NCBI GenBank assembly: GCA_963713605.1
Contig: CAVQMO010000003.1
Span: 352,001-416,000 of the forward strand
Direction: 5' to 3'
Source of the DNA: an uncultured Nitrososphaerales archaeon
GTDB taxonomy: Archaea > Thermoproteota > Nitrososphaeria > Nitrososphaerales > Nitrososphaeraceae
DNA: 64,000 bases
Shown here: piece by piece, positions 1 through 64,000 of the stretch
How positions within the stretch are numbered: position 1 is the first letter of the stretch
How the letters are laid out: every line of letters starts with the position of its first letter
Position numbers and translations under genes: made by a program
Notes under the pieces: generated by a model
Told to the model about the DNA's origin: nothing
The model's input: the letters and a program-made list of their open reading frames with translations, nothing else
Databases searched by the model: none

Positions 1-71
1 TATGAGGCAAGATGCTACAACGCATAGTAAACCAATAATTTATTATAATTTGTAGCCTAAACATAATAGAT

Positions 72-692
72 ATGTCAAGAGAGATGAAGGCTAACGAAAG
101 CCCCAATCATTTTATGGTCCTGGATGCAATTGGTCGAGGTATGAATACAGCCGACAAGATTAGTAAGGTGACTAAACTTGATATAACAGAGGTTGAACTG
201 ATACTTAACGATCTTACTGTCCAGCGTTTGGTGAACCGAATGGAAAAAAAAGGCTTCTTTAGAAGCAAAAAAATAGAATTCGCGATTAATGAAACGGGTC
301 ATGGCTTGTTGAATTCGAAGAAGCGTGAGTTAGAGCAAAAGACCAAAGACATTCAACAGGCGTACGGTAACGGTAACACTGCTCAGTTGCAGTCATTCAT
401 GGGAACAGATAGGGCCTGGATACCTTTCCTGTTGTTTTCTGGCTTACTTGACGTCGTGTTCTTCGCTTCAATGATGTCATTTATGGGGATGGCAATGAGT
501 CCCCAGGAAAGCTCAATGGCCGGCGATGCTGGAGGGGCATCTGAGTCCGCTTCGGGTTCAGATACAACAGGCCAAGAAGACTCGGGTGCTGCTGACGCTG
601 GAAGTGACAGTGGGGGCGGAGACTTCGAAGGGGGAGGATTTGACAGTTCTGGAGGTTCAGGAATGGATTTCGGGGGTGATTTTAACTTTTAA
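72..692 (+). CDS. Winged-helix protein with C-terminal hydrophobic segment and acidic Gly/Ser-rich tail
   Basis: N-terminal wHTH pattern (VLDAIGRG..ADKISKVTKL..EVELILNDL..LV..FAINETG). Hydrophobic WIPFLLFSGLLDVVFFASMM, then a low-complexity tail ending DFGGDFNF. Confidence 0.7.
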   Translation: MSREMKANESPNHFMVLDAIGRGMNTADKISKVTKLDITEVELILNDLTVQRLVNRMEKKGFFRSKKIEFAINETGHGLLNSKKRELEQKTKDIQQAYGNGNTAQLQSFMGTDRAWIPFLLFSGLLDVVFFASMMSFMGMAMSPQESSMAGDAGGASESASGSDTTGQEDSGAADAGSDSGGGDFEGGGFDSSGGSGMDFGGDFNF

Positions 693-836
693 TAGTCAGA
701 AGACAAATAGTTTGATACAACTCAGAGCCTCTTCTAACTTCTTGTTTCAATCCAAGTACTAATTTCCTAGGGCGATCGCCTTTTTGTTCCGGTTAGTTGG
801 TTGAAAAATCAAATAGGATGAAGGATTGGCCTTGGT

Positions 837-1232
837 TCATCGCATACAACTAGCCATAGCCTGACTATCAATTATACAGTTTGCTGCCATCCTCGAGCTT
901 GATAAAGAGCCTCCTGTGACAAACTCTATCGCTTGACTTGAATTCATTGATGTACCCTGAGAGCCCATATTTAATAATGACAGCTGTATCTCTGCTAGGT
1001 TTATTTGACGAAGTGCTGCAATTGTATCTCCTTTCGTTAATAACGCATCGGCAGTCTTTAAATGAAATCTTGTTAATTCTATCATTGGAGCTGTCATGTT
1101 TCCATCGTTGGCGGCTTGTGCGGTAGCTTGAGGAATAATGGCAGTAAACTTGCTGCTTGATACTGATATCAAACTGCCTATTATTAACACCGTAATAATA
1201 AATTCAAGGTAATTTTCGAAAGTCTGAGCCAT
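837..1232 (-). CDS. Secreted hypothetical protein
   Basis: Likely start ATG at 1232 (MAQTFENY); hydrophobic signal segment followed by ATAQA. The upstream part of the track ORF overlaps the DUF5996 remnant. Confidence 0.5.
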   Translation of the reverse strand: MAQTFENYLEFIITVLIIGSLISVSSSKFTAIIPQATAQAANDGNMTAPMIELTRFHLKTADALLTKGDTIAALRQINLAEIQLSLLNMGSQGTSMNSSQAIEFVTGGSLSSSRMAANCIIDSQAMASCMR

Positions 1233-1259
1233 ATAATATCCATTTAAATGGCTCGTTGT

Positions 1260-1581
1260 TATAAGATTTCTCTTTTGTATCCTTCTGTCGAAGCTTATTC
1301 TCACGAAGTGAGCAGTTGTGGTTTCTGGCCAGGAGGTGGTCCAGTTGATCAACCCGTATTTCACGCCTATGCCTATACCGAACCTCGTGGCTTCAAGGAC
1401 TATCCGATCAAGCCATCAGAAGCGTTCTACCATACTGGTATGGGTGAGTTCTTGTTGCCCTACGATATAGTCCGTACCTCGAAAAATCCTGACGATGTCT
1501 TGCTTTCCTTTCTACAAAGTACTTATGAGGCAGCTCGCAAATTGTGCCAAATGGGATAGACATGCACTGGAGCGCCAATAA
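1260..1581 (+). pseudogene. C-terminal remnant of a DUF5996 (Ava_C0101-like) protein
   Basis: EAYSHEVSSCGFWPGG..PVFHAYAY.EP.GF...GEFLLPYDIVR....PDDVLLSFLQSTYEAA, then after a 1-nt shift ANCAKWDRHALERQ*. The N-terminal part is absent. Confidence 0.7.
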
Positions 1582-1907
1582 GCAAATAGGAAATCGGTAT
1601 CATCTTACCAATGACATGTTGGTTCACGTTGGTTCATAATGAAATACCTTATGCTGCTTCTATTTGTGATATAATCATATCTCTAATAAGGTATCTGTGA
1701 CAATGATCTCCCACATTATAGCACTGGCATAACAAAGTGACATGTATATTTCTACTCAACTGCCTAAGCTCTTGAATTTATCCAAATTTTGGGGATTATT
1801 TATTATTTCAGTTAAAAATCATCTTTTATTTTCAAGCCAATCTATAATTTTGTCTTTCATGTAGTTCTTATACACCAACTGAAATAAAGGGACCGAATTC
1901 TAAAGTT

Positions 1908-2432
1908 CTACCTTTGGATCCATGGAAATTGTTTATACTTTTTGTAGTATTCAACTAATCCTCCTTCCAATAACATCTTCTGCATGAATTCCGGGACTTT
2001 TCTAGCAAGAAAAGTCTCTTTGGTTCTAGTATTTTCGACAGTATACCTAGTTATGTCGATCTTAAGTTCATCCTTCTGAACTACCTTCCCTTTTATTTCT
2101 GGTATTTCAAATGCGGGCAATCCTATTGTAAAGGCATTCCTATAAAAAATGCGTGCAAAACTCTCAGCTATAACTGCAGAAATGCCTGCATATTTTAATG
2201 CTACTGGGGCCTGTTCTCTGCTAGAGCCTCCTCCAAAATTTCGACCTGCTATTATTATGTCATTCTTGGAGATTTTTTTGTGAAAATCTGGATCGTATCC
2301 ATACATAGCATATTTAGCCAATTCATATGGATCATTGGTCCTGCTTTTGAATCTGAAGGGTATTATTATATCTGTATTGATATTATCTCCAAATACCCAG
2401 GCCTTTCCTTTTATAATATTAGTATTGGTCAT
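1908..2432 (-). CDS. leuD: Isopropylmalate dehydratase/homoaconitase-family small subunit (LeuD/HacB-like)
   Basis: [44 protein letters not shown]. Confidence 0.85.
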
Positions 2433-2478
2433 AGTCGTTGGATGTTCATAATATTGATGATGAAATCATTATTCATAA

Positions 2479-3841
2479 TCAAAAATACTTCCTTGGATCG
2501 GCTATTTTTCCTTCGATCGCAGATGCTGCTACCGTTGCAGGAGATGCTAGATATACTTTAGATGACAGTGCACCCATTCTGCCGATAAAATTCCTTGAGG
2601 ATGAAGATATACAGATCTCATTTTCTCCTAACGCACCAAGATGAGTACCAACACATGCGCCACATGTAGCATTGGTAAACACAGCTCCTGATTGTAGATA
2701 AATTTCTACATAGCCACGCTTAATTGCATCTTCGTATACTTTGACAGATGCAGGAGTAACTACGCATCGTGTATTTTTGTGAATTTTTCTGCCCTTTAAT
2801 ATGTGTGCTGCAATTTCAAGGTCTTCTATTCTTCCGTTTGTAGAAGAACCTATAAACGCTTGATCAATATCTATATTTGATAATTCTTCAACTGAATGTA
2901 CCTTGTCAATATTATCCGGACCTGAAACTTTCGGATCAATCTTGTTACATTCTATCTCAAATTCATCTTCGTACCTGGCAGAAGTACCCGCTTTTATTTT
3001 GATATTTTTGAGATCGTTATTTGTTCTTGCATTCTCTTCTAGATATTTAGTTGTAACCTGATCAGTGGGAAATACAGATATTTTTGCACCGCACTCCATT
3101 GAAGCATTGCTGATACATGCTCTAGAGTCCATAGTAAATTCTTTCCTGACATTTTCATTTGAAAATTTCCATTCTAGTGCCTTATAATTTGCACCATCTT
3201 CGCCTACCTTTCCGATATAATCTAAAATTAGATCTCGTACAAACACTCCTTTCCCAAAAATCCCTGATAAATTAATCTTTATAGTATCTGGTACTTTCAA
3301 CCATAATTGACCTGTTGCCCAGACAGGCAGCAATTTCTGTACTTCCAATTCCAGTAGCAAATGCAGACAGACATCCGGCTTGACAGGTATGTGAATCTGC
3401 TCCCAATATCATCATACCAGGAACAGCAAGATATTCGAGAATATATTGATGCGAGATTGAGCCCTCGACTAAAAGGCAGTTGTATTTAGAGACAAAATCT
3501 CTCATCATAGCATGCATATTGGCCACTTTCTCATCTGCTGCTGGAAATGTATGATCTATAACTAGCAAAACCTTCGAAGGATCGTAGGGCTTGTTGATAC
3601 CCATTTCTGCAAATGAACGTATTGCCAAAGGGCCTGTACTATCTTGTGCCATAGCGAGATCTACATTCACAATTACAATATCACCGGGCATGGACACTGA
3701 TTTTGTTTCGACATTCTTTATGCTTATCAGCTTTTCAGCAATGGTGAGTGAACTATCATTGAGAATTGTTTTGGTACGAGATGTGTCCTGACTTTGATGC
3801 TGCTGTCGTCGTTGAAGCGAAGCACGTGTCATGTTTTGCAT
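2479..3841 (-). CDS. leuC: Isopropylmalate dehydratase/homoaconitase-family large subunit (LeuC/HacA-like), frameshifted near 3330
   Basis: Two track ORFs join: TIAEKL, DH, GADSHTC, FATGIGSTE / IGSSTNGR, CGACVG, RNFIGRMG, YLASPATVAASAIEGKIADPR. Confidence 0.85.
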
Positions 3842-4241
3842 TTAATACCCTTTTGGTAGTTCAGATCTAATTATTCTACAACCAGTGGAGAGAAAATTTA
3901 CTATCATTATATTCCCTGTTGAAATTTTATCACAGATAACTATTTCCTGCATATCATATCAATAGGTAATTATTGCTAATAAAATTTCGTCCTTGATCCA
4001 TTCTACCTCTAACAGAGTTCGGTCATAATGGGAATAAATTTTATCATTTATTGCGCTTATTAGTAACATATATCATATAAATTTAATACTTATTTTGATT
4101 CCGAGAAGCAGGAATTGACAGCCGATAGCACTCCCATAATTACAGATTAAATAATGGTTTTCTTTCTATGCTAATGTTCTTCTGAATTCCAATCAAGATT
4201 CAATGTGTTTTCCACTGTACTCCTTTCAGATCACTCCCCTG

Positions 4242-4506
4242 TCATCTATTCTCCTTCTCGGTCACGGCATCAATCTTCCTATCCAAATTAAGTATTTCCT
4301 TAAGAAATCTCTCCTGATGTTTCTGAACATGTTGCATTGATTGCAAGACTTTATAGTGACTCTCCTCAAGCTCGTTTATCCGTCTGAGGGTCTCATCCTG
4401 TTTCGTTGTAGTTTTCTTCTGTATTTTATAGATCCACCAGGCTATTACTATGCCAAGGCAGCGCTCCTAAAACAATACTTAGATATGTACTAGAGGCGTT
4501 TGTCAT
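4242..4506 (-). CDS. Small single-TM coiled-coil protein (1-nt frameshift)
   Basis: Manual translation: MTNASSTYLSIVLGA/CLGIVIAWWIYKIQKKTTTKQDETLRRINELEESHYKVLQSMQHVQKHQERFLKEILNLDRKIDAVTEKENR*. Confidence 0.55.
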
Positions 4507-5474
4507 ATCTATGCAACCTTTGGCTATTTCAGGTATGCATCCCCAAGATACCATACTTTATTATGATATTAGGTCCTGATGTTATAGTTTGCCTCATTGT
4601 CGGAGATAAGAAAAGGTGATTCCTTGTTGCTTCTGCAAGAGGTACAGACGAAAATTCGTCTTTTTCGCATTTACCGTTGGTCTAGGGCAGAGGATATTTG
4701 CACATAGACTTTTCCTGTACTCTACTGAGGGGTGTTATTAAGCTATCAGCACCTGGACTTTGACTGGTAGGGTGCTTATTGATTTTTCTTTAAAACCTAT
4801 GAGGAACGGCCTTCCCGTTATTCCAGGGCTCGCTAAAATGCACAGCAATATCGTGCGCTGTCAGATTTCAATTCATTTGATTATTCAGTCCTTATAAATT
4901 AAAAGCCAAAATGCCTGTTTCTATTTTACTCACCAATCTCAATTTCCTTATCACAGAATGGATAACCTCTACTCAAATTATAATCTCTTACCTGATTATT
5001 CTTTCCTCTAATTGGCAGTACTGCCCGCTTCCGTTGGAAATGATGTTATAGCCCCCTTCAATCATATTTCTCATTGCTGCTGGCATTGGTATTGTATATT
5101 AGCGAGGATCTTTCCTAAGAGATGTTTGTAGGTATACAAACATAAATTCTTTGCATAACCTACAATAGTTGTAGTGGTTAAGTAAAGGCAGTGCCAATAA
5201 TACTGATTTTTTGTATTCCAAACTTTTAAGTTACTAAACAGGGGTTAATAATGTCCCCAACTCAAATATGATAAAATATCACTAGTGCAGCCCTTAGACT
5301 TAACGTATAACTATTTCCTCTTGAAGTAACATATGATTATTATATAGTCTAAGTAAGCTATAAGCTTTTCATATAGATATAATGTACAATTCTGCTACTT
5401 TTGTTACCAATTTCACTCCATAAATTGGACATGTAACCTAGCAAATTTATATACAAAGAATTGAGCTAATAGTT

Positions 5475-6245
5475 GTGGCTCAATATGCTGTTCAACCAAG
5501 AAAGGTGTTCCCTGTTAAGACATTACATTATGGCAATGAAGCTCGTAATAAAGAGGGACTTAAAGGAAGACTAATCATTGTCGAGGGAATAGACGGATCC
5601 GGCAAGTCGACCCAGCTTCATCTCTTAGAACAATGGTTACGATCTAAGAATATGGCCGTATTCTTAACGGAGTGGAATTCATCCGATATGGTCAAACAGA
5701 TTACCTCCAAAGGGAAAAAGAAAGGCAAGCTTACCCCAACAACGTTCAGCCTATTGCATGCTACAGACTTCGCAGATAGGTATGAGAGAAAGATTCTCCC
5801 TCTTCTTCGAGCAGGTTATATCGTCTTGGCCGATCGATACATTTACACAGCATTTGCAAGGGATACCGTGCGAGGGTGTAGTAGAAGTTGGGTGCACAAA
5901 GTCTATAGCTACGCCTTAAAGCCAGATCTTACATTTTATTTTAAAGTCCGTATTGATGTGGCATTTGAAAGAATTCTCGTTGGACGCCCGAAGCTGAAAT
6001 TCTATGAAGCAGGGATGGATTTGAACCTCAGTAACGATCCATATGAAAGCTATCGGATATTTCAACAGCGAATAATAGATGAATACGATGCTATGGCCCA
6101 GGATGAAGGGTTCGCTGTTATCGATGGAACATCTGCCATTGAGGAGCAACAGGCCCAAGTACGTGATTTAGTCAAGGGTGTAATCCCAAAAAACCAACGT
6201 AAGTTTCTTGAATCAGAGCCTATCAAGTTAGGAGTGGCGGCATGA
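5475..6245 (+). CDS. Thymidylate kinase-like P-loop kinase, subunit A
   Basis: IIVEGIDGSGKST Walker A; GYIVLADRY; KPDLTFY. Confidence 0.85.
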   Translation: MAQYAVQPRKVFPVKTLHYGNEARNKEGLKGRLIIVEGIDGSGKSTQLHLLEQWLRSKNMAVFLTEWNSSDMVKQITSKGKKKGKLTPTTFSLLHATDFADRYERKILPLLRAGYIVLADRYIYTAFARDTVRGCSRSWVHKVYSYALKPDLTFYFKVRIDVAFERILVGRPKLKFYEAGMDLNLSNDPYESYRIFQQRIIDEYDAMAQDEGFAVIDGTSAIEEQQAQVRDLVKGVIPKNQRKFLESEPIKLGVAA

Positions 6246-7078
6246 TAAGGAGGAGACGAATGCGAAAAGGGGCTTCAAAGACCATGACGACGCAAAGACC
6301 AAGAAATCGACCAGTCAACGAAGAATTGGATAACGCCTATAATTTGCAAATTAGTAGGAAAGAAACTCGCCGGTCCCGGTTACCACTGTATTATGGAGAT
6401 GGCATTAGATACCTTCAGAACGATACTCCACTCAGTGGAAAGCTTATTGTTATAGAAGGACCAGACGCATCAGGCAGGACCAGTCAGATTTCCATAATAC
6501 AACCATGGTTAGAAGCTGATGGACATGCTGTTGTTACCACCGGGTTACGAAGGTCTGAATTGGTCGGAGAGGGGATATTAGAAGCGAAAAGAAATTTCGT
6601 ACTGGGGAGGAGAACGCTCAGCCTATTCTATGCAGCAGACTTTGCAGATCAACTTGAAAACAAGATTATACCCGCATTGAGAGCAGGATACATCGTTCTT
6701 GCTGATAGATATATTTTTACGTTAATGGCTCGAGATGCGGTAAGAAGGATTAGCAGGACATGGTCACATGCATTATATGGGTTTGCGTTAAAACCTGATC
6801 TAGTCTTCTATCTAGATGTGGATCCTAATGAGTTAATTCATAGAGGCTTTCAAAAAAATTTTTCTCTAGATTACTACGAATCCGGTGCAGATTTGGGACT
6901 CTCAGATGATATGTTTGAGTCCTTTATTAAGTATCAAAACATGTTGGCAAAGGAATTCCACAGAATGCAGAAGAAATACGGATTAATTCCTATAGACGGA
7001 AACCGTACGATTGAAGAAATTAACACTGATCTCCTAAAACGCATTGGCGATTTTCTTAATACAGCCGCTGTTAGATAA
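6242..7078 (+). CDS. Thymidylate kinase-like P-loop kinase, subunit B (degenerate Walker A)
   Basis: IVIEGPDASGRTS; GYIVLADRY; KPDLVFYLD. ATGA overlap with the upstream paralogue. Confidence 0.85.
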   Translation: MIRRRRMRKGASKTMTTQRPRNRPVNEELDNAYNLQISRKETRRSRLPLYYGDGIRYLQNDTPLSGKLIVIEGPDASGRTSQISIIQPWLEADGHAVVTTGLRRSELVGEGILEAKRNFVLGRRTLSLFYAADFADQLENKIIPALRAGYIVLADRYIFTLMARDAVRRISRTWSHALYGFALKPDLVFYLDVDPNELIHRGFQKNFSLDYYESGADLGLSDDMFESFIKYQNMLAKEFHRMQKKYGLIPIDGNRTIEEINTDLLKRIGDFLNTAAVR

Positions 7079-7205
7079 GGAGCGATAGTATTACTAATGC
7101 CTATTACAGTTCTAGATTTGATACTTGATTTAACCTCTGTTATCAGGAACATGAGCTGAAGCTATTTGATGTCCATATTAGATTGAGAGTATCAAACGAT
7201 CGTCA

Positions 7206-7457
7206 TCATCGCCGTCGGAGTATTTCGTCTACGAAACACAATTTCCAATTCTCTCCAGGTTCGTAGGATCAATGACCGGATGTCCAGTTGAATGAAAATG
7301 CTTTGTTCCGTGTCTATTTTTGGAAGAGTCACAACATCCAATATGACCACAGCTTAAACATAACCTCAAGGCTACCCAATTTTTCACATTCCTCACAACC
7401 ATTCGTTCTTGCCTCTGTTTCAGGGTTTGCCTGTTTCAGATGACTGCACACTCTCAT
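7206..7457 (-). pseudogene. UBP-type zinc finger protein, two frameshifts
   Basis: Manual translation: MRVCSHL...GCEECEK/WVALRLCLSCGHIGCCDSSKNRHGTKHFHSTGHPVI/SYEPGENWKLCFVDE. Confidence 0.75.
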
Positions 7458-7852
7458 GATTTTACGAGTATCATATTGTATTTAAAGTTGATAATGTTAG
7501 TAGCGCGACAATTATCATATTACTCTTGGGGGAAACGAATACGTAAACTGTCTTGGCCAGACTGGATTGTTGTTCCCGACCTAATAAGATGACCTAACAG
7601 ATATACGGGATAAGAAGAGCGATTGTCCTTTGGTTGAGGTTTAAACTCGATTAGATTTGATCCTTTTGCGCCTTTGAGGGATCCCTATCAGATGCGCCAA
7701 TCATTCTCAATTTTCCCATTTGAGGGACATAATTTTTGAGTCGTGTTATGCTAATTTTAAGATTTATTGTGAAATTAGAAAATGGACACCCATACCCATT
7801 TATCACCTTTGATCCATAATGATGTGGTATTATCCAAAGGGGATGTGTATAA

Positions 7853-8485
7853 TTGAGACTATATTTATTGGTGATCGTAGTTGGAATACTGCTACTCGCT
7901 GGAACTTTTGTAATATCGTCGTTAGCCACCATTGAGGATTTTCCAACCGTCGATTATTATACTATTAGCAGCAACGGTGATGATAATGATGACTCCGTCA
8001 TCGAACAGGAAAGTCATCTGCAAATCTGCTGTTCGTGGTCAACAAAATTATCTGATGGCGTCTTAAAATATTCAATAGATGAAGCACAGGTGGAGGATAA
8101 GCAAAAGGGAAGACTGGCGATAATTAAGGCAATCAAGGAATGGGATACAAAAATAGAAGGTCTGCAACTAATTGAAGAAGAACAGAATCCTTCAATCTCA
8201 GATATACAGATTACATTTGGTGAGCTGGGTAATGATGAAACTGGAAATCAATACTATGATTTCAAGAATAAGGTAGACGAGGATTTAACATTGATACCGT
8301 CAGCAGGTTGGACTCAATTTACATTTGATAACCATGGGTTTATTGATAGTAGTAAAATAATTATATCTGAAGACATCTTTGACCAAAATTTCGGTGAAGA
8401 CATCATTGAGCAAATTGCAAAACACGAGCTTGGACATGCTCTTGGTCTTGGTCATACTAATTACGAAGGAAGTTTGATGATCTAG
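7853..8485 (+). CDS. Secreted matrixin-like (M10 metzincin) zinc metalloprotease, possibly C-terminally truncated
   Basis: Signal peptide; HELGHALGLGH; Met-turn SLM immediately before the stop. Confidence 0.8.
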   Translation: MRLYLLVIVVGILLLAGTFVISSLATIEDFPTVDYYTISSNGDDNDDSVIEQESHLQICCSWSTKLSDGVLKYSIDEAQVEDKQKGRLAIIKAIKEWDTKIEGLQLIEEEQNPSISDIQITFGELGNDETGNQYYDFKNKVDEDLTLIPSAGWTQFTFDNHGFIDSSKIIISEDIFDQNFGEDIIEQIAKHELGHALGLGHTNYEGSLMI

Positions 8486-8864
8486 AAAAGTGGCAGGAAA
8501 CATATGTGGAGGAATTGAATCAAATAGAAAGAAGAACCTCATACAATTTTTATAATATTGCACAAGCTGCAGTTACGGCAGCACCGCCAAAATATTGTAG
8601 ACATTCGAACGGTCTGTAGGATAGGAGGGGGGGTAGTGGAGACCATTCTATAGTCTATTCTGGAGTGCTTTCATCTATGGTCGTCCTACCTTAACTCATC
8701 TGTTGTGGTTATGTGATCGTTTATGGAATCTGCATGAATTAGTTGTTTGTATACTCTACTAAGAAAATATGATACAGTAGTTTTAGGCGTATTAGAATCG
8801 GAGCAGGACAAAGCGCTTATTTCTGGATAGGAGTAAGATATAAGACAATTGAAGACTAGAATTA

Positions 8865-9338
8865 ATGAGAATGCAGTTGAATAATTTCAATCGAGTAGAA
8901 GCTCTGCGGGAAATCATTTTTTCTTATCTACATCATGCTCAAGCTAGTATTAGCGGCCATAGAGTGAGCGCCGCTGTATTTGCTATGAGGAAAGCCAGAT
9001 CGAAGAGCAAAAAAAAAATAGAAACCGAGAGTGGTGATTTGTTCAAAGTCTTTGGCGGTTGTAACCTGGAAATATCTATAAGCACAGTTTTACACGCAGA
9101 GGCAATTGCTTTGTATAAAGCATTGTCGGAAGGATATACAAAAATTCAGGCAGTAGGAGTAACAAGTGATCATGAAGATCAGATAAAACCTTTGTGCGGC
9201 GCTTGTAGACAACTCTACATGTATGTTAATCCATTGACAACAATCTATGTATTCGGCAAGGACAAAAAAGTCAAACTCCAGGTGAAATTAATAGATACTA
9301 TGAAATATCCGTATATTAGTAGAGGTAAGGTCACTTGA
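8865..9338 (+). CDS. cdd: Cytidine deaminase
   Basis: GCNLE, HAEAIAL, PLCGACRQ zinc motifs. Confidence 0.8.
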   Translation: MRMQLNNFNRVEALREIIFSYLHHAQASISGHRVSAAVFAMRKARSKSKKKIETESGDLFKVFGGCNLEISISTVLHAEAIALYKALSEGYTKIQAVGVTSDHEDQIKPLCGACRQLYMYVNPLTTIYVFGKDKKVKLQVKLIDTMKYPYISRGKVT

Positions 9339-9400
9339 ACTCATCCAACTCTTATACTTACGTGTGAGCTTGTAGATGACTTGAACTCATCCAACTCTTA
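9333..9400 (+). repeat. 22-bp direct repeat ACTTGAACTCATCCAACTCTTA (9333-9354 and 9379-9400)
   Basis: Exact copies read from the sequence; 24-bp spacer. Confidence 0.9.
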
Positions 9401-10425
9401 CTCTTCTGAACAAAAGATTGAAGTCTGGCACGGGGCTGAAAATATAATAAACAAGTCATTGGAAGTGATGTATTCTATAGAAAATCAATATGACTTGCGC
9501 ATTACGCAGGGTGGGCTGAACGTAATCTTATCTGAAGACAGAATAAGAAAGGCAGACAAGAGGAGTGACAACTAGGATCATAACCGAATTCACGAAAGAT
9601 AATCTAAAAGAGTGCAGAATATTATCAGAGATCGCACAGATTCATCATTTATCTGAAATGAGTGGTAATTTTGCCGTTGCGGACAGAAAGAACTATGTGG
9701 CTGTAGCAGATCTTAATGATTCTTGTTCTCCCAACGTGGAACTTATAACAAGTACTGCACCAGCCTTTGTAAAGCAACAACAACATTTTTTTGATATGCT
9801 TTGGTCTAAGTCAGTACCTTTTGAACCACCTGTTACAGTAATGGAGGATGTCATGATCCCCACTATGATGCAGCTACTCACTAAGCCTTCCGAAATACTT
9901 AATGTTAGCTATAGACTTCTCAAGGAAGCAAGAAAAGAAATACTGGCGATTTTCCATACAGCCAATGCCCTAGTTCGTCAAGAGAAAGCAGGAGCAATTG
10001 ACTTACTTATTGAAAGTGCGATAAAATACAAAACACAAGTTAAAATTCTTGTACCAATAGAAGACATAGCACTAAACACGATCCGTAGATTAGAAGAAAC
10101 TAATGGAATACAAGTACGACATATCGAATCAATCATGCAAACTATGGTTACAATTGTAGTGATAGATAGAACATACTCAATAGCAGTTGAATTGAAAGAT
10201 GATACGAAGGAAAATTCGGAGGAAGCAATAGGATTGGCAACATTTTCTAACAGTAAATCAACGGTATTGTCATATGTATCAATGTTTGAAAGTTACATGA
10301 GACTTACCGAATTATATAAGGAATCACAATCAAGACTGAGCAATAAAACAGATGAACTAGAAGCTATGAAAAAATATCTAAATGAAGTGCTGGAAGAAGT
10401 AGACAAGTTCAAGAAAACCAAATAA
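9381..10425 (+). CDS. Tandem TrmB/PLD-like sensor-type domains plus coiled coil, no kinase core (frameshift near 9560)
   Basis: Joined reading KRGVTTRIITEFTKDN...GNFAVAD...VKQQQHFFDMLW; second unit VKILVP...TIVVIDR..SIAVELKDDTKENSEEAIGLATFSNSKSTVLSYVSMFE. Resembles the N-termini of Nitrososphaera histidine kinases. Confidence 0.65.
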
Positions 10426-10495
10426 TAGTGGAGGATAATTATTTATGACAAACAAAAGTCAAGGATTTTCTATGAAAGGTGGCATGTAGTTTAAT

Positions 10496-11080
10496 ATGAA
10501 TAAAACAATTATCTGGGAAAATAAAGATGGTAGTGATTATAGCATCGAATACTTTGACCTAATATCCAAAAGAGATGCACACATTTTGAGAGGTACTGTT
10601 ATACTACTACTAGACCAAACCCCTATGCTGGTTAGCTATGAAATAGTATGTGATAGAGATTGGAAAACTAGATCAGTGAGGATCAGTCAACAGACATCTG
10701 AGCAAGAGAATAGATATCTCGATCTTAAGGTTAATCAGGACCAAATATGGAGAAAACAGAGTGATGGACCTTCATCTTATTCATCAGCTGTTATTGAGTT
10801 TGCATCTGGGTTTTACGACATAGATCTTCAGATAACTCCTGCAACTAATAGCTTACCTATTAACAGATGTGGTTTGAATGAAGGAGATTCCCAACAAATC
10901 CAAGTTCTTTGGATAGGCTTTCCTGGCTTGACTTTAGAACAACAAGAGCAGAGATATAGTAAAATCGATGATAGACTTTACAGGTTCAAAGTCCATTCTA
11001 TTGATTTTGAGAAGCGATTGCTCGTGGACGAATTGGGATTAGTAGTTGATTACGATAGTCTATGGCATCGGTTAAACTAA
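10496..11080 (+). CDS. Putative glycolipid-binding domain protein (DUF1089-like)
   Basis: YEIVCDRDWKTR, DIDLQITPATNSLPINR, EQRYS, LLVDELGLVVDY.SLW.R. Confidence 0.75.
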   Translation: MNKTIIWENKDGSDYSIEYFDLISKRDAHILRGTVILLLDQTPMLVSYEIVCDRDWKTRSVRISQQTSEQENRYLDLKVNQDQIWRKQSDGPSSYSSAVIEFASGFYDIDLQITPATNSLPINRCGLNEGDSQQIQVLWIGFPGLTLEQQEQRYSKIDDRLYRFKVHSIDFEKRLLVDELGLVVDYDSLWHRLN

Positions 11081-11221
11081 TCAATATTTAGTATTATATG
11101 TGTGACCTCTGGCTTAGAAGAAATTACTTGAATAATAATAATAAGAGGACGTGATAGTAACTTCATATGTGATAATATAAATAGTAACAGAATAAATACC
11201 ACGTTATATTGCAGAGTAGGA

Positions 11222-11798
11222 GTGCAAGCACTAAACTTCATTAATAATCAAATAGATGTGGGAATAAAACCGCAAATAAATCATTCGTGGGGAGAAGAGT
11301 TTGCTAATAGAAAAATTGTAGTCATGATTGAAGGTTCATGGATGCCTAGTTACTTTCCGGATATGCAATTATCAGAATTTGAAAAAAACATAGGTTTTAT
11401 TCCCATGTTTCCAGTTTCGAGAGAAACTAATGGTACCTCTTCCTTGATGGGAGGATGGGAGTTGAGCATTCCTAAGATGTCTGCTCATAAAGGTTTAGCA
11501 TGGGAATTAATTACCCTTATATTAAATCCAAAAATTCTAGCACCATGGTTAGAAGACAGTGGTTTTCTTCCAACACAAATTTCTATTGGTCAGGGATACC
11601 TATTGAACAAGACCCTCTCTTCTAGCCCGTACATCCATTTGGAGGATTTAGACCAAGTATTCCAGAATATTCACAGATTGCTCATATATTAAAGAAGCAT
11701 TGGATGCAGTCTATTATGGTACAAAGGATCCGAAAGAAGCATTAAATGACGCAGCTACAAAATCTGCAGTTATACTTGGATGGAACTCGAAAAAGTGA
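11222..11798 (+). pseudogene. C-terminal fragment of a sugar ABC extracellular solute-binding protein
   Basis: FANRKIVVMIEGSW, SLMGGWELSIP..S.HK.LAWELI, then in another frame RPSIPEYSQIA / KDPKEALNDAATKSA. N-terminal half missing. Confidence 0.65.
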
Positions 11799-12069
11799 CA
11801 TCCTAAATTTCTTTGTATTTAGGATCCGCGAAAGCGTGCCATGGGTGTGAGTACCTTTAATATAATTATATCAAGATAATCCCAATTCTCAGGTTACTGG
11901 CCAGCACAAATTCGCTAACTCGAATGACGATTTAAAGCATAAAAATAGGGATAAACAGTTAATACTAGGATAACTTACCAATAAACTCAAAAGGTTAGGG
12001 TTTGCAGATACCCACTGCAATACACTGATCGATTGCTGTTTGTATGTTTTGTATCTGTTTGTATAGTTT

Positions 12070-12560
12070 CCACACGCTCATTCAGTCACGCAATAACAGG
12101 TAGAATGGCATAGAGCCAAAGTACTGGAATTAATGAGCAAAGGAGAAACCAGTCAGGCCGAGATAGCAAGGATACTGCAGGTAGATAGATCCACAATATA
12201 TAGAGATGTAGATTATTTGAGGCAGCAGGCAAAAAGGAATATCACAAGATACGTTGATGAAAGGCTGCCTGAAGAGTACGAGAAATGCCTTGTTGGTTTG
12301 AACAGCATATTGAAAGAAGCATGGACGATCTCACAATCAGAGAATGTAAAGGGTGATAAGATTAGCAAAGGAATGCTATGCAATGAAACTTGAGTTACTC
12401 ACTAATGCTACAGTAGTGGATGATGCTATCAGGTTTGTAGCTTCAAATTCAGCACCCCCCCATAGAGAAAACTAATTCCGACAAAATGACTGTTGATGAG
12501 GGAGACTGTAGCCACGGGAAACAACAGCCAATTCCAGCAACAACAAATACTGTATTCTAG
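12070..12560 (+). pseudogene. HTH protein of a multicopy Nitrososphaeraceae-type family, disrupted
   Basis: VEWHRAKVLELMSKGETSQAEIARILQVDRSTIYRDVDYL...LPEEYEKCLVGLNSILKEAW / LAKECYAMKLELLTNATVVDDAIRFV / TTNTVF*. Confidence 0.65.
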
Positions 12561-12854
12561 TGGAATATCACAAAAGCTCTGAGCACAGATCTACTTCCAA
12601 AAGCAGTGTGACAAGTGTGACGGTGTGACTGGGGGTGTTATGGATGCAGCATCGAGTTAACTCAATATCTTCAACGTTTCATTTTAGTATTACCTTTAGG
12701 TTTCTTGGGTATTGGGCTTTTAGGTGGGTGCCTTTCGTCTTTCTCCACTCCTTAGTTCACCTCCAGATCTACACTTCGTCTGCTTGTACTATATACTGTA
12801 TAAGATATAAGATCAATGGTTTTTGTTTTTATATCCTAGATCAGTATAGTTTAT

Positions 12855-12992
12855 GTGGATAACTGCAAACATTGGGGATGCATTGTAGGAACTAATACCT
12901 GTGCTGGTTGTGGCGCAATTATCTGTAAACTTTGCTTGAGAGAGCCAAAAAATTGTAGGTGTGATGATAAGGATTATTGTTGCAATCAATGA
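12855..12992 (+). CDS. 45-aa Cys-rich microprotein (10 Cys)
   Basis: GTG start; MDNCKHWGCIVGTNTCAGCGAIICKLCLREPKNCRCDDKDYCCNQ*; TTTATAT at 12828-12834. Confidence 0.55.
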   Translation: MDNCKHWGCIVGTNTCAGCGAIICKLCLREPKNCRCDDKDYCCNQ

Positions 12993-13115
12993 TAAGACGA
13001 GGCATTTTTTGTCAGAAATGTGAAGGGGGGTAAAGAGACTGGCATAATTAAAGAGTTAAAAGGTATGTACTCCAGTTGGTCTCAATGCTATTCAAATCTT
13101 GGAGTCCATTTCGAC

Positions 13116-13847
13116 ATGGTCCAAACTTCACCACCTCAATTGCAACGACCATTGCTTAGAATAGGGTCGATCGCATTTATTGCAGGTGCCACTATAGTAG
13201 TTGTATCTACCTTATCCCATCCTTCAAGTGAAGATCCAGCTAACCATCTCCTTGTGTTTGCGGAGTATGCCAGTGATGATTCATGGATAGCCATTCATAT
13301 TGGCCAATTTGTAGGTGTAATAATGGTTTTTGCTGGAGGATTTGTAGCTCTCTATCGCTTGCTTGTGCAATCAGAATCAAGCATGGCTTCTATACTAGCG
13401 TGGATTGGTCTTGCACTTGCTATAATGACAGCCAGTGCCTTTGCCGTTCTCCAAGCCGTAGATGGAATTGCTCTCAAGATGGCAGTAGATTCTTGGGTTG
13501 CTGCTCCTGCTGGGGAAAAAGCCATCACCTTTAGAGTTGCAGAAGGGATTAGGTTTATTGAGTATGGTACCAATAGTATCTTTCGTATTCTCCAAGGGAC
13601 AGTGGCAGTGATCTTTGGTGTTACAATTGTAAAGAGCAAGCTTCTAAGCAAATGGATTTGTGGAGCAGGAGTTGTTATAGGTGCTGGCACCATTTATGCT
13701 GGCCTAGAAGTAGCTTATCTGGGTTTTGGTGGTCTAACAACTATAATTGGTATCTCCATGATAATTTATTTTATCTGGGTTGGTATTCTAGGTGTTCTTA
13801 TGTTGAGAAAATCAACATCCAGGGTCTTTGTTGAACGTAAAAAGTGA
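13116..13847 (+). CDS. DUF4386-like multi-pass membrane protein
   Basis: Likely start MVQTSPP; about 6 TM helices; HP...FAEYA..DSWIAIHIGQF; LQAVDGIALKMAVDSW. Confidence 0.65.
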   Translation: MVQTSPPQLQRPLLRIGSIAFIAGATIVVVSTLSHPSSEDPANHLLVFAEYASDDSWIAIHIGQFVGVIMVFAGGFVALYRLLVQSESSMASILAWIGLALAIMTASAFAVLQAVDGIALKMAVDSWVAAPAGEKAITFRVAEGIRFIEYGTNSIFRILQGTVAVIFGVTIVKSKLLSKWICGAGVVIGAGTIYAGLEVAYLGFGGLTTIIGISMIIYFIWVGILGVLMLRKSTSRVFVERKK

Positions 13848-14111
13848 CCTAGACCTCATACAATTTGCTTGGGTTAAATGGCTTTGCACTTTGCCACATA
13901 TAACTAAAATAATCGAGGCACCATTCATGAAAAAACGGCATCCGTCCTATAAAATCCTGAATTCATATCTATTTCCCCTCTTCCTCCATTCTTCCTTCTT
14001 TTATACTTCCTATTTTACTTGCTATTGGAAACATAACCAATGACTGACTTTCGTTTACTATCATACATATATGTACCATTTCTGTCATCCTTCTTTGAAC
14101 AATTATGGTGT

Positions 14112-14334
14112 ATGGTAGAGCATATGATAACCAAGACTTGTAAACGATCATGACAGTATTGAAAAGGTTGCGGAAGACTTTGATAATAATAAAAAATTCA
14201 TTCCTGGTGTGATTGATTTCCTTAATGAAATAGGCTGGATTAAACAAGATTCAAGTGGAGCCTATAGAATAACCAAGAAAGGGGAGAGTAATACAATAAC
14301 GCGTAACAAACAGACTATTAACTTTCACATGTAA
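14112..14334 (+). CDS. Small winged-helix-like protein (1-nt frameshift)
   Basis: MVEHMIT/RLVNDHDSIEKVAEDFDNNKKFIPGVIDFLNEIGWIKQDSSGAYRITKKGES...; helix-wing pattern L..GWI....G.Y.IT.KG. Confidence 0.5.
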
Positions 14335-14367
14335 AGACTCATTAAAAAGGGAATGACGGTTGGAGAC

Positions 14368-14448
14368 ATACAACTTGCAAAACACCTAGGCGTACATGTG
14401 GCAACAACTGTAAATACAAATGATAAACAGTTTGTACAAGAATTGGGA
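14368..14448 (+). pseudogene. Short remnant of an NADP-dependent (MDR/quinone) oxidoreductase
   Basis: IQLAKHLGVHVATTVNTNDKQFVQELG, followed by a tandem duplication AATTATACTAAG x2. Confidence 0.5.
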
Positions 14449-14871
14449 ATTATACTAAGAATTATACTAAGAATCACCTGGTGATTCTTGATCTTCATCA
14501 TCATCGTTGTTATTGTCACCTTCTCCTACGGTATCTCCTCCCTCGCTATCGGAGGTGCTAGCAATTGCTATATTTTAATACTGACTAAGGATTCCAGTAA
14601 CGAGTACCGTAATTATAGGATGTATACAAAGCTTAGAAACTACTCCCCTTAATCTTGCTTTCAATAGGCCTCACAGCTTTACAACTATTGATAGGAAGTT
14701 ATTATGGATTTTACTTGAAGAGCGTTAGGAATGGCCAATATAATGGGCAAGTATATGGAAATTACTCATGATATAGTTTTCTACCAATGGATTGACTTTC
14801 AATTCATGCATCATCGTAAATGTTTATTACTGCAAGGTTAATAATCACTGACCATAACAGGAGAAACAGCG

Positions 14872-15928
14872 TTGGTTTCACAACAAAAATTCATTGGACT
14901 TGTAATAATCTTAACATTATCAGTTGTAGTTTTTGACATTTCAATAGACCTGCTCAGGTCCCCACAGGGACTAACAGCGCAGTCTGGTGGTGAGGAAGGT
15001 GTAGACAGTTTTAAAGCGCACGGTAACATAAATTCTGTAATCTATACTGTTAATGGTAATTGGGATGCTAAAGGTAAATGGAATTTAGATGTATCAGACG
15101 GTAAATTGACATACTTTCAAACGACAATGAATTGGAAAAATGGCACATCCGGTCATACTCACGAATTTCAAAATTTTGAGTCCGATAATAATATAGAACT
15201 TGATTCCAATAAAAGCGTTTCAATAGAAGGAGGAATGGATGTAGGTACTAATGGGGCTATATCATGGCCAAGCGTACCTGCAGAGATAACAATCGAAAAA
15301 GGGAAAATAATTACAATTTCGGTAGATGACGAAGATACAAATAATCATTTTGGTAATCAGGCCGTTCACGGAACCGTTACCTCATTGCAACAATGTTCTT
15401 CTTCTACACCCGGACCAGAAATGGCAGTACCTGCAATCAATTGTAAACCTATTGAATCGACTGCCGTATCAGGCACCGGCTCACAAGAACAATTGAAAAT
15501 ACCATCATCTTCATCAACCGAGGAGCAGGCAGCAATCAGCATCGCAACAGCTACAGCAGCCACAACAACAACTAGAACAGGAACAAGGACCACAGCAACA
15601 ACAGAATACCTTACAACAATCTCAATCCCAAACACCTACTCCTAATTCACAATCAGATAATTTCAACTTTTTTTCTTCTTTTTTCAGTACTAACCAGTCC
15701 ACACAAGGAACAGAACAAAATTCAAATACTTCAGAACCACAATCAGGATTATTCTCTTCAAATATTTCGAATTCTAAATCTCAAAAAGCAGATGTCACTT
15801 CCGGTGTACGAGTGTCTCCATTGAATACCACAAACACCGTATTAGGAGAGTGTTTATATGGTTCCAAGCCACAAGAAGAATGTGACCGTCTATCTGAAGA
15901 AGAATTAATGCAACAGGTACCAAACTGA
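14872..15928 (+). CDS. Secreted beta-rich protein with Q/S/T/N low-complexity tail (frameshift near 15530)
   Basis: Signal peptide; GHTHEF motif; the Q-rich frame continues to TGA at 15926-15928. Confidence 0.6.
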
Positions 15929-16140
15929 ACATCCGCTTATTTTATTTACAGCTCGGTATTCAAGTCAGTAACTCAAAACAATAGGTGAACCCCAATCATC
16001 GATATTTGGATCCGACGTGAAATATTTCTTTTTTTGTTACTATCCATACTATCTATCTTCCTCACCAGAATCTTAGCGATAGTCGAAATCCAACGAGTAG
16101 AATCTCGTGTAAAGTTGCTTCCTTATCCAATATGCCGACG

Positions 16141-16751
16141 TTATAAAAGAATTCTTAATATTTTCATTTGAGAGGCTAAACGGTCCAGGTGTCCCAGGCG
16201 GAGTGGTGTAGTATTGGTTTCTTTCAATATGATATTCATGACTTCAGAAATAAAAGGAACGTTGTCTGGTGAACCCCAAACAGCAGCTGCAAAATGTCCA
16301 CCTTCTATCAATGACCGATAAATATTTGATAAACTTGCTATAAGATCTGGTAAAAACATCAATCCTGCTCTACAGAGTGCTCGCATCGAATGATGAAGCC
16401 GGTAAATCAATTGTTTCTGTATCTCTCTCCTTAAATTCAATCACATTTTGTAGACCTAGTGAGATTGCTCTCTGTTTTGCAACAGATAGCATTTTTGGTG
16501 AAATATCCGTGGCTAATATGTGACCAGTTTTACTCATATGACTTGCGACGGTAATTGCTGGCTCTCCCATACCTGTGGAAATATCTAGAACTCTAGAACC
16601 TGGTCTAATCTCTGCAAGTTCTATTAAGCGTTTACTAAGTTTCCCAGCACCCTTTTCGATTGTCTTCCACCACTTTTGCCAACCCTCAGGCTACGTTATC
16701 CCATTTCTGACGCTCTTCCTCTTTGTATTGTTTTGAATTAAGAGTTGACAA
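16141..16751 (-). pseudogene. Class I SAM-dependent methyltransferase (UbiE-like), frameshifted and truncated
   Basis: MSTLNSKQYKEEERQKWDNVA/GWQKWW..RVLDISTGMGEPA..ATDISPKML..SFDA/LCRAGLMFLPDL..GGHFAAAVW. Confidence 0.75.
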
Positions 16752-17378
16752 ATAATCTTCATTGATTATGTCATTTATGGTATAAAATCATTATTTGCAA
16801 TTAGTCGTCAGACATTATATGTTGAGCAACCAATATCTTAATAATTTTAGTTAAAATGAGACATATTAAATAAGTCTTTGACCTGACCGTTATTGCGATT
16901 GCTGTGAAAACTTTATAAAATATGGGATCAATAACCCTTCTATTACAAAATGAATTTGCGGAACTAGAGTTAGTAATGGAATAGATTACGAAAATAGTAA
17001 CAATTACTATCATATATCGTGGGGGGAAATTACTGGAGTTATAACTATTAATGCAGTCTGTACGTATCATCTAAACGTAGTTTCCTTGAAATCCTGGTAC
17101 GATTTAGATTTGATGGTATCAATATTATATCGTCTAATTACTTGCATGACATAACAACGGATGTCGAAATCACTAAAACTGACAGAATTGCACATATACT
17201 AATGAGGTACTTATGATTAATCATGAATGTGCCCAAAGCTTATCGGTTGCTGCAATTTCCTTCATAATGCCCTTTTGTTATACTATACTTTTATTCCCGT
17301 ACTATTTTTTATATTAGATAATCATACTTGAGATGATGAAAAATTCGAAGGGAGACACCCGAATAAAGAGAGGATTGT

Positions 17379-18474
17379 ATGATTAGATTTAGATCAGCTA
17401 ACATTATGCTATTTGGTGTTCTATTATTAGTTTATGTTCTCTTTATGAGTACGCAACCATTTACTTTTGTTGAAGCCCAAATTTCAACAAATATTACTCA
17501 ATCCAATAATAATAATTCCGGAGTCTATATTCCGTCAACCATTTCTAAAGGTGCTCAAGAAATACTGAAAAATTTAACAATGAATGTACCTACTTTAGTA
17601 ACCCCAAACCCCGGTGATCTAAATGGTTGGCAAGAACTAAACCAACAAGTAAGCTCAATGGCAATGCAAATGTCTCAACCAATCATCGAAAGCTACCAAT
17701 CTAGTATTACAGCTACCAAATTGGGAGATGTAAATATAATTGACATTAAACCAAAAGATTGGAAAGATAAAGGAAAGATTCTGGTATACGTACATGGTGG
17801 AGGATATACCATCTTAGGGGCTAATTCTACACTAGGGAGTGTCGCACCAGTAGCCAATACTACTGGACTTAGAGTCATTTCTGTGGATTATCGCTTAGCA
17901 CCATTTGCTAAATGGAACCAAACAATCGAAGATGTGGTTTCAGTTATAGAGGCATTAAAAGACCAAGGTTATTCTCTTGATGATATTGCAATGTATGGAG
18001 ATTCAGCTGGAGGTGGTTTAGTGGCAGGCTCCGTACTTAAGATGCGGGATGAAGGATTAGGAATGCCTGCTGCCTCTGGTATTATGGTCACCATGGACAG
18101 ATCTAACAGGAGTAGGTGATACATACGTTACACTCAAGAATGCTGAACCATTTCTATCTGACGGTTCAATGTTACAAAACATGGCTGATGCATACGCCAA
18201 TAGATCCGATCAGAAGAATCCATTTGTTTCACCTGTGCAAGGTAATTTCAGTAAAGGCTTTCCACCCACCTTAATTCAAGGTGGTACCAAAGAAATGTTA
18301 CTCAGTGACTTTGTTCGTTTGTATCAAGCCATGGATCAGGCTGGCATTCCAGTCAAATTAGATATTTATGAAGGTATGCCACATGTATTTCAAACGTCGC
18401 TTTACAACACTACGGAATCTAATATAGCAATATCAAAAACTAATGATTTCTTAAGGAAAAATCTAGATTACTAA
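17379..18474 (+). CDS. Secreted HSL-family (family IV) esterase, frameshift near 18075
   Basis: Signal peptide; HGGGY; DYRLAP; GDSAGG; PPTLIQGGTKE; EGMPHVF. Confidence 0.85.
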
Positions 18475-18633
18475 TACATTGAAAGTGTTGGCCTAGGCAA
18501 ATATGATTAAAAGTTTGAATCATTGTAAGTACACGGCTATACCTTGATCATATGTATTAAGTTATGATTGACTAGATAGTAAGAATCAATCTGGACTTAA
18601 AATTATAGGAGCAAAGATAGAAAAAGAAAACAT

Positions 18634-18879
18634 ATGTACTCTGTCGAAAAACCACGGATGATTCTTGATAATATCATTTCTGACAAACCAAAGCTCTTTA
18701 AGCTTGTTTCAGTTATTGTAGTTTCAGTCCTAGCTATTCCTCTAATTATTCCGTACCTATATCATCCACAGCACATTTACCACATCCTGCTTCACATGAC
18801 CTATCATATTTTTACTTTTGTCAGATTAGTCTTTTATCGTCGATTTCTATCAACCGCATTCGCAAGCAACAGGAGATAA
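18634..18879 (+). CDS. Small membrane hypothetical protein or fragment
   Basis: TM segment followed by His-rich HPQHIYHILLH. Confidence 0.35.
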   Translation: MYSVEKPRMILDNIISDKPKLFKLVSVIVVSVLAIPLIIPYLYHPQHIYHILLHMTYHIFTFVRLVFYRRFLSTAFASNRR

Positions 18880-19173
18880 ACCAGAGCATTGTTCGTATCT
18901 CTGTTTAGCATGCTAGTAATAATCCATTTTCTTATACTTAAACAGGTTGAGGTACCTAAAAAATAGTCTAGTCACTGCCTATCAAAGATAACTATGTTCC
19001 GGAAAGCCTTTTATTATATCCTTCAAACTAGTAATAAGTCCTATGCATATGTTAGGTTGGTAGGGAGGCCGGCATTGCATTCTTCGGTCGTCCTCCTAAC
19101 TACTTTTGTTTTGTTACTAATATTCCGAAGGACAACTACGATGATCAGCAAGAAATAATAAAACAGAGGAAGA

Positions 19174-19347
19174 CTAAACTGACAGTTTATTCTTTAGTAC
19201 AGCAGTTGCCTTTATATCGACTGACGTTACGCTTTCCCAGCCGTGTACGTGTTGTCCGCTCTCTTCCTTCGTAGAGGCCTCAACTAGGTCCATAAAGCAG
19301 TCCCCTTCCAACACTTTCGAACACCATAGACATTTCCATTTACCCAT
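19174..19347 (-). CDS. 57-aa CxxC...HxH microprotein
   Basis: MGKWKCLWCSKVLEGDCFMDLVEASTKEESGQHVHGWESVTSVDIKATAVLKNKLSV*. Confidence 0.5.
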   Translation of the reverse strand: MGKWKCLWCSKVLEGDCFMDLVEASTKEESGQHVHGWESVTSVDIKATAVLKNKLSV

Positions 19348-19808
19348 GCCTTTTGCCTAATACTCTAACGACGGCATACCTTATTAATATGTTATTGAAA
19401 GTATGATAGTACAAGGTTAATGGTCCTGGACGGTTATTAAGAGGGTAAAGCTATTACGTCATACTATCAATTTTGTTAATTTTTACCTAATTGTGTAAAA
19501 AATCAATATGAAACTTGACACATTTAAAAAACACTAAAAAAATAGAATTTGGCAGATATCTGTTACAGAATATTCCCCTAACAGTCGTACCCACTGCCGA
19601 CCCTGCGAAAAATGTAGGCGATGGGTTAGGATGTCTGTAATTCTAACATAGACTACACTATTTTTTAGTATCTTCGGCTGCTATATGTCGAGTAGGAACA
19701 ATGAACGCTGCGCCATTGAATCGTTTTCAGGAAGCGAGCATTTAATTTTCTTAGAGAAGTATAATTCTACCCAACTTTATAAAGTAGACAAACACATTGG
19801 GTAGTGAA

Positions 19809-19931
19809 TTGTCCCAAGGAATTTGTAGTGTCTGTCAAAGGGTATGTGTTCAGCAATGTCAAGAGTGCAGTCAATATTTATGTGGAGTCCATATTAAGGA
19901 ACATGCGTCAACGCATAGAAAGAACCAGTAA
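19809..19931 (+). CDS. 40-aa zinc-finger microprotein (B-box/AN1-like spacing)
   Basis: MSQGICSVCQRVCVQQCQECSQYLCGVHIKEHASTHRKNQ*; TTTATAAA at 19776-19783, about 25 bp before the TTG. Confidence 0.65.
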   Translation: MSQGICSVCQRVCVQQCQECSQYLCGVHIKEHASTHRKNQ

Positions 19932-19998
19932 CTGTCATATCACAATATAACGTCTTCTAACTTTAACTTTATATGTCAAGAAAGGATTGAATGAGTAA

Positions 19999-20124
19999 AT
20001 GTCAGAGGGTAACACGTGCAGTGAATTTGGCTGTACTTTTATGGCGACGGAAGAATGTGCAGATTGTGGTCCAAGTAAGCGATATTGTATTGATCATAAA
20101 TTTAAGCATGAACATGTAAAGTAA
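19999..20124 (+). CDS. 41-aa zinc-finger microprotein (AN1-like spacing)
   Basis: MSEGNTCSEFGCTFMATEECADCGPSKRYCIDHKFKHEHVK*; TTTATAT at 19968-19974. Confidence 0.65.
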   Translation: MSEGNTCSEFGCTFMATEECADCGPSKRYCIDHKFKHEHVK

Positions 20125-20149
20125 TCCAAAGTAGTAATTAGTAAATAAT

Positions 20150-20381
20150 ATGGACTGGTCAGGTTAGTCAGGGTTTAGTTGCAGTAGGCATAGGAGTAAT
20201 CCTGGTCTCATTTCTGTTTGGATTTCCTTATGTTGGTTACACCGTTAACAAGCAATACGCAAATGTAACTGTGGTCCCCATAACTGTGACTGGACTAGAT
20301 CACCAAAACCCTATAAATCTATACATTTTTGCAACACTATTTTTTGGTGGGATAGGACTGCTTGTGAAGGGTTTTTTCTAA
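20150..20381 (+). CDS. Small two-TM membrane protein (apparent 1-nt insertion after ATG)
   Basis: TGQVSQGLVAVGIGVILVSFLFGFPYVG...NLYIFATLFFGGIGLLVKGFF*. Confidence 0.35.
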
Positions 20382-21627
20382 ATATCCATCACTTTGTTTC
20401 TAAAGGGTTTAACTCATGGACTTGCTGCAGGATCCAGAACAATTAAAGAAGTTAGATAGTTAATCTTTCTGAATTCAATTAGATAGTAACTCTCTCTGAA
20501 TTTAGTTTCACGAATAGAACAGGCGAAACGTTCTTAGCATTCTGTGAAAATAGTCTAAATTATAATCGTTCTCTTTTGCGCTGTCCTAATCAGAGTTGGA
20601 TATTTCTTTAAGTTAGCACTTATCCATGTTAAGTCAGTTTCCTAAAACTGAGTAATCGTCCTCTGTTTACTAGCCGGAAAAAGTCTTTCATCAACAACTA
20701 CCTAGGTAATTTAATAGTCGCAGTTCTTCCGTCTATATCTAGGTTGTTTATGTTAGAGATTAAGAAAAAATCCAGATAGCAAATTCTGCCATAATGAAGA
20801 TGATAACAAATTGTAATATCGTCTGGACCAGCAACCACTCTGACATAGTCTTTTCATTAGGATTTGAATCCTCTGACATATTCTGGGACACTTTTTTTCA
20901 TTTCAAAGTAGATGCCAAGATTTGTCGGTAATGTACCCCTAGTGCCAAGTATAAACATCGCAGAAACTATCGCCAAGACCTGCGGAGATTCAGTAGCCGA
21001 TTGGTGGATTGAGAGTAATCAAACCTAGTTCTGAATGCAAGAAAATAGCCAGCACGTTGTAGTGACAGCAGCAACAGTTCGCATATAAAAGACGATCTTT
21101 GGCATAAGCCAAGAAATTGAACTTGCCTTACGTGTTTGATAAGGTTAAGATATCTGATAATCACGACACAGCAAAATAACCTATATACTATATGAGGAAT
21201 CCCCAGTCCAAAGTATGGCTGTAAAAACATTACGTATTAAGAAGGAGTAGATTAGCACTAAGAATCGCGACGTATAAGCGCAACAACTGGAATAAGAACC
21301 CAGAGGTTAGATCGAATAGAGATAACGGGAGGTTACTACTGTAATACCTGCCATGCCATTACTTTCAGCCACTGATTACTATACTCGATGATAGTGACTA
21401 TTAGTGCTGTAATATTTTGATCCAGGTTTCACGAAAGGATCACGGACATAAAATCTCCGTACTCCCCATGGCTCACTTTCAGGACCGTTAGCCTCTTCAG
21501 ACTACTTGGGAGCGAATCCTATTCGATTTAACTATTTAGTTATTGTACAGTTTCAACGCAGATATCGTGGGATAATATATTTTACATGGTGGCGATGGTA
21601 TTATGATGGTGCGTGCATATTACAAAT

Positions 21628-21732
21628 ATGTCTAGAATAACTGCAATAATAATGGGACTTTTGACAGGCGGCTCAGGTATAGAAGCATTGTCTGCTGGCT
21701 CTCAAGTGGCCCAAGCCGCAACATATAATTGA
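21628..21732 (+). CDS. 34-aa signal-peptide-like micropeptide
   Basis: MSRITAIIMGLLTGGSGIEALSAGSQVAQAATYN*; GC hairpin 43 bp downstream. Confidence 0.5.
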   Translation: MSRITAIIMGLLTGGSGIEALSAGSQVAQAATYN

Positions 21733-21774
21733 ACATATTATACCGATATGACTACTAGTTAGAGTAACAGAGTT

Positions 21775-21792
21775 AGGGGCGTGAAAGCCCCT
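21775..21792. terminator. GC hairpin AGGGGC-GTGAAA-GCCCCT between convergent genes
   Basis: Perfect 6-bp stem read from the sequence. Confidence 0.4.
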
Positions 21793-21905
21793 CACTAATG
21801 ATACGTACTCGGAATGCCCCCAAAAACAATTGTCTATACACTTACTAAGGAAATATATACAATTGTCTACATGTGCCGCATAATGGCTTAATATGATCTT
21901 CATGA

Positions 21906-22307
21906 TCACTTGTTACTCCTACTGCCCACTATAAGTATCGTCATTGAATGGAGGAACTTCCTTTTTTGTACATTCTCTTTCTGCTTGCCCGGAGATTTAA
22001 GTTTGAGCTGTTCATATCTCAATCTAAATAATTCAATAATCGCTGGTAAATCATCTTCACCTTTTTCGATCCAATAGCTAACCCATCCTGATTGCGGCAT
22101 AACATGATGTGGAGATACACGACCAGAATTTACAAGTTCATTTCTGGTTTTCATTGAAAAGGGTAAGTCGGCCAGACGATCGCCGTGTATCTGTCCCATT
22201 TCCCTTTTATTTATGCGAAATCCAATACCTCCAAATTTATGTCGTTCAGCAGTAACATTAGGCCAGCTTAGTAATTCCTTCTTAATTTTTTCGAAAATTA
22301 TACTCAT
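21906..22307 (-). CDS. DUF5519/luciferase-like domain protein
   Basis: SWPNV...HKFGG..FR...EMGQIHG..LADLPF....RNELV..G...PHHVMPQSGWVS. Confidence 0.75.
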   Translation of the reverse strand: MSIIFEKIKKELLSWPNVTAERHKFGGIGFRINKREMGQIHGDRLADLPFSMKTRNELVNSGRVSPHHVMPQSGWVSYWIEKGEDDLPAIIELFRLRYEQLKLKSPGKQKENVQKRKFLHSMTILIVGSRSNK

Positions 22308-22475
22308 AGAAATAATATGATTAATCTAGATTATAAACTGGCCGGTTTACAAATTATATTAATTCTCGTGCGATTGCCGAGTGGTGACAAAGAGGAATAC
22401 CATCTGCTTTGTCGCGAACAAACTTTCTCCTTACTAATAATGCAATTATGGATGAAATCCTTGACCTTTGTTTAA

Positions 22476-22893
22476 CTAGACTTGCTTCTTCAGAGTTCGA
22501 TAAAGTTTCTTAAATTGTTGATACTGAGATGAATCTTTTTCTTTTCCTGATCCTGATTTCAGAAATGTATTTTCATAATAACTGATTATCATAGGTTTGA
22601 TGTATTCGATCAATTTTTTATCTGTAATCATTCTTTCGTTGATCATAAACGAAAGCCATTCTAAGCTATTGAACATGCGAAAGGACCATGAATTTCTAAC
22701 ATCGTCAAATTGAGATCCTGTAGGTATTTTTGCCATTTCACGTTCCACATCTCGAAGTTCGTTCATGACATCACCTAATGATGCGATTTGATCTTGTCTC
22801 TTCGAGCGCTGAAATGTGACAATGGTGTAAAATAATGTTGCTGCCATATATTGCGGCGACAATTATTTGAATGTAGTCTGAAGTTATTGCCAT
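22476..22893 (-). CDS. N-terminal TM plus helical hypothetical protein (frameshift near 22845)
   Basis: MAITSDYIQIIVAAIY/AATLFYTIVTFQRSKR...FNSLEWLSFMINER. Confidence 0.55.
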
Positions 22894-22970
22894 GAATGGA
22901 ACTTATGAACATCGAATGATTTTAGAGTTAGGGTTATCGATGATGCAAAGACTGTATATACGTGTATATG

Positions 22971-23106
22971 CGATTATGTCTGAGCTATGGTTATGCAGGA
23001 TGCTGTGATCAATAAACACGGAACAAAGCATTTCCATTCAATTGGTGATCCAGATCTGGTTTGATCTGATCGTACGAACCTGAACTGGAAATGGTGTTTT
23101 GTTGAA
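22971..23106 (+). pseudogene. Second, more decayed UBP-type zinc finger remnant
   Basis: RLCLSYGYAGCCD/NKHGTKHFHSIGDP/SYEP/NWKWCFVE, collinear with 7206-7457. Confidence 0.65.
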
Positions 23107-23358
23107 ATCTTTCAGCAATGATGATTATTGTGATTCCCCAGTAGTATTAAAACAAGAGTAACAGAATAGAGTATTCAACAAAACTTGCCTAAGCATTGAT
23201 ATAATCCAGACACTCCTTCAAAGAATTTTACCGGCTTGTTGTTAGATGCATCACATCTACATAAGGTATAATAGGATTATGTAAGGTACCCCTTACTCAA
23301 GTCTGGGGGTTTTTACAGCAAGCTTAAATACCCAGTTTCATTATAATTATGTTACGAG

Positions 23359-23589
23359 ATGTCAAAGGATGCAGTAGTTGATTGGGAATCCATTATCCAT
23401 AAGAATGTAAGATCCAAGGACGGTCAAGATGCTGGAAATGTGGATGCCATAGAAGGAGATGTAGTAATAATTGCAAGTCAGGGAGATCGCAAAGAGTACA
23501 ATCTACCAAAATCGCAGGTAGAAGGCTACAATGGTGCAGAAGTTTCTTTGAAAATTACTTTCGTGGAATTAGAGAGATATAAAGTTTAA
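23359..23589 (+). CDS. Small PRC-barrel-like protein
   Basis: WESIIHKNVRSKDGQDAGNVDAIEGD...YNLPKSQVEGYNGAEVSL; TTAAATA about 30 bp upstream. Confidence 0.7.
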   Translation: MSKDAVVDWESIIHKNVRSKDGQDAGNVDAIEGDVVIIASQGDRKEYNLPKSQVEGYNGAEVSLKITFVELERYKV

Positions 23590-24202
23590 ACTGAAGACCT
23601 TCAAGCTTTTTAGACTGTGTATGACGTAACTCTACTTGGAACGTTTAATATTATGATTAACGCTCACTCGGCAGACATTCTCATCATTTTTATCAATAGA
23701 AATAGTGACTAACTCAGATTGTAATAGTGATCAAAATGATGGAAGGTTCACGCAACCGGCTCTAATGAAAAGAACTCATAGTTACGCCTAATCCATCAGA
23801 TGTGCCTCATCATCATCATTGATATCGAGCCTATCATGAGACGACTTTTTTCCTAGAAGTTGCCAGACCCTTCAAACTTTGTCTTTCGTAAAAATTATGA
23901 ACTACTTTAATGCTTAATCTTTCTTCTAAGTTACCTGTTCCGAGACAAGAAGAAGGGTAGATGTGGTCAATGATGACCCAGAAGCTGACGGATCATCCCT
24001 TCGCTTATTCTTTGATAGGCCTATTGCTTATCATCAAAGGAAGATTTACACATAGAAAATTTTGTGCCCTTACTAACGATGATGGGTTAGCTACGACCTT
24101 TCTCTATACTGCGCTCATAAAAGAAGAAAGACAACTGATTCCCCTTTACGGTCGGGCAACTTCAACATTCGTGATCGTCTAAATATCCGTGTAAGGAAAG
24201 AA

Positions 24203-24663
24203 ATGCCTATCGCAAGAGCCCGTGGTGGAATCAGACCTGATAAATCTACAAATAAGCATGGACGATCTAACAGACGTCATTTCGCACGCCAAAATCACAG
24301 AAAAAAGTCATCTGACGGATACGAACATGAAAAGATACCTAGAAAATTAATATTAAGTAAGTTCACAGGTGATGGATGGATGCCTTGCCCAATTGGTTTA
24401 CAAGAGGTCAAGGCATTGGGTTTGCTCCACAAGGCTTGGATCGGTTATAAGCGGGCGCTCAATCCGGAGAATCATTTCAGGACAGGCTACGACGGGCTGT
24501 AACAATACAAAATATCCAAATCGATTTAGGACTTCAAAGAGCATCGTTTCCAACATTAGGACTATACGGCGATTATATTTTTGCATATATTGAGTGGAAT
24601 CAAAATGAATTAGAAGATCTGGATAATGAATTATTTCTCAAAGAGTTGAATTCATGCCTATAA
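24203..24663 (+). CDS. Basic N-tail protein containing a paralogue of the domain encoded at 53786-54025 (frameshift near 24480)
   Basis: ALGLLHKAWIGYKRALNPENHF/DRLRRAVTIQNIQIDLGLQRASFPTLGL...ELNSCL*. Confidence 0.65.
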
Positions 24664-24910
24664 AATCATTCATTTCAAAAAAGTGCTTTAGCGCCGCGAT
24701 ATGCACGCGAATAATTGAAGGCGATACTTTCCTTTCCTCGCGTAAATACATAATGTATTGAATTATTTTCATTTCCATCCCCTTAAGAAAGTATTTTTGC
24801 AGTAACATTTCACAATTCGGAGCCCTCAAATAGGTTTGGAAATTTTGAAGGAATAGTGTGTAGATTTCCTTCGTTTTAGGCGACTTGATAGCGTTCTGGA
24901 ATTGTTTTAA
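24638..24910 (-). mobile_element. Tyrosine recombinase/integrase N-terminal (SAM-like) remnant
   Basis: FQNAIKSPKTKEIY...IIQYIMYLREERKVSPSIIRVHIAALKHFFEMND; catalytic domain absent. Confidence 0.7.
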
Positions 24911-25185
24911 ATGGCTAACCGATGCTTGCACAATATGTAATATACTTATGCCATATTTATGTAAGGTATACTGCAAAAACATCATAAAATAACTCTAAAA
25001 TAGTGTATCAAGGGATCGTAACTTGAACTATGTTTACGTTGAATTTTGTCAAGTTTTTTATGTACTTCTAGATAGGAACCAGGCTCGTATCCTAACGCTT
25101 GCGATAATGGCTTCACTCCATTCCAATACATCAGCCATCCTTCCGCGAACATAATATTAATTAAGTGAGCCAATACATTTAACCT

Positions 25186-25716
25186 ATGCCTTCGAGAGGA
25201 TACGAGACAATAGGATTGAAGCCTGCGATCCTTCAGAGACTGCAGGCATTTACTGATGAGCACTATCCAGGAATGTTCCTTCCTAGCGCATTGATAATCA
25301 TGATGAATGAAATAAAACGAGGTCAGTATTCAGTTGAAGTGCACAACCTGAAAATAGATTTCTCTGGCAGGTATTCCTCATTGACCCTCAGATCTGATGT
25401 AAAAGAATGGCTCGTTGAGAATCACAAAAATCTAAAGGAGGAATATAGTCAGAGATATAGGGCGGATAGTTTCACAAAATTCGCTAGTGTATTTATGATA
25501 AATGTCTTCGAATCCAAATCTACGTCTAGAGATTATGTTATCAGACTAAAGGAAGCTGATTTTCGATGGTTAGAGGAGGAATATCAAAAAAGAAGACAGG
25601 AGTACAAGAACCAATTTGGTATTTACAATTTTGAGCGATTTGCTGATCTGTTTCTCAAGGATCTTTTCAATAGAGTTAATGCGGCCAAAAGGATTTTGAC
25701 ATACGAAGAAATTTAA
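25186..25716 (+). CDS. Hypothetical protein with three internal RHH-like repeats
   Basis: Units beginning YETIGLK / YSSLTLR..WL / YVIRLK..WL, with SFTKFA and NFERFA helices. Confidence 0.55.
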   Translation: MPSRGYETIGLKPAILQRLQAFTDEHYPGMFLPSALIIMMNEIKRGQYSVEVHNLKIDFSGRYSSLTLRSDVKEWLVENHKNLKEEYSQRYRADSFTKFASVFMINVFESKSTSRDYVIRLKEADFRWLEEEYQKRRQEYKNQFGIYNFERFADLFLKDLFNRVNAAKRILTYEEI

Positions 25717-26073
25717 CCGTCTAAAATCGCTATCTGAAGCATTTGACTGGTAGCAGCGTTTCAACTGTTACCGATCCTGATTTCGACAATCTTGGTCGAT
25801 CAATTTGTTATCCTAAATACCGGCTTTCGTGGGGATTTGCATACTGTTCCCTAATTAGAATAGCTGCAATTGTTTTAATTAAGTCTTGAAAAACCACGAG
25901 GTGCTAGCCATAGAATTAGATCGAACACAAAAGCATTGCAGGGTCGGTATTGATTCGGGCGAAAGAAACGTTAACCTTTATACTCCAATACTTGGGAGCA
26001 AACCATAATTATTCAATAATTTCCTTTTGACCTTGAATTGGAAATGTTTAAGACTAATGAACATTGATAGAGG

Positions 26074-26586
26074 ATGCAGTCTTTGATCCATTTCATCCGA
26101 AATAGACCCCCAAATTCCATCGTTATCAAGGAAGAGATTATAAGAATAATTAACAAAAACAAAAATGATATCCCCGCAGACTATCCAAACTTCTTGGCTA
26201 AAGTCGAAGAAATTCTTTTTCACTTTCCAGAGTATGATCCAGAATGGGCTAATAGAACCGTCTTCCGATTAGCTAAGGTGCAAGTACTAAATCTGGATTA
26301 CGAGGATGCAATCTATTTAGAAAATATATCCCTCCCGGATGTTAAACATGATCTAGATCTTGTTTTGAAAATGCTAAATTATATGCGTGAACAGAAAGGC
26401 TTTGGAAAGGTAAAAATGCCTCTGTTTATCCAGCCAGATGAATTATGTCACGCATATACACTAGGAAAATTCAGTTATGAGACTAAAAATATTGTGTCTC
26501 AGATGGTAGTTGTTTTTCAGAAAGGCTTGGTAGATTACGTCGGGTTTGTATTTGACTTCAAATTTGCCATTCTTGAAGCTCGATAG
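26074..26586 (+). CDS. Hypothetical protein
   Basis: 170-aa ORF with globular composition; no family recognised. Confidence 0.5.
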   Translation: MQSLIHFIRNRPPNSIVIKEEIIRIINKNKNDIPADYPNFLAKVEEILFHFPEYDPEWANRTVFRLAKVQVLNLDYEDAIYLENISLPDVKHDLDLVLKMLNYMREQKGFGKVKMPLFIQPDELCHAYTLGKFSYETKNIVSQMVVVFQKGLVDYVGFVFDFKFAILEAR

Positions 26587-26596
26587 ATTACCTCGC

Positions 26597-27079
26597 TCAT
26601 TTCACTAAGAGTACAGGGCAGTGAGAATGACTAATTAATGCAGAGCTGACACTTCCAACTAGGAGGCGTCTAAAGTTCGATAACCCCCTAGTCCCAGCAG
26701 TTATGAGGTCTATCTGGTTCTTTTGTGCATATTTTGAAATTATGCCTACTATTGATGATCCATCATTTTCTAATATCTCAATCTTACTACTAACTCCATT
26801 CTTCTTTACGTTCTTTTGAATTGGTTCTATCCATTTGTTGGCTTCCTGTGTCTTAGCCTGCAAGAATGCTGACACCATTTTCAGATCACCGTATTTTGCA
26901 CGTAAACCAATAACACCCCCTTGTTTAATATCCGGCAGCACATGCAAAATCACCAACTCTGCCTTTTCCAGCTTGCAAAGATGTATTGCAAAATTAGCAG
27001 CTCTAATTGAGGGGGCTGACCCGTCAGTTGCTACGAGAATGCGTTTAACAGATATGGTGCTTGAGTTGTTCTCGTCCAT
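26597..27079 (-). CDS. Universal stress protein
   Basis: KRILVATDGS; DLITAGTRGLS...LVGSVS..LI.HSHCPVLLVK. Confidence 0.9.
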   Translation of the reverse strand: MDENNSSTISVKRILVATDGSAPSIRAANFAIHLCKLEKAELVILHVLPDIKQGGVIGLRAKYGDLKMVSAFLQAKTQEANKWIEPIQKNVKKNGVSSKIEILENDGSSIVGIISKYAQKNQIDLITAGTRGLSNFRRLLVGSVSSALISHSHCPVLLVK

Positions 27080-27361
27080 TAAGTAACTATTCTCTATCTG
27101 AAGTTCTATAAAAATATCATTCTTGAAAATGTAGATTACGTATTCCTTGCAATGATAACAACTTTAACATTATCCATAAAATACTTTCATGCATTTTACT
27201 TGGATTTTTAAACAAGGGCAGGACTTTTATTGTAAGGTGTTGATAGCTGGACACGAAAGATCATTCCGGATTGAAAATAATATTGTTTGTTCAAAAATTC
27301 TATTATGCGATTAAGACCATTGAAATCATTGACCATCGTATTAAACTAGGCCGCCTGATGT

Positions 27362-28796
27362 TCATATTCTGAACAGGGTGTCGACAAGTAACACTACAGT
27401 ACCAGCCAACACAGTAAGAATCATAAATGGAAATCCGACCCTAATGAATCGGTTAAAGGTGATCCCGTAATTGAGCTTTTCAGCTAACCCTACCGCTATG
27501 ATCGCCACGCTAGAACCAATTAATGTCCCGTTACCACCAAAGTTTGCCCCTAAGGATAATGCCCACCACAATGGACTTATATGAAAAGACTCGAATGTAG
27601 AGGCAATAACGGGATTATCGTTAAGTGAATCAATCACTGGTATCATTGTGGCAGTAAATGGAATATTGTCTACGAATGCGCTGGAGAATGCTGACAACCA
27701 TATAATTATTAGAAAAGTAAACCAGGGATCGCCATTTGTTATGTTAATTGCGAGATTTGAAAGTAAAGTTATTAGACCAGATTGTTGGGCGAAGCCTACA
27801 ATAATAAATAGACCTGTAAAAAACAATAACGTCGTCCAATCCACTTCATGTAGTACTTGTTCTGGAGGGCGCCTAGTTATTATAAGCAGAAACGCTGCTC
27901 CACCCAAGGCAATAATCGAGGGTTCAAGGTTAAGGATCCCATGAAATGCAAAAAGTATAATGACACCCACTAGTACTCCAAGTGATTTCTTTAAAGTTTG
28001 GATATCCTTTATATAAGCATACTCATTCTCTCTCATAATTCCGTCGCCCTGATTGATAGTGGATCTTAATTCATTTCTAAACAAATACCTTAGCAAAAGT
28101 AGAGATACGCAAAATGAAATCGCTACTGTAGGACCCATATGTATGATAAATGCGTTAAAATCTATATCTGCAGCTGATCCAATCATGATGTTAGGCGGAT
28201 CGCCTATTAAAGTAGTCTGCTCCTCCTACGTTGGACGCAAGTACCATCGCTATTATAAAGGGGATAGGAGATAACTTGATCGATCTAAATACGGAGACAG
28301 TCACTGGTACCATTAAAAGGACTGTTGTTACGTTGTCTATGAACATCGATATCGTAGCAGTAAAAACACAGAGCAAAATCATTAATTTCCAGAGGTTCCC
28401 TTTCGAGGCCTTTATAGCTTTAATGCCTACGAATTGGAAAATACCAGTGTTTGACATGATGGCTACAATCACCATCATCCCCAACAGAAGTCCGATTGTA
28501 TTAAAATCGATATAACCCAAGATTTGCTCGAAGCCATCTAGCGTTTGGAAATTCCCGACAGTGATGGCAATCGCTATGGCAACCACTGCCCCAAAAAGAG
28601 CAATGGTAGTTCTATGAACCATTTCGAAGGAGAGAACTACATATACGCATAGCAATACTAAAGTGGCCAGTCTTAACTGTAAAGTTATATGAGGTCCTAT
28701 TAATTCAGGTACAAGTAATAGTATGAATGAAAATAGCAGAATTACACAAATACCGATTCTATATTTTATATTCTTAAGAAGATATTTGTTGGTCAA
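27362..28796 (-). CDS. ArsB/NhaD/CitMHS-superfamily ion transporter (frameshift near 28215)
   Basis: IDFNTIGLLLGMM, FIDNVTTVLL, SNVGGA/TTLIGDPPNIMIG, SAFVDNIPF, GANFGGNGTLIGS. Confidence 0.85.
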
Positions 28797-29443
28797 ATAG
28801 TAGGCAACCGTAAAAGCATCTTAGGCATATCTGTAAGCTGAATACCAAGGTCATGGTAAAATTTAAACTCCTCATTTAGCATATTCATTAACCCCATCAG
28901 TTCATCTTTCGTAGTATAAATATGCTACGTTGTATTATGTATAATACATATTTGGCTGAAAGTCGAACGATTATTTCAGTCGTAGATTACTTATCTATGT
29001 ACTTCTCTAAATCAAAGCAATAGGCGTATATTATAGTTTTCTAAGCGAATTGCCTCTAATAGTGCCCAATAAAGTTTGTGTTCATAAAAACACTATTTTG
29101 CGCCTCAAAAAAGGTATTGAAATATAGCTTGGATTTTAAGATCCCTTGTTCTGTCAGATCCATAACTAAAAAAATGGCAGGTATAGTTTTTATGAAACAA
29201 GGCCTAACACCCACAAAAAGTAGAATAGAATTTAAGACACAGAAAGCACAGGCTGAATAGTGCATTCAGCTAGCTGTATTTGTCACTTACTGCAGTAAGT
29301 GATACAGATTCGAAATGATACATTTCTAATGGGATTACGCATTCGCAGTATAAAAATAGTAAGGAAACCAAAAAACTCGCCCAAATTCGATCTACTGGTC
29401 TACTTTTAATTTAGTAAACTAGAAGTATAGTATTAAGGATTTA

Positions 29444-29722
29444 ATGTTAGTGAAAAGGTTGGAAAATAAAAAGTTGCCTAAAGTAGTATCAACAAAAGTT
29501 ACCGCTCAAGATTATGATCTTTGTCGGAAAATAGCTCGAGAGTATTACATTGATGAAAAAATTAAGTCTCCGTCAGTTTCAGAGCTAACAAGGTTAGTCT
29601 TATTTAAAGTGTTAGATGCACATCGCACCCACGGTCATTTAGATTTAAGCAGCAATTTCAATAAAATGGTTTGGCCAGCAAAGATAAGGCAATTACTTGT
29701 GAGGTTAGGATTTAGAGTTTAA
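29444..29722 (+). CDS. RHH-like small DNA-binding protein
   Basis: KVVSTKVT..DYD...KIA...SVSELTRLVL beta-alpha-alpha pattern. Confidence 0.5.
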   Translation: MLVKRLENKKLPKVVSTKVTAQDYDLCRKIAREYYIDEKIKSPSVSELTRLVLFKVLDAHRTHGHLDLSSNFNKMVWPAKIRQLLVRLGFRV

Positions 29723-29901
29723 AAACCCTAGGGCTTCATTGTGACACATAATCTGTTCAAAAACTGAATAGTATTAGGGATTCAAAACGTTTGGTTTCAT
29801 AGCAATCTCTTAAATAGAATAAATCAAAGTAATAACTGCTCATTAGTAAGAAGTCAATGAGAACCTTCCTCAAATCGCGAACCCATTAAATAAAGCTAAT
29901 G

Positions 29902-30351
29902 CTAATCAAATAAATTAGAAGGTGGTTCTTCGCTTTGATCAGAATCGTTCATATATCCTATAACAGTATCCGCCACGTCCCCAGTATCCTTCGTACTTGC
30001 TGTTATCACCACTATCATCTTTTGGTCTAGATTTCCACCAGGATACAGGTTAATAAATTTGAATTTGTCATATTCTAGACCGTCCCATCTATGCCGCCCG
30101 AGCAAACTTTCAACGGCTTCCTTTTCAGCAGCCGCAATAGATCTTATGTCGAGAACAGAACTAATCTGTTCGATTTTCGACCTATCGAACTCTGAGCCTG
30201 GTGCAATGAAGAGTTCTGAAATATTCCCGGATCGATCAATTACAAACGCAGCAAAGATATTTTCATCTATCTCTACAAGGTGCTGAACCCTTTCAAACGA
30301 CATTTTGTCCGTTTCTCCGAATACAATCTTTGTGTGAAAGGATTTATGCAT
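29902..30351 (-). CDS. Roadblock/profilin-like fold hypothetical protein
   Basis: IFAAFVIDRSGNI...LG......EYDKFKFI...IVVIT pattern. Confidence 0.45.
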   Translation of the reverse strand: MHKSFHTKIVFGETDKMSFERVQHLVEIDENIFAAFVIDRSGNISELFIAPGSEFDRSKIEQISSVLDIRSIAAAEKEAVESLLGRHRWDGLEYDKFKFINLYPGGNLDQKMIVVITASTKDTGDVADTVIGYMNDSDQSEEPPSNLFD

Positions 30352-30467
30352 TTATGCATTTATGCATTTGCAAAATTATGTCATATGCTCCGCGAACGGC
30401 GAGAGATAGCCTGCTATGCTTAGATGCTGTTCTGTGTATAACTTAATCACATAAACTCTAATACCAT

Positions 30468-30704
30468 TTGGATACCAATTGTATGTGCAAATTGGATATT
30501 GAACAGAAGATACTCGGCCTCCTGCAATCTGTCCCCTCGGATAAATATACAATCCACAGAATGATATCTACTGAATCCATATTTACTATCTCCAAGGCAA
30601 TCAATGACCTTCAACAGCGAGGACAAATTCACGTTGTGAAGTATAGAAAGGATACGAGAATAGGTATTTCTATTCCTTTGTTACTCTGTTCACCCTCGTT
30701 CTGA
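30468..30704 (+). CDS. Small winged-helix-like protein
   Basis: IEQKILGLL...ISKAINDLQQRGQIHVV. Confidence 0.4.
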   Translation: MDTNCMCKLDIEQKILGLLQSVPSDKYTIHRMISTESIFTISKAINDLQQRGQIHVVKYRKDTRIGISIPLLLCSPSF

Positions 30705-30744
30705 AAAAGACAATGAATTACAATTTGGAGACTTACTTGAAGGT

Positions 30745-31377
30745 ATGGCGCCTGTTAGATATGCAGAGTACGAATTTGTTTTAAGAAATCTGATAACGCA
30801 AGACATCAAGACAAAAATATTGGATGTGGGTTGTTCAACCTCAGCGTTCTCCAGTAAGATCTCAAAATCCAGTCGCAACGGATGCGAGATCGTTGGTATT
30901 GACATAGTTAAGGAAATAGGTAGTCTTGATTTCCCATTAATATTGATGGACGCAATGAATATCGGTTTTAAGAATAAGACATTTGATCAGGTGATGTGTC
31001 TCAGCACTATGGAACATATCGGGCTTGATCGTGAAGGTGTAAACGCCAAACACAACGATCCTAATAGTGGAATAAATGGCGACGCACTAGCAATGAAAGA
31101 AATTTGGCGTGTACTAAAAAATAAAGGTACTTTAATCCTTACGGTTCCCTGCGGTAGATTAATTATCAAGCAGCAGGGTTATAGAGTCTATCATCAAGAA
31201 TCACTTTCAATATTGACCAATATGTTCTTCGTTGTCAAGAAAGAGTTTTTTTGCCTAAAAAAAGGTAAATGGAGTAGGTGTAATGAACTAGAAGCAAACA
31301 ATTCAATATTGTTAGAGTATTCAAGTCAGAAGTTTCACAGTGACATAATAGCATGTTTACTTTTGGAGAAAAGGTAA
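30745..31377 (+). CDS. Class I SAM-dependent methyltransferase
   Basis: ILDVGCS, GIDI, FDQVMCLSTMEHIG, EIWRVLKNKGTLILTVP. Confidence 0.85.
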   Translation: MAPVRYAEYEFVLRNLITQDIKTKILDVGCSTSAFSSKISKSSRNGCEIVGIDIVKEIGSLDFPLILMDAMNIGFKNKTFDQVMCLSTMEHIGLDREGVNAKHNDPNSGINGDALAMKEIWRVLKNKGTLILTVPCGRLIIKQQGYRVYHQESLSILTNMFFVVKKEFFCLKKGKWSRCNELEANNSILLEYSSQKFHSDIIACLLLEKR

Positions 31378-31598
31378 GAGGAGGTTGGCTTACTGTTTAA
31401 CTGAAGATACTGCTTAATTTGTGTGCTTATGAAAGAAGTAGCTTAAGGGGTTTACCTAGGGTGTTCAATCTGCTCATTTTGCAGAGTTTTGTCAAGTACT
31501 ATTCACCATGCCATATAGCATTAAAAATATGACTTGGCAATCATAAAGATGAATATGTCAAATCTAATAATACACAAATAATCACAATTTATTTCGTC

Positions 31599-32915
31599 AT
31601 GTTCGACTATAAGGAATCTATAGGATTCTTAACTCATCTACGACACTCATTACTAATTGTGATTGCGGTATTTGGAATCCTTGCACAATTGGCACTATTT
31701 GGTGCATACGAGAATGCAGTAGCGACTTCTAACGATGGTGATGATCAAAAATTAGATATCCAATGCGAGACGGGCAACGAAGATGTATGTCTAATAGCTG
31801 CATGCATGGGTCATCCTTGTGTCTGGTATCAAAATAGTAGCGGTGGCGGAGAACGAAACTTTGATGTTGCCATTACTAAATACACTACGCCCAGTTTGGA
31901 TACTTTGGATGAAGACGTTGTATCGAATGTTATGCAGGTTGATGATGGTTGTACGGAATCAACTTCTAATATCCAATTGATTAGCACTAGCAGAACGGAT
32001 GAAGCCAAGAGTGTTAACAACGATGATGATGATGATGATAATGATAACAATGACAATGATAGCAATAACAATGACAGCGTATTTGCCAGACTTTTAGATA
32101 ACGACTATGATACAAAATGGGAGGAAGAAGGATTTGGATCTTTCATACAAGCTGATTTAGGTTCAGTAGAACCAGTCTGTAACGTGGGAATCGCTTGGGA
32201 CAAAGGAGATGAAAGATCTTACAACTTTGTAATATCTACTTCTGATGACGGAACCACCTTTACTGATGCTCTAAGGGGGACGAGCAGCGGGTCGACAGAA
32301 GCATTAGAGACATACGACTTGACTGATGTAGATAGCAGGTTTGTTAGAGTTACAGTTTTTGGAAATAACGACGACAGCAATGATGAACATGATACGGCAG
32401 CAATAAATGAAATAAGAATAGGAACTTCTACCGCCGCAGGTTCTCAATCCAGCAACAACTCATCGAATGGACAATCAGAACTGCCTGCAGAGTTACCGAA
32501 CGCTATAGATAATGCATCCTCGTCGACTAACTCAACTGAGATTACACTTGACAATTACATTTCAGAATTAACTGATTTGATGGTTACCGATGGCTATCAA
32601 GATAGGGTACAAAAACAATTTGCGGATACTAATCTTCCACCTTCAGTCGAGGACTTGAACATTAGAGCAGCCTCTATCTCTTCCTTAGAAATCGAGCTGA
32701 AAGGCTCAGACCTCAGTAGCCCTGACGAGTTGGATTACTCTGTTGTAGACCTTCCAACGCATGGCATTCTAAAAGCCGGGACAGATTTAGATCATGTTCT
32801 GTACTTTCCAAATCCTGGCTACGTAGGCTCAGATAGTTTCACATACAGAGCGATTGACGATCAGGGCTTGGAAAGCGACCTGGGAACAGTAGATATTGCT
32901 ATCGAAGGTTCCTAA
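31599..32915 (+). CDS. Secreted discoidin (F5/8 type C) plus Big_9 Ig-like surface protein
   Basis: Signal/TM segment; Cys-rich N-region; LDNDYDTKW..FIQADLG..IAW..SRFVRVTV..AINEI; YSVVDLPTHG.L...YFPNPGYVGSDSFTY. Confidence 0.8.
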   Translation: MFDYKESIGFLTHLRHSLLIVIAVFGILAQLALFGAYENAVATSNDGDDQKLDIQCETGNEDVCLIAACMGHPCVWYQNSSGGGERNFDVAITKYTTPSLDTLDEDVVSNVMQVDDGCTESTSNIQLISTSRTDEAKSVNNDDDDDDNDNNDNDSNNNDSVFARLLDNDYDTKWEEEGFGSFIQADLGSVEPVCNVGIAWDKGDERSYNFVISTSDDGTTFTDALRGTSSGSTEALETYDLTDVDSRFVRVTVFGNNDDSNDEHDTAAINEIRIGTSTAAGSQSSNNSSNGQSELPAELPNAIDNASSSTNSTEITLDNYISELTDLMVTDGYQDRVQKQFADTNLPPSVEDLNIRAASISSLEIELKGSDLSSPDELDYSVVDLPTHGILKAGTDLDHVLYFPNPGYVGSDSFTYRAIDDQGLESDLGTVDIAIEGS

Positions 32916-32933
32916 ACGCACAGAAGAATTGTG

Positions 32934-32957
32934 ATGGGGCCCCCCATTTGTTTTTTT
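32934..32957 (+). terminator. Hairpin plus T-tract after the discoidin gene
   Basis: ATGGGG-CC-CCCCAT followed by TTGTTTTTTT. Confidence 0.5.
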
Positions 32958-33169
32958 GAAAAGTAGAACTTAAAGAATAACCGGGTTGAGGTTCCCTTAT
33001 ATCAATCGTATGTTAGAATTCTCTAGAATGCTTAGAAATTTTCACTGACTAGATCAGCAGTAACTTCTAAAAATGCCTTAATCGCCCTTCACCCGTAAAG
33101 ATTTTTCTATGTTGTCTATTGAAGGGTCTTACACTTTTTGTTTGTGTGTGTCTGCGAATATGGTATTGC

Positions 33170-33556
33170 TTAATCATTAGGGTTACCTATGATTAATTTA
33201 TTATCTCTCAACGTTATAACCAGTACTTTATTCTTAATTAACCTGCTTTTAAGTTCCCTATCAATTGTTGCTACAGCGCAATTATGACAACTAGAATATT
33301 TAATGATGGCCTCGTCGGCGTACTTTGATGGGGGAAGACTAGCCAATTTGAATTTAGACCCTATCAAAGATAAAGCTGCCCTTGCCATCCTTGAGCGCTT
33401 TGGACCCGAATGACGTTCTAGCTCTCTTAATTCTTCCGCCACTATATTAGGAACAGTGAAATGCAAACTTCCTATAGATGATTCAATACTTTCAATATTT
33501 CGCAACGGGATCGAACCAAGAACCATCATAAAGCTGGTATCGCATATTACCTCCAT
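33170..33556 (-). CDS. PIN-domain nuclease (Fcf1/Utp24-like)
   Basis: VICDTSF, VAEEL, ADEAII, VATIDRELK. Confidence 0.85.
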   Translation of the reverse strand: MEVICDTSFMMVLGSIPLRNIESIESSIGSLHFTVPNIVAEELRELERHSGPKRSRMARAALSLIGSKFKLASLPPSKYADEAIIKYSSCHNCAVATIDRELKSRLIKNKVLVITLRDNKLIIGNPND

Positions 33557-33846
33557 TATCCGGATGAAGTCTATCAGTAAGTATTAAATCATCTGTTCAG
33601 GCCGAAGTAATCTAGCCTGCCTTGGTGTGAAAGAACTGAACTGTGAAAACTAGACAAATCAATCAAGCATCGTGTTACTGTGATAGAGATATCATCAGCG
33701 AGAATAGTGTTTACTATATTACCAAGAGACTTTATTTCTCTATTAATGCGAGGAAGAAATCATATTTCTACCTCCGCATTGGAAAAGGAGATAGAATGAA
33801 GAGTTGTTGCAAGTCTGGTGGGTCTGCGTTACATTCCAATAATAGA

Positions 33847-34398
33847 CTATGTATGCGAGTTGGTTCCAATGTCCCGTTTTTCGAATGTAGAGTTAAAAAT
33901 CTGATCATGTTGTAGCACAGCTATTCCAGTTATGTTCCCTAAAATCTCTATTAGTACTATCCAGCTTGGGGCGTCTAGATCCACCGGATTGCCTATTTCC
34001 TTAGCAATAGTGCGTATAAGATCTAAAGACCTTAGAGAAGAATTGTGCCTTTTTTCGACTGACAACTTAAAGGAATCAGAAGAGGATATTTTCTTTTTGG
34101 ACAAATCAACGGCAGCCATTGCTATTTCAGACGAGCTGGAATTTGTAACGGATTCGATTGGAATAACCCTCAAAACGTACCTAAATCGCCAGTCTTCGGA
34201 CCGTATCATACTCTTGAATTTTTCGGTTACCTGAAAAGGATCCAGGTGAGTATTGCCCGTAATTAATCCTGAAATATTTGTAACTTCAAAAATGGCATCA
34301 GAGTCACCAATATCATCAAGCAAATCGAGCATCTCATCTATGGCATCAAACTCTCTGTATCGAAAGGTTGTCGCTATTAGATTGAACTTGTTTAACAT
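33847..34398 (-). CDS. THUMP domain protein
   Basis: RYVLRVIPI, SFKLSVEKR, VDLDAPSWIVLIEILG..TGI. Confidence 0.85.
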   Translation of the reverse strand: MLNKFNLIATTFRYREFDAIDEMLDLLDDIGDSDAIFEVTNISGLITGNTHLDPFQVTEKFKSMIRSEDWRFRYVLRVIPIESVTNSSSSEIAMAAVDLSKKKISSSDSFKLSVEKRHNSSLRSLDLIRTIAKEIGNPVDLDAPSWIVLIEILGNITGIAVLQHDQIFNSTFEKRDIGTNSHT

Positions 34399-34496
34399 AT
34401 TATCTTCATCAGGATTAAGTTTCCCGCAAGCCTATATGTGAGCATTATTATAGCTATTCATTCTCCTCATGCTTTTTACTCTTCATATTTTCAATG

Positions 34497-35687
34497 TTAT
34501 TTAAGTACCTCTAGACCAGGCATAGAGTCACCGGCTAGAAATCGAAGAGTCGCCCCACCACCTGTGGATACGTGACTCACTTCACCTTCTGATACACCCG
34601 ATGCTTTCATGGCCTGAAGGGTATCTCCCCCACCAACTAGGGTCTTCGAACCACGCCAAAATGCAAGGGCCATGCTTTTTGCAATATTTATAGTTCCGTT
34701 TGCAAACATAGGGATTTCAAAGGAACCCATTGGGCCATTCCAAAATATAGTACCAGAGCTGCTTCCTCCTATCTCTGACGAATATTTTTGAGCGGTTTGA
34801 ATCCCAATATCAAACCCCGCTGAACCTTCCGGAATATCTCCTTCCACCACCACTGCCGAAGAACTTCCGTTCGCTGAAGAAGACACTATGTGATCCATAG
34901 GTAGCATTATTTTTTCCCCGTAAGAGGATAGAGCCTCAGTTGCCCATGCCAAATGTTCATTATCTATAAGCGAATTTCCGGTTTTTGATCCATTTGCGAG
35001 TAGAAATGTATAGGCCGTTGCTCCTCCGAGTAGAAGCTTATCGGCTTTAGGTAACAAGTTCTCCAGTGCGCCAATTTTGTCTTTTATCTTGACCCCCCCG
35101 ACAACCAGGATCAGCGGTTTAATCGGATTATCTCGTATCATGGACAAATATTCAACCTCTCTCTTCAGGTTCAACCCAGCTGCTCTCCTATCAAAAAGCG
35201 ATGCGGCGCCGTAAGTCGAAGCATGTTTTCTGTGAGAAGTACTGAACGCATCGTTGACATAAAAATCCCCCAATGAAGCAAGATGATTAGAGAATTCCTG
35301 ATCATTGAGTTCCTCTGCTTGATGAAAGCGAAGATTTTCTAGCAAAAGAATGTCTCCTTTATCCATAACTTCGATTTCCTTTTCTACTACACTTCCAACA
35401 CAGTCATCAGCGAATTTGACTTTATTGACCGGAAGTATTTCTGAAAGTCTTTGAGTAACAGGTCTAAGAGAGTATTTTTTCTCTGAACTCGTAGGACGGC
35501 CCAGATGAGACATCAAAATCAGTTTTGCTCCTCGCTTTGTTAGATATTCAATAGTTGGAATAGCCATTCTGATGCGATAATCCTCACCGATTACGCCGTC
35601 ATCTATGCTGACGTTGAAGTCGACTCTCATCAATATCTTTTTGCCATAATAGCTCATGTCATCGAAATCTAAAATACTTCTCATCAT
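34497..35687 (-). CDS. pgk: Phosphoglycerate kinase (bacterial-type signatures)
   Basis: RVDFNV, SHLGRP, LLENLRF, NDAF, WNGPMG, GGGDT, HVSTGGGA. Confidence 0.92.
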   Translation of the reverse strand: MMRSILDFDDMSYYGKKILMRVDFNVSIDDGVIGEDYRIRMAIPTIEYLTKRGAKLILMSHLGRPTSSEKKYSLRPVTQRLSEILPVNKVKFADDCVGSVVEKEIEVMDKGDILLLENLRFHQAEELNDQEFSNHLASLGDFYVNDAFSTSHRKHASTYGAASLFDRRAAGLNLKREVEYLSMIRDNPIKPLILVVGGVKIKDKIGALENLLPKADKLLLGGATAYTFLLANGSKTGNSLIDNEHLAWATEALSSYGEKIMLPMDHIVSSSANGSSSAVVVEGDIPEGSAGFDIGIQTAQKYSSEIGGSSSGTIFWNGPMGSFEIPMFANGTINIAKSMALAFWRGSKTLVGGGDTLQAMKASGVSEGEVSHVSTGGGATLRFLAGDSMPGLEVLK

Positions 35688-35875
35688 TTTCGGTATGTAA
35701 ATATAGAGTTCGGATTATAAGCCTTATCACGAATTTCAAAATGTTCTTAGAACTTATGTTACCATGTCAGTTTCCTCAGAATCAGTAAAACGATGGCAGT
35801 ATTTTCTTATGGGGGGTGATATATTTCAACGTGGTACTGGTCGATATCGATTTGCTAGAATGGCATAGTCAATTC

Positions 35876-35978
35876 AACAAGTATCTTCCTCTCATTAACG
35901 AGGAGAAAAATTGCCAAACAAGTATCTTCCTCTCATTAACGAGGAGAAAAATTGCCAAACAAGTATCTTCCTCTCATT
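35876..35978 (+). repeat. 41-bp tandem repeat, 2.5 copies
   Basis: AACAAGTATCTTCCTCTCATTAACGAGGAGAAAAATTGCCA at 35876 and 35917, partial at 35958. Confidence 0.9.
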
Positions 35979-36566
35979 GCCAATAAGAAGACCTGATCGT
36001 GATCATCAGTATTTTCGAAACCGGGAGGTCTGGATCGGAAGAAGCCGAATGTGCGCCACTTGGTCAACTCAAGAAAACTATTCACCCCCTCTTCCGAATC
36101 TAGTTCAAGTTCAGAGTCGAAATTACCTTGTAGTTGTGGGTAAATGAAAATGGTGAAGCATCATAATTACCAAGGACTTTGGGGGTGTCCTCTACTAAGG
36201 TACTATCTTCGATTCATATACTATATCTCCTAACATTTGTCAACGGATAATAAAATCTAGTGCCTATATAGTATTACTTACGGGTTTGAGTTGTAGCTGT
36301 GTCACCTTACTCCTTTTTCGCTCATCATAATATTCCAAAGTAGAAATGAACCAGCAACCCAAACATGCGGAGTCAGTATCCATTGAAGGTTTCTTCACTC
36401 TAATGCCCTTTGTAAATGCAATAAAAACAATAATTATTATAAAATAAATTACTTATCAAATCGCTGATCCTTCTACCCAGATATCTAACGCGATAGAAGA
36501 TAATTTTCAAGTCTTTTAGAGTGTAAAAGGTAATAGTGATATATTTGAGGAACGTTCTGAGTCCTA

Positions 36567-36785
36567 TTGAGTAGGAGAAAGGGAAGACTACGGGAAATAT
36601 TTAGTAAAGCGATATATGCAGATGATCCCAAACTCTATATTGTGAGTTATCGAGACTTCGATTCAATCCTGGATCTCCCTCTGTTAGAATTTGTCAGAAT
36701 ATCTGAAAATTTTGAGCTAATCCCCCTGAGCAGAATATCCGGCATTAAAAGGGAGAATAAAGTCTTGTATCAAAAGAGTTGTTAG
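36567..36785 (+). CDS. DUF504/MJ1316-like small RNA-binding domain protein
   Basis: REIFSKAIY..DPKLYIVSYRD....IPLSRI..IKR..KVLYQK. Confidence 0.7.
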   Translation: MSRRKGRLREIFSKAIYADDPKLYIVSYRDFDSILDLPLLEFVRISENFELIPLSRISGIKRENKVLYQKSC

Positions 36786-36787
36786 GT

Positions 36788-37171
36788 CTATCTCACTATA
36801 ATGTTTCCTCTCATAGTGGCGGGATGAAGAGAGCAGTAATATTCAAATTCTCCAGCTTTCTCTGAAGCAATTGCGGTAACAAAATCCTGTTCGGGTGATA
36901 GGATAGCTGTATTGATATTCAATTCATCAACAATAAAATCATGCCTTACCAAGTCTTTGTTCACGATGGTCAGCCTGTTTGGCTCATCGATTTTAGCGAA
37001 TATGGTAGGATTAGTTTGGTTGAACAGGTTATCCTTAGCGACAAGCAAAATACCTTCTCTTCTGTCAAGGGATGAGGGTTGCGGTGGATTCAGTAGATTT
37101 CCAATACCCCATAAGCCTCCGACAGTGATGAAAGAGATGGCTATTATAGCAATAATGTTATTGCGGATCAT
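36788..37171 (-). CDS. Membrane-anchored cupredoxin (blue copper) protein
   Basis: N-terminal TM; NKD..RHDF; GEFEYYCSLHPATMRG type-1 Cu ligands. Confidence 0.85.
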   Translation of the reverse strand: MIRNNIIAIIAISFITVGGLWGIGNLLNPPQPSSLDRREGILLVAKDNLFNQTNPTIFAKIDEPNRLTIVNKDLVRHDFIVDELNINTAILSPEQDFVTAIASEKAGEFEYYCSLHPATMRGNIIVR

Positions 37172-37506
37172 TTTTTATTGATAACACCAAATTTCAATTT
37201 TATCAGGAGATCGATATACGTCCGGTGCGCTATCTTGCACTAGGGTAGGAGGAGTAACTCATTTTAATTCGAAAAATAAATATCTATTCGGTATTATATG
37301 TCTTCATTCTGTGTTTGGTATGTCCAATCCTTTCTCTAGGTTTGGCTGAAGCCCTATCTCTGCAGCCACCCTACTTGTTCTTAAACTATTCTTCGGCACC
37401 TGTCACTAGATATTGCTATACGAAAATCCAATGGAGTGCGTCGTGTACTATGATCCTTACAAACTAAGTCCATAAGTCAAGAAATTGGTTAACCCTTCTT
37501 ATAAGA

Positions 37507-37621
37507 TGCGGGAGGTGGGATTTGAACCCACGGACCCCTTAGGGATGAGGTTTCCCCGCCGCATGGATCTGAGCGTCGTGCCCACGGTCTCACGCCTTTG
37601 GCCATGCTTGGCAACTCCCGC
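37507..37621 (-). tRNA. tRNA-Leu (anticodon CAG as written) with two introns
   Basis: Acceptor GCGGGAG/CTCCCGC-A, long variable arm, T-loop GTTCAAATC. Removing 37575-37588 (position 30/31) and 37552-37567 (37/38) gives TGAGG-CTCAGAA-CCTCA and an 85-nt mature tRNA. Confidence 0.85.
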
Positions 37622-38097
37622 ATTTGTTTCTCAATTGAATGAACTGAGATTTATATCCTGTCAATTCGATTCCTGATTCCTGAGATTATTCGTTTTCGAA
37701 AGGATTGATTGATGGTTGGGTCTAGAATTGCGCAAATAGAGTGGAACTAAATTAAGGATTTTCCTCTACCCTGTTGATGTTAGCATGTTTAAGATAACGA
37801 ATGAAGATATGGGTCATTGTATCTAATTAGATCATGTGGTGCGAATCTTGGCAACTTAAACTAGAAACATTTGATGGATATACCTCTATTCAGCATCTAA
37901 TCTTGCTGAAATTTTGGTAGGATCAGCAATTGATTACCTTGATACATCACTGTAGAAATTCCATAATTCTAGATATTTTTCTTTTGCATAAGTACCTGCA
38001 AAAGAATGGCAAAGTAGAATTGGCATGCAGCTTCCCAATTATAAAAAACTTAAAGCACTTCCTTGAACCCAGCCTAGGAACATTTGCTCTAGCATCC

Positions 38098-38820
38098 ATG
38101 ACGAATTCAGGAACAAACTTAAATTCAATAGCTGACATTAACCTCATATTGTACGAACATGAAGGTATCCAGATCTCATGGACGGGCCATGATGGGTTTA
38201 GGATAAAAGGAACAAACAGCCAGGCTAATCAATTGACGGTTTATATCGATCCCTACCAACTCGCATCCAGGTACCAGAATCAAAATGACGCAGATGTAGT
38301 TTTGATAACCCATAACCATTTCGATCATTTAAGCATAGATGATCTGAAACAAATAATTAACAACAACACCAGTATAGTGTCAGCCACTGAGTGTATTGAA
38401 AAATTAGCTGAACTAAAATTGAAAGAGATTAGTGGAATAAAACCTGGCGAAAAAACTACAATTAAGGGTCTGACAATTGAAGCGGTTCCTGCCTACAATA
38501 CTAATAAGAAATTTCATCCCAAGTCTGATGGAAAGGTAGGATTTGTCCTAATGATGAATGAAAAGAGGATATATCATGCTGGTGATGCAGATTTGATCCC
38601 AGAAATGGAATCTGTGGGTCCAGATATTGCACTTGTTCCTGTCTCAGGTACTTATGTGATGAACGCGGAGGAAGCTGCCAATGCTGTCAACGAATTACTT
38701 CGACCCAAGAAAGTCGCAATACCAATGCATTACAATGCTATTGTCGGTACAGAAGAAGACGCTAAAAAATTCAAAAATCTTGTTAAGGTCTGTAAAGTAG
38801 AAATTTTATCCAAAGATTGA
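38098..38820 (+). CDS. MBL-fold metallo-hydrolase
   Basis: WTGHDGF, IDPY, THNHFDH, IYHAGD, IPMHY. Confidence 0.9.
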   Translation: MTNSGTNLNSIADINLILYEHEGIQISWTGHDGFRIKGTNSQANQLTVYIDPYQLASRYQNQNDADVVLITHNHFDHLSIDDLKQIINNNTSIVSATECIEKLAELKLKEISGIKPGEKTTIKGLTIEAVPAYNTNKKFHPKSDGKVGFVLMMNEKRIYHAGDADLIPEMESVGPDIALVPVSGTYVMNAEEAANAVNELLRPKKVAIPMHYNAIVGTEEDAKKFKNLVKVCKVEILSKD

Positions 38821-38902
38821 AGAGGTTCAATCATTAATCTGGCGCCCTAAGTAGACTGTTTTAAAAAACTTATATATTATCAATTATTTCATATGATTGA
38901 AA

Positions 38903-38974
38903 ATGGCTGCTAAGAAAAAAGCAAAGTCTGCAAAGAAAGGAGAGAAGAAATCAACCCGATCCTCAAAGAAGTGA
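38903..38974 (+). CDS. 23-aa Lys-rich basic micropeptide
   Basis: MAAKKKAKSAKKGEKKSTRSSKK*; TTATATA about 27 bp upstream; T-tract after the stop. Confidence 0.55.
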   Translation: MAAKKKAKSAKKGEKKSTRSSKK

Positions 38975-39554
38975 TCATTTTATAGTTATCTGATCACAGC
39001 GGTTCTATGAGGTCACCCAAGAATCTCTCTTATTCTTTTTGTATTGCTCCATAGCACTTGATCCTTTTTTGTTGATTACTCGCCGATCGGCGGTCTTGAC
39101 ATATTTCATTAAACTTGATTTATTTATTCTTCAAATAATTCATTCTTTTTTCGGTATTGCGGGTCTTGAAACAGAAGTGGGTAGAGTACTTCGAGACTTG
39201 ATAACAACATATTGGACCAATTCAACTACTATATCTTTGTCGCGAATTCGACCCCTTGATTGTTATTCTGGAACTTTAGACATTTCCAAGCTCAGCATCC
39301 CAAATGAATATTGACGATTGCGACTTCACAGGGTATGATACCCAACAAGATCTTCATATTTCAAGCGCGATTTTCTATGGCAGTCTGAATACCATTTCAA
39401 TTTTCAGGTTGCTATAGGATAAGAGGTCTGTACAATTCCGAAATCGAACAAAGGGAACCGAATTTTTATGACAATGAAATAGATTTAGTTTCTTCCTAGA
39501 TCTAAAAAGGGAAACACTAACTATAAAAACCTCGAATGTATCGTAAAGGAACGA

Positions 39555-39678
39555 GCAGATGTGGCAGAGTGGTCTTCTCTAAATGAGAACAAAATAATGC
39601 GTCGGCCTTGAGTGAATTAAGTCAGAAGATAGCCGATTCGCCTTCGGGCGATCAGGAGTTCGAATCTCCTCATCTGCG
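39555..39678 (+). tRNA. tRNA-Ser(TGA) with two introns (D-loop and 37/38)
   Basis: Acceptor GCAGATG/CATCTGC-G; anticodon stem TCGGC/GCCGA; TGA at 39609-39611; variable arm TCGCC-TTCG-GGCGA; introns at about 39575-39594 and 39613-39630; 86-nt mature tRNA. Confidence 0.85.
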
Positions 39679-39687
39679 CCCTTTTTC

Positions 39688-40791
39688 CTAAAATTGCTCC
39701 TTTCTAATGGTTCCTCGGCGGTGTTTCTTTGGCAGCTTTGAGCTGTGTGCTGATTTTATCCTTCTTTCCAACTTCGAGACAATTTCCTTCGATGCCGATA
39801 TGGGATCGTACGCCACTGCTTTCGCATCAACAATGCTATCGTTTGTCATTAATCTTGTTCTAATGGAGTATTTTCTTGTCTTGTGCTTGTCTACGTAAAT
39901 AGTGACCAACTGAATATTTTCCAATCTCCCTTCAATCTTTTTCAGGAATTTTGTCATAATTCTTTCGATTTCATTTTTGTCATCCTCACTTTCAGGATCT
40001 GAAATATGTATAAAAGTAGGACCCCCATGCTTCGGAAGTAATAACTCGAGTGCATCCTTTGGTGTAACCACACCTATTGGACGCTTATTTCCTACTACAA
40101 CAACTTCTTCGTGATCCTTTAATTCGTCAGTTAATTCATCTATTTTAGTTCCTTGTTCCGCTGAGTAAGGTTCTCTCATCATATCCTTCACTTTTACATC
40201 TGGTACTACAGCCATTGTACCTACTCCCGGAGACTTGCTCGCTCTCTCTCTGGGTTTGGATAAGACATGTACAATATCCAGCACATTAATGATTCCTATC
40301 AAAATACCAACCCTGTTGATAATGGGCAAACGTGATATGTTATATCTCCTCATCTTTGAAAGAGCGTTCCCAAGGGTATCGTCGCCCTCTAGTACTATAG
40401 CACCACTCATAACTGCATCTACTGTAGAATGACCAAACCTAGCGTTCACCACTATGTCCATCTCACTGATTATTCCTACAAGTTTAGAACTATTCTCAAC
40501 GACTGGAAACGCGCGATTTCCTGTATTTAGTATCACCTCTATAGCGCGCTCTACCGTGACATCACGGCTTAGAGTGGGGGTTTTCGATATGAAATTCTTA
40601 AGCTTAGATTCAGGGAAGGCATTAACTGAAAGAAATTCCTTTGCGAATACCATCCCCAAATAGTCATTGGTATCGTTCACAATAGGAATCTGGTTTAATC
40701 TGTTTGAATGCAATAGATTAAGTGCCTTCGAAATAGTATCTTCAGGGGTTAAGGAAATTACATCCTTTATCATAATGTCGTCTACTTTCAT
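39688..40791 (-). CDS. 4xCBS domain protein with C-terminal HPF/RaiA-like domain (putative ribosome hibernation factor)
   Basis: Four CBS repeats, then a beta-alpha-beta-beta-beta-alpha segment (IHIS..EIERIMTKFLKKIE..VTIYV..YSIRTRL..IVDAKAVAYDPISASKEIVSKLERRIK) and a basic tail. Confidence 0.8.
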   Translation of the reverse strand: MKVDDIMIKDVISLTPEDTISKALNLLHSNRLNQIPIVNDTNDYLGMVFAKEFLSVNAFPESKLKNFISKTPTLSRDVTVERAIEVILNTGNRAFPVVENSSKLVGIISEMDIVVNARFGHSTVDAVMSGAIVLEGDDTLGNALSKMRRYNISRLPIINRVGILIGIINVLDIVHVLSKPRERASKSPGVGTMAVVPDVKVKDMMREPYSAEQGTKIDELTDELKDHEEVVVVGNKRPIGVVTPKDALELLLPKHGGPTFIHISDPESEDDKNEIERIMTKFLKKIEGRLENIQLVTIYVDKHKTRKYSIRTRLMTNDSIVDAKAVAYDPISASKEIVSKLERRIKSAHSSKLPKKHRRGTIRKEQF

Positions 40792-40855
40792 TATGTTTTA
40801 TGATGATCCTAATCATTACATTAAAAACCTTCCTCTACCTATAACAGACGATCGG

Positions 40856-41038
40856 ATGGATAATAGACGCCTTCTCATTATTGCTGCCATAATAATAATA
40901 CTTATTAGCGTAGTCACCATATATCTTGCCCCTTCCGATACGATTATCCCTATCCCTAATCCCAATGAAAATAGCACCCGCAGCAATAACAACATCAGTA
41001 CACCCCTGGAAGGCGGTCTCAATCAACAGCCTCCGTAA
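40856..41038 (+). CDS. Small single-TM protein
   Basis: MDNRRLLIIAAIIIILISVVTIYL followed by a P/N-rich tail. Confidence 0.55.
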   Translation: MDNRRLLIIAAIIIILISVVTIYLAPSDTIIPIPNPNENSTRSNNNISTPLEGGLNQQPP

Positions 41039-41170
41039 AATGGCACTAAAATAAAAGTTAAAGAAAGTAGTAAGTGAATTATTGATTTAATAGGTTGTCA
41101 GTCTTGTGGTCGGCAAAGAGTTGATTATAATATTCAAGTAAATGATGGATGTTATTGTATATGTTGTTTG

Positions 41171-42436
41171 TTACGCTGCTATCCCTGATCCTATTAATCT
41201 CCATCTATCAGATATCCTTCTGCTGATAGCTACTCGGCTATTTGGTAACAAACAGATTGGCTTCTTCAATTTAATCTCAATTTTTGTGGAGTCTTTAACA
41301 TTTGTAACTGTCCCTAATGTAGCGGCCGTTCCTATGTTCAATCGAAGAGGTTCTTTGATTCGAATAGGATCTACTCTTACCAGTTCTTGAGTTCCAACTG
41401 CAGTATCAAAAAGATAAACTTCGATACTCATGCTATCTACGTCATCAGGCAGAGAGGATGGCTTTCCTACTACAGAACCAATGAGTGAATCGCTCTTTAT
41501 GAAGGTAGGATCTAATCTTGTTCCAATTGCAACTAGACCACCGGGTCTAACGGATTCAACTAAACCTGCACCTGTTCCTAATGTTGAGATGGCAGAAGTG
41601 ATAGGCTCATATCTACTCTTCTTCTCATCGAAGAACCCGGGCCTAATCTCGATCTCATCTCCAATCGAAAATTCCCCTTGAACTAGAGCTCCTCCTATTA
41701 CACCGCCTTTGACCCTCTGGACTTGAATACCAGGCTTGTTCACGTCAAAAGATCGTAATACATGCATTATGGGTTTAGCAGTTTTGTTTCGAATCGGATT
41801 CTTCAGTTTGCTTTCTATGGCTTCAATGAGAGCATCTACGTTTACCCCGTGTTGAGCTGATACAGGAACGATAGGAGCCTCCTCTGCAGTGCTACCACTG
41901 ACAAAGGATTTGATCTCATCGTAATTCTCTAAAGCGCTCTCATATTCAATCAAATCTACTTTGTTCTGAACGATCACTATTTGCTTTATCCCCAATACTT
42001 GCAATGCCAAGAGGTGTTCTCTGGTTTGTGGTTGAGGAACTTTTTCATTTGCTGCGATAACAAGTATTGCCCCATCCATCAAAGCTGAGCCCGAGAGCAT
42101 ATTCGCCATCAAACTTTCATGACCAGGTGAATCTACAAAACTGACTACGCGTAATAACTCTCCTGGTTTGCTACAATTCACACATGTTGGACTAGAGGAA
42201 TAGCACCCTGGGGCCGAACAATCGGGGCACTTATAAAAGGCTGCATCTGCATACCCAACTTTGATAGTGATACCCCTCCTTAATTCCTCACTATGGGCAC
42301 TAGTCCATACACCTGTAATTGCTTCAACTAATGTAGTTTTACCATGATCGACATGGCCTGACGTTCCAATATTGATATTGGGTTGGTAACCATATTCTTT
42401 AACATACCAGTCAGGCAGATTCTCTTTCCAATGCAA
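41171..42436 (-). CDS. eif2g: Translation initiation factor 2 gamma subunit
   Basis: GHVDHGKTT, RGITIKVGYA, DSPGHE, NKVD, WRLIG; probable TTG start (MHWKENLP). Confidence 0.97.
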   Translation of the reverse strand: MHWKENLPDWYVKEYGYQPNINIGTSGHVDHGKTTLVEAITGVWTSAHSEELRRGITIKVGYADAAFYKCPDCSAPGCYSSSPTCVNCSKPGELLRVVSFVDSPGHESLMANMLSGSALMDGAILVIAANEKVPQPQTREHLLALQVLGIKQIVIVQNKVDLIEYESALENYDEIKSFVSGSTAEEAPIVPVSAQHGVNVDALIEAIESKLKNPIRNKTAKPIMHVLRSFDVNKPGIQVQRVKGGVIGGALVQGEFSIGDEIEIRPGFFDEKKSRYEPITSAISTLGTGAGLVESVRPGGLVAIGTRLDPTFIKSDSLIGSVVGKPSSLPDDVDSMSIEVYLFDTAVGTQELVRVDPIRIKEPLRLNIGTAATLGTVTNVKDSTKIEIKLKKPICLLPNSRVAISRRISDRWRLIGSGIAA

Positions 42437-42666
42437 TGATCTTCGTGAATTCACTGGGAATATTAAGGTAATCACAGGCTATTTTGATTAAAAGAAGAGA
42501 CCTTTGACCTAATTTCGGATCCTTAAAGGTTCAAATAAAAAACATCTTTTCAACCTATCGGCTTATCGAGTTTCTAAATAACGTATTTGCATATAACGAT
42601 TTGATGCGCGACTTGTAAATTTACAAGATATATTTTGATGCCGACCTAAATCAAATGTCTAGGGTA

Positions 42667-43062
42667 TCAAGGTTTGGATTCTTCTTCTACAGACTGTTCA
42701 GTTGCAGATTTTTCAGGTAACTTTCCCTCAAGTAGTTTACAGTTCAGCTGATATATTTCCTCAGTAACCATATTGCCTCTAATTAGCTTTCTAATCCTAG
42801 CGCCAGGATTACGGTTACGCATCCCTACTCCTCTAGCAAGCAAGATATACTTTTTTACCCCTCCATGAAGATCTGGCCTCATAGGTGTACCTGATTTGTC
42901 ACTGCCGCCAGTTATCTGCATTTTACCATTAATGCCAACAACATTTGAGTCGATGACATCACCTATTTTTAACCCAAGGAGGGGATTTGCTACTTTGTCC
43001 TTTAATTCTTGACTAACACTTTTTCCAGTACTATCTGAGATGACAACCTTGAATTGCGCCAA
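42667..43062 (-). CDS. rps6e: 30S ribosomal protein S6e
   Basis: FKVVISD, ITGGSDKSGTPMRPD, RKLIRGN. Confidence 0.97.
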   Translation of the reverse strand: MAQFKVVISDSTGKSVSQELKDKVANPLLGLKIGDVIDSNVVGINGKMQITGGSDKSGTPMRPDLHGGVKKYILLARGVGMRNRNPGARIRKLIRGNMVTEEIYQLNCKLLEGKLPEKSATEQSVEEESKP

Positions 43063-43211
43063 TACACTACTACTCTGATCATCCGAGCAGTTGGGGCTTT
43101 AATTAACTTTTGGATGGTTTCTGCATGCATTCTTGGTAATACGACCCTCGCTTATCAAAGACTTTTGGTTAGCTCCATCAAGTTCAGGTTTAGTATGCAA
43201 TTATTCGGTGT

Positions 43212-43406
43212 CTAGAATCCACTCTTGTTCAAATTAGCCTGATAATCATCGGAGATATTCTGAGCTATCCCTTTCATGGTCTCCAAGTACGAATCGTATG
43301 AAGAACTGAACCCACAATGGCCACAGCCAACCTTTGTCATATCTTCATTGACTATTGCTTCATTTCCACACTTCGGACACTTTGCTTTCAACAAAGTCAC
43401 ATACAT
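43212..43406 (-). CDS. Small zinc-ribbon protein
   Basis: CPKCG...CGHCG. Confidence 0.7.
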   Translation of the reverse strand: MYVTLLKAKCPKCGNEAIVNEDMTKVGCGHCGFSSSYDSYLETMKGIAQNISDDYQANLNKSGF

Positions 43407-43655
43407 ATCCGCATTTCAAACTGTATTAACTTTTGGTTTCCAGTTCATGTATCAAACAATTGACATACCATATTATTATTTTCTTAAAAATGATTTAAAT
43501 GAGTCGTTCTCCCAAATTTAGAATGAGCTTGGATGCCAGTATTTTGACGTGTTATTATTTCGATGGCTTGATTTTACGAAATCAATAATAATAAAGTAAT
43601 AATGTCGACGGAGTTGATACCCTTAATTAGGTCTTCTCGCAGATCTAACTCTAAA

Positions 43656-44858
43656 ATGATTCCCATAAACAGACCTTGGCTTAGTGATGAGGAAAAAAAG
43701 GAAATATTAATGGTGCTAGACGAAGGAATTCTTACGTCTGCTGCATTGGAAGGAGGGAAGAGAGTACAGGAATTTGAGTCTCTTCTTAGACGCTATTTAA
43801 GCATTAAGCATGTGATTGCAGTGAACTCTGGAACTTCTGCCCTAATAGCTGCGTTATTAGCATTAGGATTGAAAGAAGGCGACGAAGTACTTTTACCTTC
43901 ATTTACTTTTGTAGCATCAGCTAATTCTGTAGTCGCTGCGGGAGGTTCACCAGTATTCGTCGAAATAAACAAGTCTGACTATACTATCGACATTAGGGAT
44001 CTTGCTACGAAGATTACGAAAAGAACTAGAGCTATTATGCCTGTTCACCTTTACGGCCATCCGGCGGATTTGGATGAAATATTTGAGTTAGCAAGAAGTA
44101 ATTCTCTCGAAATAATAGAAGACGCGTGCCAATCATTGGGTTCTGAATATAGGGAGAAACAAACTGGAACGTTCGGTTCAATGGGTTGTTTTAGTATGTA
44201 TGCCAGCAAAGTACTCACATCGGGAGAGGGTGGTGCAATAGCAACCAATGATGATCTTTTGGCTGATCGATTAAGAATGATACGCAATCATGGGATGGTA
44301 GAAGGTTATGACACTAGAGTATTTGGTCTCAATTTACGACTTCCTGAAATAAGCGCTGCGATAGCAAAGGGCCAAATGAAAAAACTTAACGATATGCTAG
44401 AAAAAAGAAGAAACAATGCAAAACTGTTAACCGACTTGCTTACACATTCTGATGTTGATGGATTCACAACGCCAACCGAACCAGAAGATGGTCACAAGAA
44501 ATTTAATTGGTATCTTTATACGGTTGCACTGGGCAGTCGGATGACGGATGACAAGATTAACACGACAGATCTTCCAGACCATGTTGGTCACCGAGATCAA
44601 ATAAAGGAAGAGATGACAAACACTGCTAAGATCGGGGTAGCCGTATATTACGATCCTCCTGTTCATTTGACTCCGTACTACAGAGAACTTGTACGATCCA
44701 GACTCTCAAATCAGATCCGAGAAATGCCTAATAATCTGAAGACTACAGAATGGGCAAGCAAACACGTGCTTTCCCTACCTGTGCACCCGCTTCTTTCTGC
44801 ACAAGATATTGAACACATAGCAAATAGCTTCAAATCAGCCAAACAAAATACAAAATAA
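43656..44858 (+). CDS. DegT/DnrJ/EryC1/StrS PLP-dependent aminotransferase
   Basis: NSGTSAL, PVHLYG, EDACQSLG, FSMYASKVLTSGEGG, LSLPVHP. Confidence 0.92.
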   Translation: MIPINRPWLSDEEKKEILMVLDEGILTSAALEGGKRVQEFESLLRRYLSIKHVIAVNSGTSALIAALLALGLKEGDEVLLPSFTFVASANSVVAAGGSPVFVEINKSDYTIDIRDLATKITKRTRAIMPVHLYGHPADLDEIFELARSNSLEIIEDACQSLGSEYREKQTGTFGSMGCFSMYASKVLTSGEGGAIATNDDLLADRLRMIRNHGMVEGYDTRVFGLNLRLPEISAAIAKGQMKKLNDMLEKRRNNAKLLTDLLTHSDVDGFTTPTEPEDGHKKFNWYLYTVALGSRMTDDKINTTDLPDHVGHRDQIKEEMTNTAKIGVAVYYDPPVHLTPYYRELVRSRLSNQIREMPNNLKTTEWASKHVLSLPVHPLLSAQDIEHIANSFKSAKQNTK

Positions 44859-44914
44859 TGAAATTGTCAACTGTAGTCCATAAGTCTTAATACCGCAACA
44901 TTCTATCCGCTGTA

Positions 44915-46093
44915 TTGCGACTTGTCATCTATACTGGTAAAGGCGGGACTGGAAAAACAGTAAGTGCTTGTTCAACTGCGTTAAAGTTGTCTGGTCTGAA
45001 ATCCAGAACACTTCTTGTTTCCGCCGACCCAGCTCATACATTGGGTGATGCATTGATGCAAGGCGAAATAGGAGGAGCACCTACAAGAATTTCCGCTGAC
45101 TTGTACGCTGCCCAAGTGGATCCAGTTGCAGAGATGGATTCACATTTCAAGACAATATTTTCTTACTTTGCTTCTTATTTTCAGGCCAAAGGCATTGATG
45201 ATACTATTTCGTATGAGTTGGCCATGTTACCTGGAATGACGCAATTACTCTGCCTGCTGAAAATCGAAGAGGCCGTAAGATCCGGAGATTATGATGTGAT
45301 AATTCTTGACATGCCCGCATCAGGTGAGGCCTTGCGATTCTTATATTTTCCAAAACTTGTAGGAAGCCTAAGCATGAGGCTCTCAGGCCTTGGAGGTCTT
45401 GTCAGTGGCTTCGGCCGACTACTTCAGCCTTACTTTTCAGGCCCCGCTCTCTCAAGTGACTTGATAAAGATTGAAGGAGACTTGCTTCGTAAATTGGAAG
45501 AACTTTCAAAGTTAATTTTTGACCCAAACGTAACTAGTCTCAGGTTAGTAGCCAACGCTGACAGCTTTAGCATGGAAAATGCAAAAAGGACCTTAATGTC
45601 AGCTAATTTGTACGGTATTAATGTAGACATGATTATTATCAACAAGATCATACCTCAGATACATAGTGAGGATAGTTTTTTGGCCAATTGGGGGGAACTT
45701 CAGCATGCTAGAGTGACAGAAGTTAGATCTAACTTTTATCCATTGCCAGTTAAGGAGGTCCCTCTTTACAATGAAGAATTAAAAGGGATAGAGATGCTTA
45801 AGCAAAACGCTGAGATCCTCTTTGGGGACCAAGATCCAAGTCAAATTTTTTATCGTGAAAGGGTTTTTGAATTTAAAAGTGATAGTTCTGGCCTCACTTT
45901 GAAACTAAAGGTTCCTTTTACGAAGAACGCAGACTTTTTGGTTGAACACATCTCAGACCGGATTACTATCAAAGTAGCTACTAACATAGGTTATGTTGTA
46001 AATGTTATTCCGTTGCCTGCTATTACATTAGGAATGAAACTCAAAGCTGCCCGGTTTAGTGATAAGGAATTAGAAATTTCGTTCGAGTATTAG
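44915..46093 (+). CDS. ArsA/GET3-family ATPase with C-terminal HSP20-like domain
   Basis: GKGGTGKT, DPAH, LPG, DMPASG; beta-sandwich C-terminus. Confidence 0.9.
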   Translation: MRLVIYTGKGGTGKTVSACSTALKLSGLKSRTLLVSADPAHTLGDALMQGEIGGAPTRISADLYAAQVDPVAEMDSHFKTIFSYFASYFQAKGIDDTISYELAMLPGMTQLLCLLKIEEAVRSGDYDVIILDMPASGEALRFLYFPKLVGSLSMRLSGLGGLVSGFGRLLQPYFSGPALSSDLIKIEGDLLRKLEELSKLIFDPNVTSLRLVANADSFSMENAKRTLMSANLYGINVDMIIINKIIPQIHSEDSFLANWGELQHARVTEVRSNFYPLPVKEVPLYNEELKGIEMLKQNAEILFGDQDPSQIFYRERVFEFKSDSSGLTLKLKVPFTKNADFLVEHISDRITIKVATNIGYVVNVIPLPAITLGMKLKAARFSDKELEISFEY

Positions 46094-46220
46094 AAATTCA
46101 CCATCTACATGAATTAAATTAGAATAAGTTTCAAAACTGTGTATTCTTATGTCTAAATCTCCAATACGAATCCTTCATTACCTATAGATACTACATGCGC
46201 TAAGCTTTTCGTAATAATCT

Positions 46221-46727
46221 ATGAACAGGGTCTTATCAATTCTAATGGCAATAACTATATGCACCATGTATTTGGTCGGTACGGTCAGCCTTTTTGATCT
46301 TGTTCCTGCTAAAGCTCAGGATTCAGGCACTAACCATTTAACTATAGAAAATCTACCCGTAATAAACCAAGATACATCATCACCACAACAAGCTAGCAAT
46401 GACAAGATTTCATTCAGGATTAAAGGCATAGACTACTCTACCAAAATTGCTCAGATATTAGTTACTATCGATGGTAAAACTTATGCTAACACCTTGGATC
46501 CGATATCCTTGTTGGACCCCCATGACGACGGTAATGGAGTGATACAGTTTAGTATGCTGGTTCCTAAAGATGCTATAACGCCAGGAAGCACATACACGGC
46601 ATGCATAAAGATCTTAGAGGACACGGATAGCTTTGGCAATAATTTGGCTTGTCAGTCTGGCTCAACAGATGAAATACACTCTTTATCAGGAGAAAAACAA
46701 AACCAACGGGTCAATCTATATCTATAG
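46221..46727 (+). CDS. Secreted hypothetical protein
   Basis: Signal peptide ending AKA; beta-rich domain with two Cys. Confidence 0.6.
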   Translation: MNRVLSILMAITICTMYLVGTVSLFDLVPAKAQDSGTNHLTIENLPVINQDTSSPQQASNDKISFRIKGIDYSTKIAQILVTIDGKTYANTLDPISLLDPHDDGNGVIQFSMLVPKDAITPGSTYTACIKILEDTDSFGNNLACQSGSTDEIHSLSGEKQNQRVNLYL

Positions 46728-47102
46728 ATTAACCCGTACGCGTTGCCTTACGCCTTTGATTCACAACACTGCTTTATTCGGTACGCAGTGTAACTAAGCT
46801 TTGTGTTAGCTGTATGGGACACCGACGATTTAACGATGTCGATTATGCTTTTTAAGATCGTTCTGTCTAGCAATACCATTGGAAAATAGCGATCAAATTA
46901 CCCTTGCAACACTGACACACAGATGAGTCTACAACCGGGCGCTGCCCGATTAATAAAATACTCAAGAAAGTATCAACAATTAAGCTAACTCTTACCCCAG
47001 CTTTTGATGATCTTCTCGCAAGTTTATCGACGTACTGCTGCTCTATGTTTCACTTTTATATCGATATTATTAAAGCAAATATATTTATTATTGTTTAGAA
47101 AC

Positions 47103-47116
47103 TTAATAATTATTAA
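47103..47116. promoter_or_regulatory. Palindrome TTAATAATTATTAA just upstream of the NikR-like gene (candidate autoregulatory operator)
   Basis: Perfect 14-bp palindrome; related TAATAA/TTATTA half-sites at 47850-47908 upstream of znuA. AT-rich context weakens significance. Confidence 0.35.
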
Positions 47117-47122
47117 TACTAG

Positions 47123-47506
47123 ATGACAATTGTTAGTATATCCCTAAATGATGAAATTCTGAATGAAATGGATAAATTACAAAAATCACTCGGATTTAGT
47201 GGACGATCAGAAATAGTCAGAGCAGGCATCAGGGGTATGATATCTGAAGAAAGATCACGGCAGGATCTGGTGGGATACATCCATGCAATACTTTTGGTTA
47301 TTCATAATGAGGCTTCTGACGACGAAATAAGTAATCTAAGACACGCCTATGATGAACTAATAGCAACTCATCTGCATAGTAAAATTGACAGGGATAGATG
47401 TCTGGAGATATTTTTGTTAAGAGGTGATGCAAAACCTATGAGAGATATGACAAAAAAATTTCAGGCTAATAAAAGGATGGATAACGTTCAATTGATAGCA
47501 ATGTAG
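47123..47506 (+). CDS. NikR-family RHH/ACT metal-responsive regulator
   Basis: IVSISL..EILNEMD...GFSGRSEIVRAGIR; H...HLH...CLE metal site. Confidence 0.9.
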   Translation: MTIVSISLNDEILNEMDKLQKSLGFSGRSEIVRAGIRGMISEERSRQDLVGYIHAILLVIHNEASDDEISNLRHAYDELIATHLHSKIDRDRCLEIFLLRGDAKPMRDMTKKFQANKRMDNVQLIAM

Positions 47507-47923
47507 ATAAAGGAAATCTCTTTTCAAAGAGACCTCGATCGGGTAACGAGTGATCGGATATCTTGACCGAGTGTGTTCCGGTGTATGATATCTGTTAGCA
47601 ATTAATCTTGTTATCTGTTAGGATAAGGCATTTAGCAGTAAAGGTAGGAGAGGATTTTGCAGGTATTACTATCAGCAGGAGACGGCGATGACTCACTCAT
47701 GAGAGGGGAAGCTCATTCCCTTATTCCGAAACCTCGGCCAAAAATAAATTCGCGGTTATATTTACAATCAAAGGTTCTTCTCGCTAGTTATTTAACATGA
47801 CAATTACAAATTGTAACTATCAATCAAACACATTTTTTGTCAATGCCAGTTAATAATAGTATTTAATAGAGAAGGTTAAAATTATTAATAACACTTATAT
47901 TATTATTAGCGACATTTTGATCT

Positions 47924-48889
47924 GTGGCAATCTATTATTGCATTATCCTTATCGAAGTTTTCTTTTTTATTGTACTGGGCTGTTTAGTAATACACGCTTC
48001 TGGGAATGCCGTGGCCCAGGAAGACAATATCTCTAAAACTCTGGCCATTTCCAGTTCCAATTTATCTGAACCGATAACTCAACAATCACCAAAAGTAACT
48101 GTGGTTGCCTCATTCTTCCCCATTTATGAATTTGCGAAGCATGTAGGAGGGGACAGGGTAAACATAATAACTCTTATTCCAGCCGGTGTAGAGCCCCACG
48201 ACTATGAGCCCACAATCCAACAGCTACAAGAGGCAGAAAATGCAGATGTAGTATTCTTTAATGGTCTTGGCTTTGAGGATTCCTGGATAGACAGGGTCAA
48301 CAATGATAATTTGGTTGACACAAGTGTTCTCTCTAATTTGTCTCAAGGCAATCAAATAAGAAATCCACATATTTGGCTGGATCCCGTCTTTGCAAAGACT
48401 CAAGTACAGCAGATCAAAAATGCATTAACAGAAATTGATCCTAATAACAAACTATACTACCAGAACAATGCGATGAATTTTACTTCTAAGCTAGATTCAT
48501 TGGATTCTGAAATAAGAACTGCACTTCCGACCTGTAATAAGAAGGATTTTATTGCATTTCATGACGCATTTGGCTACTTTGCTAAAAGGTATGGTCTAAT
48601 TCAACATAGTGTCCAAGGAGTATCACCGGAAGGAGAAATTCTACCTCAGCGAATCGAGGAAACTATAAGACTGGCCAATGATCTTGGGCTGAATGTTATT
48701 TATGCAGAGGAATTGGTAGACCCTAGATTTGCTGAAGTGATTGCACAGGAGATCCCTAATGGCAAGGTACTGGTACTGAGCCCTTTGGAAGGAATTGAGA
48801 AAGACGAAGAGGACTCAGGAATAGGATACCTTGACAAGATGGAGCAAAATATTTCCAATTTGAAAGTAGGTTTGGAATGCTTAACATAA
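47924..48889 (+). CDS. znuA: Zn/Mn ABC transporter substrate-binding protein
   Basis: EPHDYEP, NPHIWLDP, FHDAFGYF, LSPLE. Confidence 0.9.
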   Translation: MAIYYCIILIEVFFFIVLGCLVIHASGNAVAQEDNISKTLAISSSNLSEPITQQSPKVTVVASFFPIYEFAKHVGGDRVNIITLIPAGVEPHDYEPTIQQLQEAENADVVFFNGLGFEDSWIDRVNNDNLVDTSVLSNLSQGNQIRNPHIWLDPVFAKTQVQQIKNALTEIDPNNKLYYQNNAMNFTSKLDSLDSEIRTALPTCNKKDFIAFHDAFGYFAKRYGLIQHSVQGVSPEGEILPQRIEETIRLANDLGLNVIYAEELVDPRFAEVIAQEIPNGKVLVLSPLEGIEKDEEDSGIGYLDKMEQNISNLKVGLECLT

Positions 48890-49692
48890 CTTCAGCTAGC
48901 GCTAATCCAATAGTGGAAATTGACCACTTATCTTATTGGTACGATTCTTCATCTCTCACCTTAGATGATATTTCATTTAGAATGGAACAAGCAGACCTGC
49001 TGGGGATAATAGGTCCTAATGGCGCAGGGAAAACCACTCTTTTTAATTGCATTCTCGGAATTCTGCCTGACTATAGGGGTACTGTTAGACTTTTTGGAAA
49101 GGAGAGGTTGAAAAATAGAAAAACATTGTTAAGCAAAGTAGGATACGTGCCTCAGCATACATCAATTGAACAAAGCTTTCCTGCAAACATAGAGGAGATT
49201 ATTTCATTTGGATTGCTAGGATCCATCGAGAAGTACAGTCGAAGTTATGCAAAGGACCAAGTTCTTAAAGCAATGCAGATAGTGGGATTAACTGATAAGA
49301 AGAATAAAAGATTCAATGAGCTATCCGGCGGACAACAACAAAGAGTCCTAATCGCTAAGGCCCTGGTACATAATCCTAAGCTACTAATATTAGATGAGCC
49401 CACAAGCGGCATAGACCAAGAAACACAAGATAGATTTTATGAACTAATTCGGAATCTCAATGCAGAAGAAAAAATATCCATCATATTGTCTTCGCATGAT
49501 CTAGATGCTGTAAGTAAGCTTGCCAATAAGGTTGCGTGCATCAACAGAAAAATGCATTTTCATGGAGATGCGAAAGATTTCTTTGGTGATGAAAACATGC
49601 TTAAGACTTATTATGAATCTTCGATGCAGGCACATTTGAGGCTTCATAAATTCAACGCCAAATCCAATCCTCAGCAGCTTCCATCTGCCTAA
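48877..49692 (+). CDS. znuC: Zn/Mn ABC transporter ATPase
   Basis: GPNGAGKT, YVPQ, LSGGQQQR, LDEP. Confidence 0.9.
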   Translation: MLNITSASANPIVEIDHLSYWYDSSSLTLDDISFRMEQADLLGIIGPNGAGKTTLFNCILGILPDYRGTVRLFGKERLKNRKTLLSKVGYVPQHTSIEQSFPANIEEIISFGLLGSIEKYSRSYAKDQVLKAMQIVGLTDKKNKRFNELSGGQQQRVLIAKALVHNPKLLILDEPTSGIDQETQDRFYELIRNLNAEEKISIILSSHDLDAVSKLANKVACINRKMHFHGDAKDFFGDENMLKTYYESSMQAHLRLHKFNAKSNPQQLPSA

Positions 49693-49720
49693 AAAGAGGG
49701 GGTATGATGAGCTGACCATT

Positions 49721-50572
49721 TTGGAAATTTTAGAGTTTGGATTTATGCAGCGTGCATTAATCTCTGGCATTGCAGTTGCTGCTATATGTTCCGCAATTGG
49801 CCTATTTCTAGTGCTTAGAAAACATTCACTATTCGGCGATGCGATGTCTCATGTTGCCTTTGGCGGGTTGTCTATAGGACTATTCATTAATTTATATCCA
49901 ATATGGACGGCGTACGCCTTTACTTTAATTGCTGCATTAGGAATTACAAAAATGACAGATTCTATCAAGATCCCGCCTGATTCGTCGGTCGCAATTCTGC
50001 TTTCATCGGGACTAGCTGTTGGAATAGTTCTGATAAGTCTGTCCGGGGGATTCTCTCTAGACCTTTTCAGTTTCTTGTTTGGAAGCATCCTGCTAATAAG
50101 TACTCAGGATACTATTACCATTGTATCTCTCAGTATTGCGATTCTTTCAATTATAGTAATAATGTATAGGCGATTGATGTACATTACTTTTGACGAGAAA
50201 CAAGCTGGAGTAAGTGGAATTAATGTGAAATTAGCTAACTACGTCTTTATCGTGCTCGCAGCAATAACTGTAGTCACATCTATTAGACTAGTAGGAGTCC
50301 TCTTGATATCTGCACTGATTGTCCTACCAAATATAACTGCAATATTATTTGGTAGGGGTTTTAAGAAGACTGCCATGATTTCAATAGGTATTGCTATTGC
50401 GTCAGTTGTGTGGGGAATTGTCATATCTTATTTAGCTAATGTTGCTCCTGCAGGTGCTATAGTTCTTACCAGTGTGGCTATATTTCTGGGTACTATCGTT
50501 ACGCGCGAAATTAGGAAATCCGTACTGGCGGGAAAGATTACAGAGCCAAACGTGCACAAGGGATCTCAGTAA
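49721..50572 (+). CDS. znuB: Zn/Mn ABC transporter permease
   Basis: FMQRAL, GDAMSHVAFGG, FLFGSIL, VGVLLISAL. Confidence 0.9.
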   Translation: MEILEFGFMQRALISGIAVAAICSAIGLFLVLRKHSLFGDAMSHVAFGGLSIGLFINLYPIWTAYAFTLIAALGITKMTDSIKIPPDSSVAILLSSGLAVGIVLISLSGGFSLDLFSFLFGSILLISTQDTITIVSLSIAILSIIVIMYRRLMYITFDEKQAGVSGINVKLANYVFIVLAAITVVTSIRLVGVLLISALIVLPNITAILFGRGFKKTAMISIGIAIASVVWGIVISYLANVAPAGAIVLTSVAIFLGTIVTREIRKSVLAGKITEPNVHKGSQ

Positions 50573-50845
50573 GGATAAACATATTGTCCAATCAATCTCA
50601 TACAGATCTTCAATTGGTCATTTTAAACTGCATGTTAGAAGACTTTACCCCTCGAACTTAATCGCGGGATGTTTACGGATAAAACAGGTCACGAGCAATA
50701 GTTTTGCTTTCAATGTATGCCCCAAAAAACTTAACGAAAAAGGATGACTTTTCGAGTCACGCGCTACTTCAAATCAGAAACTTAGATCATACTGAAATCT
50801 TGTGAGTCCTCGAATTATCTGTACTGGTACACCCACTTTGGAGGT

Positions 50846-51178
50846 TCAATCTGCAAGCATGTGATGGAAACAAGAGCGCTGCCCTGTATGACAGGCAGGA
50901 CGGTCAGACTCAACGATATATAACACTGCATCTAGATCACAATCCATACGTATTTCTTTGACTGGTTGTATGTTCCCAGATTCTTCACCCTTCATCCAAA
51001 GCTTGCCCTTCGATGTGCTCCAAAACCAGGCGTTTCCAGTCATATTTGTTTTTCTCAGTGCTTCTTGATTGACGTAAGCCAACATGAGCACTTCCTTGGT
51101 CTTGAGATCCTGTACTACGACAGGAATTATTCCATTCCTTTTTTTGAAGTTAATAGACTTCAATGATCTGCTTTCCAT
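50846..51178 (-). CDS. hisI: Phosphoribosyl-AMP cyclohydrolase
   Basis: VLMLAY, LWMKGEESG, DCDLD, ACHTG..SCF. Confidence 0.95.
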   Translation of the reverse strand: MESRSLKSINFKKRNGIIPVVVQDLKTKEVLMLAYVNQEALRKTNMTGNAWFWSTSKGKLWMKGEESGNIQPVKEIRMDCDLDAVLYIVESDRPACHTGQRSCFHHMLAD

Positions 51179-51589
51179 GCTTTGATAATTCCTAAACTGA
51201 ATTTGAATTACTGCTAATAAATAACTAACTTGCTATATTTGTGAACACGCTTTAAGAAGTCTGAATAATTGATCAATCGAAAGCAATAAAGTAATTATCG
51301 TTAAAGGAGGTGCAATCCGTCTTCAAATCATATGCAAGCGGGGATGTCAACGAGGGTAGAGTTGAAATCATGACACCTAAGCAAGATTCGTAGTTCATTC
51401 AATGAATCCCTGTTAACTTAATGGATATTATTATCAAATGTGAAAAATGGTATAACACTTATTATATTGTCAAAGGTATTTTATTAATTAAAATTTATGA
51501 ATAGTGTTTAACCTGGGAGTGTCTCTCCGAATCGAACGAATCCGCATAGAGTTTAAATAAGATGTATCTCGAATAATTGCAGATAAAGT

Positions 51590-52126
51590 ATGCCAATTGA
51601 TCCAGACTTTCCAAAGAATCACCAAGTGATAGGTAAACATATTCTCGGAGATGGCGAGCAATTCCACTATGTATGGGGACCAGGAAAACTTCAAGAAGCT
51701 GCAGAAAACGAAGAAGTCAAGTCAGCATTTACAGCAAGAGGAGAAGAAATAGTGCCAATAGGTGTGCACGGGACTATGGTAGCAGTAGACTGGGATTCAT
51801 GCGTGGCCGACGGAGCATGCATAGAGGCTTGTCCAGTTCAGGTTTTCCAGTGGTACAGAACTGAAAATGATGTACCTCCTACAGAGGTGACCAATGCCAC
51901 TAGTAATGGAACGGGTAGCAGCGAAAAGGAAGAACGTAAAGATTATACTGACAAAGCTGACCCGATTAGGGAACATGACTGCATTTGGTGCATGGCATGT
52001 GTTTCTGTATGTCCTCCTCAAGCAGTAAAAGTAGATCAGTCCAATTTGGAATACCATGAGAAGGCGTCAGGAACGTTTAATGAAGCCCTTTCTAAAGGTA
52101 GTGCACCGCCACCTCATGCGCACTAA
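51590..52126 (+). CDS. zfx: Zinc-containing dicluster ferredoxin
   Basis: His-bearing N-extension (MPIDPDF..H..HYVWGP..GVHGT); CVADGACIEACP and CIWCMACVSVCP. Confidence 0.85.
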   Translation: MPIDPDFPKNHQVIGKHILGDGEQFHYVWGPGKLQEAAENEEVKSAFTARGEEIVPIGVHGTMVAVDWDSCVADGACIEACPVQVFQWYRTENDVPPTEVTNATSNGTGSSEKEERKDYTDKADPIREHDCIWCMACVSVCPPQAVKVDQSNLEYHEKASGTFNEALSKGSAPPPHAH

Positions 52127-52356
52127 ACCTTAAATTTTTTGTCAAGACTTTCTATTTAAGATATCTAGCTAGATTGAATTTTACCCAAAGGATTTTTCTC
52201 CATGGCTTCGGTACTGAACATGATTTGGTAGAGGCCGATGACATGAATTGGGCAACTAATTCTAAGGAGACGAAGCGGTGACTAAGCCAACCTATTTTTG
52301 AGGAGTTATCCAAAATCTGAGCAAATTGGGAAGCGGAAAAAATTTCAAGGGATATC

Positions 52357-52953
52357 ATGATTTTAGCGAACGATTCTTACATGGGTATCTTTATGCCTCG
52401 TGATATTCAAAATAGAATACTACAATTTATAGATGGAAAATTGACTTTCCCATTCATTCGTGGCGATGAAATAGTAGGAGTTTTTTTTCTCTTCGGCAAA
52501 GACGGCAAGTTATCAAAGGGGATCGACATTCTGAATGCCAAGGATCTAGCCCGCAATGGAATGAATCAGATAACAAAAGAGGTCAAGTTATGTAATTCCA
52601 TGCCAAATCGAACAACCTTAGATTTTGTTAGAGAAAACTATACCCGGAGGGCATTGCAGATTTCAACTGATTTGAGTAATTCGTCAGAGAGAGATAGCTC
52701 TCGGATACGAGACAGAATTTCTGGAGACCCGACCATATTGATAAACTGCTTTGCGCAACATATTGCTTACTATCGACAGGACTACTTTTTTGAACTGCTA
52801 AATCCACTGCGAGCGGCACAAATTCCGGAGCATCTGAGGGAAAAAATGGAGTTAAGGATGTTGCTATTGGGATTTAACACGAAGAGTGTAGAAAATCTAC
52901 CATACGCTAGTACCCTAACACCTTTTTTTAACTGGCTGTCGGCGATAGCTTAA
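52357..52953 (+). CDS. Hypothetical protein
   Basis: 198-aa ORF; no motif recognised. Confidence 0.55.
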   Translation: MILANDSYMGIFMPRDIQNRILQFIDGKLTFPFIRGDEIVGVFFLFGKDGKLSKGIDILNAKDLARNGMNQITKEVKLCNSMPNRTTLDFVRENYTRRALQISTDLSNSSERDSSRIRDRISGDPTILINCFAQHIAYYRQDYFFELLNPLRAAQIPEHLREKMELRMLLLGFNTKSVENLPYASTLTPFFNWLSAIA

Positions 52954-53058
52954 ATCTAGCGAATAGGAAGTAAAAATATTTGCGGGGTGGTAATCATGAA
53001 CTGGCCGTTAATTTGATCACAAAGAACATTAAGTACATTTGAGAAAGGATCTGCGTTA

Positions 53059-53490
53059 ATGAGCGTTCAAACTAAGTCAGACTATGAGATGTTATTGTCT
53101 CGGCTGCGAGATAAATTAGGGAACACTACAAGAAAACAGGCATCGAGACTAGAACTTCCTACTCCACAAATAATCTGGGTTGGCCAGCGTACAATTTTTA
53201 GGAATTTCATGGAATTTCCTAAAGCGTTAAACAGGGATCCCGAAAAGTTATTGTTATATTTGAACAAAGAGCTTGCTTCGGCAGGATATATTGCAGGGGA
53301 GAGAGTCATATTTTTAGGAAGAAAGGAACCTTCATCTTTTGGTGCATTAATTGATCGATATGTAAAAGATTACGTCATATGCCCTGTCTGTGGAAGCCCA
53401 GATACTAGAACTGAAAAGAGTAAGAAATTGGGTTTTCTATTGTGCGAGGCTTGCGGTGCGAAATCATCCATCAAAGGGAATTATGCCTGA
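53059..53490 (+). CDS. eif2b: Translation initiation factor 2 beta subunit
   Basis: TIFRNF, LNRDP, YVICPVCGSPDT, CEACGA. Confidence 0.95.
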   Translation: MSVQTKSDYEMLLSRLRDKLGNTTRKQASRLELPTPQIIWVGQRTIFRNFMEFPKALNRDPEKLLLYLNKELASAGYIAGERVIFLGRKEPSSFGALIDRYVKDYVICPVCGSPDTRTEKSKKLGFLLCEACGAKSSIKGNYA

Positions 53491-53785
53491 ATCGATTATT
53501 GGATCTTGCTTCCATTGGGCAATCAGATGCCCATTTGGTTATGTGAAATAATCACCGTACTTGATCAATCCTGTTCTGGTTTGACTAGTTTTCACTATCA
53601 CCTATCAGGTGTTCTATCAACACATTGCTTTTCCGAATCGAGTAACCAAGTAAGTGGCTAGATAAGAAGTATCAACAATTCAGCTGCGTGCCAAATTACG
53701 CCATTCTTGCATAACTATTTTTTGCCTAGTGCTCGCAGAAAGTTAACATTGGCCTCTAGAGTACCATATCGCTCTGTATCTCGCG

Positions 53786-54025
53786 ATGACAGCTATCATG
53801 TCTCTCAACCCTGGCACGGCTTTAGGCACCGAAACACTAGATTCCACGAATGGATTCTCTACAGGACAGAGTTGGGGTGCCTTGAGAAAGGCTTGGAAGG
53901 GGTACAGAATTGCAAAGGTTCAGGCAGACAATGCTAGAATGACGGAATATGCCACCAAGATACGAAAGATTCAAGGTGAGCTAGGGATAACCAGATCCAC
54001 GTTTCCTAATCTAGGCATAGCCTAA
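53786..54025 (+). CDS. Small conserved-looking hypothetical protein upstream of grpE
   Basis: GFSTGQSWGALRKAWKGYRIAK...YATKIRKIQGELGI..STFPNLG. Confidence 0.7.
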   Translation: MTAIMSLNPGTALGTETLDSTNGFSTGQSWGALRKAWKGYRIAKVQADNARMTEYATKIRKIQGELGITRSTFPNLGIA

Positions 54026-54162
54026 TCTACTTTTTTAGAATCCGACTACTACATTAGACCACATAATTAGCTCAATAGATTAAACAGTGGAACAACCATA
54101 TTTTTCGTGTTAATCGATATGTAATTATCTAGCTTTTTCTGTAGGTATTCTTCAAGGTAAAA

Positions 54163-54807
54163 TTGAGCGTAGAAAATTGCGAAAAGGACAATGCATCCAG
54201 TAATGAAGGCGAGGAAGAAGATGAGGAAGTTATACAACGACAACCGTCCCCCCCAGAAGATAAAGACCAGGAGTATATTATTCATCTAGAGAATGAACTT
54301 TCGCGAGCCGATGTAGAACGCCAGAAGGCCAAAGAAGAAGCCGATAATAACATGAATAAATTGAGATATTTGATGGCAGATTTTGATAATTATAGAAAAC
54401 GAATGGAAAAACAAATAGAATCTAAGATAAACCAAGGAAAAGCAGAACTTATTTTAAAGTTTGTTTCTATTCATGATGATTTATCTAGGGCAATTGAGAC
54501 TGCGAAACAAGGCAAATCAGATCAGGTTGTGATTGAGGGTCTAGAAGGTATTTTGAGGAACGCTGAGACTTTATTTGACGCAGAAGGTGTTAAGGAAATT
54601 GAAACTATTGGTACTCCCTTTGATCCCAATATTCACGATGCTATTTCATTCAAATACGATGACACTGTTCCAGAAAATACTGTGATCGCGGAAATTAGAA
54701 AAGGTTACATGATATCTGACAAGGTATTAAGGCCAAGTTTGGTAGAAATCTCTAAAAGGATAGTTAAAAATACCGCTATTGATAGTAACAGAACAAAAGG
54801 AGACTAA
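54163..54807 (+). CDS. grpE: Nucleotide exchange factor GrpE
   Basis: ADFDNYRKR, FDPNIHDA, KGY.....LRPSLV. Confidence 0.95.
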   Translation: MSVENCEKDNASSNEGEEEDEEVIQRQPSPPEDKDQEYIIHLENELSRADVERQKAKEEADNNMNKLRYLMADFDNYRKRMEKQIESKINQGKAELILKFVSIHDDLSRAIETAKQGKSDQVVIEGLEGILRNAETLFDAEGVKEIETIGTPFDPNIHDAISFKYDDTVPENTVIAEIRKGYMISDKVLRPSLVEISKRIVKNTAIDSNRTKGD

Positions 54808-54813
54808 GAAGAA

Positions 54814-56727
54814 ATGGGAAAGATTATAGGAATTGATCTTGGAACTAGTAATTCTGCCGCATCGGCTATGATTGGAGGTAAACCATCTATAATACCAGCG
54901 GCTGAGGGAACTTCTATTGCAGGTAAGGCGTTTCCGTCTGTTGTCGCCTTTACTAAGGATGGACAATTGTTAGTGGGAGAACCTGCACGAAGACAAATGA
55001 TTTCCAATCCAGAAGGCACTGTACCTAGCAGGACAAAAAGGAAAATGGGGACTGACTTTCGTTTCAGTGTATTTGGAAAGGAGTATTCCCCACAACAGAT
55101 TTCCGCATTTATTTTGCAAAAAATAAAGAGGGATGCCGAGGCGTTTTTGGGTGAGAGTGTAGACAAAGCGGTTATCACTGTTCCAGCCTACTTTAACGAC
55201 AACCAGAGACAAGCGACCAAAGACGCAGGCGAGATTGCGGGACTCCAAGTGGTTAGGATAATAAATGAACCCACGGCAGACTTCTCTGGCATTTGGGCTT
55301 GATAAGGTTCAAAAAGACCTAAAGATCGTTGTGTTCGATTTAGGTGGAGGAACCCTAGATGTTACTATAATGGAAATGGGAGGTGGAGTTTTTCAAGTGA
55401 AAAGCACTGCAGGGGATACACAATTAGGCGGGACTGACATGGACAATAAATTGGTAGAATACATTTTACAGGAATTTAAGAATCAGTCGGGTTTGGATGT
55501 ACGTAATGATTGTGCAGCTATGATGCGAGTAAGAGAAGCAGCTGAGAAAGCGAAGATAGAGCTATCAAATATGATTAATACTGAAATTAACTTGCCATTC
55601 CTTGCATATGATTCTGCTACCGGTCCAAAAAATCTAGTACTACAATTGACTAGGGCAAAAATGGAAGAATTGCTAAGACCTATCATAGAAAGATGTAGGG
55701 GTCCAACTACGCAAGCATTACAAGATGCAAAGTTGAGTCCTAACGATATTGATAAAATAATACTGATTGGTGGTCCAACTAGGATGCCTATGGTTCGTCA
55801 ATTTGTTGCAACTGTCATGGGAAAAGAACCTGAAAGAGGTGTGGACCCTATGGAAGCAGTTGCTCTGGGTGCTGCCATCCAGGGAGCAGTGATTTCAGGC
55901 GACGTGTCCACCGATATATTATTAGTGGATGTAACACCCTTGACGCTTGGGGTGGAAGTTTTGGGTGGCTTAAAGGAAGCCATAATAGAACGCAATACAA
56001 CAATACCTACCAAAAAGAGTAAAATATTCACTACAGCAGCAGATTATCAAACTGCCGTAACAATACACGTAGTACAAGGAGAACGAGCGATGGCTGCAGA
56101 CGGTGTTTCCCTTGGAATGTTCAATCTTTCTGGGATACCTCCTGCCCCAAGAGGAGTACCGCAGATCGAAGTAACTTTTGATATAGATGCGAATGGAATT
56201 CTGAATGTTTCAGCCAAGGATATGGCAACGTCCAAAGAAGCTAAGATAACTATCACCGCAAATACAAAACTCGGTAAAGATGACATCGAAAGAATGAAAA
56301 AGGACGCTGAGCAGTTTGCTGAGGCCGACAAGAAGAAACGGGAAGAAGCTGAACTTAAGAACGAGGCTGACAATCTTGTCTACGCCGCAGAGAAACTTGT
56401 TAATCAGGATTTAAAAGACAAAATAAAGCCAGAACAGGTAGAAAGGGTTCAGAAAGTTTCCCAAGAATTGAAGGATGCCTTAGCATCAAACAACAGTGAA
56501 ATCGCCAAAGCAAAAATTCAGGAATTAAAGAACGTATTGGGTGAAATAAGTACTGAAGCCTATAGAGCTACCAGCGCAGCAGCTGCCGGCAGCGCCTGGT
56601 GCCGGTGGCAAGTCTGGACAAACAGTAGATGAAGGAGCATCTAGTGCGAATCAAACATCGGAGACTTACGGCGGCGGGGGCGGGGGTACTACGTCTACTC
56701 AACAGCCATCGCCACCCCCTCCGTAAT
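54814..56727 (+). CDS. dnaK: Chaperone DnaK (frameshifts near 55280 and 56590)
   Basis: [33 protein letters not shown] / [31 protein letters not shown]; the tail ends PPPP* at 56727. Confidence 0.95.
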
Positions 56728-56788
56728 TATTGTTCTTTGAATGCTACCGATAGGGTTACTAATACAGATTTGACAGGGTCACAAACAA

Positions 56789-57919
56789 ATGGCTAACAAA
56801 CGAGACTATTATGAAGTACTTGGTGTACCTAAGAATGCAGAGAAAGGAGATATCAAGAGCGCATATAGAAAGCTAGCACTGCAATACCATCCGGATAGAA
56901 ATAAATCTCCGGGAGCAGAGGAACATTTTAAGGAAATTTCTGAAGCATACGCAGTCCTATCTGATGATGACAAACGGAAGCGATATGATACATATGGTCA
57001 TGTGGGAACTGAAGAGGTATTCAAGGGCTCCGAGGCCAACTTTGAAGAGATCTTTAAAGATATGGGTTTTGGAGGATTCAGAGACATTTTCGAACAATTT
57101 TTTGGAACCAGGGGTGGCTTTGGAAGAGGTTCGTCGGATCCGTTCGGATTTGGATTCAACATTGGCGGTGGAAGACAGAAAGGCCGCGATATTCTGTATG
57201 ACATCGATCTCTCGTTAGAAGATGTTTTGAAAGGCAAGAAAGACGAAATAGAACTGCCTAAAATGGATAGGTGTACAAATTGCAACGGAACTGGCGCCGC
57301 ACCAGGCACGAAGCCACGAAAATGCACCGTATGTAATGGTCAGGGACAGACCAGGAGGGTGTATAGTCAGAATCGGTTTTCCACATTTGTATCATTGGAG
57401 CCATGTCGTACGTGTCACGGAGAGGGTGAAATAATTGAGAGGCCGTGTGGGACATGCAATGGATCGGGTAATATCAGAACAACAAAAAAACTACAATTGG
57501 AAATTCCTCGCGGAGTAGAGGATGGGATGACTCTTCAATTGCAGGGCGAGGGAGAACCTTCAGAGAATGGAATGCCCGGTGATCTTCTCATAAGAACTCA
57601 CGTTAGACCACATCAAGAGTTTCAAAGACTCGAAGACGGTCACCTCTTAACCGATCGAAATCTAAGTTTTACCGACCTAGCTTTGGGAACAGAAATAAGA
57701 ATTCCGACACTTGAAGGACAAGAAAAAGTCAAAATCTCTCCAGGAACGCAACCGAATTCAATCATAAAGCTAAAGGGCAAAGGTCTCCCAAGATATGGGG
57801 GTTACGGAAGAGGCGATGAGCTTGTAAGAATAAATGTAAAGGTGCCAACCAAAATAAATGATGCTCAAAAGGCTCTGCTCAAAGAATTGGGTAGAGAATT
57901 AGGAATGACAAGTGATTGA
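56789..57919 (+). CDS. dnaJ: Chaperone DnaJ
   Basis: J domain with HPD, G/F region, four CxxCxGxG. Confidence 0.97.
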
Positions 57920-58498
57920 ATATTGCAAAGAATTGACTAAGCATCTATCACAATGTCTCTACTATTCAGGCAGTAAAAGTAGCATCTACTAACATAGATA
58001 GCATTCTTGACCCGGAAGCAGTAGTTGTGCTGGATATTCTTTAGCTCTGGATCTGCCTATTCAAATTCTGGGAAAATTATTGATCCGTTCATCCTAGCAT
58101 AGTTACTACTGCCAATATTGATGAAAATGATACGATTTATTCTGCTGAAGTCGAAAAGGGTAACAATCTTGTATATTCTAACGAGTTTATCTGATGGAAA
58201 CCTCATCAGATCACGGCTTATATATAGACATTTAAGGTAACAAATTGTAGAATGAGAATATTCGAAGACGGCTATTTGTCCCATAAGGAACTAAATATTA
58301 ATATCAACGGACAGTGCCATTCAGCGAGAAAGATGATAATAGGTGTATTAGTGGTAAAACTAGTAATCAGCGAGATGTCTAAAAATCAAGACCATAACAA
58401 ATCCAGTTGTTAGAGTTCGAATACTTGAATGCTATTTGTGATTGACCGCACAATGCAGAATTGAATATGGCCTTAGTGAGTTGGTTTTGGTATAGTTC

Positions 58499-59434
58499 AT
58501 GAAAGTGATTGAAGCTTTAGGATTAACCAAATCCTATAAGGGTTCTAAACACCCCGCTTTGAATGATATTTCGTTGAATATCGACTCAAAACAGATATTT
58601 ACAATGCTGGGCAGAAATGGAGCTGGAAAGACTACCTTTGTAAGAATATGTGCTACTCAACTCATGCCCACATCAGGGAGAATATTCGTCCTGGGTCATG
58701 ACATTGTAAAGTATCCCGAAAGAATACGAAACCAGATTTCTGCAATCCCTCAGGAAGGCAGACCACTGAGAGCGTTAACGCCTTGGGATCATGTGTATAA
58801 TTGGTTAAGAATCAGAGGAGAAAGCAGCGATATTGCCAAAGAAAAAGCTGTGCAAATCCTCAAGAAGCTAGATCTCTATGATGCGAGGAATGTTCCTGCT
58901 ATGAACCTATCAGGCGGTATGAAACAAAAAATTCTCGTTGCAATGGCTTTGGCACCCGACGCCCAATTACTATTCCTAGATGAGCCGACTATTGGCCTAG
59001 ATCCGATCTCCCGTCGACAGGTATGGTCGGCAATCAAGGATTGGAAAGATAAGGACAGAACAATTCTGTTGACGACTCACTATATGGATGAGGCAGAATT
59101 GCTTGCGGACTATATTGTCATAATCGATAAAGGAAAAATTATAGCAACGGGTACGATGAACGAGCTTCGCAAAATCGTGCCGTATGAACTTAGAATTGAT
59201 GTGCCCAAAATCAACTTGGATAAGAGTCTAATGTCGTTAGGCTCTGTCGTAGATTCAGGAGCCAATTTTGTTAGAATCTTTACCTATGAAACCGACGCGG
59301 AAAAGATTTATGACAAAGCCTTAAAGATGAATATTCAATTTACCGTTTCTCCCATAACCCTCGATGATGTTTTCGTATATCTTGTTGGGAACAGAAACAA
59401 TGACAATAGCATCAAGTCAGAGAACGCGATATAG
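58499..59434 (+). CDS. ABC-2 type exporter ATPase
   Basis: GRNGAGKT, LSGGMK, LDEPTIGLDP, LTTHYMDEA. Confidence 0.9.
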   Translation: MKVIEALGLTKSYKGSKHPALNDISLNIDSKQIFTMLGRNGAGKTTFVRICATQLMPTSGRIFVLGHDIVKYPERIRNQISAIPQEGRPLRALTPWDHVYNWLRIRGESSDIAKEKAVQILKKLDLYDARNVPAMNLSGGMKQKILVAMALAPDAQLLFLDEPTIGLDPISRRQVWSAIKDWKDKDRTILLTTHYMDEAELLADYIVIIDKGKIIATGTMNELRKIVPYELRIDVPKINLDKSLMSLGSVVDSGANFVRIFTYETDAEKIYDKALKMNIQFTVSPITLDDVFVYLVGNRNNDNSIKSENAI

Positions 59435-59487
59435 TTCTGATTGCAACTAGAAATTATAATTGCATTCTGGTAGGTATCAATTTACCA

Positions 59488-59967
59488 TCATCTGCAGCAC
59501 CTTCCTAAAGGTATTCGATGGCCATGTGGACACTTCCTTGGATGTTTTAGGAGCGTACACAAGGCATCTGTAAAAATTTGTTTCATATGATGCTCTATTC
59601 CACAGACCATTTCTTCGTCAATTTCTATCTTCAATGAATCTCTCATCAATACTTCCAATAGTCGTGTATTCCGGATCATCTGCTTTCCTATGCGTTCGCC
59701 TTCAGTAGTCAACTTTACCATGTTGCCTTTGCTATATTCTACTAAATTAGCTTCGTCAAGTTTACGAAGCATTTGAACTACGGATGGTTGTTTTACATAT
59801 AGTAACTTTGCGATGGAGCTTACTTTGACCTCTTCGCCTCTTTCGCGAATATACCATATAGCCTTAAGGTACATTTCAACATGTTCAGATTCAGCAGTAC
59901 CGATGTAGAGCTCTTCTTCTCCCAATACTATCTCCTTTTTTGAGCTTCTTGTTGAGAATGTCCTCAA
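59488..59967 (-). CDS. DtxR/MntR-family metal-dependent regulator
   Basis: EMYLKAI, PSVVQML, LTTEG, CGIEH, CPHG..IP. Confidence 0.9.
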   Translation of the reverse strand: MRTFSTRSSKKEIVLGEEELYIGTAESEHVEMYLKAIWYIRERGEEVKVSSIAKLLYVKQPSVVQMLRKLDEANLVEYSKGNMVKLTTEGERIGKQMIRNTRLLEVLMRDSLKIEIDEEMVCGIEHHMKQIFTDALCTLLKHPRKCPHGHRIPLGRCCR

Positions 59968-60231
59968 TGGTTACCTTTTAAAGTTTGTAGACTATTTGTT
60001 ATTAACTTTGTGCATATTTGCGGTCGCGCATTGGATAACATTCTTAGATTGAAAGCCCTAGGGATTGTTTGGATCGATGAAGTAATGTCCCAAACAATTG
60101 GTATGAGAATATAAGAGTATAGTTTCTTCATAAATAGTGATCACTCTTTCTTTAGCCTGTAGCCCATTAAAACGAACTTCTTACCCTAATATGGCATAAT
60201 CTTCTAATAGCACTTCAGGCTATCTAAGTAT

Positions 60232-60600
60232 ATGTCTCAGAAACATATTCTTGTTTCTAAGAAGAGGCATGAACTCAGCTTTGATACTTTATCCCCTAAA
60301 TGGTCGAAACGCTTAAGCCAACCGCTCCCCACACTGTTTTCTCTTAGATGGCTTGGATATTATTCTGAAATTAGAAGTGCGTCGAGATGCGTAGTAGGGG
60401 AAGCACACGGCTTCTCCTCATCTTACCTAAAAACATGCCCAGAGTGTAACAGATTTAGCATAAAATTCATGTATTCATTTCTAGTACATTCCGAATCCAG
60501 ATTGGAGAAAATTAAGTTGATGTTTGTTCATCATTGGATTGAGCAACATGTACCTATTGATCACAATACAATTTTGAGAACTAGTGAGCGATCGAGCTAG
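60232..60600 (+). CDS. Hypothetical protein with Cys/His motif
   Basis: PKWS.RL...CVVGEAHG...CPEC...FVHHW..QH. Confidence 0.6.
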   Translation: MSQKHILVSKKRHELSFDTLSPKWSKRLSQPLPTLFSLRWLGYYSEIRSASRCVVGEAHGFSSSYLKTCPECNRFSIKFMYSFLVHSESRLEKIKLMFVHHWIEQHVPIDHNTILRTSERSS

Positions 60601-60847
60601 AATTAATCTCGCGTCTCGGGGTTGGGTCTTTAGCTTGCCCTGAACGTTAGATTGTTTGCTGGTACAGTGAATTAGATAGCTCTATATTTTTGATTGTTGA
60701 TAGCCTCAGCCGCAGAAAAAAATGATCTGCTAGTGACTGTTAAAGTCAAATTTTTGAATGTCTGGTAATGATTTGCTTTCTCCAAAAAGGAAAAAAAGAT
60801 AGGATTCCACTGCGAATGAATCTGATTTGCAGTAATCTTGCGGATAT

Positions 60848-62542
60848 TTATTCCATATCCATACCGCCCATACCGCCCATACCGCCCATACCGCCCATAC
60901 CGCCCATACCGCCCATACCGCCTCCAGGAGGTCCAGGGGGTGCTTTGGATTTGCTAGAAGCTATAACATCATCGATTCGCAGTATCATGGTTGCAGCTTC
61001 TGTAGCGGATTTGATTATTTGCTCTTTAACAGCAAGAGGTTCCAATATGTTTTGTTTGAACATGTCTGCGACTACCGTGCTCCTAACATTGATTCCTGTC
61101 CATTTGGAACCCTTACTCTGCTTGGCGCGTAATTCTGTCATTGTATCAATCGGATCCATACCGGCATTTTCTGCTAGAGTAAGAGGGATTGTGTCGAGTG
61201 CATCAGCAAACTTTTGAACTGCAAGTTGAGCTCTGCCTTCCAGGCTGCTCGACCATTGTCTTAATTCATTGGCAATATATGCTTCTGGAGCACCTCCGCC
61301 TGCAACTATGGCTGGTTTTTCTAGCACATCTTTAGTAACCATTAACGCATCATGTATTGACCTATCCGCTTCATCAACAACCCGCTGTGAGCCTCCTCGA
61401 ACAAGGATTGTGACCGCCTTTGGGTTTTTACATCCTTCTATGAAGACCCATTTATCGGTCTCGACTTTGCGCTCTTCTACCAGCTGTGCGGCGCCTAGGT
61501 CTTTACTTGAAAGATCTTCAAGATTGTTTATGATTCTTGCTCCTGTGGCTTTACCAAGCTTGAACATATCACTTTCCTTTATTCGTCTGACGGCAAGTAT
61601 GCCTGATTTGGCTAGATAGTGTTGTGCAATGTCATCAATGCCTTTTTGGCATAAAACTATATTCGCGCCTGCGTCTTTTATTTTGTCCACCATACTCATC
61701 AGCATTCTGTTTTCTTCTTCAAGAAACATCTGCATCTGTTGCGGATCACTAATTCTGATCTCGGCACTCATTTCAGTTTTTTCGATCTCCAGTGCAGAGT
61801 TTATCAAAGCAATCTTTGCATTTTCAACCCTCTTCGGCATCCCTGAATGAACTACTTCCTTATCAAGAACGATTCCCTTTACGAGTTGGGTATCTCTTAT
61901 TGCTCCACCTGCCTTCTTTTCGACCTTAATGTTGTCTAGGTCGACTCTTAAACCATCTTTTCCTTCAATCTTTTCTGCTATCTGTCTTACTGCGCTTACT
62001 ACTATTTCACTTAGGGTTGGGCTATCCTCAGAGACCAACTTGGAATCCATACTAGTTCTTGCGATCTTGATAAGTAGCTCTTTGTCTGACGTGTCGACCT
62101 TTACAGCAATTTTCTGTAGCAACTTTAATGCTTGCTCTGAAGCTGCGTTATAGCCATCAACGATTACTGATGGATGAACATCCTTGTTGATCAGGTCCTC
62201 GGCCTTCTCAATCAACGCTCCTGCTAACACTACTGACGAAGTAGTGCCATCTCCCACCTCATTATCTACTGATTTAGAAACCTCTACCATCATTTTTCCA
62301 GCAGGATGCTGTACGTCAATTTCTTTGAGAATTGTAGCCCCGTCATTTGTGATAGTCACGTCTCCAAGAGAATCCACGAGCATCTTGTCCATGCCTCTTG
62401 GGCCGAGGCTGGTTTTGACAATTTCTGCGACCAGCTTTGCTGCTGTAATATTATTTTTCTGAGCTTCCCTGCCTTTACTTTCTTTTGTTCCTTCCCTTAA
62501 AATTATCACTGGCATTCCACCAGCTGTAGTTTGAATTGACAT
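60848..62542 (-). CDS. ths: Thermosome (group II chaperonin) subunit
   Basis: [34 protein letters not shown] tail. Confidence 0.97.
60859..60921 (-). repeat. 9-bp tandem repeat x7 encoding the (GGM)n tail
   Basis: CCATACCGC x7, all identical. Confidence 0.9.
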
Positions 62543-62877
62543 TTACTCTATTCACCTAGTAGAACACTACTGCTTTGTAAAGCTACTTATTTAGTTTTAC
62601 TTCTCTATAATTACACCATATCATCAGGATTTAGCGTGCATGTTTTAATAGGTATTCCAAAAAAGATGAATCAAATCAAAGGCATTACTCGCTAGCTCTT
62701 AATGAAACAGTATATGTCTTTGTTTAAGTTTTCATTTTAAATATTAACTACACGTTTTTTTCAGTTAAATAGATGAAATGCGACACATGCCCTGCCTAAG
62801 TAGTTTCTTAACGACAATCCTCGATTATTGATACCAAAACATTCAAGTCTTTCATATTCGCTAATGATTTCTTTCCA

Positions 62878-63292
62878 TTATTTCAGGCCCAATTTCTTTT
62901 GCTTTTCAACAAATTTTTTTCTGAATCTAGGGACTTCAATTAATGATCTTTCGTGTGTGCCTTCGCCAATTCTTTCTAGGCTATCCGAGGCCACTACTTC
63001 AAATAGCACTCTCCTCCCCTCGAAAGAGACGATTTTGGCCTTCACGGTGATCTCTGCACCAACTGGAGTAGCGAGCCAAGTGTTTAATGTTGACTAATGT
63101 GCCTACCGAATCCCACATGCTGTCTACTATACATTCTTCCTTGACGAGTAGTCTACAGGTCTCTTCCATTTCAGATATCATGGAAGGAGTAGATAATACG
63201 TTCTCTCCATCCCATAAGAAACTTGTTGTTTGATTGGTGGCGACTTTCAGACGCCGTTCTTTATCAACTCCGATCTTGGCTAGGTAACTCAA
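62878..63292 (-). CDS. FlK-type hot-dog thioesterase (frameshift near 63072)
   Basis: VLSTPSMISEMEE..SVGT.VNIKHLA/ATPVGAEI...FEVVASD...IGEGTHER. Confidence 0.8.
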
Positions 63293-63584
63293 GGAAAATT
63301 ATAAGAACCGACAACTATTTTATTAGCGTTATCATTTCAGTAGGAACTGAAACGTTGGTAGAACTGTGTGAAATCTTATCAATTGAAAAGAACGACGGAA
63401 TTATTGTTGCGGATAAATAATTTGCACCAAACGGACTTTTTTACTTACTACAATTATTGTTAATGATTTAGTGGATCAACGTTCTTTTAATTATTTGATG
63501 AAAAATATGTAATAATTGGATCAATACATTGAGGATACACTGTACCGAGTGAACATAAAAATAAAAATATGAGCTCGAGGTCGT

Positions 63585-63716
63585 TTATGAAGGACGTCGT
63601 GCGCCTGAGATTACTGCAAATGCAAGTCCTACTGCAAGACCAAATGCTAGCGGAACCCATACCCCAAAGCTTTCCATACCAAAGACGATTACTTGTTTTA
63701 GCACTGCTTCGAACAT
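63585..63716 (-). CDS. 43-aa membrane micropeptide
   Basis: MFEAVLKQVIVFGMESFGVWVPLAFGLAVGLAFAVISGARRPS*. Confidence 0.45.
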   Translation of the reverse strand: MFEAVLKQVIVFGMESFGVWVPLAFGLAVGLAFAVISGARRPS

Positions 63717-63900
63717 CACCTATTGGAATACAAGACTTAGTATATTAGATTTACTCAGAAAACCCTTTACAAACCGATTACGCTGCGTCATTACAGACGG
63801 TGAATTGTCACCTTATTTATCAGGATTTATCTGACCCGGTATGGTAAGAAGGGAAGTGAAGTACGCTGTCCTTAAATTACCCTTTTATATCTGAAGATAT

Positions 63901-64000
63901 ATGAAGATGCAGAAGGAGTTTCGGAAATTCTGCCCGAAATGTAAAACTCATACTACACAATCTATTTCTATATATAAGAAAGGTAAAGATAGGAAGATGG
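63901..64000 (+). CDS. rpl44e: 50S ribosomal protein L44e (partial, runs off the window)
   Basis: MKMQKEFRKFCPKCKTHTTQSISIYKKGKDRK. Confidence 0.85.
   Translation, partial: MKMQKEFRKFCPKCKTHTTQSISIYKKGKDRKM

Follow-up and report, generated by a model that had tools for sequence, protein, structure and literature searches.

Two overlapping genes of a Nitrososphaeraceae-type archaeon, located in a 64,000-nucleotide stretch of DNA (hereafter the window), very probably encode the catalytic and the regulatory subunit, cPPK3 and rPPK3, of a family-3 polyphosphate kinase. We refer to the two subunits as A and B. The family was described by Hofmann et al. (J Biol Chem 2026, PMC12995831; preprint bioRxiv 10.1101/2024.08.28.610084), who report a heteromeric polyphosphate kinase, PPK3 (here SaPPK3), made up of two annotated dTMP kinases of Sulfolobus acidocaldarius. 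According to that paper, Saci_2019 (cPPK3) is the catalytic subunit, makes polyphosphate (polyP) and lacks dTMP kinase activity, while Saci_2020 (rPPK3) is inactive alone and increases activity approximately 6-fold at a 1:1 ratio. The complex behaves as an alpha2beta2 tetramer in gel filtration, and its reaction is biased approximately 50-fold towards making ATP from polyP and ADP. PPK3 is regarded there as an independent exaptation of thymidylate kinase (TMK) that occurs mainly in Nitrososphaeraceae and Sulfolobaceae; among the matches listed in Data S1 of the paper, 7 of the 8 Nitrososphaeraceae rows contain PPK3. Both the family and its occurrence in Nitrososphaeraceae have thus been published before. 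Our literature searches found no PPK3 assay from Nitrososphaeria, from bacteria or from any other non-Sulfolobus source, and nothing relevant to a putative 'Tmk3/Tmk4 heterodimer', a lead that was dropped.

Results

The two genes are paralogues (43% identity over 211 aa, E 8e-58; about 40-43% across comparisons), and the ATGA overlap described in the initial annotation was borne out (Table 1). Script scoring of 80 related loci revealed a 4-nt overlap in 39 of 56 scored c-r junctions, the other 24 loci being left out for lack of an adjacent A or for a pattern miss. An alternative start of B, the ATG at 6260 behind AGGAGG, was rejected: it is absent from 6/6 closest loci, in which the ATG of the overlap is kept. 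Profile searches matched both products to PF02223 (A, 81.6 bits; B, 73.1 bits), and both exceeded the 83.25-bit cut-off of the dTMP kinase model TIGR00041 (92.5 and 87.1 bits, respectively). This model predates PPK3 and therefore, we infer, cannot separate PPK3 from dTMP kinase. Neither product matched PF03976 (PPK2) at E up to 0.1, and TIGR03708 gave a single P-loop-sized match (E 0.027).

All motifs named in the initial annotation were found as described. LTEWNSS in A and TTGLRRS in B stand in place of TREP, both subunits share (H/Y)A.DFAD (HATDFAD and YAADFAD), and B combines the Lys-to-Arg Walker A GPDASGRTS (R79) with a very basic N-terminal tail (14 K/R versus 4 D/E in residues 1-45). 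Two of these features call for caution. The absence of TREP is true for A and B but is not diagnostic alone, given that the two other TMKs of the genome read FDLP and MNFP at that position; and the lid (F/Y)YE.G.DL.LS is present (FYEAGMDLNLS and YYESGADLGLS) but loose in Sulfolobaceae-type subunits (EAGAD, SAGID).

Table 1. Positions of the gene pair and its features in the window.
Feature	Position	Strand	Description	Remark
TATA-like box TTTATATA	5446..5453	+	22-29 nt ahead of A start	
Subunit A gene	5475..6245	+	GTG start, 256 aa	cPPK3-type catalytic subunit by homology
Walker A of A, GIDGSGKS	5586..5609	+	K44 intact	Lys in 36/36 c-type rows
Candidate polyP cleft region of A	5715..5999	+	c-type conserved basic residues	From column tallies
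ATGA overlap	6242..6245	+	A stop codon / B start codon	
Subunit B gene	6242..7078	+	ATG start, 278 aa	rPPK3-type regulatory subunit by homology
Basic N-terminal tail of B	6242..6376	+	Residues 1-45	Lineage-limited length, weakly constrained
Walker A of B, GPDASGRTS	6458..6484	+	R79	GR[ST] in 80/80 related loci
DRY motif of B	6704..6712	+	R156 retained	Gly there in 14/14 f21 r-subunits (DGY)

The TTTATATA box, which we take to be an archaeal TATA box, is kept in 5/5 aligned relatives, one of which reads TTTAAATA; this conservation makes it probable that the pair has its own promoter at 5446-5453. A scan for sigma-70 promoters and for terminators, a method unsuited to archaea, remained at chance level (6 versus 7.5 and 1 versus 1.7, respectively). 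The upstream neighbours are aconitase-family leuC/leuD-like genes and the downstream neighbour encodes a matrixin-like protein, neither being phosphate-related. Among named relatives, the closest are records of Nitrososphaeraceae or Nitrososphaerales. A broken small Cys/His-rich gene (CxxC...CCDSSKNRHG.KH), presumably similar to a UBP-type zinc finger, lies on overlapping short ORFs at 7229-7457 of the window and has similar copies elsewhere on contig C3. The leuC gene of the window (2479-3841) is split in two; a ppx gene elsewhere in the genome (G000:C1:356100-357800; L093:6090-7780) is split over several frames, most same-genus genomes having it open (517-533 aa). Both splits probably stem from indel errors in this assembly.

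With A as the query, 401 genomes of the phylum were searched and 30 matched, including 2/2 of its own family, 12/56 of family f2, 14/15 of family f21 and one elsewhere. We take f21 to be the Sulfolobaceae, because one of its proteins (the c-subunit L096_c) is identical to the 2PLR chain over 213/213 residues, and because the f21 locus L102 has the order sixA-ppx-c-r-CHAD, with ppx, sixA and CHAD present in 14/14 f21 loci. A is 52.9% identical to L096_c, and B is only 31-35% identical to the f21 r-subunits. 2PLR/5H70 was the best PDB match of both A (E 8.6e-68) and B (E 5.9e-41), every other TMK scoring 1e-13 or weaker. A tree was calculated from 75 rows, i.e. the window pair, 14 f21 pairs, 21 nitrososphaerial pairs (16 hand-picked from the 80 loci, plus L110-L114) and 3 TMKs. 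In this quick search, which gave SH-aLRT support only, had three outgroup rows and raised long-branch warnings, the 72 c/r rows were split from the 3 TMK rows (SH-aLRT 99), and B and its relatives grouped with the f21 r-subunits (SH-aLRT 97). An A-type gene was present in 76/80 loci fetched with B. A tblastn search of plasmids with B gave no match at 1e-20.

The placement in the clade of Saci_2019/2020 (PMC12995831) with the matching subunit types, the separate TMKs of the genome and the ppx, sixA and CHAD genes beside homologues (see below) support what had been proposed from the letters of the window, namely that a catalytic and a pseudo-kinase TMK-like protein together make up a polyphosphate kinase. 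Two parts of that proposal have to be revised in the light of the same paper: kinship with PPK2 gives way to a separate exaptation of TMK, and the heterodimer to the alpha2beta2 tetramer published for SaPPK3.

Next we compared the residues that distinguish the two subunit types. The basic residues of the cleft region of A are K81-K83, H95, R102, R121 (DRY), R129, R133, K157, R166, R171 and K175. H95, R102 and K175 are invariant in 36/36 c rows and are Tyr, Gln and Asp in 36/36 r rows, including B (Y130, Q137 and D210); K157, R171 and K83 follow the same c-versus-r trend in the alignment columns. This pattern, which is independent of the tree, fits the statement in PMC12995831 that a basic polyP cleft is found on c and is missing from r, and by analogy with the legends of its Figs S14-S16 the basic region of A may form such a cleft.

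The basic tail of B was considered as a polyP channel, but the conserved basic residues sit on A instead. The segment preceding the P-loop strand of B comprises 63-74 residues in the 6 closest loci and 26-45 in most others, and its dN/dS of 0.39-0.82 (a noisy estimate from 37-45 codons) compares with 0.05-0.075 in the core of B. Poorly conserved, weakly constrained and absent from the f21 r-subunit L102_r, the tail was rejected as a polyP channel of the family and probably does not serve as its polyP site.

The genome encodes two further TMKs with higher PF02223 scores (C10:459854-460399, 130.8 bits; C3:453717-454259, 97.5 bits), whose activity we assume. Together with the position of A and B outside the TMK branch, their presence upholds the view that the pair is not the housekeeping Tmk, for which a search for a separate tmk gene had been recommended. 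These two proteins (L001:1327-2076 and L002:1471-2073) are 41% identical to each other, read NRY for DRY, and L002 has a very long branch. It is extremely improbable that A, be it alone or together with B, acts as an atypical ATP:dTMP kinase, the function given by automatic annotation. The TIGR00041 cut-off is passed and databases name such proteins 'dTMP kinase', but A and B no longer have the dTMP-binding EP motif (TEW and TGL, respectively, versus EEP in L109 and FP/LP in L001/L002), and the two other TMKs of the genome are approximately 21% identical to A. The homologue from S. tokodaii was initially described as an unusual TMK; according to bioRxiv 10.1101/2024.08.28.610084, however, that report followed ADP formation only, not dTDP, and no dTDP was obtained from Saci_2019 by 31P NMR (PMC12995831).

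B carries the r-type replacements, and its Walker A arginine is shared by 10/14 f21 r-subunits, the other 4 retaining Lys. The DRX arginine shows a different distribution: DR[YF] is found in 79/80 loci related to B, one being unread. Among the best 150 distant representatives, which were ranked by likeness to B and thus form a biased sample for these counts, we recorded 103 r-type domains; the DRX arginine is kept in 92/93 readable ones, and the Walker A lysine is replaced by arginine in 65/70 with a readable Walker A. The Lys-to-Arg change in Walker A therefore appears to be a broader mark of r-subunits than loss of the DRX arginine. PMC12995831 attributes the inactivity of rPPK3 to this loss, an account that agrees with 14/14 f21 r-subunits but does not cover most r-subunits examined here. 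The first residues of L102_r are those specified by the saci_2020 primer of PMC12995831 (read by eye), and L102_r is one of the 4 f21 r-subunits with a Walker A lysine, so that Saci_2020, the assayed subunit, probably shows the reverse of the pattern in B. The main text of PMC12995831 does not contain 'Walker A' and has 'lysine' only in a reference, while the alignment in its Fig. S14 may show the change. Since the paper counts Nitrososphaeraceae pairs as PPK3, replacement of the DRX arginine is a trait of a subtype and not a criterion for the family.

Retention of R156 (DRX), R164, R168 and the lid R201 raises the question whether B is a second catalytic subunit with a phosphotransfer of its own, which would be partly compatible with a PPK3 assignment. 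This is improbable, as the Walker A lysine is absent and the c-specific basic residues are replaced (Y130, Q137, D192, N206 and D210), even though B is 40-43% identical to A versus 26-28% between f21 c and r, and even though the set ranked by likeness to B so consistently keeps the DRX arginine. A Lys-to-Arg change in Walker A usually cripples P-loop catalysis.

Fusion proteins among the same 150 representatives revealed both domain types in single chains. P0122 (460 aa) is a c-r fusion, with four full-length 460-aa cluster members, named from Alicyclobacillaceae. P0127, P0150, P0168 and P0210 (620-700 aa; four separate 50% clusters, with P0150 named from Ignavibacteria) combine two TMK-like domains, the first cPPK3-like, with a Ppx/GppA domain III / HD domain; the term 'HD domain' is absent from the main text of PMC12995831. 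The c-r and c-r-HD/Ppx fusions support the partnership of A and B and its link to polyP, and the natural c-r fusions lend indirect support to an alpha2beta2 heteromer. Further single chains with two PPK3-like domains are P0095, P0184 and P0270, of which P0095 is a singleton and possibly a frameshift artefact. P0217, P0229, P0256 and P0268 are long proteins that join a cPPK3-like domain to DUF2252/APH-like, MFS or inorganic pyrophosphatase domains.

Finally, we located other polyP genes in the genome and around homologous pairs. Of the kinases proposed for a search, PPK2 is present in one copy, so that PPK3 is not the sole candidate kinase, and PPK1 was not found in this genome, which is 87% complete. 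Elsewhere in the genome, a PPX gene with an adjacent SixA-like gene lies beside pst/phoU-like genes, and a CHAD gene occurs with two SixA-like genes and a pyrophosphatase. The proposed co-occurrence of TMK-like pairs with ppx, CHAD and sixA holds for homologues and at the level of the whole genome, but not next to the pair itself. Besides the f21 loci, 67/74 more distant loci carry ppx, sixA or CHAD within the fetched flank, the remaining 7 being 1.8-6.6 kb long; in contrast, none of these genes was found beside the pair in the window, in any of the 6 closest loci (83-86% identity, 2.8-12.8 kb), or within approximately 19 kb upstream or 20 kb downstream on the same-genus contig G410:C176. In this lineage, the pair has accordingly separated from the polyP operon. 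Two Nitrososphaeraceae loci (L068, L075) show the rearranged order r - sixA - ppx - c.

Comparison with the 6 closest loci yielded dN/dS values of 0.027-0.058 for A and 0.050-0.075 for the core of B, indicating that both are under purifying selection; decay of the pair after its exit from the operon was ruled out by these low values. A PPK3 by descent whose job changed after operon exit, through another nucleotide acceptor or redundancy with PPK2, would be in keeping with the lack of ppx, sixA and CHAD in the closest loci and in approximately 40 kb of G410:C176, and with the presence of PPK2 in 12/13 same-family relatives with a PPK3 match. However, every c-type invariant basic residue is kept in A, dN/dS (0.03-0.075) reveals no relaxation, PPX, SixA and CHAD are still encoded elsewhere in the genome, and PPK2 and PPK3 occur together in 3 of the 8 Nitrososphaeraceae rows among the matches listed in Data S1 of PMC12995831. 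We thus consider such a change of job very improbable.

An internally deleted duplicate of gene B is located at G000:C1:27395-27625 (L092:15396-15625, minus strand). It consists of 24 nt equal to window 6345-6368, a few bases, and a 196-nt copy of window 6885-7080 with 91% identity. Downstream, the remnant has the flank seen after B in close relatives, and the window copy of B retains the ancestral flank upstream, at a distance of about 5.6 kb. This division of the flanks suggests a duplication at a rearrangement, followed by decay of one copy of B.

Discussion

Assignment of A and B to PPK3 corrects a systematic mis-annotation, in that two 'dTMP kinases' are very probably a polyphosphate kinase. 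The two genes are probably co-transcribed from their own promoter and, being translationally coupled, should yield 1:1 amounts of the subunits. By analogy with SaPPK3, these would assemble as alpha2beta2. B would be the oligomerising and activating core that stabilises A, while A would bind ADP/ATP at the P-loop and polyP in a basic cleft replacing the dTMP pocket. The predicted reaction, polyP(n) + ADP -> polyP(n-1) + ATP, is reversible: at low energy charge it would form ATP and thereby buffer it, and at a high ATP/ADP ratio it would synthesise polyP. Activity, direction, stoichiometry and the inactivity of B are here carried over from one thermophilic Sulfolobus enzyme. The pair also points to an energy-buffering role of polyP in ammonia-oxidising archaea of soils.

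With the family already described, the residual points are the combination in B of a DRX arginine with a Walker A arginine, and the lineage-wide stand-alone location of the pair. Because B retains the arginines of DRX and lid and differs just in having arginine for the Walker A lysine, we tentatively raise the possibility, in our view the less likely one, that outside the Sulfolobaceae the r-subunit is a nucleotide-binding sensor rather than a dead scaffold. In that case, B could bind ATP/ADP but not turn it over, and would make the direction of the polyP reaction of A depend on the energy charge. If so, the sole assayed PPK3 would be an atypical, more degenerate member, and the stand-alone pair, away from a Pho/ppx cluster and accompanied by PPK2, would offer a clean mesophilic test system.

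Canonical thymidylate kinases (PF02223, TIGR00041; including L001 and L002) share with A and B the fold family, the Walker A and the DRX layout. They are 21-24% identical to A and B, form a separate branch, and differ from both in keeping the Pro of the EP/FP motif and in lacking the extended lid. PPK2 (PF03976), especially the two-domain form with an inactive domain, is likewise a P-loop polyP kinase built from an active and an inactive module, but according to PMC12995831 it has a separate origin, and its ADP and polyP sites are switched relative to PPK3.

The S. tokodaii protein STK_15430 (2PLR/4NZY/4RZX/5H70), deposited as a thymidylate kinase and re-read in PMC12995831 as a cPPK3 homologue, is 53% identical to A and has the motifs LTEWNSS, KKK, HATDF.DR and DRY in common with it, but lacks the 28-residue N-terminal extension of A. 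In the Sulfolobaceae-type rPPK3 (Saci_2020/STK_15420) the DRX arginine is replaced, whereas B has DRY and hence falls outside this subtype. Compared with the r-subunit of SaPPK3, B is further set apart by its Walker A arginine, its 45-residue basic tail and a YYG.G motif before the P-loop domain, and A and B resemble each other more (about 40% identity) than f21 c and r do (26-28%). Unlike SaPPK3, the pair adjoins no sixA, ppx or CHAD gene, and its genome also encodes PPK2. In its essential layout it nevertheless corresponds to SaPPK3 (Saci_2019/2020): both consist of two adjacent TMK-fold paralogues of the same clade, c followed by r, with the same c-specific basic residues and r-specific replacements, and with a separate housekeeping TMK in either genome.
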